64,000 nucleotides of DNA from an uncultured Acidobacteriota bacterium (lineage in GTDB: Bacteria > Acidobacteriota > UBA6911). Numbering within the stretch: the first letter of the stretch is position 1; each line of letters opens with the position of its first letter. The stretch lies in the NCBI GenBank assembly GCA_963843575.1, contig CAWJKZ010000025.1:32001-96000 (forward strand), in the 5' to 3' direction. Both the position numbers and the translations under genes were made by a program. The notes below the pieces were generated by a model that did no database searches, had not been told where the DNA came from, and saw only the letters and a list, made by a program, of their open reading frames with translations. Below, piece by piece: positions 1-64,000 of the stretch.

Positions 1-1
1 T

Positions 2-541
2 CCGGAAGGCACGGTAACCCGCATCCACGCACGCGCGCGCGGTTTCCTTCAGGGTGGCCCGGGCCGGATAGCCGGTGGCATAGCACTCGACGTGCTCGCG
101 GGTCGGACCGCCGAGCAGGCGATAGACCGGCACCCCCAGCGCCTTGCCCCTGATGTCCCATAGTGCCGTGTCCAGCGCGCCGATGGCGTGCAACTTCTCC
201 CTGCCGGCCGGATAAAAATAGCCGCGGTAGAGGATCTGCCAGATCTGCTCGGTCCGGAACGGATCCATACCGATGATCGCGGCGGCGCACTGCTCGATCG
301 TATCCTTCGCCCCGCCTTCCCCGATCCCGCTGATGCCGGCGTCGGTTTCGACGACGACCACGTTCGTGCTCTGGTTGAAGAGCCCGGGCACGCTGGTCTT
401 CCGCTGGGCGGCATCGCCGGTGGACTGATAGTACCGGATGCGGGTGATCTTCATGCTCGACGATAGGGCTGCCGTCACCCCGGCCGTCAGCATTGCACCC
501 CCGGCGCCTGCGAATGAGTTCAGGAAATGTCTGCGGTTCAT
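2..541 (-). CDS. Mandelate racemase/muconate lactonizing (enolase superfamily) sugar-acid dehydratase with Tat signal; 3' end runs off the window
   Basis: Manual translation from ATG at 541: MNRRHFLNSFAGAGG (twin-arginine) ... MKITRIR ... VVVETDAGISGIGE ... ALDTALWDIRGKALGVPVYRLLGG, the typical N-terminal capping domain. Not in the ORF track because it has no stop in the window. Confidence 0.85.
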   Translation of the reverse strand, partial: MNRRHFLNSFAGAGGAMLTAGVTAALSSSMKITRIRYYQSTGDAAQRKTSVPGLFNQSTNVVVVETDAGISGIGEGGAKDTIEQCAAAIIGMDPFRTEQIWQILYRGYFYPAGREKLHAIGALDTALWDIRGKALGVPVYRLLGGPTREHVECYATGYPARATLKETARACVDAGYRAFR

Positions 542-693
542 TGCTCGCTCTCCCCAGGCCATGGGCGGCCTTGAAGGTCCAGGGCGTTTTGGCCTTCACA
601 ACGACGGATGATCCTCACACGGCCGATTGTACGAGCATCGACGGCACATCGTGCGGGCCTTTCTCCAAAAAACCGAACGAAACTGCGGGCCGA

Positions 694-773
694 GGAGTGC
701 AGGGTGGCGCCGAGGCGCCGGGCATTCCGGCCGTGGGAGGCAAGTGAAAGCGGCGCCCAGCGTGCCGCACTCC
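694..773. repeat. REP-like family B element (GGAGTGC...GCACTCC)
   Basis: Terminal inverted GGAGTGC/GCACTCC plus internal GGCGCCGAGGCGCC palindrome shared with other copies. Confidence 0.7.
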
Positions 774-837
774 AGAGACTGGATCTCAGGAACGTTCCGC
801 GCCACAATACGGGCGATCGACACCGAAGGGAGCACCC

Positions 838-2259
838 ATGCATGCCCTGGCCCGCATCGCCGCGATGTGCGTCCTCGGCTCGTCCCTGCCGGCATTTGCC
901 CAGCAGGCGGGCCGCACGCCCCTGAGACTCCACCCCGACAACGGCCACTATCTCGAGTTTCGAGGGAAACCGGCGGTCCTGATCACGTCGGGCGAGCACT
1001 ACGGCGCCGTGCTTAACGTTGACTTCGACTACCGCATCTACCTCGACGAACTGCGGGACAACGGTTTGAACCTCACCCGGACGTTCTCCGGAACCTATCG
1101 CGAGGTGGCCGACTCATTCGGGATAACGGACAACACCCTGGCACCCCGGCGCTACCTGGCGCCCTGGGCGCGGAGCACGACCGCGGGCGCGGAGGACAAG
1201 TTCGACCTCACCCGGTTCAATCCCGATTACTTTGCCCGCCTCGCGGATTTCGTCTCGCAAGCCTCGCAGCGGGGCATCGTCGTGGAGTTCGTCCTGTTCT
1301 GTCCTTTCTACGACGAGAAGCTGTGGGCTGCAAACCCGATGAACGCGGTGAACAACGTCAATGGGATCGGCAAGTGCGGCCGCGAAGAGGTCTACACGTT
1401 GCTCCACAGGGACCTGTTGGGCATTCATGAGGCGTTCGTCCGCGAGACGGTCTCGGCCCTGAACGAATACGACAACGTCTACTTCGAGATCTGCAACGAG
1501 CCGTACTTCGGCGGCGTCCGTGAGGACTGGCAGGCGCACATCGCACGCACCATCGTGGAAACCGAAAAAAACCTGCCTCACCGCCACCTCATCGCCCAGA
1601 ACATCGCGAACGGCCGCCGGAAGATCGACAAGCCGGATCCCAACGTGTCGATCTTCAATTTCCATTACGCCACGCCCCCCGACACGGTGGCGGAAAACTA
1701 CCGGTTGAACAGGGCCCTGGCCGACGACGAGACGGGATTCAGGGGCAGAGACGACGTGCTCTACCGGACGGAGGGGTGGGACTTCATCCTGTCCGGCGGG
1801 GCGATATACAGCAGCCTCGATTACTCATTCACGACGTCACACCCGGACGGCGCTTTTGCGCAATACAAGTCGCCGGGGGGAGGGAGCCGGGACCTCCGAC
1901 GCCAGTTGCGCGTACTGAAGGGCTTCATCGACGGCTTCGATTTCCTCCGCATGGCTCCCCATAACGACGCGATCGAGGGGGGAACGGTCACGGCCGCTTT
2001 GAGCGGGGTGCCGGCCCAGGCCAGGATAACGGCGCGCGTGCTGGCCGAACCCGGAAAGAACTACGCCGTCTACCTGCTCGGGGGAAAGGCCGCGGAACTC
2101 GCCGTGCGGTTGCCCGCGGGCAGTTACCTCGCCGAATGGATCGACACCAAAACCGGGAAGGTCGCGGCCACCGAAAGGTTCGAACACGCCGGCGGGCCCA
2201 GGACCCTGAAGTCCCCCCCTTACAGCGAGGACATCGCGCTGAAGATCCTGGCACGCTGA
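838..2259 (+). CDS. Secreted putative glycoside hydrolase (clan GH-A/GH5-like TIM barrel) with C-terminal beta-sandwich
   Basis: Signal peptide ending in AFA-QQ, ICNEPY acid/base motif, ADDETG candidate nucleophile, C-terminal 'YLAEWIDTKTG' domain. Confidence 0.7.
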   Translation: MHALARIAAMCVLGSSLPAFAQQAGRTPLRLHPDNGHYLEFRGKPAVLITSGEHYGAVLNVDFDYRIYLDELRDNGLNLTRTFSGTYREVADSFGITDNTLAPRRYLAPWARSTTAGAEDKFDLTRFNPDYFARLADFVSQASQRGIVVEFVLFCPFYDEKLWAANPMNAVNNVNGIGKCGREEVYTLLHRDLLGIHEAFVRETVSALNEYDNVYFEICNEPYFGGVREDWQAHIARTIVETEKNLPHRHLIAQNIANGRRKIDKPDPNVSIFNFHYATPPDTVAENYRLNRALADDETGFRGRDDVLYRTEGWDFILSGGAIYSSLDYSFTTSHPDGAFAQYKSPGGGSRDLRRQLRVLKGFIDGFDFLRMAPHNDAIEGGTVTAALSGVPAQARITARVLAEPGKNYAVYLLGGKAAELAVRLPAGSYLAEWIDTKTGKVAATERFEHAGGPRTLKSPPYSEDIALKILAR

Positions 2260-2278
2260 CCCGGAGACCGCCGCAGGG

Positions 2279-2461
2279 TCAACTGCGCTCCGGGGCGTTG
2301 GGCACCAGGATCCACATCAGGATGTAGATCAGAAACTGCGGGCCCGGCAGGATGCAGGAGAGCAGCGCAAGCAGCCGAACTGTCGTCGGCGACATGTTGT
2401 ACCTCTCCGCGATCCCGCCGCATACCCCAGCGATGATCCGATGCTTCCGCGAACGATACAT
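2279..2461 (-). CDS. pspC: PspC domain protein
   Basis: YRSRKHRIIAGVCGGIAERY...YILMWILVP is the PspC signature. Confidence 0.85.
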   Translation of the reverse strand: MYRSRKHRIIAGVCGGIAERYNMSPTTVRLLALLSCILPGPQFLIYILMWILVPNAPERS

Positions 2462-2514
2462 GGTCGCTACTCCGGTTCAGGAGTTTTCCCCCGGGCGGAA
2501 ATATAACAAACGAT

Positions 2515-2675
2515 AAGTGGGTCCGGGCCTCAACAGGCTGTCCAACGGTGGATCGCGGTGTGCGGCGGCTCGACGCCACCGCAGGACGGTCGTGAAAGCG
2601 CCGCCGAGGCCAGCCGAGGCGCCGCACTCCGAATTTCACGTCATTCGTTGAACAGCCTCTGAAGCCGGGACGCAC
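2515..2675. mobile_element. Degenerate MITE nested between REP-A half sites
   Basis: GTGGGTCCGGGCCTCAAC-AGGCTGTCCAACGGTGGA ... TCATTCGTTGAACAGCCT-CTGAAG-CCGGGACGCAC, with an internal family B REP. Confidence 0.7.
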
Positions 2676-2684
2676 GTGTCCAGC

Positions 2685-5117
2685 CTACTCCCAGCGAAGC
2701 GCCTGCATCGGGTCGATTTTCGTCGCACGGCGGGCGGGACTCCAGCAGGCGGCTGCTGCGGCAGCGGCCAGCACAAGGACGACGGCGCCGATGGTCACCG
2801 GGTCCCGGGCGTCCACCTCGTAGAGCAACCGGCCGACGATCCGGCCTGCCGCGAGGGAAGCCAGCACCCCCAGCGCGAGTCCGGCGGCGACGGGGACCAT
2901 CGCCTGCGCCAGCACCATCCGGCGCACCTGTCCGGGGCCGGCCCCCACTGCGATGCGTACACCGATCTCGTTGGTGCGCCGGGCGACGGTGTAGGCGACC
3001 ACGCCATAGATGCCGAGGGCGGCCAGCAGGAGTGCGGTCGCACCGAAGGCCACCGCCAGGACGGTCTGGAAGCGCCGCTGTGCGACCGCGTCCTCCAGGA
3101 ACTGCTGCATGGTGCGCATGGCCGGGACGGGGACGTCGGGATCGACGCTGTGCACCGCGGCCCGCATGGCCCCGGCGATCGACCGGGGATCGGCGGCCGC
3201 GCGTGCGGCGAGCAGGACCTGGCGCGGCGCCCAGTCCCAGTAGGGGCGGTAGACGATGGCCGCGGGGACCCTGTCGGCGTCGGACCGGACGTCACCGGCG
3301 ACCCCGATCACCTCGTACTCCTGGTCGGGCTGCCTGAGGAACCGGCGCCCCAGAGCCGGCTGTCCCGGCCAGAGCTGCTGGGCAATGCGTTCGGACACGA
3401 TCGCCACCTTCCGCGTGCGGTCGCCCTCGGCAAAGGTCCGCCCCGACAGGAGCGGGATCCCCATGGTCGACAGGTAATCCGCGCTCACGAACCTCACGTT
3501 GACCACGGGCCGTTCCATCTGCGGCCGCGTGTCGCCCGGCAGGTAGGCCGAGTCGACCCAGGTTTCCCCGGTCAGCGGCAGAGCGGTCGAGATCGCCGCC
3601 GAGAGCACGCCGGGCTGCATCCTGAGCCGCTCCAGCACCTGCTCGTGAAAGCGGTTGCGCTGCTCCTCTTTCTGGTATTTCGTCATCGGGATGGCGATCT
3701 CCGCGGCCAGGACCGTCGGGGCGTGGAATCCCTTGTCGGCGCGCAGCACGCGCAGGAAGCTGCCCCCCAGCAGCGCCGCGAGCACCAGCAGGACCACGCT
3801 CAGCGCCACCTCGGCTCCCACGAGGGCATTGCGGAACCGGGCTCCCCGGTGGGTGTCGGTCGACGTGCGCCCGCCCGCTTTCAGGGCGTCCTGGGGCTCT
3901 GCGCGGGCGCCGTGCCACGCCGGGGCGAACCCGAACAGCAGGCCTGTAGCGGTCGTCAGGCCGAGCGCGAAGGCGAGGACGCGGGCATCCAGCCGCACCT
4001 CGTCGAGCCGCGGCAGGTCCGCCGGGGCAAAGCGCAGCAGCCCGTCGAGCCCCACGGCCGCGATCCACGTCCCGGCTATCCCTCCCAGCAAGGCGATCAG
4101 GAGCGCCTCGACCAGCACCTGCCGGACCAGCCTCCCCCTGCTCGCCCCGAGCGCCGTGCGCACCGCCCATTCCCGCCCGCGCCGCTCGGCGCGCGCCAGC
4201 ATGAGGTTCGCGAGGTTGACGCACACGATCAGGAGCACGGATCCGACGGCGGCCAGCAGGACTAGCAGCCCGGTGCGCGACTTGCGGACCAGGCTTTCCT
4301 GGAGCGGCGTCACCGACGCATGCAGGTTCGCCGTTTCCCCCGCTAGCTGCTCCAACTGGCCGGCCACGACGTTGAGTTCCGCCAACGCCGCCTCGCGGCC
4401 CACCCCGCGGTTCAGGCGGGCGATGACCGCGTAGTTGAACGTGCCCATCAACTCCGCCAGCTCGCTCCTGGAAAACGCCAGCGGCTTGAACAGCTCGGGC
4501 TCCCGGATGAGGGACAGCCCGGTTTCGAACACGGACGTCGGGGGCATCCGGAACCACGGCGGGAGCACCCCGATTATGGTGTGGGGCAGGCTGTCGAGCA
4601 GGACCGTCTTGCCGATCACGGAGGGGTCACCCTGAAACCGGCGCCTCCACAGGCCATCGCTGATGACGGCGACCCGGTCGCGCCCCTCCGTGTCCTCGCC
4701 CGCGGCGAAGGAGCGGCCGAGCCGGGGCTGCACGCGCAGCGTGTAGAAGAGGTCCGCCGAGACCCGCGCCGCGTTCAACCGCTCGGGCTCGCCCGTCCCG
4801 GTGAGGTTCAGGGTCCCCTGTCCGACGGCCGAGAGCGATTCGAAGGAGGAACAGCGCGCGCGCCACTCCGTGAAGTGACGCGCCGAAACCGGCAGCGTGG
4901 GGTAGGTCGAAGCGACCGCCGGGATGACCTCGCGCAGGGCGACCAGGTTTCCCGGCGCCTCGAATGGAAGCGGCCGGAGCAGGATGCTGTTGACGACGGA
5001 GAAAATGGCCGTGTTGGCGCCGATGCCGAGCGCAAGCATCACGATGGAGAGCGCGGCGAAGCCCGGTTCCCGCGCCAATGTCCTTGCCGCAAATCGGATG
5101 TCGCCCCAGAGTGCCAT
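2685..5117 (-). CDS. ADOP-type duplicated MacB/FtsX ABC permease
   Basis: 810 aa; LALGIGANTAIFSVVN, LLIVCVNLANL, AVRTALGASRGRL, GIYGVVAYTVARRTNEIGVR and C-terminal PARRATKIDPMQALRWE; GGAGG RBS upstream. Confidence 0.92.
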   Translation of the reverse strand: MALWGDIRFAARTLAREPGFAALSIVMLALGIGANTAIFSVVNSILLRPLPFEAPGNLVALREVIPAVASTYPTLPVSARHFTEWRARCSSFESLSAVGQGTLNLTGTGEPERLNAARVSADLFYTLRVQPRLGRSFAAGEDTEGRDRVAVISDGLWRRRFQGDPSVIGKTVLLDSLPHTIIGVLPPWFRMPPTSVFETGLSLIREPELFKPLAFSRSELAELMGTFNYAVIARLNRGVGREAALAELNVVAGQLEQLAGETANLHASVTPLQESLVRKSRTGLLVLLAAVGSVLLIVCVNLANLMLARAERRGREWAVRTALGASRGRLVRQVLVEALLIALLGGIAGTWIAAVGLDGLLRFAPADLPRLDEVRLDARVLAFALGLTTATGLLFGFAPAWHGARAEPQDALKAGGRTSTDTHRGARFRNALVGAEVALSVVLLVLAALLGGSFLRVLRADKGFHAPTVLAAEIAIPMTKYQKEEQRNRFHEQVLERLRMQPGVLSAAISTALPLTGETWVDSAYLPGDTRPQMERPVVNVRFVSADYLSTMGIPLLSGRTFAEGDRTRKVAIVSERIAQQLWPGQPALGRRFLRQPDQEYEVIGVAGDVRSDADRVPAAIVYRPYWDWAPRQVLLAARAAADPRSIAGAMRAAVHSVDPDVPVPAMRTMQQFLEDAVAQRRFQTVLAVAFGATALLLAALGIYGVVAYTVARRTNEIGVRIAVGAGPGQVRRMVLAQAMVPVAAGLALGVLASLAAGRIVGRLLYEVDARDPVTIGAVVLVLAAAAAAACWSPARRATKIDPMQALRWE

Positions 5118-5199
5118 AGGCTTTCCTCCCGCCGCAGTGTACTACGAACAAAGCGGGCAGAGAGTTCCGGCATTGCGCTCCGCGAGGCGCTCGAAAGGA

Positions 5200-6488
5200 C
5201 TACTTCTCCAGAACGTCTTTTTCCAGGCAGCCCGATATGGTGTTGGATTCCAGCCGCAGCGGGCCGGCGCCCGCGACCTTGTAGATGCCGTACCTCTGGG
5301 TCCGCGCGCTCCCGGCCCTGGTCTCGGCGATCTGGTTGCCTGTGATCGCGAGGCCCGCGGCGCTGGGCTCGATGTAGAACCCGTACCCTTCCCTCTGGTT
5401 GCCGTTGTCGAGCACCTTGTTGCCGCGGAAGGTGTTGCGGTGGCCGCTGTTCTCCAAGGTCTCCTTGCGGAAGTAGCACGCCGCAGAATCCGTTGCGGGC
5501 GATGGTGTTGTTCACGAACTCGTTGTCGGTGTCCTTGTGCCCGATCGAGATGCCGTAGCGGCCGTTCTGTCTCGATGACGTTGTCGACGAACTGGCCGTG
5601 GCGCACGCGCCAGCAGAGATAGAGGCCCGTTTCGCCCGTTGTCGTGGATGCGGCAGTTCTTGACCGCGGGCCGCGTCGCTGCCCGGTGCCGGGGTGGACG
5701 CCGTAGCCCGGTGTGGCCGTAGGACTCGCAGTTGAGGACCTGCACGTTGTCGGTGATCTGGAACGAGATGCCGTCGCCGTTGATAGTTGCGGGCGACGCA
5801 GTTCCGGATCGTGACGTCGCGGACGTGTAGAGGTAGATGGCCCCGCCGCGGCAGCCGTCGAGGTAGGCGTTCTCGTCCTTGTTCCCGTCGACGGTGATCC
5901 CGTCGAAGGTCACCCTTTCGGCGTTGATGGCGCACAGGATCGGGAAGGTGTTGCGCACGCGGGCGTGCTGCCGCTCCGGAGTCGTAGTCCCGCAGCGTCA
6001 TCGGGTGCAGCCGGAGCAGGTTCCCCTCGACCGCCGTGACCGTGGTCACGCTGATGTCCCAGCCTTGCTTGCTGCGTGTCGTCCAGGACGCTGATGCCCA
6101 TGCCCGGCTGGAACTTCTGGCCGGCTCGGCGACCCGCAGCTGGCCTTCGCCGTAGTCGCCGTCTTCGAGCAGGGGGCTCTCGACGCCGGCGCTCTTTCTG
6201 CAGGATGGTCTGTCCCGGTACCCCGCGCACCGTCACCCGGGACGGGACGAACAGGCTGTTGTGCATGGTGTAGGTGCCGGGGCCGATCTCAAGCGTGTCC
6301 CCGGGGCGCAGCATGTCGGCCGCCTTCTGGAGCGCGACGCTGTCGTTGCCGACCACGTCGCCGCTGCCCGATTGAACGACGCGGATGGTCCGCGGTCCCG
6401 CGGGAGCGTCCTGCACTGGGGCGCGGCACCCGGCGGCGGCAAGCAAAACGGTGGAAAGGCAAATCGCGGCGGTCCCGAATCTCTGCAT
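5200..6488 (-). pseudogene. Exported right-handed parallel beta-helix (NosD/pectin-lyase-like) protein broken by several frameshifts (possibly assembly errors)
   Basis: Coherent beta-helix segments are spread over several frames (5910-6488, 5512-5958, 5039-6049, 5200-5457), e.g. ALQKAADMLRPGDTLEIGPGTY, ITVDGNKDEN, NGRYGISIGHKDTDNEFVNNTI; signal peptide with AAGC lipobox-like site. Confidence 0.7.
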
Positions 6489-6556
6489 GGCGTGCCTCCT
6501 GGTCGACAGATGACGCCCCGACTGTAGCCCGGCATCCCCACCCCATGCAACCTATA

Positions 6557-6664
6557 TGGAGTGCGGCGGCTCGACGCCGCCGGCGCGGTTCGATGTGGCG
6601 CCGAGGCGCCGGGCGTTTCGGGGACGGGACGAAGCGGAAAGCGGCGCCTCGGCGCCGCACTCCA
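6557..6664. repeat. REP-like family B element directly after the typA stop
   Basis: TGGAGTGCGGCGGCTCGACGCCGC ... AAAGCGGCGCCTCGGCGCCGCACTCCA. Confidence 0.8.
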
Positions 6665-8485
<1,821 letters not shown>

Positions 8486-8634
8486 TGCTGTTTTCTCCAA
8501 GCCGACTCGAGTGGGCCGCGGCGGCTCGACGCGGCCCGCGTAGTCCGGACATCCTGTGCGGTTCTTGATTCGTCCCGGCGCCGGCTCGATCGTGGACGCG
8601 GTCGGGCCGACCCCATCCACCCAGGCGGGCCTTA

Positions 8635-8662
8635 ATAATAGCGCGCGGCCCGCTCCCGTCAA
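8635..8662 (-). promoter_or_regulatory. Putative sigma70 promoter for typA
   Basis: TTGACG-N16-TATTAT on the minus strand. Confidence 0.45.
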
Positions 8663-8673
8663 GTAATCCGGGA

Positions 8674-8910
8674 TTGCTAGACGCGCCTGTCGGTTTGGAA
8701 TCTGGCTCCGTGGTCGTGCGTCACGGCGCTCTTAAGCTGATCGAGTTCTACGAGGACATGCGGGTCGAGCTGTACGACCTGCGCCACGAACCGTCAGAGA
8801 AGGAAGACCTCGGGGGCAAACTTCCCGGCACGGCCGACAGGCTGCAGAAATTGCCGCACGACTGGCGCCGGCAGGTGAACGCCGCCATGCCCGAGCGCGC
8901 GGGCGCCTGA
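8674..8910 (+). pseudogene. C-terminal fragment of an arylsulfatase-family gene
   Basis: [32 protein letters not shown]...LHDW-like tail typical of sulfatase C-termini; no N-terminal CxPxR catalytic region. Confidence 0.65.
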
Positions 8911-9021
8911 ACAGACGAATAGAGTCCCGAAGCGAGCGGACAGGAAAGCCCCGGGGGGAAGAGGCTGTCCAGCGGTTGAACCGCCGGCTGCGCCCGTAAG
9001 ACAAGTGGGTCCGGGCTTCAG

Positions 9022-9242
9022 AAGCTGTCCATCGGTTGATTGTGAAGTGCGGCGGCTCGACGCCGCTTTGGTGGCGGCGCCTCGGCACCACCAAAGGCCG
9101 AGGTCGCAGGGTCGCATCTCGCAATTCGGCGTGGCGCCGAGGCGCCGAGCATTCCTGCCGCAGGACGAGTGAAAGCGGCGCCGAGGCGCCGCACTCCAGA
9201 TTACTTGTTCGTCCGGATTGAACGTCAACCGTTGGACAGCCT
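9022..9242. mobile_element. MITE (about 220 bp) with 18-bp TIRs, carrying a family B REP and flanked by REP-A half sites
   Basis: AAGCTGTCCATCGGTTGA ... TCAACCGTTGGACAGCCT; near-identical to 39482-39704; an extra solo TIR lies at 8962-8979. Confidence 0.8.
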
Positions 9243-9313
9243 CTGAAGCCCGGACCCAGCTGTATCTGCCGAAGAGCACGAATTCCCCAGCCCCAGGGGC
9301 CGCGCCGCCGCGG

Positions 9314-9703
9314 TTATTTCGCGTTGACGACGACATGCGTGTGGGAGACGATCGCGCCGCCGAGGAAGTAGCCGTCGGCCTTCGCGGGCCAGAACTCGGC
9401 AATCGTGTGCTCATTATCGACCTTGTCGAAGACGAGATGCGCCTCGGCGCCCGTAAGGTCCTGGACGGCGAGCGCGGTGATAACGGGCACGTCCACGGTG
9501 GCGCCCCCTCCCTGCGCCCGCAGCGATACGGCTTTCGGGTTCGCCTTGTCGAAGGTGACCACGTAGGTGCCGGCGGGGAGCACCTGTTTGCCCGCCTTGA
9601 ACTGGAACGGAATCCGGGCCGTCACGCTGTCGGCACTGACCAACGGTCCGGCGCACAAGATCGTCGAGACTGCTATCATCGCTCCCAACAGCCACTTTGC
9701 CAT
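9314..9703 (-). CDS. Small secreted beta-sandwich protein of unknown function
   Basis: Signal peptide; VTARIPFQFKAGKQVLPAGTY and HLVFDK motifs; GGAGG RBS. Confidence 0.75.
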   Translation of the reverse strand: MAKWLLGAMIAVSTILCAGPLVSADSVTARIPFQFKAGKQVLPAGTYVVTFDKANPKAVSLRAQGGGATVDVPVITALAVQDLTGAEAHLVFDKVDNEHTIAEFWPAKADGYFLGGAIVSHTHVVVNAK

Positions 9704-9829
9704 CCGACACCTCCAGAGAGGGACTCGCTAAATACATTCTCTCACGGGAGCAGGCTCTTGAGAATCGGGTTCAGCGTACGCAGTTCCATATGAACTGTAT
9801 GGCTGCAGCAAACTGCGTCCAGGCTGAAG

Positions 9830-9939
9830 AGGCTGTCCAACGGTTGATTGTGGAAGTGCGGCGGCTCGACGCCGCTTCGGTGGCGGCGCCGAGGCGCCGC
9901 ACTCCAGATTACTTCAGTTCGTCAACCGTTGGACAGCCT
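9830..9939. mobile_element. Short MITE (110 bp) with perfect 18-bp TIRs and 6-bp target duplication CTGAAG
   Basis: CTGAAG(9824-9829) | AGGCTGTCCAACGGTTGA ... TCAACCGTTGGACAGCCT | CTGAAG(9940-9945) CCCGGACCCACTT. Confidence 0.85.
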
Positions 9940-10063
9940 CTGAAGCCCGGACCCACTTGTTGGTCGTCAGTGCCCGGATGGGTTCCCGCCTCCCAGGAAG
10001 ACTCTTGTATCGGGTGCCCCGGCGGAGGAAAATTTCCCGGGATTCACCCCAGCGGAGGTCAAG

Positions 10064-11035
10064 ATGAAGTTTCCTGTGAAGGATCCCCTCACCTGGCACT
10101 ACCCGCCGATCGAACCGTTCCGCAGCGGCCGGTTGCGCGTCTCCGATGTCCATGAGCTGTACTTCGAGGAAAGCGGCAACCCGGGGGGCAAACCGGTCGT
10201 GTTCCTGCACGGCGGACCCGGCGGCGGCTCCGAACCGAAGCAGCGGCAATTCTTCAACCCCGCGAAATACCGCATCGTCAATTTCGACCAGAGGGGCTGC
10301 GGCAAGAGCACCCCGTACGCCTCCCTCGAGGACAACACAACCTGGGCGCTGGTATCGGATATCGAGAAGCTCCGCGAGCACCTCGGCATTGCGAAATGGC
10401 AGGTGTTCGGTGGGTCCTGGGGCTCGACCCTCGCCCTGGCCTACGCCGAGACCCATCCGGAGCGGGTCACGGAGCTCGTGTTGCGGGGGATCTTTCTGCT
10501 CCGAAAGCGTGAAATCGACTGGTTTTACCAACACGGCGCCTCCGTGATATATCCGGACGCCTGGGAACCGTTCCTCGCGCACATCCCCGAGGGGGAGCGC
10601 GGGGAGATGCTGCAGGCCTACCACCGCCGCCTCACGAGCGACGACCCGGCCGTGCGCCTGGCCGCAGCCAAGGTCTGGAGCGGCTGGGAGGGGGCCACGT
10701 CGAAGCTGATCCCGGACCCGGAGTTCACCGGACACTACGAGGAAGACGAATTCGCCCTCGCTTTCGCGCGGATCGAAGCTCACTATTTCATCAACCGGGG
10801 ATTCCTCGAGAGGGACGACCAGCTGCTGCTCGACGCGGCGAAAGTCCGTCATATCCCCGGCGTGATCGTGCAGGGCCGGTACGACGTAGTCTGCCCGATC
10901 GACAGCGCCTGGGCGCTGCACCGGGCTTGGCCCGAAGCCGACTTGATCATCACGCCCGACAGCGGCCACAGCGCCTTCGAGCCGCCCAACAGCCGCGCCC
11001 TGGTTGCCGCCACCGACCGGTTCGCGGGACTCTGA
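10064..11035 (+). CDS. pip: Proline iminopeptidase
   Basis: LHGGPGGG, FDQRGCGKS, VFGGSWGSTL (nucleophile), VQGRYDVVCP, SGHSAFEP. Confidence 0.95.
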   Translation: MKFPVKDPLTWHYPPIEPFRSGRLRVSDVHELYFEESGNPGGKPVVFLHGGPGGGSEPKQRQFFNPAKYRIVNFDQRGCGKSTPYASLEDNTTWALVSDIEKLREHLGIAKWQVFGGSWGSTLALAYAETHPERVTELVLRGIFLLRKREIDWFYQHGASVIYPDAWEPFLAHIPEGERGEMLQAYHRRLTSDDPAVRLAAAKVWSGWEGATSKLIPDPEFTGHYEEDEFALAFARIEAHYFINRGFLERDDQLLLDAAKVRHIPGVIVQGRYDVVCPIDSAWALHRAWPEADLIITPDSGHSAFEPPNSRALVAATDRFAGL

Positions 11036-11297
11036 CGCGAGGGCCTTCACGGCGAGATCCCGAGGCTTGTCTCGAAGGTTCGAAGGCGCAAAGAAATTCG
11101 TGTTGATTGGACGGATCGGGTCGGTTAATGTCAATGAAACTGCGGTAAGCGGTATCGGTGTAGCTTGGGTGTGCATTCGTTCCTGATTTCCTTCCGAGGG
11201 GGATCAGAGCGCGCTCCCCGGCGTCGTGAGCGCTTTCCTTAAGATCAGGTTCATTTTTCGCCCGCCGCGGGCGTTGAAACGCAGGCTGAGATTGTTT

Positions 11298-13007
11298 ATG
11301 AGCACGAATAGCATCGGTTATCCTGAGGGGACACAAGCCTCTCCCCTGCCGCACAGCCGGACGTCGGGGCAGCACTTCCGCCGGCCGCAGGAGAGACCGT
11401 TCAGCGCGGTCGAGCGCGAGACGACCACGATCCTGATGGGCGGCCTCACGCGCAAGCACGACAAGTTCATCGAGGCCGTCTTCCACGGCTCCGGGTACAA
11501 GTGCCGGGCGCTCCCCACACCGGACCAGGCTGCGTTCCACGTCGGCAAAGAGTACGGCAACAACGGGCAGTGCAGCCCGGCCTATTTCACCTGCGGGAGC
11601 CTGATCCAGTATCTCCGCGAGATGGAGCTGGCCGGAATGTCCCGGCAGGAGATCGTGGACCGCTTCGTGTTTTTCACGGCCGGTTCCTGCGGCCCCTGCC
11701 GCTTCAGCACCTACGCCGCCGAGTACCGGCTCTCGCTGCGCAACGCCGGTTTCGACGGCTTCCGCGTGATCCGCTTCCAGCAGGATCACGGCGTGCGCCA
11801 GAGGACAGAGGAGCCAGGCCTCAAGTACACGATCGACCTGGGTTTCGGGATGCTCAAGGCGCTCTACGTGGGGGACGTGCTGAACGATCTCACCCACAAC
11901 ATCCGACCCTTCGAAGTCAATCCCGGAGAGACCGACAAGGTCATGGACGAGTGCGTGCGGGACATCTGCGAACACCTCAGCACGTTCAAACCGGTCGAGT
12001 TCCGCGAACGCGCACCCGGTTGGCTGGTCAGGAGCCTCTCCGGCAACAAGATCATGAACAACACGGCGATCGTCCTCTACAAATTGAGGGAGCACCTGAA
12101 AGGGGACGAGTTCCTGGGCCTACTTGAACGCTGCCGCAAGCGGATCGACGGCATCGAGGTCGACCGCATGCGCGTGAAGCCTGTCGTGAAGATCATCGGG
12201 GAGTTCTGGGCGCAGACCACGGAAGGGGACGGCAACTACCGGATGTTCGAGTTCCTGGAGCGCGAGGGCGCGCACGTGCAACCCGAGGCCCTCGGCACCT
12301 GGATCAAGTACCTGCTGACTCACGCCCGCATGGTGATGCACCCGCACCGCGGCATGGACGAGAACTACCAGGAACCCCTGCCCGGCGAATGGCGAAAGCG
12401 GGTGCGCAACGAACTCCGTTTCCAGAAGCAGCGCATGCTGCTGGGAACCGGCGAACTGATGTACACCGGGCTCTACCACAAGGTGGTGGACCGTCTCGGA
12501 GGCATGGCGCATCGTCTGGTCAGCCAGTACGAGCTGGCGCGCCTGGCCGACCCCTTTTACGATCCGCTTGCCCGGGGGGGCGAAGGGTACCTGGAGGTGG
12601 GTAAGAACATCTATTACCACGCCCACAAGCTCTGCCACATGGTGCTCAGCCTGAAGCCGTTCGGCTGCATGCCCTCGTCTCAGTCCGACGGCATCCAGTC
12701 GGCCGTGATAAACCGGTTTCGCGACATGATCTTCCTCCCGATCGAGACTTCCGGCGAAGGTGAGGTCAACGCGCACAGCCGCGTCCAGATGGCTCTTGGG
12801 GAAGCCAAGACCAAGGCCAAGGCGGAGTTCCAGGAAGCGCTTGCCAGGAGCGGGAAGAAGCCCGAGGAGCTCAGGGAGTTCGTGGCGCGCCACCCGGCCC
12901 TGCGCCGGCCGATGTACAAGGTCCCGCACCATCCCGGGGTCGCAGGCAATGCCGCCAATTTCGTGCTCCACGTGAGCGACATCATGTCCGGGCGCGCGCG
13001 CCTGTGA
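11298..13007 (+). CDS. 2-hydroxyacyl-CoA dehydratase activator-associated Fe-S protein
   Basis: GKEYGNNGQCSPAYF, AGSCGPCRF, GGEGYLEVGK, LKPFGCMPS motifs; adjacent to the activase gene; start chosen at ATG 11298. Confidence 0.75.
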   Translation: MSTNSIGYPEGTQASPLPHSRTSGQHFRRPQERPFSAVERETTTILMGGLTRKHDKFIEAVFHGSGYKCRALPTPDQAAFHVGKEYGNNGQCSPAYFTCGSLIQYLREMELAGMSRQEIVDRFVFFTAGSCGPCRFSTYAAEYRLSLRNAGFDGFRVIRFQQDHGVRQRTEEPGLKYTIDLGFGMLKALYVGDVLNDLTHNIRPFEVNPGETDKVMDECVRDICEHLSTFKPVEFRERAPGWLVRSLSGNKIMNNTAIVLYKLREHLKGDEFLGLLERCRKRIDGIEVDRMRVKPVVKIIGEFWAQTTEGDGNYRMFEFLEREGAHVQPEALGTWIKYLLTHARMVMHPHRGMDENYQEPLPGEWRKRVRNELRFQKQRMLLGTGELMYTGLYHKVVDRLGGMAHRLVSQYELARLADPFYDPLARGGEGYLEVGKNIYYHAHKLCHMVLSLKPFGCMPSSQSDGIQSAVINRFRDMIFLPIETSGEGEVNAHSRVQMALGEAKTKAKAEFQEALARSGKKPEELREFVARHPALRRPMYKVPHHPGVAGNAANFVLHVSDIMSGRARL

Positions 13008-13016
13008 AGCCAATTT

Positions 13017-13124
13017 AAGTGGGTCCGGGCTTCAGCCCGGACGCCGTTTGCGGTCGCTATAGCGTGCGCCCGTCGCCACATAGATCAGATCAAGAGACCT
13101 CCGGGCTGAAGCCCGGACCCACTT
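13017..13124. repeat. REP-like family A doublet (MITE-free 'empty' site)
   Basis: AAGTGGGTCCGGGCTTCAGCCCGGAC ... TCCGGGCTGAAGCCCGGACCCACTT as inverted pair; inverted copy at 20245-20354. Confidence 0.85.
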
Positions 13125-13156
13125 GGCGTTATTTGGCGTTGTAGGGAGGGGTCGAT

Positions 13157-16100
13157 TTGTTCGGAAGAGACGATCTTGACTTGCGTTACCGTGTCGGTGT
13201 GGACGTCGGGTCGACCACCGTTAAGGCGGTCGTCGTGGACACCTCGACGGACACCGTCGTGTGGCGCGATTACCGCCGCCACGACACGCGCCAGGCGGAC
13301 ATGCTGCTCGACTTCCTGCGCCGGATGGAGCGGGAGGCGGGGATCGACACCGGCAATAGCCGCATCTTCATGACGGGCACCGGGGGCAACACCCTCGCCG
13401 ACCTCGTCGGCGCCAAGTTCGTCCAGGAAGTCCTGGCCGCCTCGCTTACGGTGGAGAGGCTGTGCCCCGAGGCTTCGGCCATCGTGGAGATCGGAGGGCA
13501 GGACGCCAAGATCGTCGTGCTGCGCAAGGACCCGGAGTCGGGACGCATCAAAAAGATCCCGTCGATGAACGACAAGTGCGCCGGCGGGACCGGGGCAGTG
13601 ATCGACAAAATCAGCGCCAAGCTGGGCATCCCGCAGCAGTCGCTGTCGCAGCTGCACTACAGCGGTATCCGGGTGCACGCGGTCGCTGGCAAATGCGGGG
13701 TCTTCGCGGAAACGGACATCAACAGCCTCCAGAAACAGGGGATTCCACCCGAAGAGCTCATGGCCTCGCTCTTCGACGCCTTCGTTCTCCAAAACCTGAA
13801 GGTCCTCGCCCGGGGCCACACGCTCATGCCCGAGGTCATACTGCTCGGCGGGCCGAACGCCTTCATTCCGGGGATGCGCGAGGCCTGGCAGCACAATATC
13901 GCGCTCATGTGGGAGGAACGGGGTGTCAAACTGCCCGGGCAGACCAGCCGCGAGAGCGTCATCCGGGCGCCCGAGCACGCGGAGTATTACGGCGCCATGG
14001 GCGCCGCGGAATACGGCAAGGAAGAGGAGCTCGGAGTGGGCAGGTATCGCGGCACGTCGCAGCTCGAGTTTTTCGTGGGCGGCGGCCGCATCGCGGGACG
14101 CGGGCCGAGCGGAGTCCCGGGGCTGGTCGCCTCCGAGGAGGAGGTTGAGGCCTTTCTGAAGGCCTACGCTCCGCCGCGCTTCGTCCCCCCGAGGCTGCGG
14201 CCGGGCGCCACCGTGTCCGGGTACATCGGTGTCGACGGCGGTTCCACGTCGACCAAGGCGGTGCTCGTCTCCGAGGACGGGGACGTCATGGCGAAGGCCT
14301 ACCAGCTGTCGAAGGGCAATCCCATCCAAGACACCGTCGAGATCCTCGAGAAGCTGCGGGCCCAGGTCGAGTCGCAGGGCGCCGGGATCGAGGTGCTCGG
14401 CGTCGCGACCACCGGGTATGCCAAGGACACCCTGAGGGACGTCATATGCGCCGACGTCGCCCTGGTCGAGACCGTGGCGCACGCCAAGTCCGCCCTGCAC
14501 TACTACGAGGCCCCGGACGCGATCGTAGACGTGGGCGGCCAGGACATCAAGCTGATCATCCTGAAGGACGGGCGCGTCAAGGACTTCAAGCTGAACACCC
14601 AGTGCTCTGCCGGAAACGGCTACTTCCTGCAGGCGATCGCGGAAGGTTTCGGCCTGAAAGTCGAGCAGTTCGCGGACATGGCGTTCACCGCGCGTTCGAT
14701 GCCCGTGTTCCCCTACGGGTGCGCCGTTTTCCTGCAGGCGGACATCGCCAGCTTCCAGGGCCAGGGGTGGAAACCCCATGAGATCCTGGCGGGGCTCGCC
14801 GCGGTCCTGCCCAAGAACGTGTGGTTGTACATCGCGAAGATCCCGAACCTCCCCGAACTCGGCACGCGTTTCATCCTGCAGGGCGGCACGCAGAACAACC
14901 TTGCGGCTGTGAAAGCCCAGGTGGATTTCATCCGCTCCCGTTTCAAGGGTTCGGGCCGCATGCCCGAGATCACGGTCCACAAGCACAGCGGCGAGGCGGG
15001 GGCGATCGGTGCCGCGTTCGAGGCGATGCGCCTGCACCGGCTGGGGCGCGAGACCACGTTCATCGGCCTCAACGCCGTGCGCCACATCCAGTACCGGACG
15101 ACAGTCGGGGAGGAGACCCGCTGCGATTTCTGCAAGAACAACTGCGTTCGGACGTTTATCGACATCTGCAGCGAGGACGAGCCCGCAGTCGCTGCCCCGG
15201 CCGCGCCGGCCCCCAACCAGCCAGGCGTGCCGCTGAGGCCTGGTGAGCGGCGGCTGATCATCGCGACCTGCGAGAAGGGAGCCGTCGAGGACGTCTCGGC
15301 CATGAGAGTTATCCAGGCCGGACTCAATGCCGCCCGCGAAGCCAATCCCAACCTGGTGGAGTACGCCGGGCGAGAGGTGTGGCGCGTGCACGCGCAATCG
15401 GTCGTGGCGGACACCGTCCCCAAGTGGGCGCTGACCAGGGAAGCGCGCCGGCGCCGCGTGAGCATGCTGCGCCGCGACCGGATAAGGATCGGCATTCCGC
15501 GCGTGATGGCGATGTACTCGTTCGCGCCCTTATTCACCGCCTACTTCGAGAGCTTGGGCATCCCCGGCGGCAACATCGTCTTTTCCGATAACACCAGCGA
15601 GGAGATGTACCGCTTGGGGGCCAAGCGCGGCTCGATCGACCCATGTTACCCTTCCAAGCTGGCGCTGGCGCACGTGCACAACCTGCTCTTCGTCAAGCAC
15701 CGTCGGAAGCCGATTGACTGCATCTTCTTCCCGATGTTCGACGTGCTGCGCTCGCCCCTCGTCAACCTGCGCGCCACCAACGCCTGTCCGACCACCTCCC
15801 TGACCCCCGAGGTGGTAAAGGCCGCGTTCACGAAAGAACTCGACCTCTTCAAGGAAAACGGGGTTGCGTACGTGCGACCTCTGCTCGACGTGTCGAAGCC
15901 GCAATTGCTGGCGCGGCAGCTGTTCGGCGCGTGGCGGCCGATTCTCGGGCTGTCGCGCGAGGAGAACGCCCGTGCCGTCGAGGCCGGATTCGAGGCCCTG
16001 AACCGATACGAGTCCCTGTTGCGCCGCAAGGCCCGCGCGGAACTCGACCGCCTCGAGCGGGAAGGCGAGGTCGGCATCGTCTTCCTCGGCCGCCCCTACC

Positions 16101-16576
16101 ATCACGACCCCGGCATTAACCAGGGGATCCCGGAGGAACTGCAGAAGCGCGGCTACACGATCTTTTCGCAAAGCACCCTGCCCCTGGACGAAGACCTCCT
16201 GCACGAATTGTTCGGGGAGGAGGTCTCGCAGGGCGTCATCACACACCCGCTCGACATCGGCGACGTCTGGAAGCACACCTTCTCGGCCAGCAGCGCCAAC
16301 AAGCTGTGGGCGGCCAAGTTCACGGCGCGGCACCCCAACCTCGTGGCGGTCGAGCTGTCCAACTTCAAGTGCGGCCACGACGCGCCGATCTACTCGACGG
16401 TGGAAAAGATCGTGGAGTACTCGGGAACACCCTATTTCGCCTTCAAGGACATAGACGAGAACAAGCCGACCGGGTCCATCAAGCTGCGTGTGGAGACCAT
16501 CGACTACTTCCTCAAGGAGCTCAAGGCCAAGCTCGCCGCCTCCCGGGACGAGCGTGTCCTCTCCAGGGGAGCGTGA
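13157..16576 (+). CDS. CoA-substrate-specific enzyme activase (two BadF/BadG/BcrA/BcrD ATPase domains plus DUF2229-like region)
   Basis: GVDVGSTTVK, EIGGQDAK, MNDKCAGGTG, second GVDGGSTSTK, DVGGQDIK, LNTQCSAGNG, CDFCKNNC, SNFKCGHD. Confidence 0.88.
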   Translation: MFGRDDLDLRYRVGVDVGSTTVKAVVVDTSTDTVVWRDYRRHDTRQADMLLDFLRRMEREAGIDTGNSRIFMTGTGGNTLADLVGAKFVQEVLAASLTVERLCPEASAIVEIGGQDAKIVVLRKDPESGRIKKIPSMNDKCAGGTGAVIDKISAKLGIPQQSLSQLHYSGIRVHAVAGKCGVFAETDINSLQKQGIPPEELMASLFDAFVLQNLKVLARGHTLMPEVILLGGPNAFIPGMREAWQHNIALMWEERGVKLPGQTSRESVIRAPEHAEYYGAMGAAEYGKEEELGVGRYRGTSQLEFFVGGGRIAGRGPSGVPGLVASEEEVEAFLKAYAPPRFVPPRLRPGATVSGYIGVDGGSTSTKAVLVSEDGDVMAKAYQLSKGNPIQDTVEILEKLRAQVESQGAGIEVLGVATTGYAKDTLRDVICADVALVETVAHAKSALHYYEAPDAIVDVGGQDIKLIILKDGRVKDFKLNTQCSAGNGYFLQAIAEGFGLKVEQFADMAFTARSMPVFPYGCAVFLQADIASFQGQGWKPHEILAGLAAVLPKNVWLYIAKIPNLPELGTRFILQGGTQNNLAAVKAQVDFIRSRFKGSGRMPEITVHKHSGEAGAIGAAFEAMRLHRLGRETTFIGLNAVRHIQYRTTVGEETRCDFCKNNCVRTFIDICSEDEPAVAAPAAPAPNQPGVPLRPGERRLIIATCEKGAVEDVSAMRVIQAGLNAAREANPNLVEYAGREVWRVHAQSVVADTVPKWALTREARRRRVSMLRRDRIRIGIPRVMAMYSFAPLFTAYFESLGIPGGNIVFSDNTSEEMYRLGAKRGSIDPCYPSKLALAHVHNLLFVKHRRKPIDCIFFPMFDVLRSPLVNLRATNACPTTSLTPEVVKAAFTKELDLFKENGVAYVRPLLDVSKPQLLARQLFGAWRPILGLSREENARAVEAGFEALNRYESLLRRKARAELDRLEREGEVGIVFLGRPYHHDPGINQGIPEELQKRGYTIFSQSTLPLDEDLLHELFGEEVSQGVITHPLDIGDVWKHTFSASSANKLWAAKFTARHPNLVAVELSNFKCGHDAPIYSTVEKIVEYSGTPYFAFKDIDENKPTGSIKLRVETIDYFLKELKAKLAASRDERVLSRGA

Positions 16577-16654
16577 GCCGCAGGAAGCTGAAACCTTTTG
16601 AGGGTCCTGTCGTCTTTATAAGTCTGTATTCAGCTTCAAAGGAGTACCAGTCGG

Positions 16655-17287
16655 ATGTCTGTAACCTCTTTGCGGTCGCTCTGTGCCATCGCCGTGTCTT
16701 TTGTCGTGGCCATGCTGCTCCGGCCCGGGGCGGCAGAAAGTGCCGACGCCGTTCGCATCGGCGTCGATAATTTCGGGCAGATCAACAGCAATTATTACCG
16801 GGGTGCGCAGCCTGACCGGGGCGACTTCAATGACTTGAAACGCCTCGGGATAAAGACCGTCATCGACCTGCAGGAAAAAGGGGAGCGCGACGAACCCGAA
16901 TGGGTCCGCACCGCCGGGATGCAGTTTTTCAACCTGCGCCTCTCCAGCACGCGCCCAGCCTCCGCGGCCGAGACGGAGTATTTCCTGAAGCTGGTCAACG
17001 ATCCGGCAAACTGGCCCGTCTTCGTGCACTGCGCCGGGGGTCGGCACCGGACCGGCGAGATGACGGCCATCTACCGCATCAGCCACGACGGCTGGACCGC
17101 CGATAAGGCCTACCAGGAGATGAAGAGGTTTAAGTACTACTCGTTTGGCGGACACGGGTCCCTCAAGGACCACGTCTACGGCTACTACCGGGATTACCAG
17201 ACGGCCCTGCAGAGCCCCGGCGTGCTCACGGGGATGCAGCCCCCGACCGTTCCCGCTACCAGGGAAGCCGTCGGAGCCTCTCGATAA
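16655..17287 (+). CDS. Exported protein-tyrosine/dual-specificity-type phosphatase
   Basis: Signal peptide, YRGAQP, GIKTVIDL, P-loop VHCAGGRHRTG (CX5R). Confidence 0.85.
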   Translation: MSVTSLRSLCAIAVSFVVAMLLRPGAAESADAVRIGVDNFGQINSNYYRGAQPDRGDFNDLKRLGIKTVIDLQEKGERDEPEWVRTAGMQFFNLRLSSTRPASAAETEYFLKLVNDPANWPVFVHCAGGRHRTGEMTAIYRISHDGWTADKAYQEMKRFKYYSFGGHGSLKDHVYGYYRDYQTALQSPGVLTGMQPPTVPATREAVGASR

Positions 17288-18329
17288 TCGCGTCCGTAAC
17301 CTCCCGGGTGCCGCACTTGCCCCCGAAGTCAGGGGTGAGTGCCCGGCCATCTTCCAGGACGTCCTCCGTGGCGGTCATCAGGCGCGCGCCGCTATCTCCG
17401 AACCCCAGATGGTCGAGCATCATGGCGGACGACCAAATTTGCCCGATGGGGTTGGCGACCCCTTTGCCGGCGATGTCCGGGGCCGACCCGTGCACGGGTT
17501 CGAACATCGACGGATATTTCCGTTCCGGGTTGATGTTGGCCGACGGGGCGATCCCTATACCCCCGATGATTGCCGCCCCCAGATCGGTGAGGATGTCGCC
17601 GAAGAGGTTCGACGCCACGACGACGTCGAATTCAGCGGGTTTCAGTACGAAAAAGGCGCTCAGGGCGTCGATGTGGACCAGGCGGCGTTCCACGAGCGGG
17701 AACTCCGCCTCGCCGATTTCGTTGAAGATCTCGTCCCAGAACGGCATGGTCCAATTGATGCCGTTGGACTTGGTTGCCCCGCACAGCCTGCGCCGGGGGG
17801 ACTTTTCCGCGAGCCGGTAGGCGTGGCGGATGATGCGTTCCGTCCCGACCCGCGTGAACACGGTGTTCTGCACCGCGATCTCGTGCGGGAAGCCGGTGTG
17901 GATCCGCCCGCCGATGCTTGAGTATTCCCCCTCGGAGTTCTCCCGGATCACGACGAAATCGATCCTGCCGGGATCGCGCAGCGGCCCGGCGACCCCCCGC
18001 AGTTTCCGGACAGGGCGCATGTTCACGTATTGCTCGAAACCCCGACGGATCGGGAGGAGCAGTCCCCAGAGGGAAACGTGGTCGGGCACCCCCGGATACC
18101 CTACCGCCCCGAGCAGGATCGCGTCGAAACCGCTCAGCGTCTTCAGGAATCCTTCCGGCGCCATCGCGCCGTGTTCCGCGTAATAGCGGCAGCCCCAGGG
18201 GAACTCTGTGAACTGGAAACCGAACCTGCCGTCCAGGCGGCTGATCTCCTCCAGGACACGCCTGGACTCCGCAACCACTTCGATCCCGATACCGTCCCCG
18301 GGAATCACGGCGATAGAGAAACTCTGCAT
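17256..18329 (-). CDS. Tartrate dehydrogenase/decarboxylase (D-malate dehydrogenase; IDH/IPMDH family)
   Basis: IAVIPGDGIGIEV, PDHVSLWGLLLPIRR, RENSEGEYS, ATKSNGI..MPFWD, FEPVHGSAPDIAGKGVANP; ATG at 18329 with AGGAGG RBS. Confidence 0.9.
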   Translation of the reverse strand: MQSFSIAVIPGDGIGIEVVAESRRVLEEISRLDGRFGFQFTEFPWGCRYYAEHGAMAPEGFLKTLSGFDAILLGAVGYPGVPDHVSLWGLLLPIRRGFEQYVNMRPVRKLRGVAGPLRDPGRIDFVVIRENSEGEYSSIGGRIHTGFPHEIAVQNTVFTRVGTERIIRHAYRLAEKSPRRRLCGATKSNGINWTMPFWDEIFNEIGEAEFPLVERRLVHIDALSAFFVLKPAEFDVVVASNLFGDILTDLGAAIIGGIGIAPSANINPERKYPSMFEPVHGSAPDIAGKGVANPIGQIWSSAMMLDHLGFGDSGARLMTATEDVLEDGRALTPDFGGKCGTREVTDAIIERLRRLPW

Positions 18330-18357
18330 GACGCACCACCTCCTTTGCGGACGTTCA

Positions 18358-18535
18358 GCCGCCGCACTCCAAATCGTCTGGAGTGCGGCGCCTCGGCGAC
18401 GCTTTCGCTTACACTCGAAGGCCGCAATCCCCGGCGCCTCGGCGCCACACCGAAATCGCGCGCCTCGGCGGCGGCTTACTGTGCGACGTCGACGTGCGGC
18501 GGCGCCGAGGCGCCGCCGACAAAGCGGCGTCCAGC
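18358..18535. repeat. REP-like family B cluster
   Basis: GCCGCACTCCA...TGGAGTGCGGC hairpin plus GGCGCCTCGGCGCC palindromes. Confidence 0.7.
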
Positions 18536-18758
18536 CCGGTACTTTACACGGATCTTCGAGCGTATGAGTGACAAAAGCCGGGGAAGAGCGGCCGGCCGCC
18601 CAGGTGAGCCGGAAACGGAGGGGGTAACAAGGGCCGCGTCGAGCCGCCGCGGCCCACTCGGCCACTCCAGAAACTTGCGGGAGGTCGGCGTGAACAGTGG
18701 TAATTTGTAGTGCCCGCGCAGGCGCGGGTTTACCCCGGAATCCAGGAGCACAACCGAC

Positions 18759-20222
18759 ATGATCGACCCGGCGCAGGAACGGCAGGGTATTCCGACCGGG
18801 GCGGCGCCCGCCGGCAGGACCGGCTTATTCTGGCGCGCGCTGGTGGTCGTCGCGTTGCCGGTTGCGCTCTGGTGGGTTCCTCCGCCCGGCAGCCTGTCGA
18901 CCTCGGCGATGCACCTTTCGGCGATCTTTCTCGGTACGATACTGGGGCTGGTGCTGCAACCCCTGCCGCAGGGGGCGGTCGTGATTGTGGCGGTTTCGGC
19001 GGCGTCCCTCACGGGAGCCCTGTCGCCCGCAGACGCCCTCTCCGGGTACGCCGACTCCACCGTGTGGCTGATCGTGACGGCATTTATCCTGGCCCGGGGC
19101 TTCATCCACACCGGTCTCGGGCGCCGCATCGCGTATCACATGGTGCGGAGATTCGGCCGCAGCACGCTGGGGCTCGGCTATGCGCTCACGGCCGCCGACC
19201 TGATCATCGCGCCGGCGACGCCCTCGAACACGGCGCGAGCCGGCGGCATCCTCTTCCCTGTCGTGAAATCCCTGGCGCTGTGCCTGGGGTCGGAACCGGG
19301 CCCGACCGCACGGCGGGCCGGGGCCTTCCTGATGTTCAACGAGTTCCAGACGAACCTCGTCACCTCGGCGCTGTTTCTCACGGCCGTGGCGCCCAACGCG
19401 ATGATCACGAAACTCGCCAAAGACACTTTCGGGTTCGGCATCACGTGGCTCGGATGGGTGTGGGCGGCCCTCCTCCCCGCCGCTGTATCGCTGGTCCTCC
19501 TGCCAGGCCTGATTTACCGGTGGCTGCGCCCGGAACTCCGCCGCGCAGACGAAGCGGCGGCCCTGGCACGCAAGGAACTGGCATCCATGGGGCCGATGAG
19601 CCGGGGGGAACGCCGCATGATGGGGGTTTTTCTGTCGACCCTGGCGCTTTGGGCGACGGGGCAGTGGACGGGCATCAACGCCACATCGGTGGCGCTGGCC
19701 GGAGTCAGCGCCCTCGTCGTGCTGCGGGTGATCGACTGGGAGGACGTGGTCCACGAGCGCGGCGCCTGGGACGCGCTGGTCTGGTTCGGCGGCCTGGTGT
19801 CGCTCGCCGCTGGTCTGGCCAAGCTGGGGGTGATAGGACTCCTGGCGTCGACGCTCAAGGGCTGGCTGGGCGGCGTGCACTCCTGGGAACTGGGTTTTGT
19901 GCTCCTCGTGATCGCTTACATCTATTCCCACTACCTGATCGCGTCGATGACCGCCCACGCGACCGCGCTGTACGTCCCGCTCGCTCTCGTCGGCATCACC
20001 CTGGGAGCTCCTCCCGCGCTGGTGCTCCTGGTCCTCGGGTTCATGAACAGCCTCAACGCCGCGATGACGACCTATGGCACGGGGCCGGCTCCCATCTACT
20101 ACGGCGCGGGCTACGTCGACCCGTCGACGTGGTGGAGGCTGGGGCTGTACGTCAGCCTCGTCAATCTGGCGGTCTGGCTCGGTGTGGGCGGGTTGTGGTG
20201 GAAGCTCATCGGGCTATGGTAG
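18759..20222 (+). CDS. DASS family dicarboxylate (tartrate/malate/2-oxoglutarate) transporter
   Basis: TGLGRRIAY, PATPSNTARAGG, SALFLTAVAPN, AWDALVWFG, YGTGPAPIYYGAGY; divergent from the tartrate dehydrogenase gene. Confidence 0.9.
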   Translation: MIDPAQERQGIPTGAAPAGRTGLFWRALVVVALPVALWWVPPPGSLSTSAMHLSAIFLGTILGLVLQPLPQGAVVIVAVSAASLTGALSPADALSGYADSTVWLIVTAFILARGFIHTGLGRRIAYHMVRRFGRSTLGLGYALTAADLIIAPATPSNTARAGGILFPVVKSLALCLGSEPGPTARRAGAFLMFNEFQTNLVTSALFLTAVAPNAMITKLAKDTFGFGITWLGWVWAALLPAAVSLVLLPGLIYRWLRPELRRADEAAALARKELASMGPMSRGERRMMGVFLSTLALWATGQWTGINATSVALAGVSALVVLRVIDWEDVVHERGAWDALVWFGGLVSLAAGLAKLGVIGLLASTLKGWLGGVHSWELGFVLLVIAYIYSHYLIASMTAHATALYVPLALVGITLGAPPALVLLVLGFMNSLNAAMTTYGTGPAPIYYGAGYVDPSTWWRLGLYVSLVNLAVWLGVGGLWWKLIGLW

Positions 20223-20244
20223 CAGGTTTCCCCCGCCCAACAGG

Positions 20245-20410
20245 CACGTGGGTCCGGGCTTCATCCCGGACGTCTTTCGATCGGATCTATGTGGCGACGG
20301 GCGCACGTCATGGCGACCGCACACAGCGTCCGGGCTGAAGCCCGGACCCACGTGTATCTTGTTTGGATCGGGCAGATCAACCGTTGGACAGCCTCTTCAG
20401 CCCGGACGCA
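20245..20410. repeat. REP-A doublet followed by a solo MITE right end inserted at CTTCAG of a further REP-A
   Basis: 20245-20354 is an inverted copy of 13017-13124; TCAACCGTTGGACAGCCT (20377-20394) is followed by CTTCAG-CCCGGAC. Confidence 0.8.
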
Positions 20411-20440
20411 GTTTGCGGTCGCTATTGAGGGCTCTTGCGG

Positions 20441-21718
20441 TCAGGAGGTCGTTGCGGCCAGGGCGGAGCTGAGGTACTCCCGCTCCTGCTCCCCGGTCCA
20501 TCCCTGGACCGTCAGGATGTCTTTTGTGCGCCTGTGGGGGTAGACCACGGCCTTGCCGTCGATTTCCCTCGCGATGATCATGCGCAGGAAGTCGGTGGCG
20601 TGCTCGAGATCCCCGATGCGCGTGATGTGCGCCGCAGTGTCGATGCGTCCTTTGGCCATAAGGTCGAGCGTGTGGGCGATGTCCCAGGGGGATCCTCCGC
20701 TCGACCCGGTCACGTTGATTTCCCGGTAGTGCACGATTCCTGTGTCGAGCGCGACGATGTCCTCCCCTTTTTTGAGGCCGCCGAAGAGATTCAGGACGGC
20801 GCCGCGCCCCGTGAGCTGCTGCGCCGGCTCGATGGCCTGCTTCGCCCCCACCGCAACGATGACGTCGTCCGCCCCCGCGTTACCCGTCAACTCGTCCAGG
20901 GTGGCGGCGAGGCTTTCCGTCATGGGATCCACGATCCTCAGGATGATGCCCGCGGCCGAGGCCCGCCGGCCGAACAGCTCCTCGACCTGCCGGCAGCGCG
21001 CCGGCACGCACTCGGACACGACGATTGCCCGCGGGGTGTAGCTGAGGGCCAGATCGACGTGCATGCGCCCCATGGCCCCGGCCCCAAGGATGACGGTTAC
21101 CCCGCCCCGCTTCAGCCCGTTGACCGAATGTCGGGGGCCGCTGGGGTCGGGCTGCACCAGGTGCATGTGGTGATCTTGCGCCGATATCACGCACGAAAAC
21201 GGCTCGCTCATGGCGGCGTGGGCGCTCGGGAAGTCCCGGCCGGGGATCGGGAGAAGGCACCCCGCCTCGAGCACCTCCTCGGTTATGAGGATGTATTCGG
21301 CGAGGTGGCCCGGGAGCGTGTAGCCCACCGAGACTTTCTGGATACCCCGGGCCTCGTCGCGGTAGCGCTCACGGTGGTTGACCGGCGCGTGGTCCACGGC
21401 CGGCTGAACGACATAGCGGTCCCCGGTCCGGTAGCGGTCGCGCAGCGCGGTGCCGACTTCCACCAGGGTGACGGCGCCTTCGTCGCCCAGGATCAACGGC
21501 CATTTCCCGAGGTCCCAGCCGTGGATCTGCTTGTGGTCGGGACCCTGCTCCACGAGCTTGATCAGCGACGTGCAGATACCCGCGGCGTCCACGCGTCCCA
21601 GCAGTTGGTGCGGACCCGGCCGCGGCACGGGCACCCGCCGGATCGCGAGGTGGCCAAAGCCCACGCCGTCCAGCACCAGTGCGCGCATCGTATCGGGGAA
21701 TCCGTTACCTGTCGTCAT
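20441..21718 (-). CDS. Zinc-binding medium-chain dehydrogenase (sorbose-1-phosphate reductase-like)
   Basis: AAGICTS, LILGDEG (GHE variant), EPFSCV, GAGAMG Rossmann motif, HYREINVTGSSGG. Confidence 0.8.
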   Translation of the reverse strand: MTTGNGFPDTMRALVLDGVGFGHLAIRRVPVPRPGPHQLLGRVDAAGICTSLIKLVEQGPDHKQIHGWDLGKWPLILGDEGAVTLVEVGTALRDRYRTGDRYVVQPAVDHAPVNHRERYRDEARGIQKVSVGYTLPGHLAEYILITEEVLEAGCLLPIPGRDFPSAHAAMSEPFSCVISAQDHHMHLVQPDPSGPRHSVNGLKRGGVTVILGAGAMGRMHVDLALSYTPRAIVVSECVPARCRQVEELFGRRASAAGIILRIVDPMTESLAATLDELTGNAGADDVIVAVGAKQAIEPAQQLTGRGAVLNLFGGLKKGEDIVALDTGIVHYREINVTGSSGGSPWDIAHTLDLMAKGRIDTAAHITRIGDLEHATDFLRMIIAREIDGKAVVYPHRRTKDILTVQGWTGEQEREYLSSALAATTS

Positions 21719-21946
21719 GGCCACTCCTCGGTAAAACCGTATCGACCAACTGTAGGGGCAGTGGGGCGAGGGGTCAAGCGGCAAAGCCCACGCGCCCTCG
21801 CTGCCCAGCCTGTACTCTCAGGAGGCGCGCCTCCGCAGCCCACCTCCGGCTCGTCCCCGGCCATTGAGTGCACGATCAAAAAAAACACCGCCCTCTGCCG
21901 ATTGGTGGAATACTACGGCTTCCGGAACCCCAGAAGGAGGGGAGGC

Positions 21947-22915
21947 ATGAATACAAGGCGTGGCTTCCTGGCAGTCGTCGGATCGGCGCTGCTGTCCATT
22001 CTGAGCCTGGGCGCGGCGGCGGAAGCGCAGGGCCGAAAGATCCCGGTTGTCCTTGACACGGACATCGGCGACGACATCGACGATACGTGGGCGCTTGCGT
22101 TGCTGCTCAACTCGCCCGAGTTGGATCTGAAGCTGGTTACGACCGACTACGGCAACACGGAGTTCCGCGCTAAAATTGCCGCGCGTCTGCTCGAAATCGC
22201 GCGCCGGACCGACGTCCCCGTCGGCATCGGCATCAAGACGAGCGACTCGGTGGGAGCGCAGGGTCCCTGGGTCAGGGATTACGACTTGGCCCGCTACCCG
22301 GGCAGGGTCCAGCGCGACGGGGTGCAGGCCCTGATCGACGTCGTCATGAAGTCCCCGGAGCCGGTCACCCTGATATGCATCGGGCCGGTCCCCAACATCA
22401 AGGCTGCACTTGAGCGCGAGCCGGCGATAGCGCGCCGGGCGCGCTTCGTGGGCATGCAAGGGAGCGTGCATCGCGGCTACGACGGCGCCGCCCAACCCTC
22501 GGCCGAGTACAACGTCAAGTGCGATCCGGACGCCTTCCGCCGCGCGCTCGCCTCGCCGTGGAGCGTCACGATCACACCGCTGGACACCTGCGGCCTCGTG
22601 CGCCTCGACGGCGAAAAGTACGCGGCCGTTCGCAACTGCAGCCGCCCGCTCGCCCGTGCCGTCATCGAGAACTACCGTATCTGGTGCGGCGACAATCCGC
22701 AGAGCGCCGACACGGCGAGCTCCGTGCTGTTTGACACGGTCGCGGTGTACCTGGCGTTGTCGGAGGACCTGCTCGTCATGGAGAATGTGGGCCTGAAGGT
22801 GACCCAGGACGGTTTCACCACGATCGACACCCAGGGAAAGAAGACCCGCTGTGCGGTCCGCTGGAAAGACCTCCCTGGCTTCCAGTCCTTTCTCGCGCGT
22901 CGGTTGTGCAGGTAG
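21947..22915 (+). CDS. Tat-exported inosine/uridine-preferring nucleoside hydrolase family protein
   Basis: MNTRRGFL Tat motif, VLDTDIGDDIDDTWAL, IGPVPN, AEYNVKCDP; GGAGG RBS. Confidence 0.88.
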   Translation: MNTRRGFLAVVGSALLSILSLGAAAEAQGRKIPVVLDTDIGDDIDDTWALALLLNSPELDLKLVTTDYGNTEFRAKIAARLLEIARRTDVPVGIGIKTSDSVGAQGPWVRDYDLARYPGRVQRDGVQALIDVVMKSPEPVTLICIGPVPNIKAALEREPAIARRARFVGMQGSVHRGYDGAAQPSAEYNVKCDPDAFRRALASPWSVTITPLDTCGLVRLDGEKYAAVRNCSRPLARAVIENYRIWCGDNPQSADTASSVLFDTVAVYLALSEDLLVMENVGLKVTQDGFTTIDTQGKKTRCAVRWKDLPGFQSFLARRLCR

Positions 22916-23234
22916 GCCGGCAGGTCCCGAGAGCCGGGGGGATACCCCGGCGCGGTTGGGCAGGCTGAGGCCCGCCGTCACTAGAATCAGGCTGATCCCG
23001 GGCAGCTTCTGATATGATCGTCCTGCCGCATACCTCGAAGTGTGATACATCCCGGCGGCTCGCGCTGCGGAGCCGGGCGGGGGTTTTCGCGACCGACACA
23101 GCCGGGCGAGAGCGAGGGGCTCGCAACGGAATTGGCCGCCGTGACTATTCCTGCCGCGAGGAGAGCCGATGGACGACGTGCGTCTCCGGCTGCGGCACTG
23201 ACAAATTGGGAACAACGTACCCCTGGAGGAAGTC

Positions 23235-24134
23235 ATGCGTAAGTCGACTGTTCATCTCATCCTTTTCTGCATGGTCATCGGCCTGGTCGTCACACTCGCG
23301 ACCAGCCAGGAAAAGAAGGTCAATGTAATCGTCTTCGGGGCTCACCCGGACGACGCCGACGGACGTGCGGGCGGCGTAGCGGCGAAGTGGGCCGCGCTTG
23401 GGCACAAGGTGCAACTCGTTTCCTTGACTAATGGAGACGCCGGCCACCAGAGCCAGGGGGGCGGGGCCCTGGCGATCCGGCGGAGAGCCGAAGCGGCCGA
23501 GTGCGGCCGCCGGCTGGGCGTGGAGTACATCACCTTCGACAACCACGACGGCGAGCTGCTGCCGAGCCTGGAGGTGCGGCAGCAGGTCATCCGCGCCATC
23601 CGCAAGTGGAACGCCGACCTCGTGATCGGCCCTCGTCCCAACGATTACCACCCCGACCACCGCTACACCGGGATACTGCTGCAGGATGCCGCGTACATGG
23701 TGACGGTGCCTAATGTCTGTCCCGACACCCCGTCGTTGCGCAAGAATCCCGTGTTCATGTACAGCCAGGACGGTTTCCAGAAACCCGCCCCGTTCAGCCC
23801 GGATGTCGCGGTGGCGATCGACGACGTCGCCGAAAAGAAGATCTACGCCGCCGACGCGCACGTCTCCCAGATGTACGAATGGCTGGCCTGGCATGCCGGG
23901 AAGATCGACAGCGTCCCGAAGGATCCGGCGGCCAGGCTGGAGTGGCTTCGCAACGACCGCGGCAGGGGAGGGGTCAGCGCGGCCGTACGCGCCTCGCTCG
24001 AGAAACGGTACGGCAAGGAGACCGCTGCGGGCGTGAAATTCGCCGAATCCTTCGAGCTCTGCGAATATGGCAGCCGGCCGAACGAGCAGGAGATTCGCCG
24101 GTTGTTCCCGTTCTTCCCGGCACAACTGAGGTAA
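23235..24134 (+). CDS. Exported PIG-L/LmbE family deacetylase
   Basis: GAHPDDAD, LTNGDAG, RRAEA, DYHPDHR; signal peptide. Confidence 0.88.
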   Translation: MRKSTVHLILFCMVIGLVVTLATSQEKKVNVIVFGAHPDDADGRAGGVAAKWAALGHKVQLVSLTNGDAGHQSQGGGALAIRRRAEAAECGRRLGVEYITFDNHDGELLPSLEVRQQVIRAIRKWNADLVIGPRPNDYHPDHRYTGILLQDAAYMVTVPNVCPDTPSLRKNPVFMYSQDGFQKPAPFSPDVAVAIDDVAEKKIYAADAHVSQMYEWLAWHAGKIDSVPKDPAARLEWLRNDRGRGGVSAAVRASLEKRYGKETAAGVKFAESFELCEYGSRPNEQEIRRLFPFFPAQLR

Positions 24135-24138
24135 TAGC

Positions 24139-24178
24139 GAAGCCGGAAGCCCGAAGCCGGAAGAAGGAAGCCGGAAGG
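24139..24178. repeat. Heptamer tandem repeat (GAAGCCG)n
   Basis: GAAGCCG GAAGCCC GAAGCCG GAAGAAG GAAGCCG GAAG; reverse-complement version at 33584-33609. Confidence 0.6.
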
Positions 24179-24222
24179 ACGGGGACCTGCGTGGGTCACG
24201 GCCTTCCGGCGGTCCCGGGCGG

Positions 24223-25032
24223 TCAGGATTCGGTTGCCGTGTTGAAGCTCAGGCAGGCCTGGCCCAGGTAGATCTCGTCGCCGGGGGCCAGACGGATGCC
24301 GCGGGGGTTGCCCGAAGGCACTTCGATCGAGCGGCCGTCGCGGAACACGCGCGTGCCGTAGCGGCTCACCTCGTCGATGATGCGATACTCGCCCTTGCCG
24401 GCTTCGAAGAAGATCGTCGCGTGCGCGCGGCCCACGGTGGCGTTGACGTCGTCGCCGTTGTCGAGGAACACGATGTCGTTTTTCCGCACGACCTGTCCCT
24501 CCTTGTCGAGCACTTCCTTGAGCCGCCCGATCTTGATGCGTTCCCTCTGGAGCTGGTAGACGGGCTGCTCCGCCTCGCCCTTCAGGATCGTGAACTCCAC
24601 CCCGGGCGCCGCGCGCCTTTCGGGGCGCGGGCGGCGTTCTGCGCGGGAGCAGTCGATTTTGAAAGGCTTCGCCGCTTCCGCAGCGGGGTCAGGCACCCGG
24701 AAGTCGACGACGACATCCACTTCCCCGCCACGCAGGTCGCAGTTCGACTCGAGCAGCAGTTGTCGGATATCGTGCGCAAGGGAATCCTCCTCCACGAACG
24801 CGGCGGCGAGGACATCGCGCGCCTCTCCTTCGGGCGGCGCGAGCAGGTGCACCTCGATCTTGTCGAATGGGAAGACCCGGCGGCCCCCGCGGCTGACGAT
24901 GCGGTCTTCCACGTGCTCGAAGATGGCCCGGCGCGTTTCCAGCGGCGTCTGCGCGGCACCCGCGCCGAAGGCATGGTCGATGCGGGCCTGGATCTTCTGC
25001 TCGGTCCTGAGCAGCTTGTCGAGAAAACTCAT
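24223..25032 (-). CDS. FhaA-like protein (DUF3662-like N-terminus plus C-terminal FHA domain)
   Basis: IKIGR...VGRAHA...SRYGTRV...LAPGDEIYLG FHA motifs; start overlaps the upstream stop (ATGA). Confidence 0.8.
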   Translation of the reverse strand: MSFLDKLLRTEQKIQARIDHAFGAGAAQTPLETRRAIFEHVEDRIVSRGGRRVFPFDKIEVHLLAPPEGEARDVLAAAFVEEDSLAHDIRQLLLESNCDLRGGEVDVVVDFRVPDPAAEAAKPFKIDCSRAERRPRPERRAAPGVEFTILKGEAEQPVYQLQRERIKIGRLKEVLDKEGQVVRKNDIVFLDNGDDVNATVGRAHATIFFEAGKGEYRIIDEVSRYGTRVFRDGRSIEVPSGNPRGIRLAPGDEIYLGQACLSFNTATES

Positions 25033-28000
25033 CGTTCACTCCGGTCGAATAATCCGAGCCGCTGGGCGGCGTTGGCGATGTCTGCAGCCACGGGCGCGGC
25101 CACGCGGCCGCCGTACCGGCCGTTTTCGAGGATGACGGCGAACGCGATCTTCCTGCCCGCCGGTGCGGTTGTCCCGTACGGGGCGAATCCGATGAACCAG
25201 GCGTGCGACGGCCGATCGCGCAGTTCCGCAGTGCCGGTCTTGCCCGCAATGGGCACCGCGGCGGCCGCGGCGGTCCGCCCGGTCCCCTCGGTCACCACGC
25301 CCCGCATGTACTGCGCCAGGAGGCGCGCGTGTTCGGGTGGCATCACCTTGCTCCCGGCGGGCGCCTGTTCGACGGGCACCCAGCGTACCGAGTGCACGAT
25401 CCCCTCCTCGGCGATGCCGGCGGCAACCCTGACCATCTGCAGAGGCGTGGCCACCACCTGCCCCTGGCCGTAAGCAGCCTGGGGGAGCGCTTCCTGCAGC
25501 TGCTTTGCGGTCTCGGGCGACGCCGCGCGAATGCCGAATTCACGGGACATCCGGAGCAGTCTCTCGGCGCCGACGACGTAGGTGCCGAGCTGGGCGAAAT
25601 AGGCGTTACAGGAGTGGATGATGCCCTTGGACATGTTCACCGTCCCGTGCGGCACCTTGTCCAGGATGTCGTCGCGGATGGGGCGCCCCCAACCCCGCAC
25701 GTAGTTGCCGATGCGCCCGTCGGGCAGCCTCTTGCACTCGAAGGTCTCGTTTTCCACGTTGTCGCGCACCTGGAGCGCGGCGCTCGCGGTCACCAGTTTG
25801 AACGAGGATCCCGGCGGGTACAGGCCGTAGCGCGCCCGGTCGAGCAGGCTGTCGCGGAACCCGGACACGTCCGCGGTCTCGTCGCCGGTCGACAGCAGGT
25901 GAACAGCCTCAGCCGCCCCTTTCCAGGGATAGGTCACGGAAGCGAGCAGATCGCCGGTCAGCGGGTCGATCACGATGGCCGCCCCCTTCTCCACCCCGTT
26001 GTTGCGGACGTGGCGATCGAGGATGTCCGCCGCCGCCTTTTGCAGCCGCACGTCGAGGGACAGATGTACGTCGCGGTCGCGCCGGAGGATGCGCTGCACC
26101 TGCTCGTGCTCCGGACGGTAGCGGTAGCGCACCAGGGGTATGAGCTCGCGCAGGTCCCGGCGCAGCGCCGGATGTCGGGCGCCGCCCGGCGTGTCGTCGA
26201 CCTCGACCGTGGTAGCGCGGTCGTCGTACCCCTGCAAGGTTACGTTGTAGTCGCGTTCGACATACGACGTGTTGGGCGCGGCCCAGTTGAGCCGGGTGGG
26301 CAGGTCCCCCAGGATGTGGAACGTGAGGGCCCCGAACGGGTAGCCTCGCGCTGATCCCGCAGCACCAAGCTCGGCGGGGTCGACCCCCAGACGCTCGTAT
26401 TCGTCGCGGTGCCCCTCCAGCTCCGTCGCCGAGCTGACCGCGAGCGGTATGCCGTTGCGGTCGAACACGCTGCCGCGCGGAATGACCTCGCTCGCCTCCA
26501 CCACCCGGGGATTGTACATGTAACGCCGGTGACCATCGGCCTGCGGGACCAGGGCGCCCGTGCTCATGGTCTGCCCAGTCCCGAACACCTGGACCCGCGC
26601 GGCCTGCACCACGACGGCCGCCGCCACGACGCCGAACGCCACGACCGCCCAACGGACAGGTTTCCGGAACGGCTCGTTGCGTCCTACAGCAGACGGGCGT
26701 GCCGAGATCGCCAACAGGATACCCAGGATGGCGAAGTTCATCACGGCCGAGGACTTGCCATAGTTCAGGAAGGGCGTGACCACGCCCGAAAGCGGCACGA
26801 GCCCGAGGACGCCCCCCGAGATCAGGGCGACTTGAAGCCCTGTGAGCAGGGTGAAGCCAATCCCCAGAAAAAACGTGTAGTGCCCGGGGGCAGCCAACGA
26901 AAGCCTCAGGCCACGGTGCAGGAAGACGCCATAGAGCAGGTAGATCAGGACAAGCCCGAGGAAACCCAACTCCTCGCCGGCCGCCGCGAGGATCAGGTCC
27001 GTGTGCACGGCGGGAAGGGATTCGGGCTCCCCGAGGCCCAGCCCGGCGCCCCAGAGTCCGCCCGAGGCAAATGTCCAGAGGGACTGGGCCAGGTGGTCGC
27101 CGCCGGGACGGACGTAGTTGTCGAAGGGCGACAGCCAGATGCTCACGCGGGAAACGACGGTGCGGGGGAAGCTCAAGTGGTAGCCCACCGCGAACGCCGC
27201 CACCAGGATTCCCAGCCCGACCGCAGCGGCTACGGCTCGGCCGCGGGCGATCGCGTACAGCGACAGGAACACGGCCAGGAATACCAGGGCCGGGCCGAGG
27301 TCCTTCTGCAAAAAGAAAAAGACCACGGCCAGGCCGGCCGCCGCCGCCACGGGAAGCGCGTACTTCAGGCGCGGGATGTCGAAGCCGCGCAGCCACCCGG
27401 GGACCACGGCCGAGCGTTCCCGCATTTCGCGGAAGAACTCCCATCGGTTCGCGAAGTAGCCCGCGAGAAAAAGCACCAGCAGGACTTTGATCAGCTCGAC
27501 GGGTTGGACCGATAGGGGGCCGAGCCTGAGGTTCACTTTGGCGTCGCTGACCCCCGGTCCCGACCCGAAGACCAGCAGGATCACCGAGGCGACGAAGCTC
27601 AGCAGTAGCGGGACGTACGCGAGGCGGCGCAGCGCCCCGCGCTCGTAGTCCGGCAGGCTGCACGCGAGCAACACGAGGCAGCCGAGGGCCACTCCCACGG
27701 CAAAATCGGGAAACAGGAGGTCCTCCCGGAGCGGGTCGCGGAGCCTCACCATCAGGATGAAACCCAGCCCGCTGATCAGCATGGCTATCGGCAGCAGGAT
27801 CCGGTCCCCCGTAAAATCCCGGTAGGACCAGAAACCGTGAATCAGGAAAAACGGCGCGAGGAACAGCAGGCCGTACAACACGAGCTCACGGCAGAACCGT
27901 TCCGGGGAGCGGACCACGACCCGGGGTCTCAGCAGGCGCAACTGCGCGCCGGTGAAAAGCGGAACCGACACGCTCTCTCCGGGCCGGGTCTGTTTGCGCG

Positions 28001-28418
28001 CATCCTGCAGGCGTGCGACGAACCAGGATAGACCCCGAGCCCTGCGGATCTGGTCCGCCGCAACGCGGACACGTCGGAGTTCGGCGACGCTGGCCAGCGG
28101 GCCGGCGCCGAGACGCTCGAAAACACGGCGCGCCGCGAAGTGGCGGTCCTCGGGATCGGGTAGAAACGAAAGGACGGACAGCAGTTCGCCGGCGCTGCGC
28201 ACCGCGTTCAGGTTGAGCGGCGGTGCGGCCAGAGCCGATTCCGCTCCAGCCTCTATCGAGGTGCGTGCCCCGTGGACCAGCCAGAGTCCCGAAAGCACGA
28301 CGAGGGACGCCGCCAGCAGCAGGTAGAGCTCTATCCGTCGACCGGCGACGCCGGTCCCTCCGCGGTGCAGCCCGGGCGACATGGCCCGGCCTGCGGCGGA
28401 ACTCCGTGTTATGGCCAT
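25029..28418 (-). CDS. SEDS glycosyltransferase (FtsW/RodA) fused to a class B penicillin-binding transpeptidase
   Basis: SEDS motifs QPVELIK, QKDLG, HTDLILAAAGEELGF, GVVTPFLNYG; PBP motifs RGSVFDRNG, PGSSFK (SxxK), SCN (SxN), KTG; a single 1129-aa ORF. Confidence 0.92.
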   Translation of the reverse strand: MAITRSSAAGRAMSPGLHRGGTGVAGRRIELYLLLAASLVVLSGLWLVHGARTSIEAGAESALAAPPLNLNAVRSAGELLSVLSFLPDPEDRHFAARRVFERLGAGPLASVAELRRVRVAADQIRRARGLSWFVARLQDARKQTRPGESVSVPLFTGAQLRLLRPRVVVRSPERFCRELVLYGLLFLAPFFLIHGFWSYRDFTGDRILLPIAMLISGLGFILMVRLRDPLREDLLFPDFAVGVALGCLVLLACSLPDYERGALRRLAYVPLLLSFVASVILLVFGSGPGVSDAKVNLRLGPLSVQPVELIKVLLVLFLAGYFANRWEFFREMRERSAVVPGWLRGFDIPRLKYALPVAAAAGLAVVFFFLQKDLGPALVFLAVFLSLYAIARGRAVAAAVGLGILVAAFAVGYHLSFPRTVVSRVSIWLSPFDNYVRPGGDHLAQSLWTFASGGLWGAGLGLGEPESLPAVHTDLILAAAGEELGFLGLVLIYLLYGVFLHRGLRLSLAAPGHYTFFLGIGFTLLTGLQVALISGGVLGLVPLSGVVTPFLNYGKSSAVMNFAILGILLAISARPSAVGRNEPFRKPVRWAVVAFGVVAAAVVVQAARVQVFGTGQTMSTGALVPQADGHRRYMYNPRVVEASEVIPRGSVFDRNGIPLAVSSATELEGHRDEYERLGVDPAELGAAGSARGYPFGALTFHILGDLPTRLNWAAPNTSYVERDYNVTLQGYDDRATTVEVDDTPGGARHPALRRDLRELIPLVRYRYRPEHEQVQRILRRDRDVHLSLDVRLQKAAADILDRHVRNNGVEKGAAIVIDPLTGDLLASVTYPWKGAAEAVHLLSTGDETADVSGFRDSLLDRARYGLYPPGSSFKLVTASAALQVRDNVENETFECKRLPDGRIGNYVRGWGRPIRDDILDKVPHGTVNMSKGIIHSCNAYFAQLGTYVVGAERLLRMSREFGIRAASPETAKQLQEALPQAAYGQGQVVATPLQMVRVAAGIAEEGIVHSVRWVPVEQAPAGSKVMPPEHARLLAQYMRGVVTEGTGRTAAAAAVPIAGKTGTAELRDRPSHAWFIGFAPYGTTAPAGRKIAFAVILENGRYGGRVAAPVAADIANAAQRLGLFDRSER

Positions 28419-28544
28419 ATCAGCGTTCTTCGAGGTTCTTCGGGCGCGTCTTGAAGCCTCGGAGGCGGAGCGGTGGGACTCATCTCCGGGACCACAAGGA
28501 CCGAAGCATCGCCGGGTTCATTCCCCATTTCCAGCTTCACCGTG

Positions 28545-30407
28545 TTAGAGGCGCTTCCACCATCTCCATGAGAAAATGGAGCCGGGGGGATCGACCTGGT
28601 CGAGCCGTTCCTGAACCTTGTCGAGGGCATCCTGCACCTGCCGGATCTGGTTGGTGCTGTCTCCCCACGGCACGATCTCGGAGTAGATCGAGAGGGCGTT
28701 TTCCAGGTCGTCCTTCGCGCGCGAGAGCATGTCTTTCTCCTGCGGCTGGTCGCGCAACCGCGCGGCGCCCTGCCAGAACTGCATGCCCCGGCTCTTGAAC
28801 GCGTCGGCGCGTTGCGCCTGCTCCCGCTTCCCAGGCTTGTGTCCGAGCGACTCCGCCCGCTCCAGCTCGCTGGTACCCCGGTCGAAATCCCGCAGCGAGT
28901 AAATGTAAACGCGTGCCATCCCCAGGTGCGGGTCGGGCCACTTCGGGTCGAGAGCGGCCGCCCGCTGGAAAGCCGCCAGGGCATCGGAATCTTTCCGGTT
29001 TATCCTGAGGACGTGGCCGTCGGCATAAGACAGCATGGCCGCGGCCTTCCTGTCCGAGGGGTCCAGCTGCCGAGCATGCTGCATCAAGCGCTTGCAGCGG
29101 AGCCAGTCGCCTTCGCGCACCCGCGGGGCGTCGCTGTTCCTGTACTCGTCGGCCGTAGCCTGACACTGCTCGCAGAGGAGCCTTACGAGCGGCGGACGGA
29201 CCATGAGGGTGGGCAGCCCCGTCGGGCTGCTCTGCCTGAGCTGCTCGTAGCGGGTCCACGCGGTATCCCCGTCCACCTGGCCGCTTTCCAGGACGGTCTT
29301 GAGACGGCCGGCCTCCCGGTAGACCATACCTTCCCGGACCAACAGGGCCAGGAGCGCCAACCCCAGCACGGGGATCCCGATCTTCAGCCCTATCTTCAGG
29401 CGCCTGGTCCAGGAGGGTGACAGGGTACGTGTCCTGCGCGTCTCCGTGCCCGGTGCCGCCGCGGGGAGAGGCGCCGCCGGCGGGGGAGGTACCGCGGGGA
29501 TTGGCTCGGCCGGCTCGGTCCTGCGGGTCTCTTCGTTCTCGCGGGCAGCCTCGGTCGGGGCGCCGGCCAGAAAGGCGCGCAGATCGGCCTCGAAGTCCCT
29601 GGCGGTCGGATACCGCCGGGCTGCAGCCTGAGCCAGCGACTTGCACGCGATCTGCTGCAGCTCGAGCGGACACGCGTCGGGGAGCGGTTGCGGGGGCATC
29701 CGGGACCTTACGACACGCTCCAGGATTTCGGTGGATGGCGCCTCGAAGGGGGGCTTGCCGCCAAGCATCTCGTAAAGGACAACCCCGACCGACCAGAGGT
29801 CCGACATCTCGTCGATGCGGCCGGTGTCGAGCCGCTCCGGCGACGCATAGGACACGCTGCCGAAAAAATTGTTGGTGAGCTTCCGGGTCAGGGACAGCCC
29901 CTTGGCGATGCCGAAATCGAGCACCCGCACACTCCCGTCCGGGGCGATGCGGATGTTTTTCGGCTTGATGTCGCCGTGAACCACGGCGCGCAATTCCTTG
30001 CCGTCGACCTGGAGAGTGGTGCTGTGGGCGACGGCGAGGATCGCGCACAACTCCCCCGCGACCCGGGCGGCCTCACGAGGCTCCACGGGCCCATCTCGGA
30101 TCAGATCCGAGAGGTCCCGCCCCTCGACGTATTCCATGTCGATGAAGAAGAAATCGTCGACGTCGCCGCATTCGTGAATCCGGGGGATGCGGGGTTCCAC
30201 GGTCGAGAGTTCCGCCTGCAGTTGTGCCCCGAGCCTCTCGGCGGCCACGATCTCCGCACCGTCCTGGCCCGACCCGTGCTCGACCAGTTTCAGGGCAACC
30301 CGCCTGTCCTTACGCGTGTCGAGCGCGAGGTAGACGTCTGCCATGCCGCCCCGGCCGAGCTTTTCGAGTACCTGGTAGTCGCCGATGCTCTGAAGAAAAG
30401 TCTTCAT
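28545..30407 (-). CDS. Membrane-anchored Hanks-type Ser/Thr kinase with extracytoplasmic TPR-like domain
   Basis: LGRGGMADVY, VALK, HGDIKPKN, DFG, YASPE, DLWSVG; TM segment IGIPVLGLALLALLV. Confidence 0.9.
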   Translation of the reverse strand: MKTFLQSIGDYQVLEKLGRGGMADVYLALDTRKDRRVALKLVEHGSGQDGAEIVAAERLGAQLQAELSTVEPRIPRIHECGDVDDFFFIDMEYVEGRDLSDLIRDGPVEPREAARVAGELCAILAVAHSTTLQVDGKELRAVVHGDIKPKNIRIAPDGSVRVLDFGIAKGLSLTRKLTNNFFGSVSYASPERLDTGRIDEMSDLWSVGVVLYEMLGGKPPFEAPSTEILERVVRSRMPPQPLPDACPLELQQIACKSLAQAAARRYPTARDFEADLRAFLAGAPTEAARENEETRRTEPAEPIPAVPPPPAAPLPAAAPGTETRRTRTLSPSWTRRLKIGLKIGIPVLGLALLALLVREGMVYREAGRLKTVLESGQVDGDTAWTRYEQLRQSSPTGLPTLMVRPPLVRLLCEQCQATADEYRNSDAPRVREGDWLRCKRLMQHARQLDPSDRKAAAMLSYADGHVLRINRKDSDALAAFQRAAALDPKWPDPHLGMARVYIYSLRDFDRGTSELERAESLGHKPGKREQAQRADAFKSRGMQFWQGAARLRDQPQEKDMLSRAKDDLENALSIYSEIVPWGDSTNQIRQVQDALDKVQERLDQVDPPGSIFSWRWWKRL

Positions 30408-32053
30408 CGCGCTCCAGTCTTGACTACAGCGACGGCCCCATCCTTATTCGGCTTCGACCCCGTACCGAAATAATTGCCCATCATCCGTTCTCTCATGTGC
30501 TCCAGGCGCACACGGATGCCTTCGGCGGCGTTTCCCGAAATCATGTTGCGGAGGATGGCAGGCTCAGCGGCATCGACGACGTCGATGCCCGGAGCGGGCC
30601 GCCCGGCGTGGAAACCGTTCCCCCGGATAATGTTGCCGACCAGGTGTGGACGGGCCGTCCCGGCCACCACCACACCTGCCCCGGAGTTGTCGTAGATGTA
30701 GCTGCCGGTCAGGGCCGCCTTGGAATTGCCGCCGATCCACACGCCCGCACCCGAGGCCCCCGTAACCTCCACGTTGGTGATGCGCAGGTCCGAGTTCAGG
30801 ACCCGGATCCCCACAGGGAAAGCAGCTTCCGGACCCGCTCGGATCACCACGCCCGAAAGCTCAGCCTGCCTGATGCCGTCGGCGACGACCGCCGCGTCGT
30901 CGAGCGCCAGCGGATGAGAGACACGCACGACGACGTCGCCCGCGGACCGGGCCGCGATGCTGACGTTCTCCTTGAGCCTCAGAGGGCCCCGGTATTCGCC
31001 CGGCGCAACCACGATCCGGTCCCCGGGCCGCGCTTGCTCAAGTGCGTCCGTGATCGTCGTGTATTCGGCCCCCGAGGAGCCGACCGCCAGGGTCCTCGAC
31101 TCCGGGGCGCCTTGCACCGCAGCGACGGCTTCGGGCTGCGCCTGCTGCCGCCGCGCCTGCCACTCATGGAACACGATCGCGAGCAGCGCGCCGAGCGCCA
31201 CGCCCAGCAGGACGAACTTCCAGGCCGCACGGCGCCGCACCCTGACCACGGGGGTTTCCTCGGTCGGGGCAGCCGTCGAGCCGCGAAGGCTTGCCGCGAA
31301 AGCGTCCCCCTCGACGACGATGACGGAGACGTTGTCCTTGCCGCCCGCGGCGTTCGCCCGGCGTATGAGTTCGCGCACGCTCTCGCGGGGATTCCCCGCA
31401 TGGAGCTCGACGCTCTTCAGTACGTCCGAGGATGTAATCATGTCGGAAAGGCCGTCAGAGCAGAGCACCAGCACGGAATCGGGTTCGAACCGGGTTTGGA
31501 GGTACTCGACGAAGTCCGGGTCGTCGGGTTTGTGCGGCTGGGACCCCACGTCGCGAAACACCTCGTTGCGCCGGGGGTGCCGCATGGCCTCGAGTTCGGT
31601 GATTTCGCCGGCGTCCTCCCGCCTGCCCACGGGGGAGTGGTCCGGGGTGACCTTCCGGAGGGCGTGGTTGCGGGCGACATAGAGGCGGGTGTCCCCGACA
31701 TGCCCTATGTGCAGCATCCCATCTTCGATGACGGCGAGGGTGAGAACGCAGGCCATTCCCCGCCACTCGGGGTGGACCTGGGAGAGTCGGTACACCTCGT
31801 TGTTGGCCGCCGTGATCGCCTCGCGCACGCGCCGGGCGACGGTTCCCGTTTCCTGTTTCAGGCGCCTGACGATCCAGTCGAGCGCATTCTGCGCGGCTTC
31901 CTCGCCCGCCGCTTGTCCTCCCATCCCGTCGACCACGAGGAAGATCCCGCGCTCGGGGTCGCAGTGGACGCGGTCCTCGTTGTTCTCCCTCAGCTTACCG
32001 GGGTCTGTCTCTGCCCACGCGCTCCAGGTGACGCCCGTTCTCACGTTTGCCAC
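30404..32053 (-). CDS. PP2C/PstP-type phosphatase with TM segment and extracytoplasmic parallel beta-helix domain
   Basis: RENNED, VVDGMGG, HVGDTRLY, LCSDGL, GGKDN; then TM and YTTITDALEQARPGDRIVVAPGEY beta-helix start. Confidence 0.88.
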   Translation of the reverse strand: MANVRTGVTWSAWAETDPGKLRENNEDRVHCDPERGIFLVVDGMGGQAAGEEAAQNALDWIVRRLKQETGTVARRVREAITAANNEVYRLSQVHPEWRGMACVLTLAVIEDGMLHIGHVGDTRLYVARNHALRKVTPDHSPVGRREDAGEITELEAMRHPRRNEVFRDVGSQPHKPDDPDFVEYLQTRFEPDSVLVLCSDGLSDMITSSDVLKSVELHAGNPRESVRELIRRANAAGGKDNVSVIVVEGDAFAASLRGSTAAPTEETPVVRVRRRAAWKFVLLGVALGALLAIVFHEWQARRQQAQPEAVAAVQGAPESRTLAVGSSGAEYTTITDALEQARPGDRIVVAPGEYRGPLRLKENVSIAARSAGDVVVRVSHPLALDDAAVVADGIRQAELSGVVIRAGPEAAFPVGIRVLNSDLRITNVEVTGASGAGVWIGGNSKAALTGSYIYDNSGAGVVVAGTARPHLVGNIIRGNGFHAGRPAPGIDVVDAAEPAILRNMISGNAAEGIRVRLEHMRERMMGNYFGTGSKPNKDGAVAVVKTGAR

Positions 32054-32056
32054 GGG

Positions 32057-32167
32057 TTATCTCGAATCCTCACCGGACGAGGATATCAGATGGGCGGCGC
32101 AGATGTATGCCACAACGACGACGAGCAAAGCCAGGAACCCGTACCTCGCCCAGTAGTAGAAACTCAT
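32057..32167 (-). CDS. 36-aa single-TM small protein in the fhaB position
   Basis: MSFYYWARYGFLALLVVVVAYICAAHLISSSGEDSR*; its ATG overlaps the fhaA-like stop (ATGA) and its stop lies 3 nt before the PP2C start. Confidence 0.65.
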   Translation of the reverse strand: MSFYYWARYGFLALLVVVVAYICAAHLISSSGEDSR

Positions 32168-32958
32168 AGGCTCTCGAACTCGATGACCACTTTGTCGGCC
32201 AGTTTCAGTCTGGCCTTCGGCGGAATCCTCACCCACTCCTTGTGGGCGACGCGGGTGCCGTCGACGGCGGTGCCGAAACGGCTGACATCCTGGACATAGA
32301 ACTCGCGGCTGGTCTCGTCCCGCCGTAGATAAAGGTGCTGGCGCGAGATGTCGGCCGGGCCGTCCAACTGGAGGTCGCAGTATTCAGCCCTGCCGCCGCG
32401 CCCGATCGCGATCTCCGCGTTCGTCATCAGGTATTCCCGCCGCTGCCCTTCCTTGTCGATATAGATGAGACGCGCCAGGGGGGCTCCGGGCTCAGCCCGG
32501 CCCTCCTCGGTCAAGCGGCTCAGCTTCCGGGTTTCCCCTCCTGAGCGGATCGTCACCATCCGCTGCGTCTTGGCGCCGGCGCCGAACTCCTGCTGTTGGG
32601 GAAGAGTCAGACGCGAGTCTATCAGGATGTCCCCCGGGGCGAGCTCGTCGTCTTCGTCCAGGTGGAACTTCACGTACCAGTCGCTCTCGGCCGCTTCGGT
32701 CTTGGGGCCGCTGCGTTTGAGCCCGGGGAGCAACGACTTGCGCGCGCCCTGGACACGGCCCAGTTCGTCCTTCAGGGCACTCCTGGCTTCGTCGCGGATC
32801 CTTGGGAGGATGGCAGCCAGACGCTCGTAGTCCTGCCGGTGAAGATACACGTCGTAGTGGCTGGCGACCAGCGTGGTGAACAGCAGCGGCTCCTGCGATT
32901 CCCTCATGTTTTCAAGTATCGCCAGAATGATCTCTTTGCCCGTGGCTCTCGCGTCCAT
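32164..32958 (-). CDS. FhaA-like protein (DUF3662-like plus FHA)
   Basis: VASHYDVYLHRQDYERL N-terminal motif; IGRGG...ISRQH...SRFGTAVDG FHA domain. Confidence 0.85.
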   Translation of the reverse strand: MDARATGKEIILAILENMRESQEPLLFTTLVASHYDVYLHRQDYERLAAILPRIRDEARSALKDELGRVQGARKSLLPGLKRSGPKTEAAESDWYVKFHLDEDDELAPGDILIDSRLTLPQQQEFGAGAKTQRMVTIRSGGETRKLSRLTEEGRAEPGAPLARLIYIDKEGQRREYLMTNAEIAIGRGGRAEYCDLQLDGPADISRQHLYLRRDETSREFYVQDVSRFGTAVDGTRVAHKEWVRIPPKARLKLADKVVIEFESL

Positions 32959-32979
32959 GAATGAAAAGCCTCGAAGGTC

Positions 32980-33009
32980 AGTTTAGACACATGCAAAATT
33001 TCCTGTCAA
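32980..33009 (-). promoter_or_regulatory. Putative sigma70 promoter of the FHA/kinase/SEDS-PBP operon
   Basis: TTGACA-N18-TAAACT ending 21 nt upstream of the ATG. Confidence 0.6.
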
Positions 33010-33163
33010 TTCGGGCAGAACTCGACCTGCAGGGGTGTCCAGGGATAACAACGGAAAAACTTCCGGATTTGTTCCCCTGAAGGCGTTACTTTCCGCTTTA
33101 CTCACGGCTCCGCGTTTGTTTATCCTGCAGCCAAGCGCGTCCCCCGGATTTACGGAGCCCCTT

Positions 33164-33580
33164 ATGCCACACCGCGTCGTGACGGCGTTTTCGTGTATCT
33201 TTCTGGCAATAAGCGGGTTCGGGCAGGCCCGGAGGCCTCAGAAGATCGATCCCCAGGCGCAGCTTTTCAGCTACTATCGCCAATACCCGGATCGGTACAT
33301 CCGCATCTCGCAGGAATCGTGGCGGTACAACCAGAGGACCCGGGTGGCTCAGCATTCCTTCACCCTCAACAACACGGCGATGGTCCCATATTGCGAGATT
33401 CGGATCCGTTTCGAGTACAAGGATGAAAAAGGGGCGACCTTGTTGACCCAGTCGCAACAGTTGGCGGGGATCCTCCAGCCCTACCGGCCCGTACAACAGA
33501 AGGACGTCACCCTCAAAGCCGTCCCGGCCCCGGCTGTGAATGTCGTGGTCTCCGTCGACAAGGCCCTCGTCTGCCGTTAA
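33164..33580 (+). CDS. Exported hypothetical protein (FxLYD-like Ig fold)
   Basis: Signal peptide; TLNNTA...[15 protein letters not shown]; GGAG RBS before ATG 33164. Confidence 0.55.
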
Positions 33581-33610
33581 TCCGCTTCCTGCTTCCGGCT
33601 TCCCGCTTTG

Positions 33611-34953
33611 TTACAGCAGGTTGCTGGCGAGCTCCGCGAGTTCTGATCGCTCCCCCTTCTCCAGGTTCACGTGAGCGTACAGGCGCTGCCCCTTGAAGTG
33701 GTCGATCAGATACGAGAGCCCGTTGGACTGTCCATCGAGATATGGGTGGTCGATCTGGTAGATGTCGCCGGTGAGGACGAGTTTGGCGCCCTCGCCGGCG
33801 CGCGTGATGATTGTCTTGATCTCGTGGGGCGTAAGGTTTTGCGCTTCGTCCACGATGAAGATGACCTTCGACAGGCTCCTGCCGCGGATGTAGCTGAGCG
33901 GTTCGATGACGAGCTTCTCGTCCCGGATCATCTGGTCGATCTGCTGGAACTGCTTGTCGTCTTCGCCGAACTGGCTCTGGATCACCCTCAGGTTGTCCCA
34001 CAGGGGCTGCATGTAGGGGGCGAGCTTGCTCTCGATGTCCCCGGGCAGGTAACCCATGTCCTTGTTGCTGAGCGGAACGACGGGGCGGGCCATGAAGATC
34101 TGCCGGTACTGCTTTTTCACCTGAATGGCGCTGGCCAGCGCGCAGCAGCGTTTTGCCGGTGCCGGCCTTGCCGGTCAGCGTCACGAGCGGGATGCTGGTC
34201 CGGGTGAGCGCGTCGATGGCAAAGGTCTGCTCCGCGTTTCTCGGTTTGATGCCGTAGGCCGGCGACCTTGTCCAACCGTCGCAGCGAGGCGGAGTCGGTC
34301 TCGAAGAACGCGAGCGCCGACCGGCTGGCGTTGCGCAGGATGAAGTACTTGTTGGCGACGAGATCGAGCTTTAGGGAGGCCACCTGGGCGGCCGGGAGCT
34401 CGTAGGGAGGCTGGTACAGGGCCGTCAGGATTGCGTCGTCGACGTCCTCGACGATTTCCTTTCCGCTGTAGAGCTCCTCGATGCTGCGCACACGGTCCGT
34501 CGTGTAGTCCTGGGCTGGGATGCAAAGCGCCTTGGCCTTCATCCGCAGATTCACGTCCTTGGTGACCAGGATGACCGACTTTTTCCTGTGCGCCTTCTTG
34601 AACAGGTCGAGGGCCACGCTGAGGATGCGGTGATCGGGGTTGTCCTCGCGGAACACCTCCTGGATCTCGGGGCTCAGTCCCTTGGTGATCGCAACCCGGA
34701 CCTTCCCCTTCCCTCTCCCGAGAGAGATGCCGCCGTCGAATACGGCGTTCCCCGAAAGCGAATCGAGTGTCCGCGCGAACTCGCGGGCGTTGTAGTTGAT
34801 GACCTGGCTCCCGCGCTTGAAGTGGTCGATTTCCTCGATCACGGCCAGCGGGATGACGACGTCGTTCTCCTGGAAACGGTGGATGCAGGTCGCATCGTGC
34901 AGGATGACGTTCGTGTCGAGGATGAAGGTCTTGGCCCGTTTGGGTTCCGGCAT
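33611..34953 (-). CDS. PIN-PhoH (PhoH2) protein with two apparent +1 frameshifts (about 34260 and 34144)
   Basis: [14 protein letters not shown] motif, [12 protein letters not shown], then GIKPRNAEQ...[12 protein letters not shown] in a second frame, then GYLPGD, YIRGRS, DEAQN, GDIYQID, RSELA in a third. Confidence 0.85.
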
Positions 34954-34965
34954 GCCCTGATTATG

Positions 34966-36150
34966 TCACAGGGCACCAACCGAGGCGAGCGCCTGCTCGA
35001 GGTCTGCCTCCAGGTCGGCGGCATCCTCGATGCCGCACGAGAGGCGCACGAGCGAATCCGTGATCCCGTATCGGAGCCTCTCCTGCTCCGGAGTGTCCCA
35101 GTAGGACATCAGGACGGGCATCTCAACGAGGGATTCGACTCCGCCCAGGCTCGGCGCGATGTAGGGGATCCGGCAGCTGTCGACGAACCGGACGGCGGCG
35201 GCGAAACTCCCGTCGATCTCAAAGCTCACGACGCCCCCGAACCCGCTCATCAGCCGGGCGGCGCAGGCGTGGTCGGGGTGGCTTTCCAGTCCGGGGTAGT
35301 GGACCTTGCGCACGCGAGGATGATGCTCCAGCATGCGCGCTATCCTCAGGGCGTTGTCGTTCTGGCGCGCCACCCGAAGTGCCAGGGTCTTCAGCCCGCG
35401 CAGCAGCAGATAAGCGGTGTGGGCGGTGCTTATCCCCCCGAGCACGCCGACGGCCTTGCGCAGCGGCTCGACTTCGGCCGACTTGCCGGCCGCGATGCCG
35501 GCCAGCAGGTCGTTGTGACCGCCGAGGTACTTCGTCGCGCTGTGCAGCACGAGGTCGGCGCCGCTTTCGAGCGGCCGGTGATTGACCGGGGTGGCGAAGG
35601 TCGAATCGACGATAAACTTCGCTCCGCGCGCGTGGGCGATGCGGACCGCCTCGGGCAGGTCGATGACCCTCAGATATGGGTTCGTGGGCAGTTCGGTGAA
35701 AACGACCGCGGCCCCGTCGCGGAGGGCTCCCGCGAGTGCGTCCAGGCTGGCCGGTTCGATCACGGTCGTCCGGACGCCCAGCTTCGTGAGGAATTCGGCG
35801 CAGAACTGCCGCGTCCTCCGGTAGCAGTCGCTGGTGAGGACCAGGTGCCCCCCCGGTTCCAGCAACGTCAGCAAAGTCGTGGTTATCGCCGACATCCCCG
35901 AACCGAACAGGACGGCCGCCTCGGCCCCCTCGAGGTCGGCCACCTTGCGTTCGACCGCGCGCCACGTCGGGTTGCCGTAGCGGCCGTATTCGTCGCGGGG
36001 GCAGCCCCCTTCCTGGTAGGCGCGGACTTCGGCCGAATCTTTGAACCAGAACGTGGCAGTCTCGTAGATCGGGGTGGTCAGGGAACCGTCCCGCGAGGTG
36101 ATCCTCTCCCCGGCGTGGACGCAACGACTCGAGTAGCCTCCCTTTGCCAT
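34966..36150 (-). CDS. metB: Cystathionine gamma-synthase (Cys/Met PLP family), plant-type sequence
   Basis: EYGRYGNPT, DCYRRTR, PTNP, DSTFATP, HSATKYLGGHND (PLP Lys), IPYIAPSLGG..MSYWD, LVRLSCGIED. Confidence 0.85.
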   Translation of the reverse strand: MAKGGYSSRCVHAGERITSRDGSLTTPIYETATFWFKDSAEVRAYQEGGCPRDEYGRYGNPTWRAVERKVADLEGAEAAVLFGSGMSAITTTLLTLLEPGGHLVLTSDCYRRTRQFCAEFLTKLGVRTTVIEPASLDALAGALRDGAAVVFTELPTNPYLRVIDLPEAVRIAHARGAKFIVDSTFATPVNHRPLESGADLVLHSATKYLGGHNDLLAGIAAGKSAEVEPLRKAVGVLGGISTAHTAYLLLRGLKTLALRVARQNDNALRIARMLEHHPRVRKVHYPGLESHPDHACAARLMSGFGGVVSFEIDGSFAAAVRFVDSCRIPYIAPSLGGVESLVEMPVLMSYWDTPEQERLRYGITDSLVRLSCGIEDAADLEADLEQALASVGAL

Positions 36151-36193
36151 GTGGCCTCCTAATGTCTTGCGCAGGGGCAGCTCGCCGCCCGCG

Positions 36194-37978
36194 TCAGGCA
36201 GTCATCTCAGCGCGGGCGCGCAGGTCGGAATCCAGCCGCGCCGGTTCTGCCCGCCCGGTCACGATTTCCAGGAGATCGGCGCAGACCGACAGGCTGGTGG
36301 GCCACCGGCCCGCCCCTTTGCCGCTCAGCAGCACATCCCGCTTCCGTCCGCGGACCCGGATGAGAACCCGGTTCTCGACCCCGGCGGCCCTGCTCAGCGG
36401 GTGCTGCGACGGAAGTTCCTCGGGTCTCACCTCCGCCTCCAGTCCGGCCGCGGTTCGCCGGCAGGTGGCCACCAGACGCACGGCCTTGCCCTCCTCCCGT
36501 GCACGGCGCACCCGTTCGGGGCCGATCCCCTCGATGCCGCTGCACCGGACGGCATCGGGGTCGAGCGTCGCGCCGAAGGCGGTATGCGCCAGCACCGAGA
36601 GCTTCTGGGCGCTGTCGGCACCGCTCAGGTCGAGGTGCGGGTCGGCTTCGGCAAATCCCTGTCGTTGCGCCTCGCCCAGTGCCACCGAGAATTCCACACC
36701 TTCGGCCAGCTTTTCCAGCATGTAATTGCACGTTCCGTTCAGCACTCCGGACACCTGCTCGATCGTGTGATGCCGTGCAAGCAGCCGGACGCGTTCGAGC
36801 ACCGGGACGGCGCCCCCCACGCTCGCCGAGTAAAGGAGGCGGGCGCCGCTGCGGCAGGCGATTTGCCGCAGGCCCTCGCCGTGGCGCGCGATCACGGCCT
36901 TGTTGGCGGTCACCACGCTGCGCCCGGCCGCGAGGGCGGACCGTATGAGGGATCCCGCGGGCTCCAACCCTCCGATCAGTTCGAGCACGACGTCGGTCGG
37001 CCGCTCAAGCAGGCGCGCGGGGTCGTCTGTCAGAAGCTCCCGCGGCACCCGACGGTCGCGTGATTTGCCGATGTTTCGCACCGCGATGCCGGTCAGCTCG
37101 AAGAGGTCGGGCCGGGCCGCCAGCTTCTCGAAGACCCCCATCCCGACCGTGCCCAGCCCGAGCAATGCGACGCGCAGGGGGCGCGCCCGCGGTCCGGGCT
37201 CCCCGGGTGCCGAGGTCGCCGTCCCGATCACGGTTTCGTCGGACGAACAGGCCGAAGCGAGCGCGAACGTGTACCCCCGCGCACGCGCAAATTGAAGGGC
37301 CTTGGGCTGGATCAGCCGACCCGAGACACGCGCTGCGTCCTCCCAGGAGATGGAGGAATACCGTCTCGCCGAGGCACCCGTTCGGGGATCCGTAGAGTAC
37401 ACGCCGTCGACATCCTTCAGCAGCCGGCATTTCCCCGCCCGAAGGCTCCATGCCGCAAACAGCGCGGTCAGATCGGAGCCGCCGCGTCCGAGAAGCGCCG
37501 GGCCGCCGGACGCGCTCCGGCCGAAAAAACCGGGCAACACGACGACGGGGGTGCGGGCCAGAAACCCGAGCAGCCTGCGGGTGTCGAGGGCCACCGGTTC
37601 GGAGTCGAGCGGGGGCCCGGCGACAAGCAACCCGACAGCTTCCGGGTCAACTACGGAGGCCGGCACGCCGGCCTCCTCGAGCGCCATCCCGAGCAGGGCC
37701 GCGGACGCGGTTTCGCCCGTGGCGAGCAGCCGGGCAAGGCAGCCGGGATCCGGGGCCGCGAAGCGCCGCCCGGCCAGGCCGGCCAGGCGGTCCGTGACTC
37801 CCGGGAAAGCCGACACGACGGCCAGAACGCGGAAGCCGCGCCGGAGCTCGCGGTAAATCTCCGCTACGGCGGCGTCCAGGTCGCTCGCACCGCGCAGGAC
37901 GGAGCTGCCGAACTTCAGTACGGCTACGGGTTCGGAACCGGCAGGAAGGGTGGAAACGGATGCAGGATCGTTCGACAC
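36194..37978 (-). CDS. Compact aspartokinase-homoserine dehydrogenase fusion lacking ACT domains (MetL-like)
   Basis: VLKFGSS, AVVSA, LGRGGSDLTA, KDVDGVYSTDP, then LLGLGTVG, VVTANKA, SVGGAVP, GVLNGTCNY, GFAEADP..DLSGADSAQK, GKGAG; GTG start with GAGGAG RBS. Confidence 0.85.
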   Translation of the reverse strand: MSNDPASVSTLPAGSEPVAVLKFGSSVLRGASDLDAAVAEIYRELRRGFRVLAVVSAFPGVTDRLAGLAGRRFAAPDPGCLARLLATGETASAALLGMALEEAGVPASVVDPEAVGLLVAGPPLDSEPVALDTRRLLGFLARTPVVVLPGFFGRSASGGPALLGRGGSDLTALFAAWSLRAGKCRLLKDVDGVYSTDPRTGASARRYSSISWEDAARVSGRLIQPKALQFARARGYTFALASACSSDETVIGTATSAPGEPGPRARPLRVALLGLGTVGMGVFEKLAARPDLFELTGIAVRNIGKSRDRRVPRELLTDDPARLLERPTDVVLELIGGLEPAGSLIRSALAAGRSVVTANKAVIARHGEGLRQIACRSGARLLYSASVGGAVPVLERVRLLARHHTIEQVSGVLNGTCNYMLEKLAEGVEFSVALGEAQRQGFAEADPHLDLSGADSAQKLSVLAHTAFGATLDPDAVRCSGIEGIGPERVRRAREEGKAVRLVATCRRTAAGLEAEVRPEELPSQHPLSRAAGVENRVLIRVRGRKRDVLLSGKGAGRWPTSLSVCADLLEIVTGRAEPARLDSDLRARAEMTA

Positions 37979-38043
37979 GACAGGTTCTCCTCGAGGTGAC
38001 GCGTTGACTGGACCCGGAAAGGCCGCCGGGCCGATCCGGGCAT

Positions 38044-38077
38044 AAAAAAAGCACCGCCCTTTTTTGCCGGGCCGTGC
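38044..38077 (-). terminator. Intrinsic terminator (attenuator) in the met operon leader
   Basis: Transcript GCACGGCCC-GGCAAAAAA-GGGCGGTGC-TTTTTTT: 9-bp stem with one mismatch plus U7, about 65 nt upstream of the first gene. Confidence 0.75.
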
Positions 38078-38127
38078 CGCGTCACGCAGAGAAGAACTTT
38101 GGTGCCCAGTTCGTCAACGCGAACGCG

Positions 38128-38190
38128 TCACACGCCCGGCACGGGCATGTACATGCGCATTCGCATCGTAAAACGGGTCACGTCGCTCAA
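38128..38190 (-). CDS. Putative Met-rich leader peptide MSDVTRFTMRMRMYMPVPGV
   Basis: TTG start 8 nt after GAGGA; ATG CGA ATG CGC ATG TAC ATG run; TGA at 38128; lies between promoter and terminator. Confidence 0.75.
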   Translation of the reverse strand: MSDVTRFTMRMRMYMPVPGV

Positions 38191-38215
38191 TTTCGCAGTC
38201 CTCGAACTGATTGGA

Positions 38216-38245
38216 AGCGTAGCCGAGGTGAGGCGTGGCTGTCAA
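38216..38245 (-). promoter_or_regulatory. Putative sigma70 promoter of the met leader/operon
   Basis: TTGACA(38245-38240)-N18-TACGCT(38221-38216). Confidence 0.65.
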
Positions 38246-38374
38246 GCGGCAGGTGCGGGGCGACACCTGTGTCGTGCCGTCCCCTGCCGCGCCCTGCCTG
38301 ATTGAGTCTGCGGCGAAGCCCGAGGAGAGTGGTCGCCGAGATGAAAACGAATCCGGCGCGACGGGCACGGCGGC

Positions 38375-38455
38375 AATTCGGCTTGGCGCCAAGGCGCCGG
38401 GCATTCCGGCCGCAGGACGTATGTGCAAGCGGCGCCGAGGCGCCCGCACTCCAGA
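38375..38455. repeat. Partial REP-like family B element
   Basis: GGCGCCAAGGCGCCGGGCATTCCGGCCGCAGGACG...GCGGCGCCGAGGCGCCCGCACTCCAGA. Confidence 0.65.
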
Positions 38456-38508
38456 CTCGGCGCGCATTTTGCGGTGATGGCGGCCAGCCGATCCGCTATG
38501 CTGTGGCG

Positions 38509-39439
38509 ATGAGCCAGCGGGAATTTGTCGCCCTGGGCACCGCCAGCCAGGCGCCCGACGCGGGAGAGAAGCCACAACAGCTACTTTCTTCGGTGGGACG
38601 ACGGCGGGTTCCTGTTCGACCCCGGCGAGGGCACACAGCGTCAGCTCATCTACGCGGAGATCCCCGCATGCGCCATCCGGCGCGTCTGCATCACCCACTT
38701 CCACGGCGATCACTGCCTCGGGCTTCCCGGCCTGCTCCAGCGCATGTCTCTCGACGGCTGCGGCCACCCGGTGGAGGTGTACTACCCCGAAGAGGGGCAG
38801 CCCTACTTCGAGCGGTTGCGGTCGGCGTCGGTGTTCTTCCCGCAGCTGGACATCCTTGCGCGCCCGGTCTGCTCGGCGCGGGAGGGTTTGATCGAGTTGC
38901 GGCGGTCGGATGAGTACGTGTTATACGCGCATGCCCTGGAGCACTCGGTTCCGACGCTCGGCTACCGTATCGAGGAGTTGCCCCGGCGCCATTTCATTCC
39001 GGCAAGACTGGCGGAGGCGGGCGTTTCGGGGGCTGCCGTCGGCGAGCTGCTCCGGCACGGCGCGGTGTGCGTGGAGGGGCGGGAAGTCACACTCGAGGAG
39101 ACAACGGTGATGAGGCAGGGGAGCGTCGTCGCCTTCGTGATGGACACACGACCCTGTGCCGGGGCGACCGCGCTGGCGCGCGACGCCGACTTGCTGGTGA
39201 TGGAGGCGACGTTCGCCGCGCCGGAAGAAGCCCTCGCTGCATCCTATCGTCACTCGACGGCGCGGGAGGCCGCCCAGACGGCGCGCGACGCGAGCGCGCA
39301 CCGGCTGGCCCTGACGCACTTTTCGGCGCGCTACCCCGACACCACCCCCCTCCTCGCGGAAGCCTGCGAGGTGTTCCTGGAAACCATCGCCCTGCGGGAC
39401 TTCGACCGGGTCGGCATCCCCAGGCGCCGGCAGGGATAA
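38509..39439 (+). CDS. rnz: Ribonuclease Z, with one apparent +1 frameshift near 38555
   Basis: MSQREFVALGTASQAP in one frame, then TRERSHN..LFDPGEGTQRQL, ITHFHGDHCLGLPG, MDTRPC, MEATF, HST, LTHFSARY in the next. Confidence 0.88.
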
Positions 39440-39481
39440 TCAGCCCCACGCGACGCCACGACATGCGGATCCGGGCTGAAG

Positions 39482-39704
39482 AGGTCGTCCAACGGTTGAT
39501 TGTGGAGTGCGGCGGCTCAACGCCGCTTTGGTGGCGGCGGCTCGGCGCCACCAAAGGCCGAGGTCGCAGGGTTGCATCTCGCAATTCGGCGTGGCGCCGA
39601 GGCGCCGAGCATTCCTGCCGCAGGACGAGTGAAAGCGGCGCCGAGGCGCCGCACTCCAGATTACTTCAGTTCATCCGGATTGAACGTCAACCGTTGGACA
39701 GCCT
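39482..39704. mobile_element. MITE (223 bp) inserted in REP-A with 6-bp target duplication CTGAAG/CTCAAG
   Basis: CCGGG-CTGAAG | AGGTCGTCCAACGGTTGA ... TCAACCGTTGGACAGCCT | CTCAAG-CCCGGACCCAC. Confidence 0.85.
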
Positions 39705-39733
39705 CTCAAGCCCGGACCCACATATCGGCCTGC

Positions 39734-40201
39734 CTATTTCTTCAGAATGTCGTCGAACTTGATCAGCTCGGCTTGGTACTGGGACGCAATCCCCTCCGCG
39801 CGCGTCCTGTCGCGGTACCCAAGAATCCCGCCCGCGACCTGTTTCTTGAACCCGTCGGAGCGCAGGTACACACCCTCGTCGGCTTTCATCCAGGTGCCCG
39901 AAGGGTAGTCGGTGGTGAAATAGGCCGCGATGTTCGCCTTCTTCACCTTGTTCGCATGCTGGACCATGCAGGCGATATCGTCGAACTTGCGTACGAACCC
40001 GTCCTTGGTGACGAATTCGGCGGCGTAGCGCTTCTCGAGAATGGGCTTCTTGCAGAACAGGCACGTGTCGTCCACAGTGATGTCCAGGGGTCTCGGGACG
40101 ACCTCGCCACCGCAGGCGAGCATCGCGGCAGCCGCACCGGAGAGCAGGATCGGGCAAAGGTACTTCCAGAACCGGGAATGGGGCCGGGGACTCGATCTCA
40201 T
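39734..40201 (-). CDS. NosL-family lipoprotein (copper chaperone-like)
   Basis: Lipobox MLAC, DTCLFCKKPI, YAAE, KFDDIACM, WMKADEG; AGGAGG RBS upstream. Confidence 0.75.
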   Translation of the reverse strand: MRSSPRPHSRFWKYLCPILLSGAAAAMLACGGEVVPRPLDITVDDTCLFCKKPILEKRYAAEFVTKDGFVRKFDDIACMVQHANKVKKANIAAYFTTDYPSGTWMKADEGVYLRSDGFKKQVAGGILGYRDRTRAEGIASQYQAELIKFDDILKK

Positions 40202-40447
40202 GGGGCAATCACCTCCTGGTAGAAATGAGTGCGACAAGATTGACTGGTCGGCGCCGCAACTGGCCGGGCGGCTTTGTTGCACCTCCGATAGTAGAAGCCA
40301 CAAGATTTTGTCCAGATAATAAATCGCCGGAGGCCGTCTGCAAACACATTTCGCACGGTCCGACGCCACAAAAAACCGGCCGGACGATGCTCTCCCCTGA
40401 TATCCTGCGTGGACGCTGTCGATCGATTTCATATGCCGGAGGCCACC

Positions 40448-41317
40448 ATGGACAAAAACCCTTCCGCCCTGCAGGTGTCCTGCGTTCAGCTGCGCTGGGC
40501 GCGTTCGCTCGAACGGAACCTGGAACGGACGCGGCACTTCATTAGGGCGGCCGCCGCGTGCGGCAGCCGTGTCGTCGTGTTCCCGGAAGCCAGCCTGACC
40601 AGTTACTATTTCCCGTACGTCATCGCGCTCGCACCCGAGGCGGTGGCCGCGGCGCTTTCCGAGACGTGCCGCGCGGCCGCCGAAAGCGGGATCTGGGTGA
40701 TCGCCGGGACGATCCGGAAGACGCCCGACTGGTTCCTGAACATCGCCCACGTGATTGCCCCCGACGGGCGCGTCGTGCACGAATATGCCAAGGTCAACCT
40801 CGCGGGACGCGACGAAAAGGCCTACTGCCGCGCCGGGACAAAAATGGCTTTCTTCGACGTCGACGGGATCCCCTGCACGCTGGTGATATGCCGGGACGGC
40901 CGCCACCCGGAACTTTACCGCGTCCCGGCGATGGCGGGCGCCCTCATCCTCTTCCAGCCGTCGTGCAGCTCCGACGAGATCGAGGATGTCTGCTGGAAGA
41001 GGACCGCCGGGCGGGCGCAGCAACCGGTCGGTCCCAACAGCAGGATCTTCCACTGTGTCGCCAACACGGTGGGGGAGTCTCCCGACGGCAAGCAGACTTC
41101 CAGCGGATCATCATTCATCCGGGAGCCCGGGGGCATCCCCCTGGCTGAGGCGGGATTCTACCAGGAGGAGATGATCACGGCGACTCTCGACCTGTCGCGC
41201 GCGGATCGTTCGTACATCCTGGACAGCATGAAAAACCCTCCCTTCATGGCCAAGTACTGGGAGGCGATGGTCGCGGAAATGCTGCAGCGCAAAGACAGAG
41301 AAGCGGGTGATGGGTAA
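40448..41317 (+). CDS. Carbon-nitrogen hydrolase (nitrilase superfamily)
   Basis: VVVFPEA, YAKVNL, LVICRD: the E-K-C triad; GGAGG RBS. Confidence 0.85.
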   Translation: MDKNPSALQVSCVQLRWARSLERNLERTRHFIRAAAACGSRVVVFPEASLTSYYFPYVIALAPEAVAAALSETCRAAAESGIWVIAGTIRKTPDWFLNIAHVIAPDGRVVHEYAKVNLAGRDEKAYCRAGTKMAFFDVDGIPCTLVICRDGRHPELYRVPAMAGALILFQPSCSSDEIEDVCWKRTAGRAQQPVGPNSRIFHCVANTVGESPDGKQTSSGSSFIREPGGIPLAEAGFYQEEMITATLDLSRADRSYILDSMKNPPFMAKYWEAMVAEMLQRKDREAGDG

Positions 41318-41318
41318 T

Positions 41319-41391
41319 GGGTGCTGGGTGCTGGGTTTTAGCGCGTGGTTCGCCCTGCGATCCGACACCCGGGGCCCAGAACCCAACACCC
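41319..41391. repeat. Inverted heptamer repeat (GGGTGCT)n forming a hairpin between convergent genes
   Basis: GGGTGCTGGGTGCTGGGTT ... CCCAGAACCCAACACCC. Confidence 0.55.
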
Positions 41392-41394
41392 ACT

Positions 41395-42747
41395 TTACGA
41401 CGGGCTGAGGCACTCGATGGCCCGCATGAGGAGGGAGTGGGCTTCCGGCTGGGTGGGAGCCTCGGCTATCAGCCGCAGTATCGGCTCGGTGTTGGACGGG
41501 CGGGCGTGCAGCCATCGATCGGGCCACAGCACCTTGACCCCGTCGGTGAGATCTACGGTCTCGCCCTGGAACAACTCCTGGAGCAGTCGAAGGGAGGGAG
41601 CCATGTCGCGCGCCGGGCACAAGAGCTTTTCCTTCACCATGGCATAGACCGGGATCCGTGCGCGCAGCGCGCTGAGGGTTCCCCCGGTTTCGGCCAGCGC
41701 ATCGAGGATCAGGGCCATGCCGACGAAGCTGTCGCGGCACGGATTGACCGAAGGGAGGATCACGCCCCCGTTTCCTTCTCCCCCGATTACGGCCCCGCAA
41801 CGGAAGATCTCCTCGACCACGTGTATCTCGCCGACCCTGGTGCGGTGCACGGGCACGCCGTGGGCGGCGGCGATGTCGTCGACCATCCGGCTGGTGGAAA
41901 CGTTGACGACCACCGGGCCGGGCGTGCGCTGCAGCTGGCGGAAGACAGCGAGTGCGACGCTGCAGTCCTCGCCGATCGGTTCACCGCGCTCGTTGACGAC
42001 GGCGAGGCGGTCGGCGTCGGCATCCTGGGCAAAGCCAACGTCCGCCCCCGCCGCGCTGACCAGCGCGCAGAGTTCGCCGATGTTTTCGGCCAGCGGCTCG
42101 GGGCCGCGGGGAAACGGCTTGCCGGTGTCGGTGTTGAGCCCGACGACCTCGCAGCCGAGTTCCGCCAGGAACTCCGGCGAAGCCTGGGACGCAGCCCCGT
42201 TGCAGCAATCGACGACGACCTTGAACCGGCGCGCGCGTATCGCCTCGACGTCGACGGCGGCCAGCACCGCTTCCCTGTGGCGGCGCAGCGTGGTGCCGTC
42301 GTGGCGTTCGTCCGGGATGTCCTTCGCCCCCACGCGCGAGAACACTCCCTGGTGGTACAGGTCGGTCAGTTCGGCAGCCTGGTTGGGGCGGAGCACGACG
42401 CCGTCGGGGCCGATGAACTTGAGGGCGTTCCACTCGATGGGGTTGTGGCTGGCGCTGATGCAGATGCCGCCGAAGGCGCCCGTTTGGCGCACGTGCAGCA
42501 TCAGGGCGGGGATGGGGACGATACCGACGTCGATCGGGGTGCAGCCCACGCTGAGGAGGCCCGCGACGGCTGCCTGCTTCATCATCTCGCGGGACGGCCG
42601 GTTGTCGGTGCCCAGGAGAATCGGGCCCGCGCCGCAGTAGTTGCCAAAGGCGGCCGCGAAGGAAGTGACGAGTTGAGGGGTGAGCGATTCGCCCACGATA
42701 CCCCGAACCCCCGAGATGCCGACCTTCAGCGAGAGTTGTCTCGGCAT
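41395..42747 (-). CDS. Alpha-D-phosphohexomutase (PMM/PGM/GlmM family), canonical copy
   Basis: GISGVRG, ISASHNP, QDADADR, GGEGNGG, RPSNTEPILR. Confidence 0.9.
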   Translation of the reverse strand: MPRQLSLKVGISGVRGIVGESLTPQLVTSFAAAFGNYCGAGPILLGTDNRPSREMMKQAAVAGLLSVGCTPIDVGIVPIPALMLHVRQTGAFGGICISASHNPIEWNALKFIGPDGVVLRPNQAAELTDLYHQGVFSRVGAKDIPDERHDGTTLRRHREAVLAAVDVEAIRARRFKVVVDCCNGAASQASPEFLAELGCEVVGLNTDTGKPFPRGPEPLAENIGELCALVSAAGADVGFAQDADADRLAVVNERGEPIGEDCSVALAVFRQLQRTPGPVVVNVSTSRMVDDIAAAHGVPVHRTRVGEIHVVEEIFRCGAVIGGEGNGGVILPSVNPCRDSFVGMALILDALAETGGTLSALRARIPVYAMVKEKLLCPARDMAPSLRLLQELFQGETVDLTDGVKVLWPDRWLHARPSNTEPILRLIAEAPTQPEAHSLLMRAIECLSPS

Positions 42748-44112
42748 TTACGCACCTCCGTGGCCGTGAGTTAAGCGCCTGGCGTGGGTGAGGGCGTCCT
42801 CCAGGAGCGCGTCGGCCGTGCCGGCGTCGTCCGCCTCCGCGATGATCCGCAGCAGCGGCTCGGTGTTCGAGGCCCGCACGTGGAGCCGCCCCTTCGGCCC
42901 GGCCAGCAGGACGCCGTCGGTGCAGTCGGGCGACTGGCCGGCGTAGTGCATGCGCAGCCTGTCCAGGACCCGGTAGACGAGGTTGGGGGGACAGGGCATT
43001 TCGTGCTTGCGCATCGCGTAACGCGGGAGTCGGTCGACGAGGCCCTCCAGGTTCTCCCCGCTGACGGCGATCTGCTCCATGACGAACCCGAGGGTCAGCA
43101 GGGCATCGAAGGTCATGCTGACGGGCAGGGCCGCGACGCCGCCCGAGCCTTCGCCGGCGAGCACCGCGTTTTCCGCCAGGCCCTGGTCGATGACGTGGCT
43201 CTCGCCGACCGCTGTGCGGATGACCTTCTGCCCGAACCCGGCGGCAACGGCCTCGATCATGCGCGAAGTGGAGTAGTTGGTCGCCACCGGACCCGGTCTT
43301 CGCTTCAGACGCGTCCCGGCGGCCAGGGGCAGGGCGTACTCCTCGGACAAGGCGCGGCCCGAGCCGGTGACGAACCCGATGCGGTCGCCGTCGATGTTCA
43401 GCGCGGCCCCGAAGTCCGCCTCCAGGCAGCGCATCAGCGCCGCCAGCTGGCGCATGTTGGTCGTGCTCGGAGCGGGGGCGTGGGCGAACTCCCCGGTCGG
43501 CTCCTCGTTGATGGGGAGCAGCGTGCAGCCGAGCGCCTCGAACAACCGGCCCGCGGCGGGGCCGCAGGCCCCGTTGCAGAAGTCTACGACGACCCGCAAG
43601 GCGCGCGCCCTTATGGCATCCACGTCCAGCGCGGCTAGGAGGTGGTCCAGGTAGCGGTCCATCAGTTCCGCCTCCCGCTGCACGGGACGAAGCTTGTCCC
43701 AGGAGGCTAGCAGGAAATTCGACCCGTGGTATATGTCGAGGAGTTCCTCGCTCTTGACCGCGTTGAGCAGCGCCCCGTCGGGGCCCGTGAATTTCAGCGC
43801 GTTCCAGCTCGCGTCGTTGTGGCTCCCGGTGATCGAGATCCCGCCGTCAGCGCCGGTCTCCCGGACCGCGAACGAGATCAGGGGGCTGGGGCAGATGCCG
43901 AGGTCCACCACTTCGCAGCCGGTCGACAGGAGCCCTGCCGTCACCGCGGCCCGCAGCATCGGGGAGGACCGCCGCGTGTCGCGCCCGATCACGACGGTCC
44001 CGCCGTCGCACCACGTGCCGAACGCGCCGGCGAAGTTGACTATCAGTTCCGGAGTGAGGGCTTCCCCTACCACGCCACGCACCCAGGAGGTTCCGATCTT
44101 CAGCTCTCTCAT
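42748..44112 (-). CDS. Alpha-D-phosphohexomutase paralog with altered motifs
   Basis: GTSWVRG, ITGSHND, LNIDGDR, AGEGSGG, RASNTEPLLR. Confidence 0.85.
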   Translation of the reverse strand: MRELKIGTSWVRGVVGEALTPELIVNFAGAFGTWCDGGTVVIGRDTRRSSPMLRAAVTAGLLSTGCEVVDLGICPSPLISFAVRETGADGGISITGSHNDASWNALKFTGPDGALLNAVKSEELLDIYHGSNFLLASWDKLRPVQREAELMDRYLDHLLAALDVDAIRARALRVVVDFCNGACGPAAGRLFEALGCTLLPINEEPTGEFAHAPAPSTTNMRQLAALMRCLEADFGAALNIDGDRIGFVTGSGRALSEEYALPLAAGTRLKRRPGPVATNYSTSRMIEAVAAGFGQKVIRTAVGESHVIDQGLAENAVLAGEGSGGVAALPVSMTFDALLTLGFVMEQIAVSGENLEGLVDRLPRYAMRKHEMPCPPNLVYRVLDRLRMHYAGQSPDCTDGVLLAGPKGRLHVRASNTEPLLRIIAEADDAGTADALLEDALTHARRLTHGHGGA

Positions 44113-45458
44113 CGACCTTCCCCCGGCCCCACCCCGATTCCGAACTCGGTCTTGAGGTCCTCGATGCAGCGCCTCGCCTCCGGCGATTTGGCGCGCAGCC
44201 TCTCGAAAAGCGTCAGCTGCACCATGGCCCGTGTCTTGTTGAGGTCGGGTGGGTCCGCGGGCCCGAGCCTGAAGTAACTGTCTCCGCGCAGATGGTCCGC
44301 CAGGAAGCGCAGCCCCAACTCCAGCGCGATGATCTCGACCGCATCGGTCATGAGATCGACCTCCGCCGCTCGCAGGTTACGCGCCGACCTCAGGAAGCCG
44401 CGCGCGACGGCACGATACACGTCCATGTCGACCTGGACCTTCTCCAGCCTCCGTTCCTTCTCGCCGGCGACGTTGACCAGGGACCGCACCATGTCCCCCC
44501 AGTCCGCCAGCCAGGTGTGGGGCATGATCGTGTCCATGTCTACGAGGGCCTTGACCCGGCGTGTGCGGGTGTTGAACAGGAAGTTGTCGAGCTTGGTGTC
44601 CCCGTGGATCGCCACCGTGCGGATTGCGCCCGACGCCATGCCGTCGAGGAGGGCCATACCGAATCGTTCCTCGTCCCCGGCCAAAGCGATGAAACGGCGG
44701 AGGTCCGGGTCTCCGGTGCGCCGGCGGCACTCGTCGTCGGGCAGGTGCAGCAGGAAGTGCTGTTCCGTGCTCTGCCGCACCACGGGGTCGGCCGGCAGCC
44801 AGCGCTCCGCCTGCTCGAGGCTGCGGCTCCCCTCCAGCACCGAGAAGAACTGGTTGTAGTACAGCCGGGTGTCCCGGTAGCCCGGGAGCGGGTTCTCCAG
44901 CCCCGAGACGTCCATGCCTGACGTCAGATAGCCGAACAGGGACAGCCCGCCGGCCGCCTGCGCGGCCACGTAGAGCCTCTCGTCGGGATCGCGTATCTCG
45001 CCCAGGCTCTTGAAGGTGAGCGCGTCGGGGATCTTGACCATCAGGCGCCAGCAACCGTATCCGCGGCGGTCCGTGACTTCGAGAAACGGCCGGTCGGCGC
45101 GGGTCGGGACGAGCGTGATGGTCTCCCACTCCTCGTCGTCTCTCAGGCGGGTCCGGGCCAGGCACTCTCTTTGCGCGTCGATGCAGGCGACCATCGCGTT
45201 CATCACCGAGCGCGGCCGGGTGAAAACCTGCTGGTTGATCCGCTGGAGCAGGTAGTCGCGCCCCGGGCCGGCGTGACCGGCGGTCAAGAGGTAGGTGTGC
45301 TGGTTGATGTTGCCCTTTTCCGGAAAGTCGTAGGCCTCCACAGGGGGCGGCAGGCGGAACCTGGACGCGAGCCGGTTGGCTTGAGCGACCGGGTACTCCT
45401 CCGAAATGCTCAGGCCCCTCGTGACTCGTCGCAGATCGGGCATGCCGATAGTCCCCAC
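44109..45458 (-). CDS. APH-family phosphotransferase, N-acetylhexosamine 1-kinase-like
   Basis: GNINQHTY, YLLQRINQQVF, HGDTKLDN, VDMDTIMP, DWGDMVRS, ELGLRFLADHLRGDSYF. Confidence 0.75.
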   Translation of the reverse strand: MGTIGMPDLRRVTRGLSISEEYPVAQANRLASRFRLPPPVEAYDFPEKGNINQHTYLLTAGHAGPGRDYLLQRINQQVFTRPRSVMNAMVACIDAQRECLARTRLRDDEEWETITLVPTRADRPFLEVTDRRGYGCWRLMVKIPDALTFKSLGEIRDPDERLYVAAQAAGGLSLFGYLTSGMDVSGLENPLPGYRDTRLYYNQFFSVLEGSRSLEQAERWLPADPVVRQSTEQHFLLHLPDDECRRRTGDPDLRRFIALAGDEERFGMALLDGMASGAIRTVAIHGDTKLDNFLFNTRTRRVKALVDMDTIMPHTWLADWGDMVRSLVNVAGEKERRLEKVQVDMDVYRAVARGFLRSARNLRAAEVDLMTDAVEIIALELGLRFLADHLRGDSYFRLGPADPPDLNKTRAMVQLTLFERLRAKSPEARRCIEDLKTEFGIGVGPGEGR

Positions 45459-45459
45459 G

Positions 45460-46755
45460 TTAGAGGCGCCAGAGGCTGACGCCGTCGGGTTTGGTCTCGC
45501 GTGGCAGCGTGTTCCGGATATCGGCGACGACCCCCTTACCCCCCCGCAGCAGCCTGGTCATCAACCCCCAACCCTCGGCGACGTACGCGTCGTGGGGGAC
45601 CGCGACCACGACGGCGTTGGCCGGCGTCAGTTTTTCGAGCGGGGTCAGCGTGATGCCGTATTCGTGCTGCGCCTCGTCCGGGTGCGCGATCGGGTCGTGG
45701 ATCTGCACGTCCATGTTGTACGACCTGAACGCGTGCAGGATGTCGATCACCCGGGTGTTGCGCAGGTCGCTCACATTCTCCTTAAACGTGAGCCCCAGGA
45801 TGGTGACCGTGGGCCGGGCGCCGTCGAACGTCACCCCGCCGCGCGCCAGGATGAGTTTCACCACCTCCTTGGCCACAAAGACGCCCATGCCGTCGTTGAT
45901 ACGGCGTCCCGAGAGTATCACCTGGGGGATGTATCCGAGCTGTTCAGCCTTGTGGGTCAGGTAATAAGGGTCGACCCCGATGCAGTGCCCCCCGACCAGC
46001 CCCGGGGAGAACCGCAGGAAGTTCCATTTCGTCCCGGCGGCGGCCAGCACGTCGTGGCAGTCGATCTTCATCCGGTGGAAGATGATGGCGAGCTCGTTGA
46101 CGAGCGCGATGTTCAGGTCGCGCTGCGTGTTCTCGATGACCTTGGCAGCCTCGGCCACCTTGATGGAGGCCGCCTTGAACACGCCCGCCTCGACCACCGA
46201 CCGGTACACTTCAGCCACGATGTCGAGCGTCTCCTGATCCTGGCCCGACACGACCTTGAGAATCCGGGTGAAGGTGTGTTCGTGGTCCCCGGGATTGATG
46301 CGCTCCGGGGAGTAGCCGACCTTGAACTCCCGGCCATACGCGAACCCGGATTCCTTCTCGAGAATCGGGACGCAGACCTCCTCGGTCGCCCCGGGGTACA
46401 CCGTCGACTCGTAGACGACGATGGCGCCGGGCGACAGGTTGCGGCCGACGGTTTCCGACGCCCGGACCAACGGGGTCAGGTCCGGCCGCTTCGCGTCGTC
46501 CACCGGGGTCGGTACCGCGACGATGATGAAATCCGCCTCCCGCAACCGGCAGGGATCGGAGGTGAATTCGGCCATCCCTTCCGCGAGATCCGCCCCGGAG
46601 ACGTCGTGGTTGCGGTCGTAACCGTTCATCAACTCCCGGATGCGTTGGTTGTTGATGTCGAAGGAGATTACCTTCCGTTTTCTGCCGAACGCGACTGCAA
46701 TCGGCAACCCGACGTAACCCAGCCCCACAACTGCGATCTTGCGGTCTTCACTCAT
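45460..46755 (-). CDS. UDP-N-acetyl-D-glucosamine/galactosamine 6-dehydrogenase (WbpO/TviB-like)
   Basis: VVGLGYVGLP, VAVPTP, ESTVYPGATE, YSPERINPGD, AKVIENTQRD, GGHCIGVDPYYL. Confidence 0.9.
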   Translation of the reverse strand: MSEDRKIAVVGLGYVGLPIAVAFGRKRKVISFDINNQRIRELMNGYDRNHDVSGADLAEGMAEFTSDPCRLREADFIIVAVPTPVDDAKRPDLTPLVRASETVGRNLSPGAIVVYESTVYPGATEEVCVPILEKESGFAYGREFKVGYSPERINPGDHEHTFTRILKVVSGQDQETLDIVAEVYRSVVEAGVFKAASIKVAEAAKVIENTQRDLNIALVNELAIIFHRMKIDCHDVLAAAGTKWNFLRFSPGLVGGHCIGVDPYYLTHKAEQLGYIPQVILSGRRINDGMGVFVAKEVVKLILARGGVTFDGARPTVTILGLTFKENVSDLRNTRVIDILHAFRSYNMDVQIHDPIAHPDEAQHEYGITLTPLEKLTPANAVVVAVPHDAYVAEGWGLMTRLLRGGKGVVADIRNTLPRETKPDGVSLWRL

Positions 46756-46859
46756 GAAATCCCCCTAAAGCATATCGGATCCCGATACCGCCGCATTATC
46801 CGTACTTTGGCCGCCCGGACTTCAACAACACGGGCGATGAAAAACAAAAGCCAAAACAG

Positions 46860-46990
46860 AACGCAGATTCCGCGGATCCAACGGATTCACGCGGATCGAC
46901 CGCGGCCTGTCGCCAAGTCGATCTGTGGGGATCCGCGCGCATTCGCGTCCTGAAAAATACGTTAGCGTAGTTGTGAACATCAGTACTAAG
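46860..46990. mobile_element. Partial copy (right end) of a second MITE family
   Basis: AATACGTTAGCGTAGTTGTGAACATCAGTACTAAG (46956-46990) matches both ends of 48722-48862; the interior GCGGATCG..CCTGTCGCCAAGTCGATC is also shared. Confidence 0.6.
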
Positions 46991-47645
46991 GCACGTAGTC
47001 CCGGGCCACGGCATATTTCCCCAACTCGCCGTACTCCATTCCCCCGCCGCCCATCCCGGATGCCGGCGGTCTGGCATTCCCCCGCACCGCCCGAAATCGC
47101 TCCATGACGGCATTTCCCTCGTCCGCGCGTCCGCTCTGGATGAGCAGCATCCCGAGGTTGTAGAGTGCTCCCGCATGAGAGGGCTCCAGTTCCAGGCAAC
47201 GGCGCAAGGCGAGCTCCGCCGGCTCGAGCCGGCGCTCCCGCACATTGAGAACTCCGATGTGGTAATAACCTGCGGAGCACTCCGGGTCCAGTTCGATCAC
47301 CCGCCGGAAGCACTCGAGAGCCTCGGCGCTCGCGCCCTTGCCTTTCAGCACCAGTCCCAGGCAGTACTGGGCGGCCGCGTTTCTCTCGTTTCTTGTCAGC
47401 TCCCCGCGGAGCACGGACTCGGCGTCCGCGGGACTCAGGCCGTACAGGAGAGCGATCCCGAGATTGGTGCGCGCCAGATCGAAATCCGGGTCCGCCGCGA
47501 GAGCCTCCCTGAAGACGGCTGCCGCTTCCCGGAACAGGTGCTGGTTCATCTTGAGCACGCCCGCGCGGTTCAGTGCGACAGCCGCAGGAAACGGGGAGTG
47601 CGCCGTGGCCTGGATCAAGAGCAGCAGAAGGAGCACGCCCATCAC
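46986..47645 (-). CDS. Exported TPR protein
   Basis: Signal peptide; repeats such as ARTNLGIAL, AQYCLGLVL, ALYNLGMLL. Confidence 0.8.
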   Translation of the reverse strand: MMGVLLLLLLIQATAHSPFPAAVALNRAGVLKMNQHLFREAAAVFREALAADPDFDLARTNLGIALLYGLSPADAESVLRGELTRNERNAAAQYCLGLVLKGKGASAEALECFRRVIELDPECSAGYYHIGVLNVRERRLEPAELALRRCLELEPSHAGALYNLGMLLIQSGRADEGNAVMERFRAVRGNARPPASGMGGGGMEYGELGKYAVARDYVP

Positions 47646-47715
47646 GACTCCGCCGATTCATCCGACATGTGCGGTCTCTTTCAGGTATTCTATCATTCTC
47701 GGTGGAGGATCCTTC

Positions 47716-48726
47716 ATGCTGATCAACCGGCAGGTTACGCTTGCAGCACGGCCCGTGGGGTACCCGAAGATCACCGATTTCAACCTGGTGGAAAAGCCAG
47801 TGCCGTCGCCGGCGGACGGGCAGTTGCTGATTCGAGTCGTCTACCTGTCGCTCGACCCCTACATGAGGGGCCGTATGAACGACGGACGTTCGTACGCGGT
47901 GGGACTGGGGATCGGCGACGTAATGGTCGGGGGAACGGTCGGCAAGGTAATAGAGTCCAGGCACCCGGACTACCGCCGCGGGGATATCGTGGAGGGTGGG
48001 TTGGGGTGGCAGGAATACGCCGTTTCCGACGGTTCGGACCTGCGCAAGGTGGATCCAAACCTGGCCCCCGTCTCGACAGCCCTCGGGGTATTGGGGATGC
48101 CGGGCCTGACGGCGTATTTCGGCGTGATCGAGATCGCCCAGCCGCGCGCCGGCGACACGGTGGTGGTCTCCGGCGCCGCCGGGGCAGTCGGCTCGGTCGC
48201 GGGGCAGGTTGCGAAAATACAGGGTTGCCGGGTGGTAGGGATAGCCGGATCAGACGCCAAGATCAACTACATCGTGGGCGAACTCGGGTTCGACGCCGCG
48301 TTCAACTACAAGAGCGTGGAAAACTATTACGAAGTGCTGCGGGAGATCTGCCCCGAGGGGATCGACGTCTACTTCGACAACGTCGGTGGGCCGATAAGCG
48401 ACGCCGTGTTGAGGTTGCTCAGGCCGAGGGCCAGGATCGCCGTCTGCGGCCAGATCTCCCAGTACAACCTGGAGAAACCGGAAATGGGGCCGCGCCTTCT
48501 GCCTGCGCTGCTGACCAGGCAGGCGCGCGCCGAGGGGTTCCTGGTGTTCCAGTTCGCGGAGCGTTATCCCGCCGGGTTGCAGCAGCTGGCACAGTGGCTG
48601 AAGGAAGGCCGGCTGAAATATCGGGAAGACATCGTGGAAGGCATTGAAAACGCCCCCGGCGCCTTTATCGGCATGCTGCAGGGACACAACATGGGCAAGC
48701 AGCTCGTCAAACTGTCCGTCCCTTAA
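47716..48726 (+). CDS. NADP-dependent oxidoreductase (CurA/prostaglandin reductase-like MDR)
   Basis: LAARPVGYP, YLSLDPYMRGRM, LGMPGLTAYFG, GAAGAVGS, YFDNVGG, CGQISQYN; GGAGG RBS. Confidence 0.9.
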   Translation: MLINRQVTLAARPVGYPKITDFNLVEKPVPSPADGQLLIRVVYLSLDPYMRGRMNDGRSYAVGLGIGDVMVGGTVGKVIESRHPDYRRGDIVEGGLGWQEYAVSDGSDLRKVDPNLAPVSTALGVLGMPGLTAYFGVIEIAQPRAGDTVVVSGAAGAVGSVAGQVAKIQGCRVVGIAGSDAKINYIVGELGFDAAFNYKSVENYYEVLREICPEGIDVYFDNVGGPISDAVLRLLRPRARIAVCGQISQYNLEKPEMGPRLLPALLTRQARAEGFLVFQFAERYPAGLQQLAQWLKEGRLKYREDIVEGIENAPGAFIGMLQGHNMGKQLVKLSVP

Positions 48727-48862
48727 TACCCGATTTCATAAACACGCTAACGTATTCCTGGGATGGAACTGCCCACCGCACAGCAGAACGCGGATCGGGC
48801 GCGACCTGTCACCAGGTCGATCTCCTGGGAACGTGAGCGTATTTGTGAACACGAGTACTAAG
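48722..48862. mobile_element. MITE-like element (141 bp) with about 33-bp imperfect TIRs ending in GTACTAAG
   Basis: CTTAATACCCGATTTCATAAACACGCTAACGT ... ACGTGAGCGTATTTGTGAACACGAGTACTAAG. Confidence 0.65.
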
Positions 48863-48909
48863 TACGCGCCGGCCGATGCCTTTGCTTTTGATCCGCGTGG
48901 ATCTGTGTC

Positions 48910-49680
48910 CTATAGCCGTCTGATGGAGAACCCCCCGTCGACCTGGAGGACCTGCCCGGTGGAGTAGGGGAGGTCCCCGCGCACCAGCATGGCGACAGCC
49001 TTGCCCACGTCGTCCGGGGTGCCCCAGCGCGCCTGAGGGAGCATTCCCTGCCGGAGCAGCGCGTCGTACTTCTCCCGGACGCCGGCCGTCATGTCTGTCT
49101 CGATTATGCCCGGGCGGACCTCGTACACCGGGATGTCGAACTCCGCCAGCCGCGCCGCCCAGAGCGAAGTAGCCATGGCGACCCCTGCCTTGGAAATGCA
49201 GTACTCACCCCGGTTGGTCGAGGCCGCCGTCGCCGAGACCGACGACACGTTGACGACGCACCCCGAGAAACCGGGGATCGCCTTCTTTTGTTCTATCATC
49301 CAGCGCGCCACGGCCTGGGTCAGGAAATAGGGGCCCCGGAGGTTGGTGCGTATTACCCGTTCGAAGCTCTCCTCGGTGGCTTCGAGAATGTCGCGGCGTT
49401 CGATCGGGGCCACGCCGGCGTTGTTGACCAGGACGTTCAGCCGCCCGAGGGCCTCGCGCACCCCGGACACCAGGTTTAGGCGTGACGCCGGGTCGCCGAC
49501 GTCGGCCTGAAAATAGCAGGCGCGGCTCCCGCCATCCTCGAGTTCCCGCAGAACCGGTTCGACATCCTGCCGGGGCCGAACCCCGCAGAGCGCGAGATCG
49601 TATCCCTCCCGGCACAACCGGCGGGCGATGCCGAGCCCGATGCCGCGAGCTCCACCGGTGATGAGGGCCGCTTTTTTCAC
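48910..49680 (-). CDS. SDR family oxidoreductase (3-ketoacyl-ACP reductase-like)
   Basis: ITGGARGIG, NNAG, YCISK, VRPGIIETDMT; GTG start overlaps the GH88 stop. Confidence 0.88.
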   Translation of the reverse strand: MKKAALITGGARGIGLGIARRLCREGYDLALCGVRPRQDVEPVLRELEDGGSRACYFQADVGDPASRLNLVSGVREALGRLNVLVNNAGVAPIERRDILEATEESFERVIRTNLRGPYFLTQAVARWMIEQKKAIPGFSGCVVNVSSVSATAASTNRGEYCISKAGVAMATSLWAARLAEFDIPVYEVRPGIIETDMTAGVREKYDALLRQGMLPQARWGTPDDVGKAVAMLVRGDLPYSTGQVLQVDGGFSIRRL

Positions 49681-51080
49681 GGGGCGTTCTCCGCGGCAAC
49701 GACTTTCAGGCCGAAACTCAGGTAAGGCTCCCGGCGGTTGACGCGCTGCACGTACAGGGCGACTTCGCGGACGTGGTAATCGCCCCACATAGTGGATTCG
49801 CCGCACGGGATTTTGCGGCCCGGCGGGATGTAGTCCCACCCGTTCGGCCGGTGATAAACGGAGTGGAGCAGCAGCCCCTGATGTCCTTCGGCGACGCTGA
49901 GGTAGGGTTCCGCGAGCAGGGTGCGCAGTATCGTGAGGCCTGCCTGCCGGTACCGTCGTCCGGCCGGCTCCCGTCCGTTCCTGGACAGATGCGCGCCCAG
50001 CCTCAGGAAACCCTGGGCGGCGATGGCCGCGGCCGAGCTGTCCACGGGTTCCTGGTCGTTGTACGGGTCGGACGGGATTTCGAGGTCCCGGCCGTCCCGA
50101 TCGAGAGCCGGGGCGCCCGTATCCCAGTAGGGGACACCGTCGGTGGGAACGCACTGGATGTAGTAGTCGCAGACGGCTTCCGCGGCTCTCAGCAGGAGGG
50201 CGGAGGCCTGCGCCTTCCCACCGGACGACTCGAGTTCGGAATCGGAGACGGTGTCGAGAAACTCGAGGAGCTCGGCAAAGCCGCACACGGCCCACGCCAG
50301 CCCGCGGGTCCACGTGCTGAACGGAGAATAGCCCTGCTGGGTGGCCGGGCAACGGTAGTTGCCGTCCCGGATGTTGAATATGCTCTCGTGCGCCACGCGC
50401 CCGCGGACGTCGTAGGTGTCCCGCCCCTCGCCATAGTAGACGGCATGGCGGGCCGTAACGCGGGCATGCCGTACCAGGCGCTCGAGCAGCGAGACACGCC
50501 GGTCGTTCTCCGTCGCCAGGCTGTAGCCGAGCTGGTGCGCAACACCCAGGATTCGCAAGGTGCGGATCGTGTCGATAAACAGGGAGTGAGGTCCGTTGAA
50601 CGAGTAGATGTAGCCGTCGCCGTCGGGGAGCGCCGTCCACCGGCGGGCCTGCGTCGCGCCGGAACAGCCCAGGGCCAGGGCATAAAACCTCTCTTCCCAG
50701 GCGCAGGCGTCGATCCTTTTTTCGCGCGCGAGGCGCAGCAGGTTGCCATAGGTGCTGACGTTATTGAAGCCGTGGTCATGCACCCCAGCGTGTGTGAGGT
50801 GCCCCGACATCCGTTCCAGGGTGCGGCTTCGGCCAAGCTCCAGGAAACTGGCGTCCCCGGTCGCATCGAACTGCAGGATGGCCGAGCCGTACCGAAACCC
50901 CTGAGTCCACTCCGTCCACCCGCGCGACGTATACACGCCTGCCGCGGTGAAGACGGGTGCACCGGTGGAGGAGCCGGCGGACTGCTCGATCGCGAGGATC
51001 TTCGGGGCGGATGCCTGCCACAGCCGGTCGATGGCGGGCTGCAGGGAAGCGGGCTGCAGTCCGAAGTCTATCTTCAACAT
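49677..51080 (-). CDS. Glycoside hydrolase family 88 (unsaturated glucuronyl hydrolase-like)
   Basis: WTEWTQGF, HDHGF, IDTI, QGYSPFSTWTRGLAW, VPYWD, DSSAAAIAA, WGDY. Confidence 0.82.
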   Translation of the reverse strand: MLKIDFGLQPASLQPAIDRLWQASAPKILAIEQSAGSSTGAPVFTAAGVYTSRGWTEWTQGFRYGSAILQFDATGDASFLELGRSRTLERMSGHLTHAGVHDHGFNNVSTYGNLLRLAREKRIDACAWEERFYALALGCSGATQARRWTALPDGDGYIYSFNGPHSLFIDTIRTLRILGVAHQLGYSLATENDRRVSLLERLVRHARVTARHAVYYGEGRDTYDVRGRVAHESIFNIRDGNYRCPATQQGYSPFSTWTRGLAWAVCGFAELLEFLDTVSDSELESSGGKAQASALLLRAAEAVCDYYIQCVPTDGVPYWDTGAPALDRDGRDLEIPSDPYNDQEPVDSSAAAIAAQGFLRLGAHLSRNGREPAGRRYRQAGLTILRTLLAEPYLSVAEGHQGLLLHSVYHRPNGWDYIPPGRKIPCGESTMWGDYHVREVALYVQRVNRREPYLSFGLKVVAAENAP

Positions 51081-51260
51081 TTCAGGCCTCTTCAGGCCAA
51101 CCCTATACGAACCGGCGCTTTGCGTTCAAGCACAATCCCCTGCCCGAGCCGGGCGGTCGCCGCAGCCTACTCCTACCCGCAAGCCTGGATGGGCGCGTGG
51201 TGAGCCGTGTTGACAACTTCCCGGGGGGTCTGCTATCAATCAGCCATACCCGGAGCCCAT

Positions 51261-52079
51261 ATGTCTTCATACGCGCCGCAAACCGCGGCCGCCGAGCCGG
51301 AGCAGGCGCACGAGAACCTGCAGATCATCGCGCACGAGAGAACTCACAGGAAAGTGCTGGACATCTTCGCGCGCTTCCCCTACCGCGGGCAACTCCTCGA
51401 GGTCCCCGCAGGTGAAGGGGCGCTGGCCTGGCGGCTTCAGAAGCTCGGGTACAGCGTGATCGCCGGCGACATCGATCCGAAGTTTTTCAAGGTGGGCTCG
51501 ATCCCCTGCATCCGGGTCGACCTCAATGCCCGGTTCCCAATCGAAGACGGGCGGTTCCAGTTCGTGAGCTGCATCGAGGGAATCGAGCACTTGCAGGACC
51601 AGTTCCACTTCGTACGCGAGTGCCACCGGGTCCTTGCTCCGGGCGGACACCTGGTGCTGTCGACGCCAAACATCCTGAACCTGGCGTCCAGGCTGAAATT
51701 CCTGCTCTCCGGCTTCTACTCGCTGGTGCCCCGCCCAATCAACGAGTTCAGCCAGGTCCCCGTTTTCGACCACATCAACCCGGTCACCTATTACCAGCTC
51801 CGCTACATGCTGCACACCCAGGGGTTCGAAATCACACAGGTGACCACGGACTTTCCGCGCCGCAGTTCCATCGGCCTCTATTTCCTGAGGCCGCTCGTGG
51901 GCCTCTACACGCGCCGCACCATGCGCAAGGAATCGGACCCGCAACAGCGGAAGGCGAACGTGCAGATCCGACGCGTGCTCACCTCGCCGCCGGTTTTGCT
52001 CGGCCGCACTCTCATCCTGGTGGCCCGCAAGCACGCCCCGCGACAGGTGGTGCGCACGATACTCGCGTCGGACTTCTGA
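51261..52079 (+). CDS. Class I SAM-dependent methyltransferase
   Basis: LLEVPAGEG, EGIEHL, RVLAPGGHLVLSTPN; TTGACA and TGCTAT elements upstream. Confidence 0.82.
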   Translation: MSSYAPQTAAAEPEQAHENLQIIAHERTHRKVLDIFARFPYRGQLLEVPAGEGALAWRLQKLGYSVIAGDIDPKFFKVGSIPCIRVDLNARFPIEDGRFQFVSCIEGIEHLQDQFHFVRECHRVLAPGGHLVLSTPNILNLASRLKFLLSGFYSLVPRPINEFSQVPVFDHINPVTYYQLRYMLHTQGFEITQVTTDFPRRSSIGLYFLRPLVGLYTRRTMRKESDPQQRKANVQIRRVLTSPPVLLGRTLILVARKHAPRQVVRTILASDF

Positions 52080-52084
52080 CCGGG

Positions 52085-52281
52085 CGCTGTCCAACGGTGG
52101 ACGTTCAATCCGGACGAACTGAAGTAATCTGGAGTGCGGCGGCTCGGCGCCGCTTTCACTCGTCCAACGGCAGGAATGCTCGGCGCCTCGGCGCCACGAC
52201 GAATTGCGACATGCGACCCTGCGACCTCGGCCTTTGGTGGCGTCGAGCCGCCGCACTCCATAATCAACCGTTGGACAGCCT
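52085..52281. mobile_element. MITE copy in reverse orientation, followed by a degenerate extra end (about 52317-52351)
   Basis: GCTGTCCAACGGTGGA ... TCAACCGTTGGACAGCCT; interior is the reverse complement of 9022-9242. Confidence 0.8.
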
Positions 52282-52347
52282 CAGAAGCCACTTGTTTTAC
52301 TGGCAGGTCGGGTGGATTAACCGTTGGCCGGCCCCTGAGGCCCGGAC

Positions 52348-53673
52348 TCACCGGAAGGTGTACGAGAGACCGACCAGGGGAATGACCTTGTCCCGCAGAC
52401 CGCCTGAATTGAGAGCAAAGAGCACGTTGGCCGTCAGGAGCAGTCGGCCAGCGACGTTGTACTTCAGCCCCGCGGCCGCGTCCGCCACGCTGTAGGAGGC
52501 CTTCTCCAGGACGATCTGGTGGTAGGTCTGCCCGTCCGGCGCAGATGCGACGAAGTCTCCCGGCATCACCCGAGCGCCGTCGAAGACCCGTTGGGTCAGC
52601 AGGTCGGCGGAAAAAGTCAGGCCCCGGGCCAGCTGCGCGTCGGCGCCGGCCGCAAAGAAAAACTGGTCGGGCAGCGGCGCCTTGGTCTGTGCGGCGATGT
52701 TCCCGGCCAGGATGGACTTGCCGTTCCACTGGTAACCGACGTTAAGGTGAGGCGAAAGGGGGCCGGTGCGCAAGGACACGGCTGCGAAGGGCTTCACGCC
52801 GACCGCACCCGATCCGAGGAAATTGAGTTCGTCTCCTGTGGGGAGCCGCACGTCGGCCGCGAGCGCAACGGACACGTTTTCGCCGTGAAATGCCGTTCCT
52901 TTTACGCGCAGCAGGATGTCACCGATGCCGCTGGCATCGTTCCGGTCCGAGAACAGGGCGCGGGTGCTGTGTTCTGGGTCCGACGCGTCAAAGAAGTGCG
53001 CCTGCCCGAACACCGGGTCGGGCGGGGCGATCCGGTGTATGGAAGCCGTCGAGTGCACACTCATGTTCACCTTCAGGATCGGTACGGCAATGGAAACGTC
53101 GAGCCAGTTTGTCGCCCCGATCGTACCGAAGAGCGTGAACTGGTCCACCTTCAGTTCCACCGAGTTCTCCGTGGTGATGAAATCCTTCTTGAACGCGAAA
53201 TCGCCCGGGGGTTCGTCCGAGTGCAGGAACACGGCGGGGAAGTTGTTAACATCGAACCCGTCGATCTTGTCGAAACCGAACCTCTGGTAGGTGACCCCGA
53301 AGAACACCTTCCCCTTACCGATGGTTTCCGCCCGCTCGGTGAGAACAGGGCCGAAGCTCTGCGCGGAGCGCGTGTATACTCCCGCGGTCCGGTCGAAGCT
53401 GTAGGTAAACCCGGAGGCCGGGGAGGCCAGCGGCAGCAGCGTGAGTTGGCTGGCGATGGCGCTGTTGAGCGGCGTGAAGTTCTGCTGGAAGTCGTTGTCG
53501 AAATGGGCCCGGTGAAAGTTGTTGGGAAGTGTGAGACCCGTCTTTCCGAACACGTTCGGGATCAGGCATCCCAGTTTCGAATTGTCCGCGCACACGCCAC
53601 CCGTCTGGGCGAGCGCGAGCGGGCAAAGCGCGGAGAGAGACAGTACCGCAAACAGAAGCGACCTTCTGGCCAT
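52348..53673 (-). CDS. Outer-membrane beta-barrel protein (MetA-pathway-of-phenol-degradation 'transporter'-like)
   Basis: Signal peptide, GIGDILLRVK, DVRLPTGD..LGSG, amphipathic strands, C-terminal VGLSYTF(R) beta-signal. Confidence 0.75.
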   Translation of the reverse strand: MARRSLLFAVLSLSALCPLALAQTGGVCADNSKLGCLIPNVFGKTGLTLPNNFHRAHFDNDFQQNFTPLNSAIASQLTLLPLASPASGFTYSFDRTAGVYTRSAQSFGPVLTERAETIGKGKVFFGVTYQRFGFDKIDGFDVNNFPAVFLHSDEPPGDFAFKKDFITTENSVELKVDQFTLFGTIGATNWLDVSIAVPILKVNMSVHSTASIHRIAPPDPVFGQAHFFDASDPEHSTRALFSDRNDASGIGDILLRVKGTAFHGENVSVALAADVRLPTGDELNFLGSGAVGVKPFAAVSLRTGPLSPHLNVGYQWNGKSILAGNIAAQTKAPLPDQFFFAAGADAQLARGLTFSADLLTQRVFDGARVMPGDFVASAPDGQTYHQIVLEKASYSVADAAAGLKYNVAGRLLLTANVLFALNSGGLRDKVIPLVGLSYTFR

Positions 53674-53767
53674 TGGTGCCTTTCCTTCCTTGATGTTGAA
53701 GCCACCTGCACCCATGTGATGATGCCGACGTCTCCCGTAGACGCCACGCCCGGTTATGCCTGAACCA

Positions 53768-58661
<4,894 letters not shown>

Positions 58662-58732
58662 GATCTTCCAGCTTGCGTTCGCGCGCCCGCACCCAAGTCT
58701 CCCGGAAGGCCGGAAGCCGCCCGGGCAACAGT

Positions 58733-59503
58733 TCAGTCGGGACTATACCGGAGCATCACCGCCGTGATGTTGTCTCTCCCCCCCGCCGCGTTTGCCGCCG
58801 CGATCAGGTCGTCTACGGTACTTTTCAGGCTTCTGCCATTGGCGGACACAATGCCGAGGATCTCACCTTGGCCGAGCATTCCGTGCAAGCCGTCGGAGCA
58901 AAGAAGGAACGATTGTCCGCTCTGCACGGGCTGTTCGAACACCTCGACGTCGATGGTCTCTCGGGCCCCGACCGCCTTGGTGACAATGGAACGTAGGGGG
59001 TGCGACGGAATCGCCTCCGCCTTGAGGATCCCCGCCGAGTAGGCCGCCTGAACCCAAGAGTCGTCGGTGGTGAGCTGCTCGAGCTTCCCGGGCAGGACTC
59101 GGTAGGCCCGGCAGTCGCCTGCGCTGCAGATGTTCAGGAGGCCTTCGTCGGCAAGCGCCGCGACGATGGTCGTCCCCATGCCGGTGTATTCCTGCCGGCT
59201 GTCGGCCTCCCGCCACACGCGGCGATTGGCAAGCAGCACCGCTGTGCGGAGACGGTTGGCGCCGTACGAGAGGCCGGGTTCAATGCCGAATGGCCACGTC
59301 AGCTTTTCGAATTCGCGGCTGCGCCGGATGAAGGCCGCAATCGTTTCGACGGCGAGACTCGAGGCGACTTCACCCGCGTTGTGGCCACCCATGCCGTCGG
59401 CGACTATATACAGACCAGCGTCGTCGTCCACGAGGAGGCTGTCCTCGTTGAGCTGGCGACGGTGCCCGACATCGGTCGCACCGAAGCTTTCGATTCCAAT
59501 CAC
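58733..59503 (-). CDS. PP2C-family Ser/Thr phosphatase
   Basis: TDVGHRRQLNED, VADGMGGHNAGEVAS, GMGTT, GDCRAY, LCSDGL, GGRDNITAV. Confidence 0.93.
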   Translation of the reverse strand: MIGIESFGATDVGHRRQLNEDSLLVDDDAGLYIVADGMGGHNAGEVASSLAVETIAAFIRRSREFEKLTWPFGIEPGLSYGANRLRTAVLLANRRVWREADSRQEYTGMGTTIVAALADEGLLNICSAGDCRAYRVLPGKLEQLTTDDSWVQAAYSAGILKAEAIPSHPLRSIVTKAVGARETIDVEVFEQPVQSGQSFLLCSDGLHGMLGQGEILGIVSANGRSLKSTVDDLIAAANAAGGRDNITAVMLRYSPD

Positions 59504-59555
59504 GTACTTTGCTTTCCCGAGAGAGCCTGAAAATCCCTACACCCTTGTTGGCAAA

Positions 59556-59584
59556 AGTTTAACATCGGTACGGGTGCCCGTCAA
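59556..59584 (-). promoter_or_regulatory. Putative sigma70 promoter of the PP2C-kinase-barrel operon
   Basis: TTGACG-N17-TAAACT with an extended -10 TG. Confidence 0.6.
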
Positions 59585-60047
59585 CGGTGGGGCGTGCGCA
59601 AATCAAGACTGGAGCGGCTCGAGCACCGAGACTCGGAGGGCTCGAACCGTCGCGGGGATCCACTGCCCGGGCTAGGGGTCTGCCACAGAATAACAGGTCC
59701 ACTTTGCTGCAGGCCTGCGGGCCGCAGTCCGGAGGGGCGCGGCGCCGGGCGGGCATCTGCGGCATAGCCGCTCCTCGACGATGTGACCACATTGCCTGCG
59801 TCGCGGCGCCTTGCATCTGCCGCCCGGTGCTCGCGCCAAAATGCGAACTGATTCTTGCGCGAACCCTAAGGGGTCGATTGCATGGATACGGTGAGGTTTT
59901 TTCGGACGCGGATGGACGCGAACCCACATGGTGCGCGCCGGCTGCGCGACTTCCGATTGCGGGCATTGTCGCCTTGTCGCTATTCGGGGGGCGGGCGGCT
60001 CGGCGCCGCCCCCCGCGAGAGCGGCGTCGAGCCGCTACGCTTGCATA

Positions 60048-61901
60048 TCAGAACAGGTCCGGGACCTTGGTCATGTCGGGCGGTTCGGTTCCCTGGTCGT
60101 GAGCGGGGACGGCGCGGCTGGCAATGTAGTCGCCGGTGGTCATGTCCTTGTAGCCTTGGCCGGGGCCTACCATCGGGTAAACGCACGCGTCCTGATCGAT
60201 CATGACTTCGAGGAAAGCGGGTCCGGGGTGTTTCAGGAACTCCGTCAGCACCTCTTTCACCCTGGCCTTGTCGGACAGGCGGGCCGCGAAGGTAAAGCCG
60301 TCCGCCTCGGCAGCCTTGACGAAGTCCTTCGAGTGAAGCGACTTGTCGGTGCCCGAGAAGCGGTTTCCGAAGTACATCTTCTGCCACTGGCGCACCATGC
60401 CGTCGCCCAGGTTGTTCAGCAGCAGAACCTTCACCGGGAGATTGTAGGTGGTCACCGTTTCCAGCTCGCCGAGGTTCATCCTGATGCTGCCGTCCCCATC
60501 GACGTCGATGACCAGGCGTTCGGGACAGGCGACCTGGGCGCCGATAGCGGCAGGCAGACCGAATCCCATGGTGCCCATCGATCCCGAGGTGATCCAGGAC
60601 CTGGGGCGTTTGAAATCGAAGTACTGGGCGGCCCACATCTGGTGCTGCCCGACCCCGGTGGTGACGATGGCTTCGCCGCGGGTGAGTTCGTTCAGGCACT
60701 CAATGACATAGTACGGCTGGATTTTTTCGCTCTCCCGGTCGTAGTTCAGCGCGTGTTTCTTGCGCAGCTTCTGGACGTGGGTGAGCCATTTCGAGAAGTC
60801 CTTTTTAAAGGTCTTCCGCGCCGCCAGGAGGTCTTCTATGGCGGTCTTGGCGTTTCCGACGTGTGACCAGTTGACCCTTTTCACCTTCCCTATTTCGGCC
60901 GCATCGATGTCGATATGGGCGAAGAACCGTGCCTTGGGGGCGAACTCGGAGACTTTCCCCGCGACCCGATCGTCAAACCGGGCGCCGACACAGATGAGGA
61001 AATCGCAGTCCTCGACGGCGTAGTTGGCGTAGGCCATGCCGTGCATGCCCAGCATGTGCAGGGCCAGGGGGCTGGTCGTGTCCATCGACCCGATTCCCAT
61101 CAGGGTCGTGACCACGGGGATCTGGAGCGTCTCGGAGAACCTGCGCAGCTGCTCGGACGCGCCTCCATTGATGATGCCTCCCCCGGCGTATATGAGCGGG
61201 CGCTCGCTGCGCCGGAGCAGGTCGTAGAAGCCGGCGCACTTCTCCTCCGGAACACGCGACGCGCTCAGCGCCCTCATGCGCCCCTCGTAGCCGCGGTAGC
61301 TGAGCAGGCCGCCTCCCTTGAAGAATCCCTCCCAGTTCTGGACGTCTTTCGGTACGTCAATCACCACCGGGCCCGGCCGGCCGCTGCGGGCGATCGCGAA
61401 CGCCGTGCGGACGGTGGCCTCGAGCTCCTCCGGGTCCTCGACGAGGAAGACGTGCTTGGCGCAGGAGCTCATGACGTTGAAGACGGGAGCTTCCTGGAAC
61501 GCGTCCGTACCGATGGAGTGGCGCGGCACCTGGCCGCAGATCAGCACGACGGGGATGGAGTCGGCCATGCAGTCGCGGATCGGGGTGACGCTGTTGGTGG
61601 CTCCCGGGCCGGAGGTTACGAGGAACACTCCCACCTGGCCGCTCGCCCTGGCGTAACCCGCCGCCATGAATCCCGCCCCCTGTTCATTGGCGGGGACGAT
61701 GAGCCGGATCTGCTCCTCCCGGTCTCCCTTGTGGGCTGCATTGAACCTGAAAATGGCGTCGTAGGTGGGGAGGATCGCCCCCCCGCTGTAGCCGAATATC
61801 GTGTCGACGCCTTCGTCCGCCAGCACCTGGATGATCATCTCCGCGCCGCTCATGCGTTTTCCGGCGAAAGGGTGCGCGTTTGCTTCCGATCGTGCTCTCA
61901 T
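60048..61901 (-). CDS. ilvB: Acetolactate synthase large subunit
   Basis: FGYSGGAILP, NEQGAGFMA, TSGPGATN, GTDAFQE, GMHG, GARFDDRV, GVGQHQMW, GDGS...NN ThDP motif; GGAGG RBS before ATG 61901. Confidence 0.95.
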   Translation of the reverse strand: MRARSEANAHPFAGKRMSGAEMIIQVLADEGVDTIFGYSGGAILPTYDAIFRFNAAHKGDREEQIRLIVPANEQGAGFMAAGYARASGQVGVFLVTSGPGATNSVTPIRDCMADSIPVVLICGQVPRHSIGTDAFQEAPVFNVMSSCAKHVFLVEDPEELEATVRTAFAIARSGRPGPVVIDVPKDVQNWEGFFKGGGLLSYRGYEGRMRALSASRVPEEKCAGFYDLLRRSERPLIYAGGGIINGGASEQLRRFSETLQIPVVTTLMGIGSMDTTSPLALHMLGMHGMAYANYAVEDCDFLICVGARFDDRVAGKVSEFAPKARFFAHIDIDAAEIGKVKRVNWSHVGNAKTAIEDLLAARKTFKKDFSKWLTHVQKLRKKHALNYDRESEKIQPYYVIECLNELTRGEAIVTTGVGQHQMWAAQYFDFKRPRSWITSGSMGTMGFGLPAAIGAQVACPERLVIDVDGDGSIRMNLGELETVTTYNLPVKVLLLNNLGDGMVRQWQKMYFGNRFSGTDKSLHSKDFVKAAEADGFTFAARLSDKARVKEVLTEFLKHPGPAFLEVMIDQDACVYPMVGPGQGYKDMTTGDYIASRAVPAHDQGTEPPDMTKVPDLF

Positions 61902-61953
61902 AAGGTCCTCCCAAACCGATTTACCCGCTGCGCCTGCATCTCGATCACCGCGC

Positions 61954-62517
61954 TCATTGGTGCGCCGCCATGGCGGATCCCTTGGCACCCTCGCTGTCTG
62001 CCGACCTGCGGTGCAGGGCGACCTTGCCCGTTCTGACCATTTCGTCGATCCCGTAAGGCCGGACGACGTCCAGGAACGCCTCCACCTTCCCCGTGTCGCC
62101 TGTGACCTCGAAGACATAGTTCTCGGGCGTCGCGGTCACGACCCGCGCACGGAAGATCTCCGCCTCGCCCAGGAGCGTCGTCCTCTTCCCTTCCGCGGCC
62201 CGCACTCGCACCAGGACAAGCTCCCGCTCGACGGTGTTGGCGTCGGTCAGGTCCACGGCCTCCACCACGTCGACGAGCTTGTTCACCTGCTTGAGGATCT
62301 GCTGTGCGAAGAGAGGCGCGCACCGCACCACCATCGTGATGCGGGAGAGGCCGGTGTCGGCGCTCCCCGCCACGGTCAGGCTTTCGATGTTGTACCCGCG
62401 CGCGCTGAACAGACCCGCCACGCGGGCCAGCACGCCGAACTTGTTCTCCACCAGGACCGAGATGGTGCGTGTGGGCCGGTCGAGTTCCGGAGTGTCTTGC
62501 GGTGGACGGTTAAGCAT
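61954..62517 (-). CDS. ilvN: Acetolactate synthase small (regulatory) subunit
   Basis: TISVLVENKFGVLARVAGLFSARGYNIESLTV, QILKQVNKLVDV, ERELVLV, EMVRTG; AGGAGG RBS. Confidence 0.95.
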   Translation of the reverse strand: MLNRPPQDTPELDRPTRTISVLVENKFGVLARVAGLFSARGYNIESLTVAGSADTGLSRITMVVRCAPLFAQQILKQVNKLVDVVEAVDLTDANTVERELVLVRVRAAEGKRTTLLGEAEIFRARVVTATPENYVFEVTGDTGKVEAFLDVVRPYGIDEMVRTGKVALHRRSADSEGAKGSAMAAHQ

Positions 62518-62545
62518 GGTTCCGAGGCCTCCTGTTGCCTGCGCC

Positions 62546-62586
62546 AAAAAGAAAAGGGCCGTCATCCCGGTTCGGGTGACGGCCCC
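62546..62586 (-). terminator. Attenuator terminator of the ilv leader
   Basis: Transcript GGGGCCGTCACCCG-AAC-CGGGATGACGGCCCT-TTTCTTTTT. Confidence 0.85.
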
Positions 62587-62610
62587 TGGTGTTCCAGGTT
62601 CTCCTAGCCG

Positions 62611-62727
62611 TCATCCGAACCGCACGAGGCGGACGATGATAATGCCGATAATAAGTACGAGTACTACGGACAGGGATGTATCGCGCGCTGCGGTCCGGCC
62701 AAATTCGTTCAGGCTCTTCAGTGACAT
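62611..62727 (-). CDS. Branched-chain amino acid leader peptide (ilvL-like)
   Basis: MSLKSLNEFGRTAARDTSLSVVLVLIIGIIIVRLVRFG*, with a Val/Leu/Ile run using AT-rich codons, ending just before the terminator. Confidence 0.85.
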   Translation of the reverse strand: MSLKSLNEFGRTAARDTSLSVVLVLIIGIIIVRLVRFG

Positions 62728-62736
62728 CGGATCGTG

Positions 62737-62765
62737 AAGCTATCAGTATCGCTCGACCAAGTCAA
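62737..62765 (-). promoter_or_regulatory. Putative sigma70 promoter of the ilv leader
   Basis: TTGACT-N17-TAGCTT, 9 nt upstream of the leader ATG. Confidence 0.55.
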
Positions 62766-62878
62766 CAGTTTTGGTAATGAGTAGCCCCGCGGCGGCGCGA
62801 CGCCCGCCCTCCACATTCACCTGCCGCAATCTCGAAGGGATTGAAACAGGACCTCCATAGGGATTATGTTTCCTGCCG

Positions 62879-63811
62879 ATGGAACCTGGCGGAAACGCGG
62901 CGAAAATCGTCGTCACATTCGAGGGCGGGCCGGAGCAGGTCATCGAACTGGCCGATCGTCTCACGGTGGGTCGCTCGACGACCAACCAGCTCGTCCTGGA
63001 AGATCAGAAAGCCTCCCGCAACCACGCCGAGATCCGGCATCTGGGGGGCGGCCGATACCGGGTGAGCGACCTTGGCAGCGCCAACGGCACGTGGCTTAAC
63101 GGCCGCCGCGTCACCGCCCCCAGGGAATTGGAAAACGGGGATCAGCTCGTCATCGGCGCCACGCGGCTCCGTTTCGTGGCGCAGGTCAATGCGGAGGTGC
63201 AGAACGCGGTGTCGGCGACGGGGACGGCGCTGTTCCTGCGCGACGAAAAGGTCGTCGTTCTGGTCGCAGACATCCGCAACTACACCTCGATGAGCGAGGT
63301 CCTGCCCGGGCGCGGATTTTCCCGGATCGTCTCCGACTGGTTTCGTCAGGCCAGCGAGATCATCGAGAAGCACGGGGGCACGATCGACAAATTCATCGGG
63401 GACGCCGTGATGGCCTACTGGGTCAGCGCGAGCCGGTCCGACCCGTCCAACGAGGTAAACGCGGCGCTGCGCACGGCCCTCGGTCTGATCGACCGGGCTA
63501 CTTCGTTTTCCGCCCGCCTCGGGGCCGAGTTCCCCGGGCACTCTTTCCGCATCGGGGTGGGATTGAACGTCGGCGACGCGATGCTGGGCAACGTCGGCAC
63601 CGGCGAGAACCAGTCCTTCACGGTGGTCGGGGACAGCGTCAACGTCGCGTTCCGTCTCGAATCGCTCACCAAGGAGAAATCCACGCCCGTCGTGGTCAGC
63701 CGCAGCATCGTGGATGCAGCCGACCGGGGGTTCGGCTTCCAGGACCTCGGGCTGGGCGAGGTGAAGGGGCGCAAGGAGCCGGTTTCCATCTGGGCGCTCG
63801 AGCTGCCGTAA
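62879..63811 (+). CDS. FHA domain-class III adenylate/guanylate cyclase
   Basis: VGRS..ASRNHA..DLGSANGTWLNG FHA domain; ADIRNYT, IDKFIGDAVMA, VVGDSVNVAFRLE, VKGR cyclase motifs. Confidence 0.92.
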   Translation: MEPGGNAAKIVVTFEGGPEQVIELADRLTVGRSTTNQLVLEDQKASRNHAEIRHLGGGRYRVSDLGSANGTWLNGRRVTAPRELENGDQLVIGATRLRFVAQVNAEVQNAVSATGTALFLRDEKVVVLVADIRNYTSMSEVLPGRGFSRIVSDWFRQASEIIEKHGGTIDKFIGDAVMAYWVSASRSDPSNEVNAALRTALGLIDRATSFSARLGAEFPGHSFRIGVGLNVGDAMLGNVGTGENQSFTVVGDSVNVAFRLESLTKEKSTPVVVSRSIVDAADRGFGFQDLGLGEVKGRKEPVSIWALELP

Positions 63812-63820
63812 CCCTGCCAT

Positions 63821-64000
63821 ATGAGAATTCGGCTCCTGCCAGGCAATCTGACCGATCCGGCCCGCCTGCAGCCGCTCACCACTTTCATCATCAACGATTT
63901 CCTCGCCGTCGACGGCGGGAGCGTGGGGATTGCGCTCGGGCTCGAGGCGCAGCGCGCGCTACGTCACGTCGTGGTCACGCACGCGCACGTCGACCACATC
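63821..64000 (+). CDS. Metallo-beta-lactamase-fold 3',5'-cyclic-nucleotide phosphodiesterase (class II-like), 3' truncated by window end
   Basis: Manual translation MRIRLLPGNL...TTFIINDFLAVDGGS...VVVTHAHVDHI (HxHxDH), 9 nt after the cyclase stop. Confidence 0.75.
   Translation, partial: MRIRLLPGNLTDPARLQPLTTFIINDFLAVDGGSVGIALGLEAQRALRHVVVTHAHVDHI

Follow-up and report, generated by a model that had tools for sequence, protein, structure and literature searches.

A candidate methionine-codon leader-peptide attenuator ahead of a bacterial AK-HSDH operon

On the minus strand of a 64,000-nt window (the whole stretch of DNA that was analysed, part of a 6.68-Mb assembly), the leader at positions 38044-38245 precedes an operon that begins with an aspartate kinase/homoserine dehydrogenase (AK-HSDH) fusion gene, and from its sequence and modelled folds we consider it likely to be a ribosome-mediated attenuator sensing the charging of Met-tRNA, in a family that has neither an Rfam model nor a description in the literature searched. 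Through this leader, methionine-synthesis genes of this soil bacterium would probably be switched on when methionine is short. Methionine genes are taught as being regulated by SAM riboswitches, T-boxes or MetJ/MetR, and a Met-codon leader would bring a new amino-acid specificity to leader-peptide attenuation. Five features of a classical attenuator were found in the window in silico, namely a short ORF with a start signal, enrichment of the cognate codon, a terminator, an antiterminator that depends on ribosome position, and downstream genes of the same pathway.

The original prediction had described a promoter (TTGACA-N18-TACGCT), a GAGGA ribosome-binding site, a 20-codon ORF with four ATG and two Thr codons, and a hairpin with a U7 tract about 65 nt ahead of the operon, and each of these elements was recovered in place (Table 1). 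The TACGCT hexamer may serve as the -10 of this promoter. The leader ORF begins with TTG rather than ATG, carries Met at 4 of its 19 post-start codons and Thr at codons 5 and 8, and contains no Ile. The terminator stem has 9 pairs, one 1x1 mismatch and an A-rich 9-nt loop, with an energy of -17.2 kcal/mol including its flanks, and it cannot be assigned to the upstream neighbour because that gene, which encodes RNase Z, is divergent. A consensus scanner called neither a promoter nor a terminator at the leader site, since the -10 agrees with the consensus at only three of six positions, the terminator loop (9 nt) is longer than 8 nt and the stem is interrupted by a mismatch. When the 6.68-Mb assembly was scanned for frames of at most 70 codons having three closely spaced in-frame ATG codons and a T6 within 160 nt, four places were returned, and only the leader ORF in the window precedes a methionine-pathway gene.

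Table 1 Positions of the leader elements and operon genes in the window
Feature	Position	Strand	Basis or remark
-35 hexamer TTGACA	38240..38245	-	Read from sequence; 6/6 to consensus
Candidate -10 hexamer TACGCT	38216..38221	-	18-nt spacer after -35; 3/6 to TATAAT
Shine-Dalgarno-like GAGGA	38199..38203	-	Read from sequence; 8 nt ahead of TTG 38190
Leader ORF MSDVTRFTMRMRMYMPVPGV	38128..38190	-	20 codons plus TGA 38130-38128; TTG start
Alternating ATG codons 9, 11, 13, 15	38146..38166	-	Presumed regulatory codons
Hairpin 1:2 of untranslated leader	38102..38181	-	MFE fold of free leader
Antiterminator (predicted)	38056..38146	-	38146-38108 paired with 38098-38056; masked-ribosome fold
Intrinsic terminator	38044..38078	-	Stem 38078-38069 / 38059-38050; U7 at 38050-38044
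AK-HSDH fusion, 594 aa	36194..37978	-	Pfam AA_kinase, NAD_binding_3, Homoserine_dh
Cys/Met-metabolism PLP enzyme, 394 aa	34966..36150	-	Pfam Cys_Met_Meta_PP 4.6e-128
Cassette (promoter, leader, AK-HSDH, PLP enzyme), 3.5 kb	34966..38462	-	Absent at syntenic site of same-genus G001

The AK-HSDH gene is the first of the operon, with a GTG start at 37978, 65 nt beyond the U7; its product lacks ACT domains and scores above the cut-off of the NCBIfam homoserine dehydrogenase subfamily. The designation of the operon as AK-HSDH/metB held for the AK-HSDH domains and for the Cys_Met_Meta_PP family of the second gene, but not for metB itself: the 394-aa PLP enzyme is MetB/MetZ/MetY-like and all NCBIfam equivalogs fall under their cut-offs. 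The genome also encodes AK and HSDH elsewhere, among others in an 861-aa ThrA-type frame, which makes a Met-dedicated AK-HSDH isozyme plausible here. The ThrA-type gene, located on contig C14, has no obvious Thr leader. In the same-genus genome, the PIN and RNase Z genes are separated by 160 nt at the syntenic site. The GC content of the cassette is 68.9%, compared with 63.5% and 66.2% in its flanks.

Searches of 40 relatives, among them G034 and the same-genus genome, returned no full-length fusion with the AK-HSDH protein as query, and a search of 40 relatives (G034 included) with 211 nt of leader DNA gave no match better than E 0.017. As none of the 40 carries the gene or the leader, the leader has neither a close ortholog nor direct covariation support. 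In a wider sample of the phylum, the fusion occurs in 5 of 401 genomes (G000 counted), and the Met leader was seen in 0 of the 4 other fusion-bearing genomes of that sample, one of which (G391) has nothing recognisable upstream. Contigs assembled from independent public runs match the leader at 99% identity or more. Two metatranscriptome runs of a single study yielded one contig each that spans the terminator (37931-38194 and 37990-38192); contigs cannot show RNA ends, RNA libraries may contain DNA, and a contig from a DNA run ends at 38201, near the upper ends of the RNA contigs. In the RNA-library contigs, a G>A change at 38051 turns a G-C pair of the terminator into G-U.

Folding of the leader gave a set of mutually exclusive structures. 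In the free RNA, the Met-codon stretch (38168-38156) pairs with 38115-38127 to form hairpin 1:2, whose inner stem is 38151-38142 / 38129-38138, and the whole leader has a folding z-score of -3.25. The predicted antiterminator spans both arms of the terminator and contains the 8-nt complementarity on which the original prediction was built: CCGTGCCG (38144-38137) is indeed the exact reverse complement of CGGCACGG (38079-38072), and the antiterminator of lowest energy uses a register that is longer than, and shifted relative to, this complement. Its energy is -44.0 kcal/mol prior to synthesis of the 3' terminator arm, a value matched by 2 of 400 shuffles. The CCGGGC of the leader pairs with 38072-38067.

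In masked-footprint folds, all nine terminator pairs were kept in the free RNA and also with a ribosome at the stop codon, as expected if a ribosome there masks the antiterminator, and none of the nine was kept with the ribosome A site at Met9 or Met11. The further proposal that stalling on the Met codons frees the antiterminator is thus supported at these two codons but not at Met13 and Met15, where a modelled stall did not abolish the terminator, and only two of the four Met codons act in the model. The four-state switch logic was reproduced by 7 of 400 dinucleotide shuffles. A simpler control, loss of the terminator after shuffling of the middle segment, was replaced by this four-state criterion and the energy test because 240 of 500 shuffles satisfied it.

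In the mechanism proposed from these folds, methionine would be sensed via the charging of elongator tRNA-Met. Transcription would start near 38209, and the 20-codon leader would be translated from the TTG at 38190. When Met-tRNA is plentiful, the ribosome would reach the TGA (38130-38128) and cover 38146-38115, allowing the terminator (38078-38050) with its U7 to form and to stop transcription ahead of the AK-HSDH gene; with zero translation, hairpin 1:2 would sequester the same segment, and the terminator would form too. When Met-tRNA is scarce, the ribosome would pause when its A site holds Met codon 9 or 11, breaking hairpin 1:2 and leaving 38146-38108 free to pair with the emerging 38098-38056, which would block the terminator. 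RNA polymerase would then read into the AK-HSDH and Cys/Met-PLP genes, and homoserine would be made and channelled to methionine. One conceptual problem is that a shortage of methionine should also limit charging of the initiator tRNA, and with it translation of the leader, which should favour termination. This raises the question of how a shortage of elongator Met-tRNA can be sensed by a ribosome whose own start of translation depends on initiator Met-tRNA.

The original prediction had proposed, as a check, that orthologous operons should share the Met-rich ORF; this was borne out only at a distance, in Terriglobales, in metagenome loci and in a genome scan, the 40 relatives having neither gene nor leader. 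Distant orthologs found by protein homology alone, in Terriglobales and metagenome loci, are preceded by alternating-Met leaders. The loci L209, L210 and L225 and the Terriglobales loci L290-L292 share the motif ..TRM[YA]M[GA]MC[TI]PGG.. together with a promoter, TTGACA-N17-TA[GA]AAT, and a hairpin with a T-run; the leader of L248 reads ..CMRMHMPMPMRGPGSG.. and is followed by a T7, and that of L247 reads ..RMPMPMPMPMIMPCPGVTG and has no T-run. The same (C)TTGACA box is seen in members of the alternating-Met family, which was defined here by R-M-x-M-x-M ... P-G, a terminator and a metB/AK-HSDH operon. The window leader falls within this definition, with MRMRMYMPVPGV as its M-x-M-x-M followed by P-G (CCSGG) within 2-4 codons and complementary to the terminator 5' arm. 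Its ORF has 20 codons compared with 24-44 in the other members, and family leaders carry 3 to 6 Met codons each.

A DNA-pattern scan across 185,579 species genomes returned 37 matches. For 28 of these, in Acidobacteriota and Planctomycetota, a Cys/Met-PLP or AK-HSDH gene follows on the same strand at a distance of 120-260 nt. The three ATG codons and CCSGGCG are invariant among the matches because the pattern fixed them, and the window leader fits it by construction. Each of 17 aligned leaders of the Thermoanaerobaculia/Holophagales type has an invariant ATG that shares the reading frame of the Met run; the distance between the two takes five values, every one a multiple of 3, the codons interspersed among the Met codons vary and the stop lies at a conserved distance. 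Leaders of the Thermoanaerobaculia type have a -10-like TAnnnT some 10 nt ahead of the ATG and might therefore be leaderless mRNAs. In all 17, pairing is possible between the terminator 5' arm and the segment that directly follows the Met run, with duplex energies of -22.7 to -27.4 kcal/mol set against -16.2 to -26.0 kcal/mol for the hairpins. RNAalifold predicted the terminator and small local hairpins from this alignment and no further conserved aptamer-like helices. The helix covariation that had been hoped for did not emerge, none in the 17-sequence alignment being informative; covariation neither supports nor tests the family pairing, because the paired segments are invariant.

A ribosome-mask simulation of MFE folds was extended to 29 family loci. 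Five had no run of at least four T within 140 nt, in seven the MFE fold of the free RNA lacked a recognisable terminator, and of the 17 loci with a recognisable terminator, 6 lost it upon a stall at the first Met codon and 11 did not. In fold simulations of individual loci, L209 showed a stall-dependent switch like that of the window leader, and the behaviour of L248 was unclear.

The absence of a SAM-I or T-box core, asserted in the original prediction, was upheld by an Rfam search of 37500-38800 at E up to 10, which found no SAM family, T-box (RF00230), Thr_leader (RF00506) or other amino-acid leader, the sole match near the leader being a chance snoRNA at E 5.9. The 88%-complete genome gave no match to SAM-I (RF00162), and Rfam gave no matches at gathering thresholds in 20 orthologous loci, nor at E up to 0.1 in six Met-leader loci. 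At lower scores, SAM-II-like elements with terminators lie ahead of AK-HSDH in Steroidobacteraceae loci and G182 (RF00521, 28.7 and 28.1 bits, under the gathering score of 36), and SAM-I/IV-like elements do so in G061 and G127 (RF01725, 32.8 and 27.8 bits, under the gathering score of 41.1). Orthologous operons of alphaproteobacterial type have Thr/Ile/Met leaders, which are Thr/Ile-rich and end in ..RGGSG. From these sequences, the AK-HSDH operon appears to be under Met- or SAM-type control in other lineages, and one operon standing behind SAM-II-like, SAM-I/IV-like, Thr/Ile/Met or Met leaders, depending on the lineage, would constitute a natural experiment in sensor exchange.

The recurrence of the peptide motif in Acidobacteriota and Planctomycetota (RMPMGMRRPGAG, RMYMGMCTPGG and MRMAMHMPGPGG, with MRMRMYMPVPGV in the window), and the retention of P-G after the Met run also in leaders found without the DNA pattern, would fit a peptide that acts by itself. 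In this reading, R-M-x-M-x-M ... P-G-[AGV] would arrest the ribosome on a small molecule (SAM or methionine) with tRNA charging uninvolved, and the RNA fold would be set by the arrested ribosome. The leader would then detect methionine or SAM through its nascent chain in the ribosome exit tunnel, as a bacterial counterpart of metabolite-sensing arrest peptides, and would have taken over from SAM riboswitches several times at metB/AK-HSDH operons of the two phyla. Metabolite-dependent arrest peptides exist, examples being TnaC and the MTO1 region of plant cystathionine gamma-synthase. However, in all members examined the P-G codons (CCGGGC) also pair with the terminator arm, which accounts for their conservation at the level of RNA. 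The residues amid the Met codons and past P-G vary freely, in ORFs of 20-44 codons, and the stop codon of the window leader comes directly after P-G-V. Induction under excess SAM or methionine would also be the opposite of what a biosynthetic operon requires, unless the terminator were favoured by arrest further along. We therefore regard a nascent-peptide sensor as unlikely.

Attenuation by Met-tRNA charging was also weighed against a switch of the same terminator and antiterminator in untranslated RNA, which would act as a riboswitch or bind a protein or a tRNA; the AUGs would serve as recognition elements, for example for the tRNA-Met anticodon CAU, and the ORF would be incidental. AUG is complementary to that anticodon, SAM-binding-like RNA elements occupy the equivalent position of orthologous operons, and the blocks of leader and terminator stay unusually constant from class to class. 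This alternative is made quite unlikely by the reading frame, which is kept in 17 of 17 leaders with every indel a multiple of 3, by the invariant start ATG, the stop at a conserved distance and the period-three variation between fixed ATG codons, and by the Shine-Dalgarno-like GAGGA ahead of the window TTG; moreover, Rfam has no matching switch for the leader region of the window or for the six family loci, and beyond the terminator no conserved aptamer-like helices are predicted.

A translated upstream ORF might also be combined with a leaky terminator and no Met sensing, either as constitutive damping or in response to the general translation rate (e.g., the stringent response). The failure of the MFE simulation in 11 of the 17 family members would be in line with this, as would a precedent in some Actinobacteria, where alteration of the candidate regulatory codons of the ilvB leader left regulation unaffected according to the sections covered (PMC1262725). 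Against it, Met codons recur in the leaders found by protein homology, in several lineages and in peptides that otherwise differ, the leaders are closely tied to Met-pathway operons (28 of 37 pattern matches), and at orthologous operons SAM-type sensors stand in for them; we give this reading little credence. That the leader is a short frame which arose by chance next to an unremarkable hairpin, without any regulatory role, is highly improbable: it is found in a single genome with no close ortholog, and GC-rich leaders fold readily, as the 240 of 500 shuffles that lose the terminator when masked indicate, but only one of the four comparable frames in the genome stands at a met operon, only 7 of 400 shuffles combine the switch criteria, and the alternating-Met family speaks against coincidence.

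The reading as an attenuator that responds to Met-tRNA charging would extend what is recorded for this kind of regulation. A 2013 survey gives, in the part covered, Trp, His, Phe, Thr, Leu and Ile/Val as the specificities of leader-peptide attenuation (PMC3766115). The distribution statement of a 2010 paper names leader-peptide systems only for Proteobacteria and Actinobacteria (PMC2965389), and with respect to that statement the family would extend such attenuation to two unnamed phyla, Acidobacteriota and Planctomycetota. The original prediction knew of no dedicated met-operon attenuator, and no dedicated Met leader-peptide attenuator was described in the sections covered of the literature searched (including PMC2965389, PMC1262725, PMC3766115 and PMC2659441), with the qualification that the supplementary candidate lists of PMC2965389 might contain some. 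Knowledge of Met leaders would help in annotating short ORFs of soil bacteria, and an Rfam-style model could be built from them.

Among known systems, the methionine T-box of Staphylococcus aureus metICFE-mdh, as described in the excerpts covered (PMC3771891, PMC7913692), resembles the proposed attenuator in using tRNA-Met charging as its signal and transcription termination as its output; it differs in that uncharged tRNA is bound by the T-box itself, with no part for a ribosome, and the leader region of the window has no T-box match. SAM riboswitches with terminator platforms (SAM-II, RF00521; SAM-I/IV, RF01725) have the same site and output at orthologous operons, where the matches are below gathering scores, but they rely on a SAM-binding aptamer, whereas the sensor of the window leader would be a translated ORF, and that leader has no aptamer match. 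The trpL attenuator likewise lets ribosome position select the antiterminator or the terminator, and its untranslated leader terminates, as does that of the window in silico; the amino acid is different, and the regulatory codons alternate in the window (M-x-M-x-M-x-M) and are adjacent in trpL. In the thr leader (thrL, RF00506) of gammaproteobacterial thrA, a short translated leader and an intrinsic terminator also precede a bifunctional AK-HSDH gene and follow the same 1:2 / 2:3 / 3:4 logic. By comparison with thrL, the window leader has Met codons (4 of 20) with just two Thr and no Ile, and no Rfam match, its 594-aa enzyme is without ACT domains, the next gene encodes a Cys/Met PLP enzyme in place of thrB and thrC, and the host resembles Acidobacteriota. 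Another parallel is offered by Pasteurellales thrA leaders, which Vitreschak et al., writing in FEMS Microbiol Lett in 2004, are said to have predicted with Met plus Thr and Ile codons, so that there too Met codons in a leader peptide would control an AK-HSDH gene. In those leaders, Met is reportedly one of three amino acids sensed, ahead of the sole AK-HSDH of the cell, whereas the window leader is dominated by Met, its operon is specific to Met, and further AK and HSDH genes exist in the genome.

The leader ahead of the operon for the 594-aa aspartate kinase/homoserine dehydrogenase fusion (AK-HSDH) and a Cys/Met-metabolism PLP enzyme was re-read from the sequence, and the coordinates, the peptide and the 8-nt complementarity (38144-38137 with 38079-38072) claimed in the original prediction of a methionine attenuator were all correct. 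Since the upstream RNase Z gene is transcribed away from the operon, the terminator lies within the 5′ leader and is not the end of another gene. A consensus promoter and terminator scanner called neither element at the leader site, owing to the TTG start, the weak -10 and the 9-nt terminator loop. Contigs of four public runs agree with the leader sequence at ≥99%, and a strain variant in two RNA-library contigs (G>A at 38051) changes a stem pair from G-C to G-U with pairing kept. RNA-library contigs at 37931-38194 and 37990-38192 span the terminator, although such contigs carry no RNA-end information and are possibly DNA-derived. One public-run DNA contig has an additional A after 38043, extending the U-run to U8. 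Elsewhere in the assembly holding the window (contig C24:255314-256878), the Rpb2_6 domain of RpoB is broken over three reading frames, indicating that the assembly has indel errors or true frameshifts; the leader region itself is backed by independent contigs. With many Acidobacteriota genomes a fragment of RpoB shares 66-71% identity, which makes the host Acidobacteriota-like. When 37500-38800 was searched by E value with the full set of 4227 Rfam families, neither a SAM class nor a T-box or amino-acid leader came up, and the sole match, a snoRNA at E 5.9, was judged to be chance.

Features of the window leader and of compared loci (L numbers; C, contigs)
Feature	Location	Strand	Remarks
-35 TTGACA	38245-38240	minus	read from sequence; 18-nt spacer, then TACGCT
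Candidate -10 TACGCT	38221-38216	minus	weak, 3/6
GAGGA	38203-38199	minus	8 nt ahead of TTG start
Leader ORF MSDVTRFTMRMRMYMPVPGV	TTG 38190, TGA 38130-38128	minus	20 codons
Terminator hairpin	38078-38050	minus	9-nt loop; 3′ side merges with U7 (38050-38044)
AK-HSDH, 594 aa	GTG 37978	minus	65 nt past U7; AA_kinase, NAD_binding_3, Homoserine_dh
Cys_Met_Meta_PP enzyme gene	36150-34966	minus	next after AK-HSDH
PIN-domain gene			next after Cys_Met_Meta_PP gene
RNase Z gene	38525-39439	plus	upstream neighbour, divergent from operon
Cassette promoter-leader-AK-HSDH-PLP enzyme	34966-38462		3.5 kb; compared with syntenic site L335 (G001:C16:108500-114500)
CTTGACA/TAnnnT upstream of leader ATG	L297, L320, L328, L326, L318, L315, L313, L316, L327, L300, L333
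Second Met leader of one MAG	L315:4764-7347	minus	before 673-aa frame, MFS_1 over residues 35-237
SAM-II-like element + T7 terminator	L003-L013, L017, L018, L020		~70-200 nt upstream of AK-HSDH; Steroidobacteraceae-type
SAM-II-like element + T7 terminator	L206:896-967		one Acidobacteriota-phylum genome; ~28 bits
SAM-I/IV-like cores, long insertions	L208:108-260		upstream of metB-AK-HSDH operon
SAM-I/IV-like cores, long insertions	L207:265-419	minus	upstream of metB-AK-HSDH operon
SAM-I/IV-like cores, long insertions	L294 ~750-950		upstream of metB-AK-HSDH operon
Thr/Ile-rich leaders	L014, L015, L022-L027, L030, L041, L047, L061, L064		100-300 nt upstream of AK-HSDH match
Thr/Ile-rich leaders	L215, L219, L221, L224, L227, L229-L231, L234, L239, L245, L268		100-300 nt upstream of AK-HSDH match

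Folded free, the leader (fold z-score -3.25) makes, besides the terminator, one long hairpin that joins the Met-codon stretch 38168-38156 to 38115-38127. A translating ribosome was simulated by masking a 30-nt footprint and refolding. With the A site at Met9 or Met11, the first two of the alternating Met codons, 0/9 terminator pairs were left and a long interrupted helix (38146-38108 with 38098-38056) replaced the terminator, which was retained with the A site at Met13, Met15 or the stop codon. This full four-state switch logic was met by 7/400 shuffles, and the antiterminator energy before the 3′ arm is made, -44.0 kcal/mol, was reached by 2/400. A control scoring terminator loss after middle-segment shuffling was dropped as uninformative, as 240/500 shuffles passed.

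Neither the fusion nor the leader DNA was found in any of 40 relatives, including the same-genus genome G001 and the unpublished G034. Synteny accounts for this: in G001 the cassette is absent between the PIN and RNase Z genes, which are separated by just 160 nt and encode proteins 93% and 75% identical to those of the window. The presence or absence of this cassette (GC 68.9%, with flanks of 63.5% and 66.2%) indicates that the regulatory leader moves together with its operon. At its left junction the cassette ends exactly on the PLP-enzyme stop codon. Conservation of the Met-rich ORF, proposed as a check of the original prediction, was seen only in distant orthologous operons; the close relatives lack gene and leader alike.

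Eight of these distant loci were located by protein homology alone, with no DNA pattern. The closest AK-HSDH (53% over the available part), at L248, is preceded by a leader ..HQHCMRMHMPMPMRGPGSG.. and T7, and L247 carries MKSDGVERMPMPMPMPMIMPCPGVTG with no T-run; the Met-run DNA of the window resembles both (ATGCGAATGC..ATG...ATGCCC; ATGCCC.TGCCCGGGCGTG). The other six (L209, L210, L225 and Terriglobales L290-L292) share a leader MT....TRM[YA]M[GA]MC[TI]PGG.L.TSG., a promoter TTGACA-N17-TA[GA]AAT and a downstream operon metB-AK-HSDH-metB. Footprint simulation reproduced the stall-dependent switch at L209 and was ambiguous at L248. Six alternating-Met-family loci gave no Rfam match at E up to 0.1.

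A pattern derived from the window and Terriglobales leaders (CGA, three ATG at alternate codons, two codons, CCSGGCG) was then scanned over 185,579 species, one genome each, giving 37 matches in which the presence of Met is by construction. In 26 of the 37, a same-strand Cys/Met-PLP or AK-HSDH homolog begins some 160-260 nt downstream, two more (L332, L333) reach a Cys_Met_Meta_PP gene at the locus edge, and one (L315) precedes an MFS transporter gene, not PLP/AK-HSDH; of the eight others, which are unassigned, four had no Pfam family on the tested ORFs. Going by the titles of their records, the 29 family-like matches comprise Thermoanaerobaculia (9), Terriglobales (7), unclassified Acidobacteriota (8), Holophagales (2) and Planctomycetota (3). 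Operon position, start ATG, inter-Met codons, stop, T-run and post-Met pairing all lie outside the pattern. The start ATG is invariant and in frame in 17/17 aligned leaders, at distances of 30, 36, 42, 45 and 54 nt, while the codons between the Met codons vary, the distance to the stop is similar and ~60 nt beyond it comes a T-run. In 17/17 leaders the post-Met segment is complementary enough to form a duplex with the 5′ arm of the terminator (duplexes of -22.7 to -27.4 vs terminator hairpins of -16.2 to -26.0 kcal/mol). Minimum-free-energy footprint simulation gave a switch in 6/17 members having a recognisable terminator. The 13-pair terminator of Thermoanaerobaculia-type leaders is thermodynamically favoured in every state, and the case for switching there is one of kinetic, co-transcriptional reasoning. 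Helix covariation, a second proposed check, gave no signal because the paired blocks are invariant in the family alignment.

Thermoanaerobaculia-type leaders carry CTTGACA, 17-18 nt and TAnnnT ending ~6-10 nt before the leader ATG, with no Shine-Dalgarno sequence, and the mRNA from which their ORFs are translated may be leaderless or nearly so. One Acidobacteriota MAG has two near-identical Met leaders, one before AK-HSDH (L318) and one at L315, a hint that Met leaders may serve a small regulon, possibly with a transporter in it. Outside the window, on the plus strand of contig C25 (~201100-201240) of the same assembly, a short ORF MSTTTATSTNG has a TTGACT-N17-TATAGG-like promoter in front and a hairpin with T6 after; it may encode a Thr-type leader or simply be the gene of a small peptide.

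The in silico and comparative evidence supports the attenuator interpretation, and on these models the window element is probably a classical ribosome-mediated attenuator sensing Met. A difficulty, by reasoning, is that Met shortage should also lower initiator-tRNA charging and hence leader translation. It is unlikely that the nascent peptide itself is the sensor; its R-M-x-M-x-M..P-G motif recurs, but the P-G codons also serve as the antiterminator strand. An RNA switch working untranslated is slightly less probable again, given the conserved reading frame, and an upstream ORF with no methionine-specific role is about equally doubtful. Chance is very improbable: a scan of the assembly (6.68 Mb, 64% GC) for frames of ≤70 codons with three close in-frame ATG and T6 within 160 nt matched four places, the window leader being the only one before a methionine-pathway gene.

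Across its range (36-53% identity), the AK-HSDH family is under at least four modes of regulation, the alternating-Met leaders described above being one. In Steroidobacteraceae and related loci, a conserved element followed by a T7 terminator matches SAM-II (RF00521) at 28.7 bits (E 1e-4), and a phylum member (G182) has a similar element at 28.1 bits, both below the gathering score of 36; this may be a divergent SAM-II/SAM-V subclass missed by the current model. SAM-I/IV-like cores (GCAUC.AGAG, GGCAACC, GGUGCC, GAUGCGG, GGCAAAA) occur at three loci, two of which were scored (G061, 32.8 bits; G127, 27.8 bits; gathering score 41.1), and the Pirellulaceae locus resembles them by eye only. Both types are likely, though unproven, sub-threshold SAM elements. 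About two dozen Sphingomonadales-/Caulobacterales-type loci have Thr/Ile-rich leaders ending ..RGGSG (for example ..AMITTITITRERGGSG and ..MTIMFTMITTRMRGGAG) with 0 to at least 4 Met codons, every one with a GC-rich hairpin and T-run; within the subset scanned, Rfam Thr_leader had no match that reached gathering thresholds. The Myxococcota ortholog (L016:2330-2500; AK-HSDH, then PLP enzyme) has no leader or terminator, and three copies of a palindrome TGACGCG..CGCGTCA right upstream of AK-HSDH look like a transcription-factor operator.

Met codons beside Thr and Ile have reportedly been predicted in Pasteurellales thrA leaders by Vitreschak et al. in 2004. A full-text literature search returned no Met leader-peptide attenuator, and subscription papers and supplementary tables may hold earlier mentions. 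The attenuator specificities listed in a 2013 survey (PMC3766115) are His, Leu, Thr and Trp, along with Phe and Ile/Val, and a 2010 survey reports leader peptides beyond Proteobacteria and Actinobacteria as news (PMC2965389). What we rate as new is a probable Met-dedicated leader, within a family spanning Acidobacteriota and Planctomycetota, fronting an operon that in other lineages is probably controlled by SAM-type RNA elements. The window element belongs to none of the Rfam leader, SAM and T-box models, and it has every structural feature of the leader-peptide attenuator class that was testable here, and its architecture is like that of trpL and thrL.
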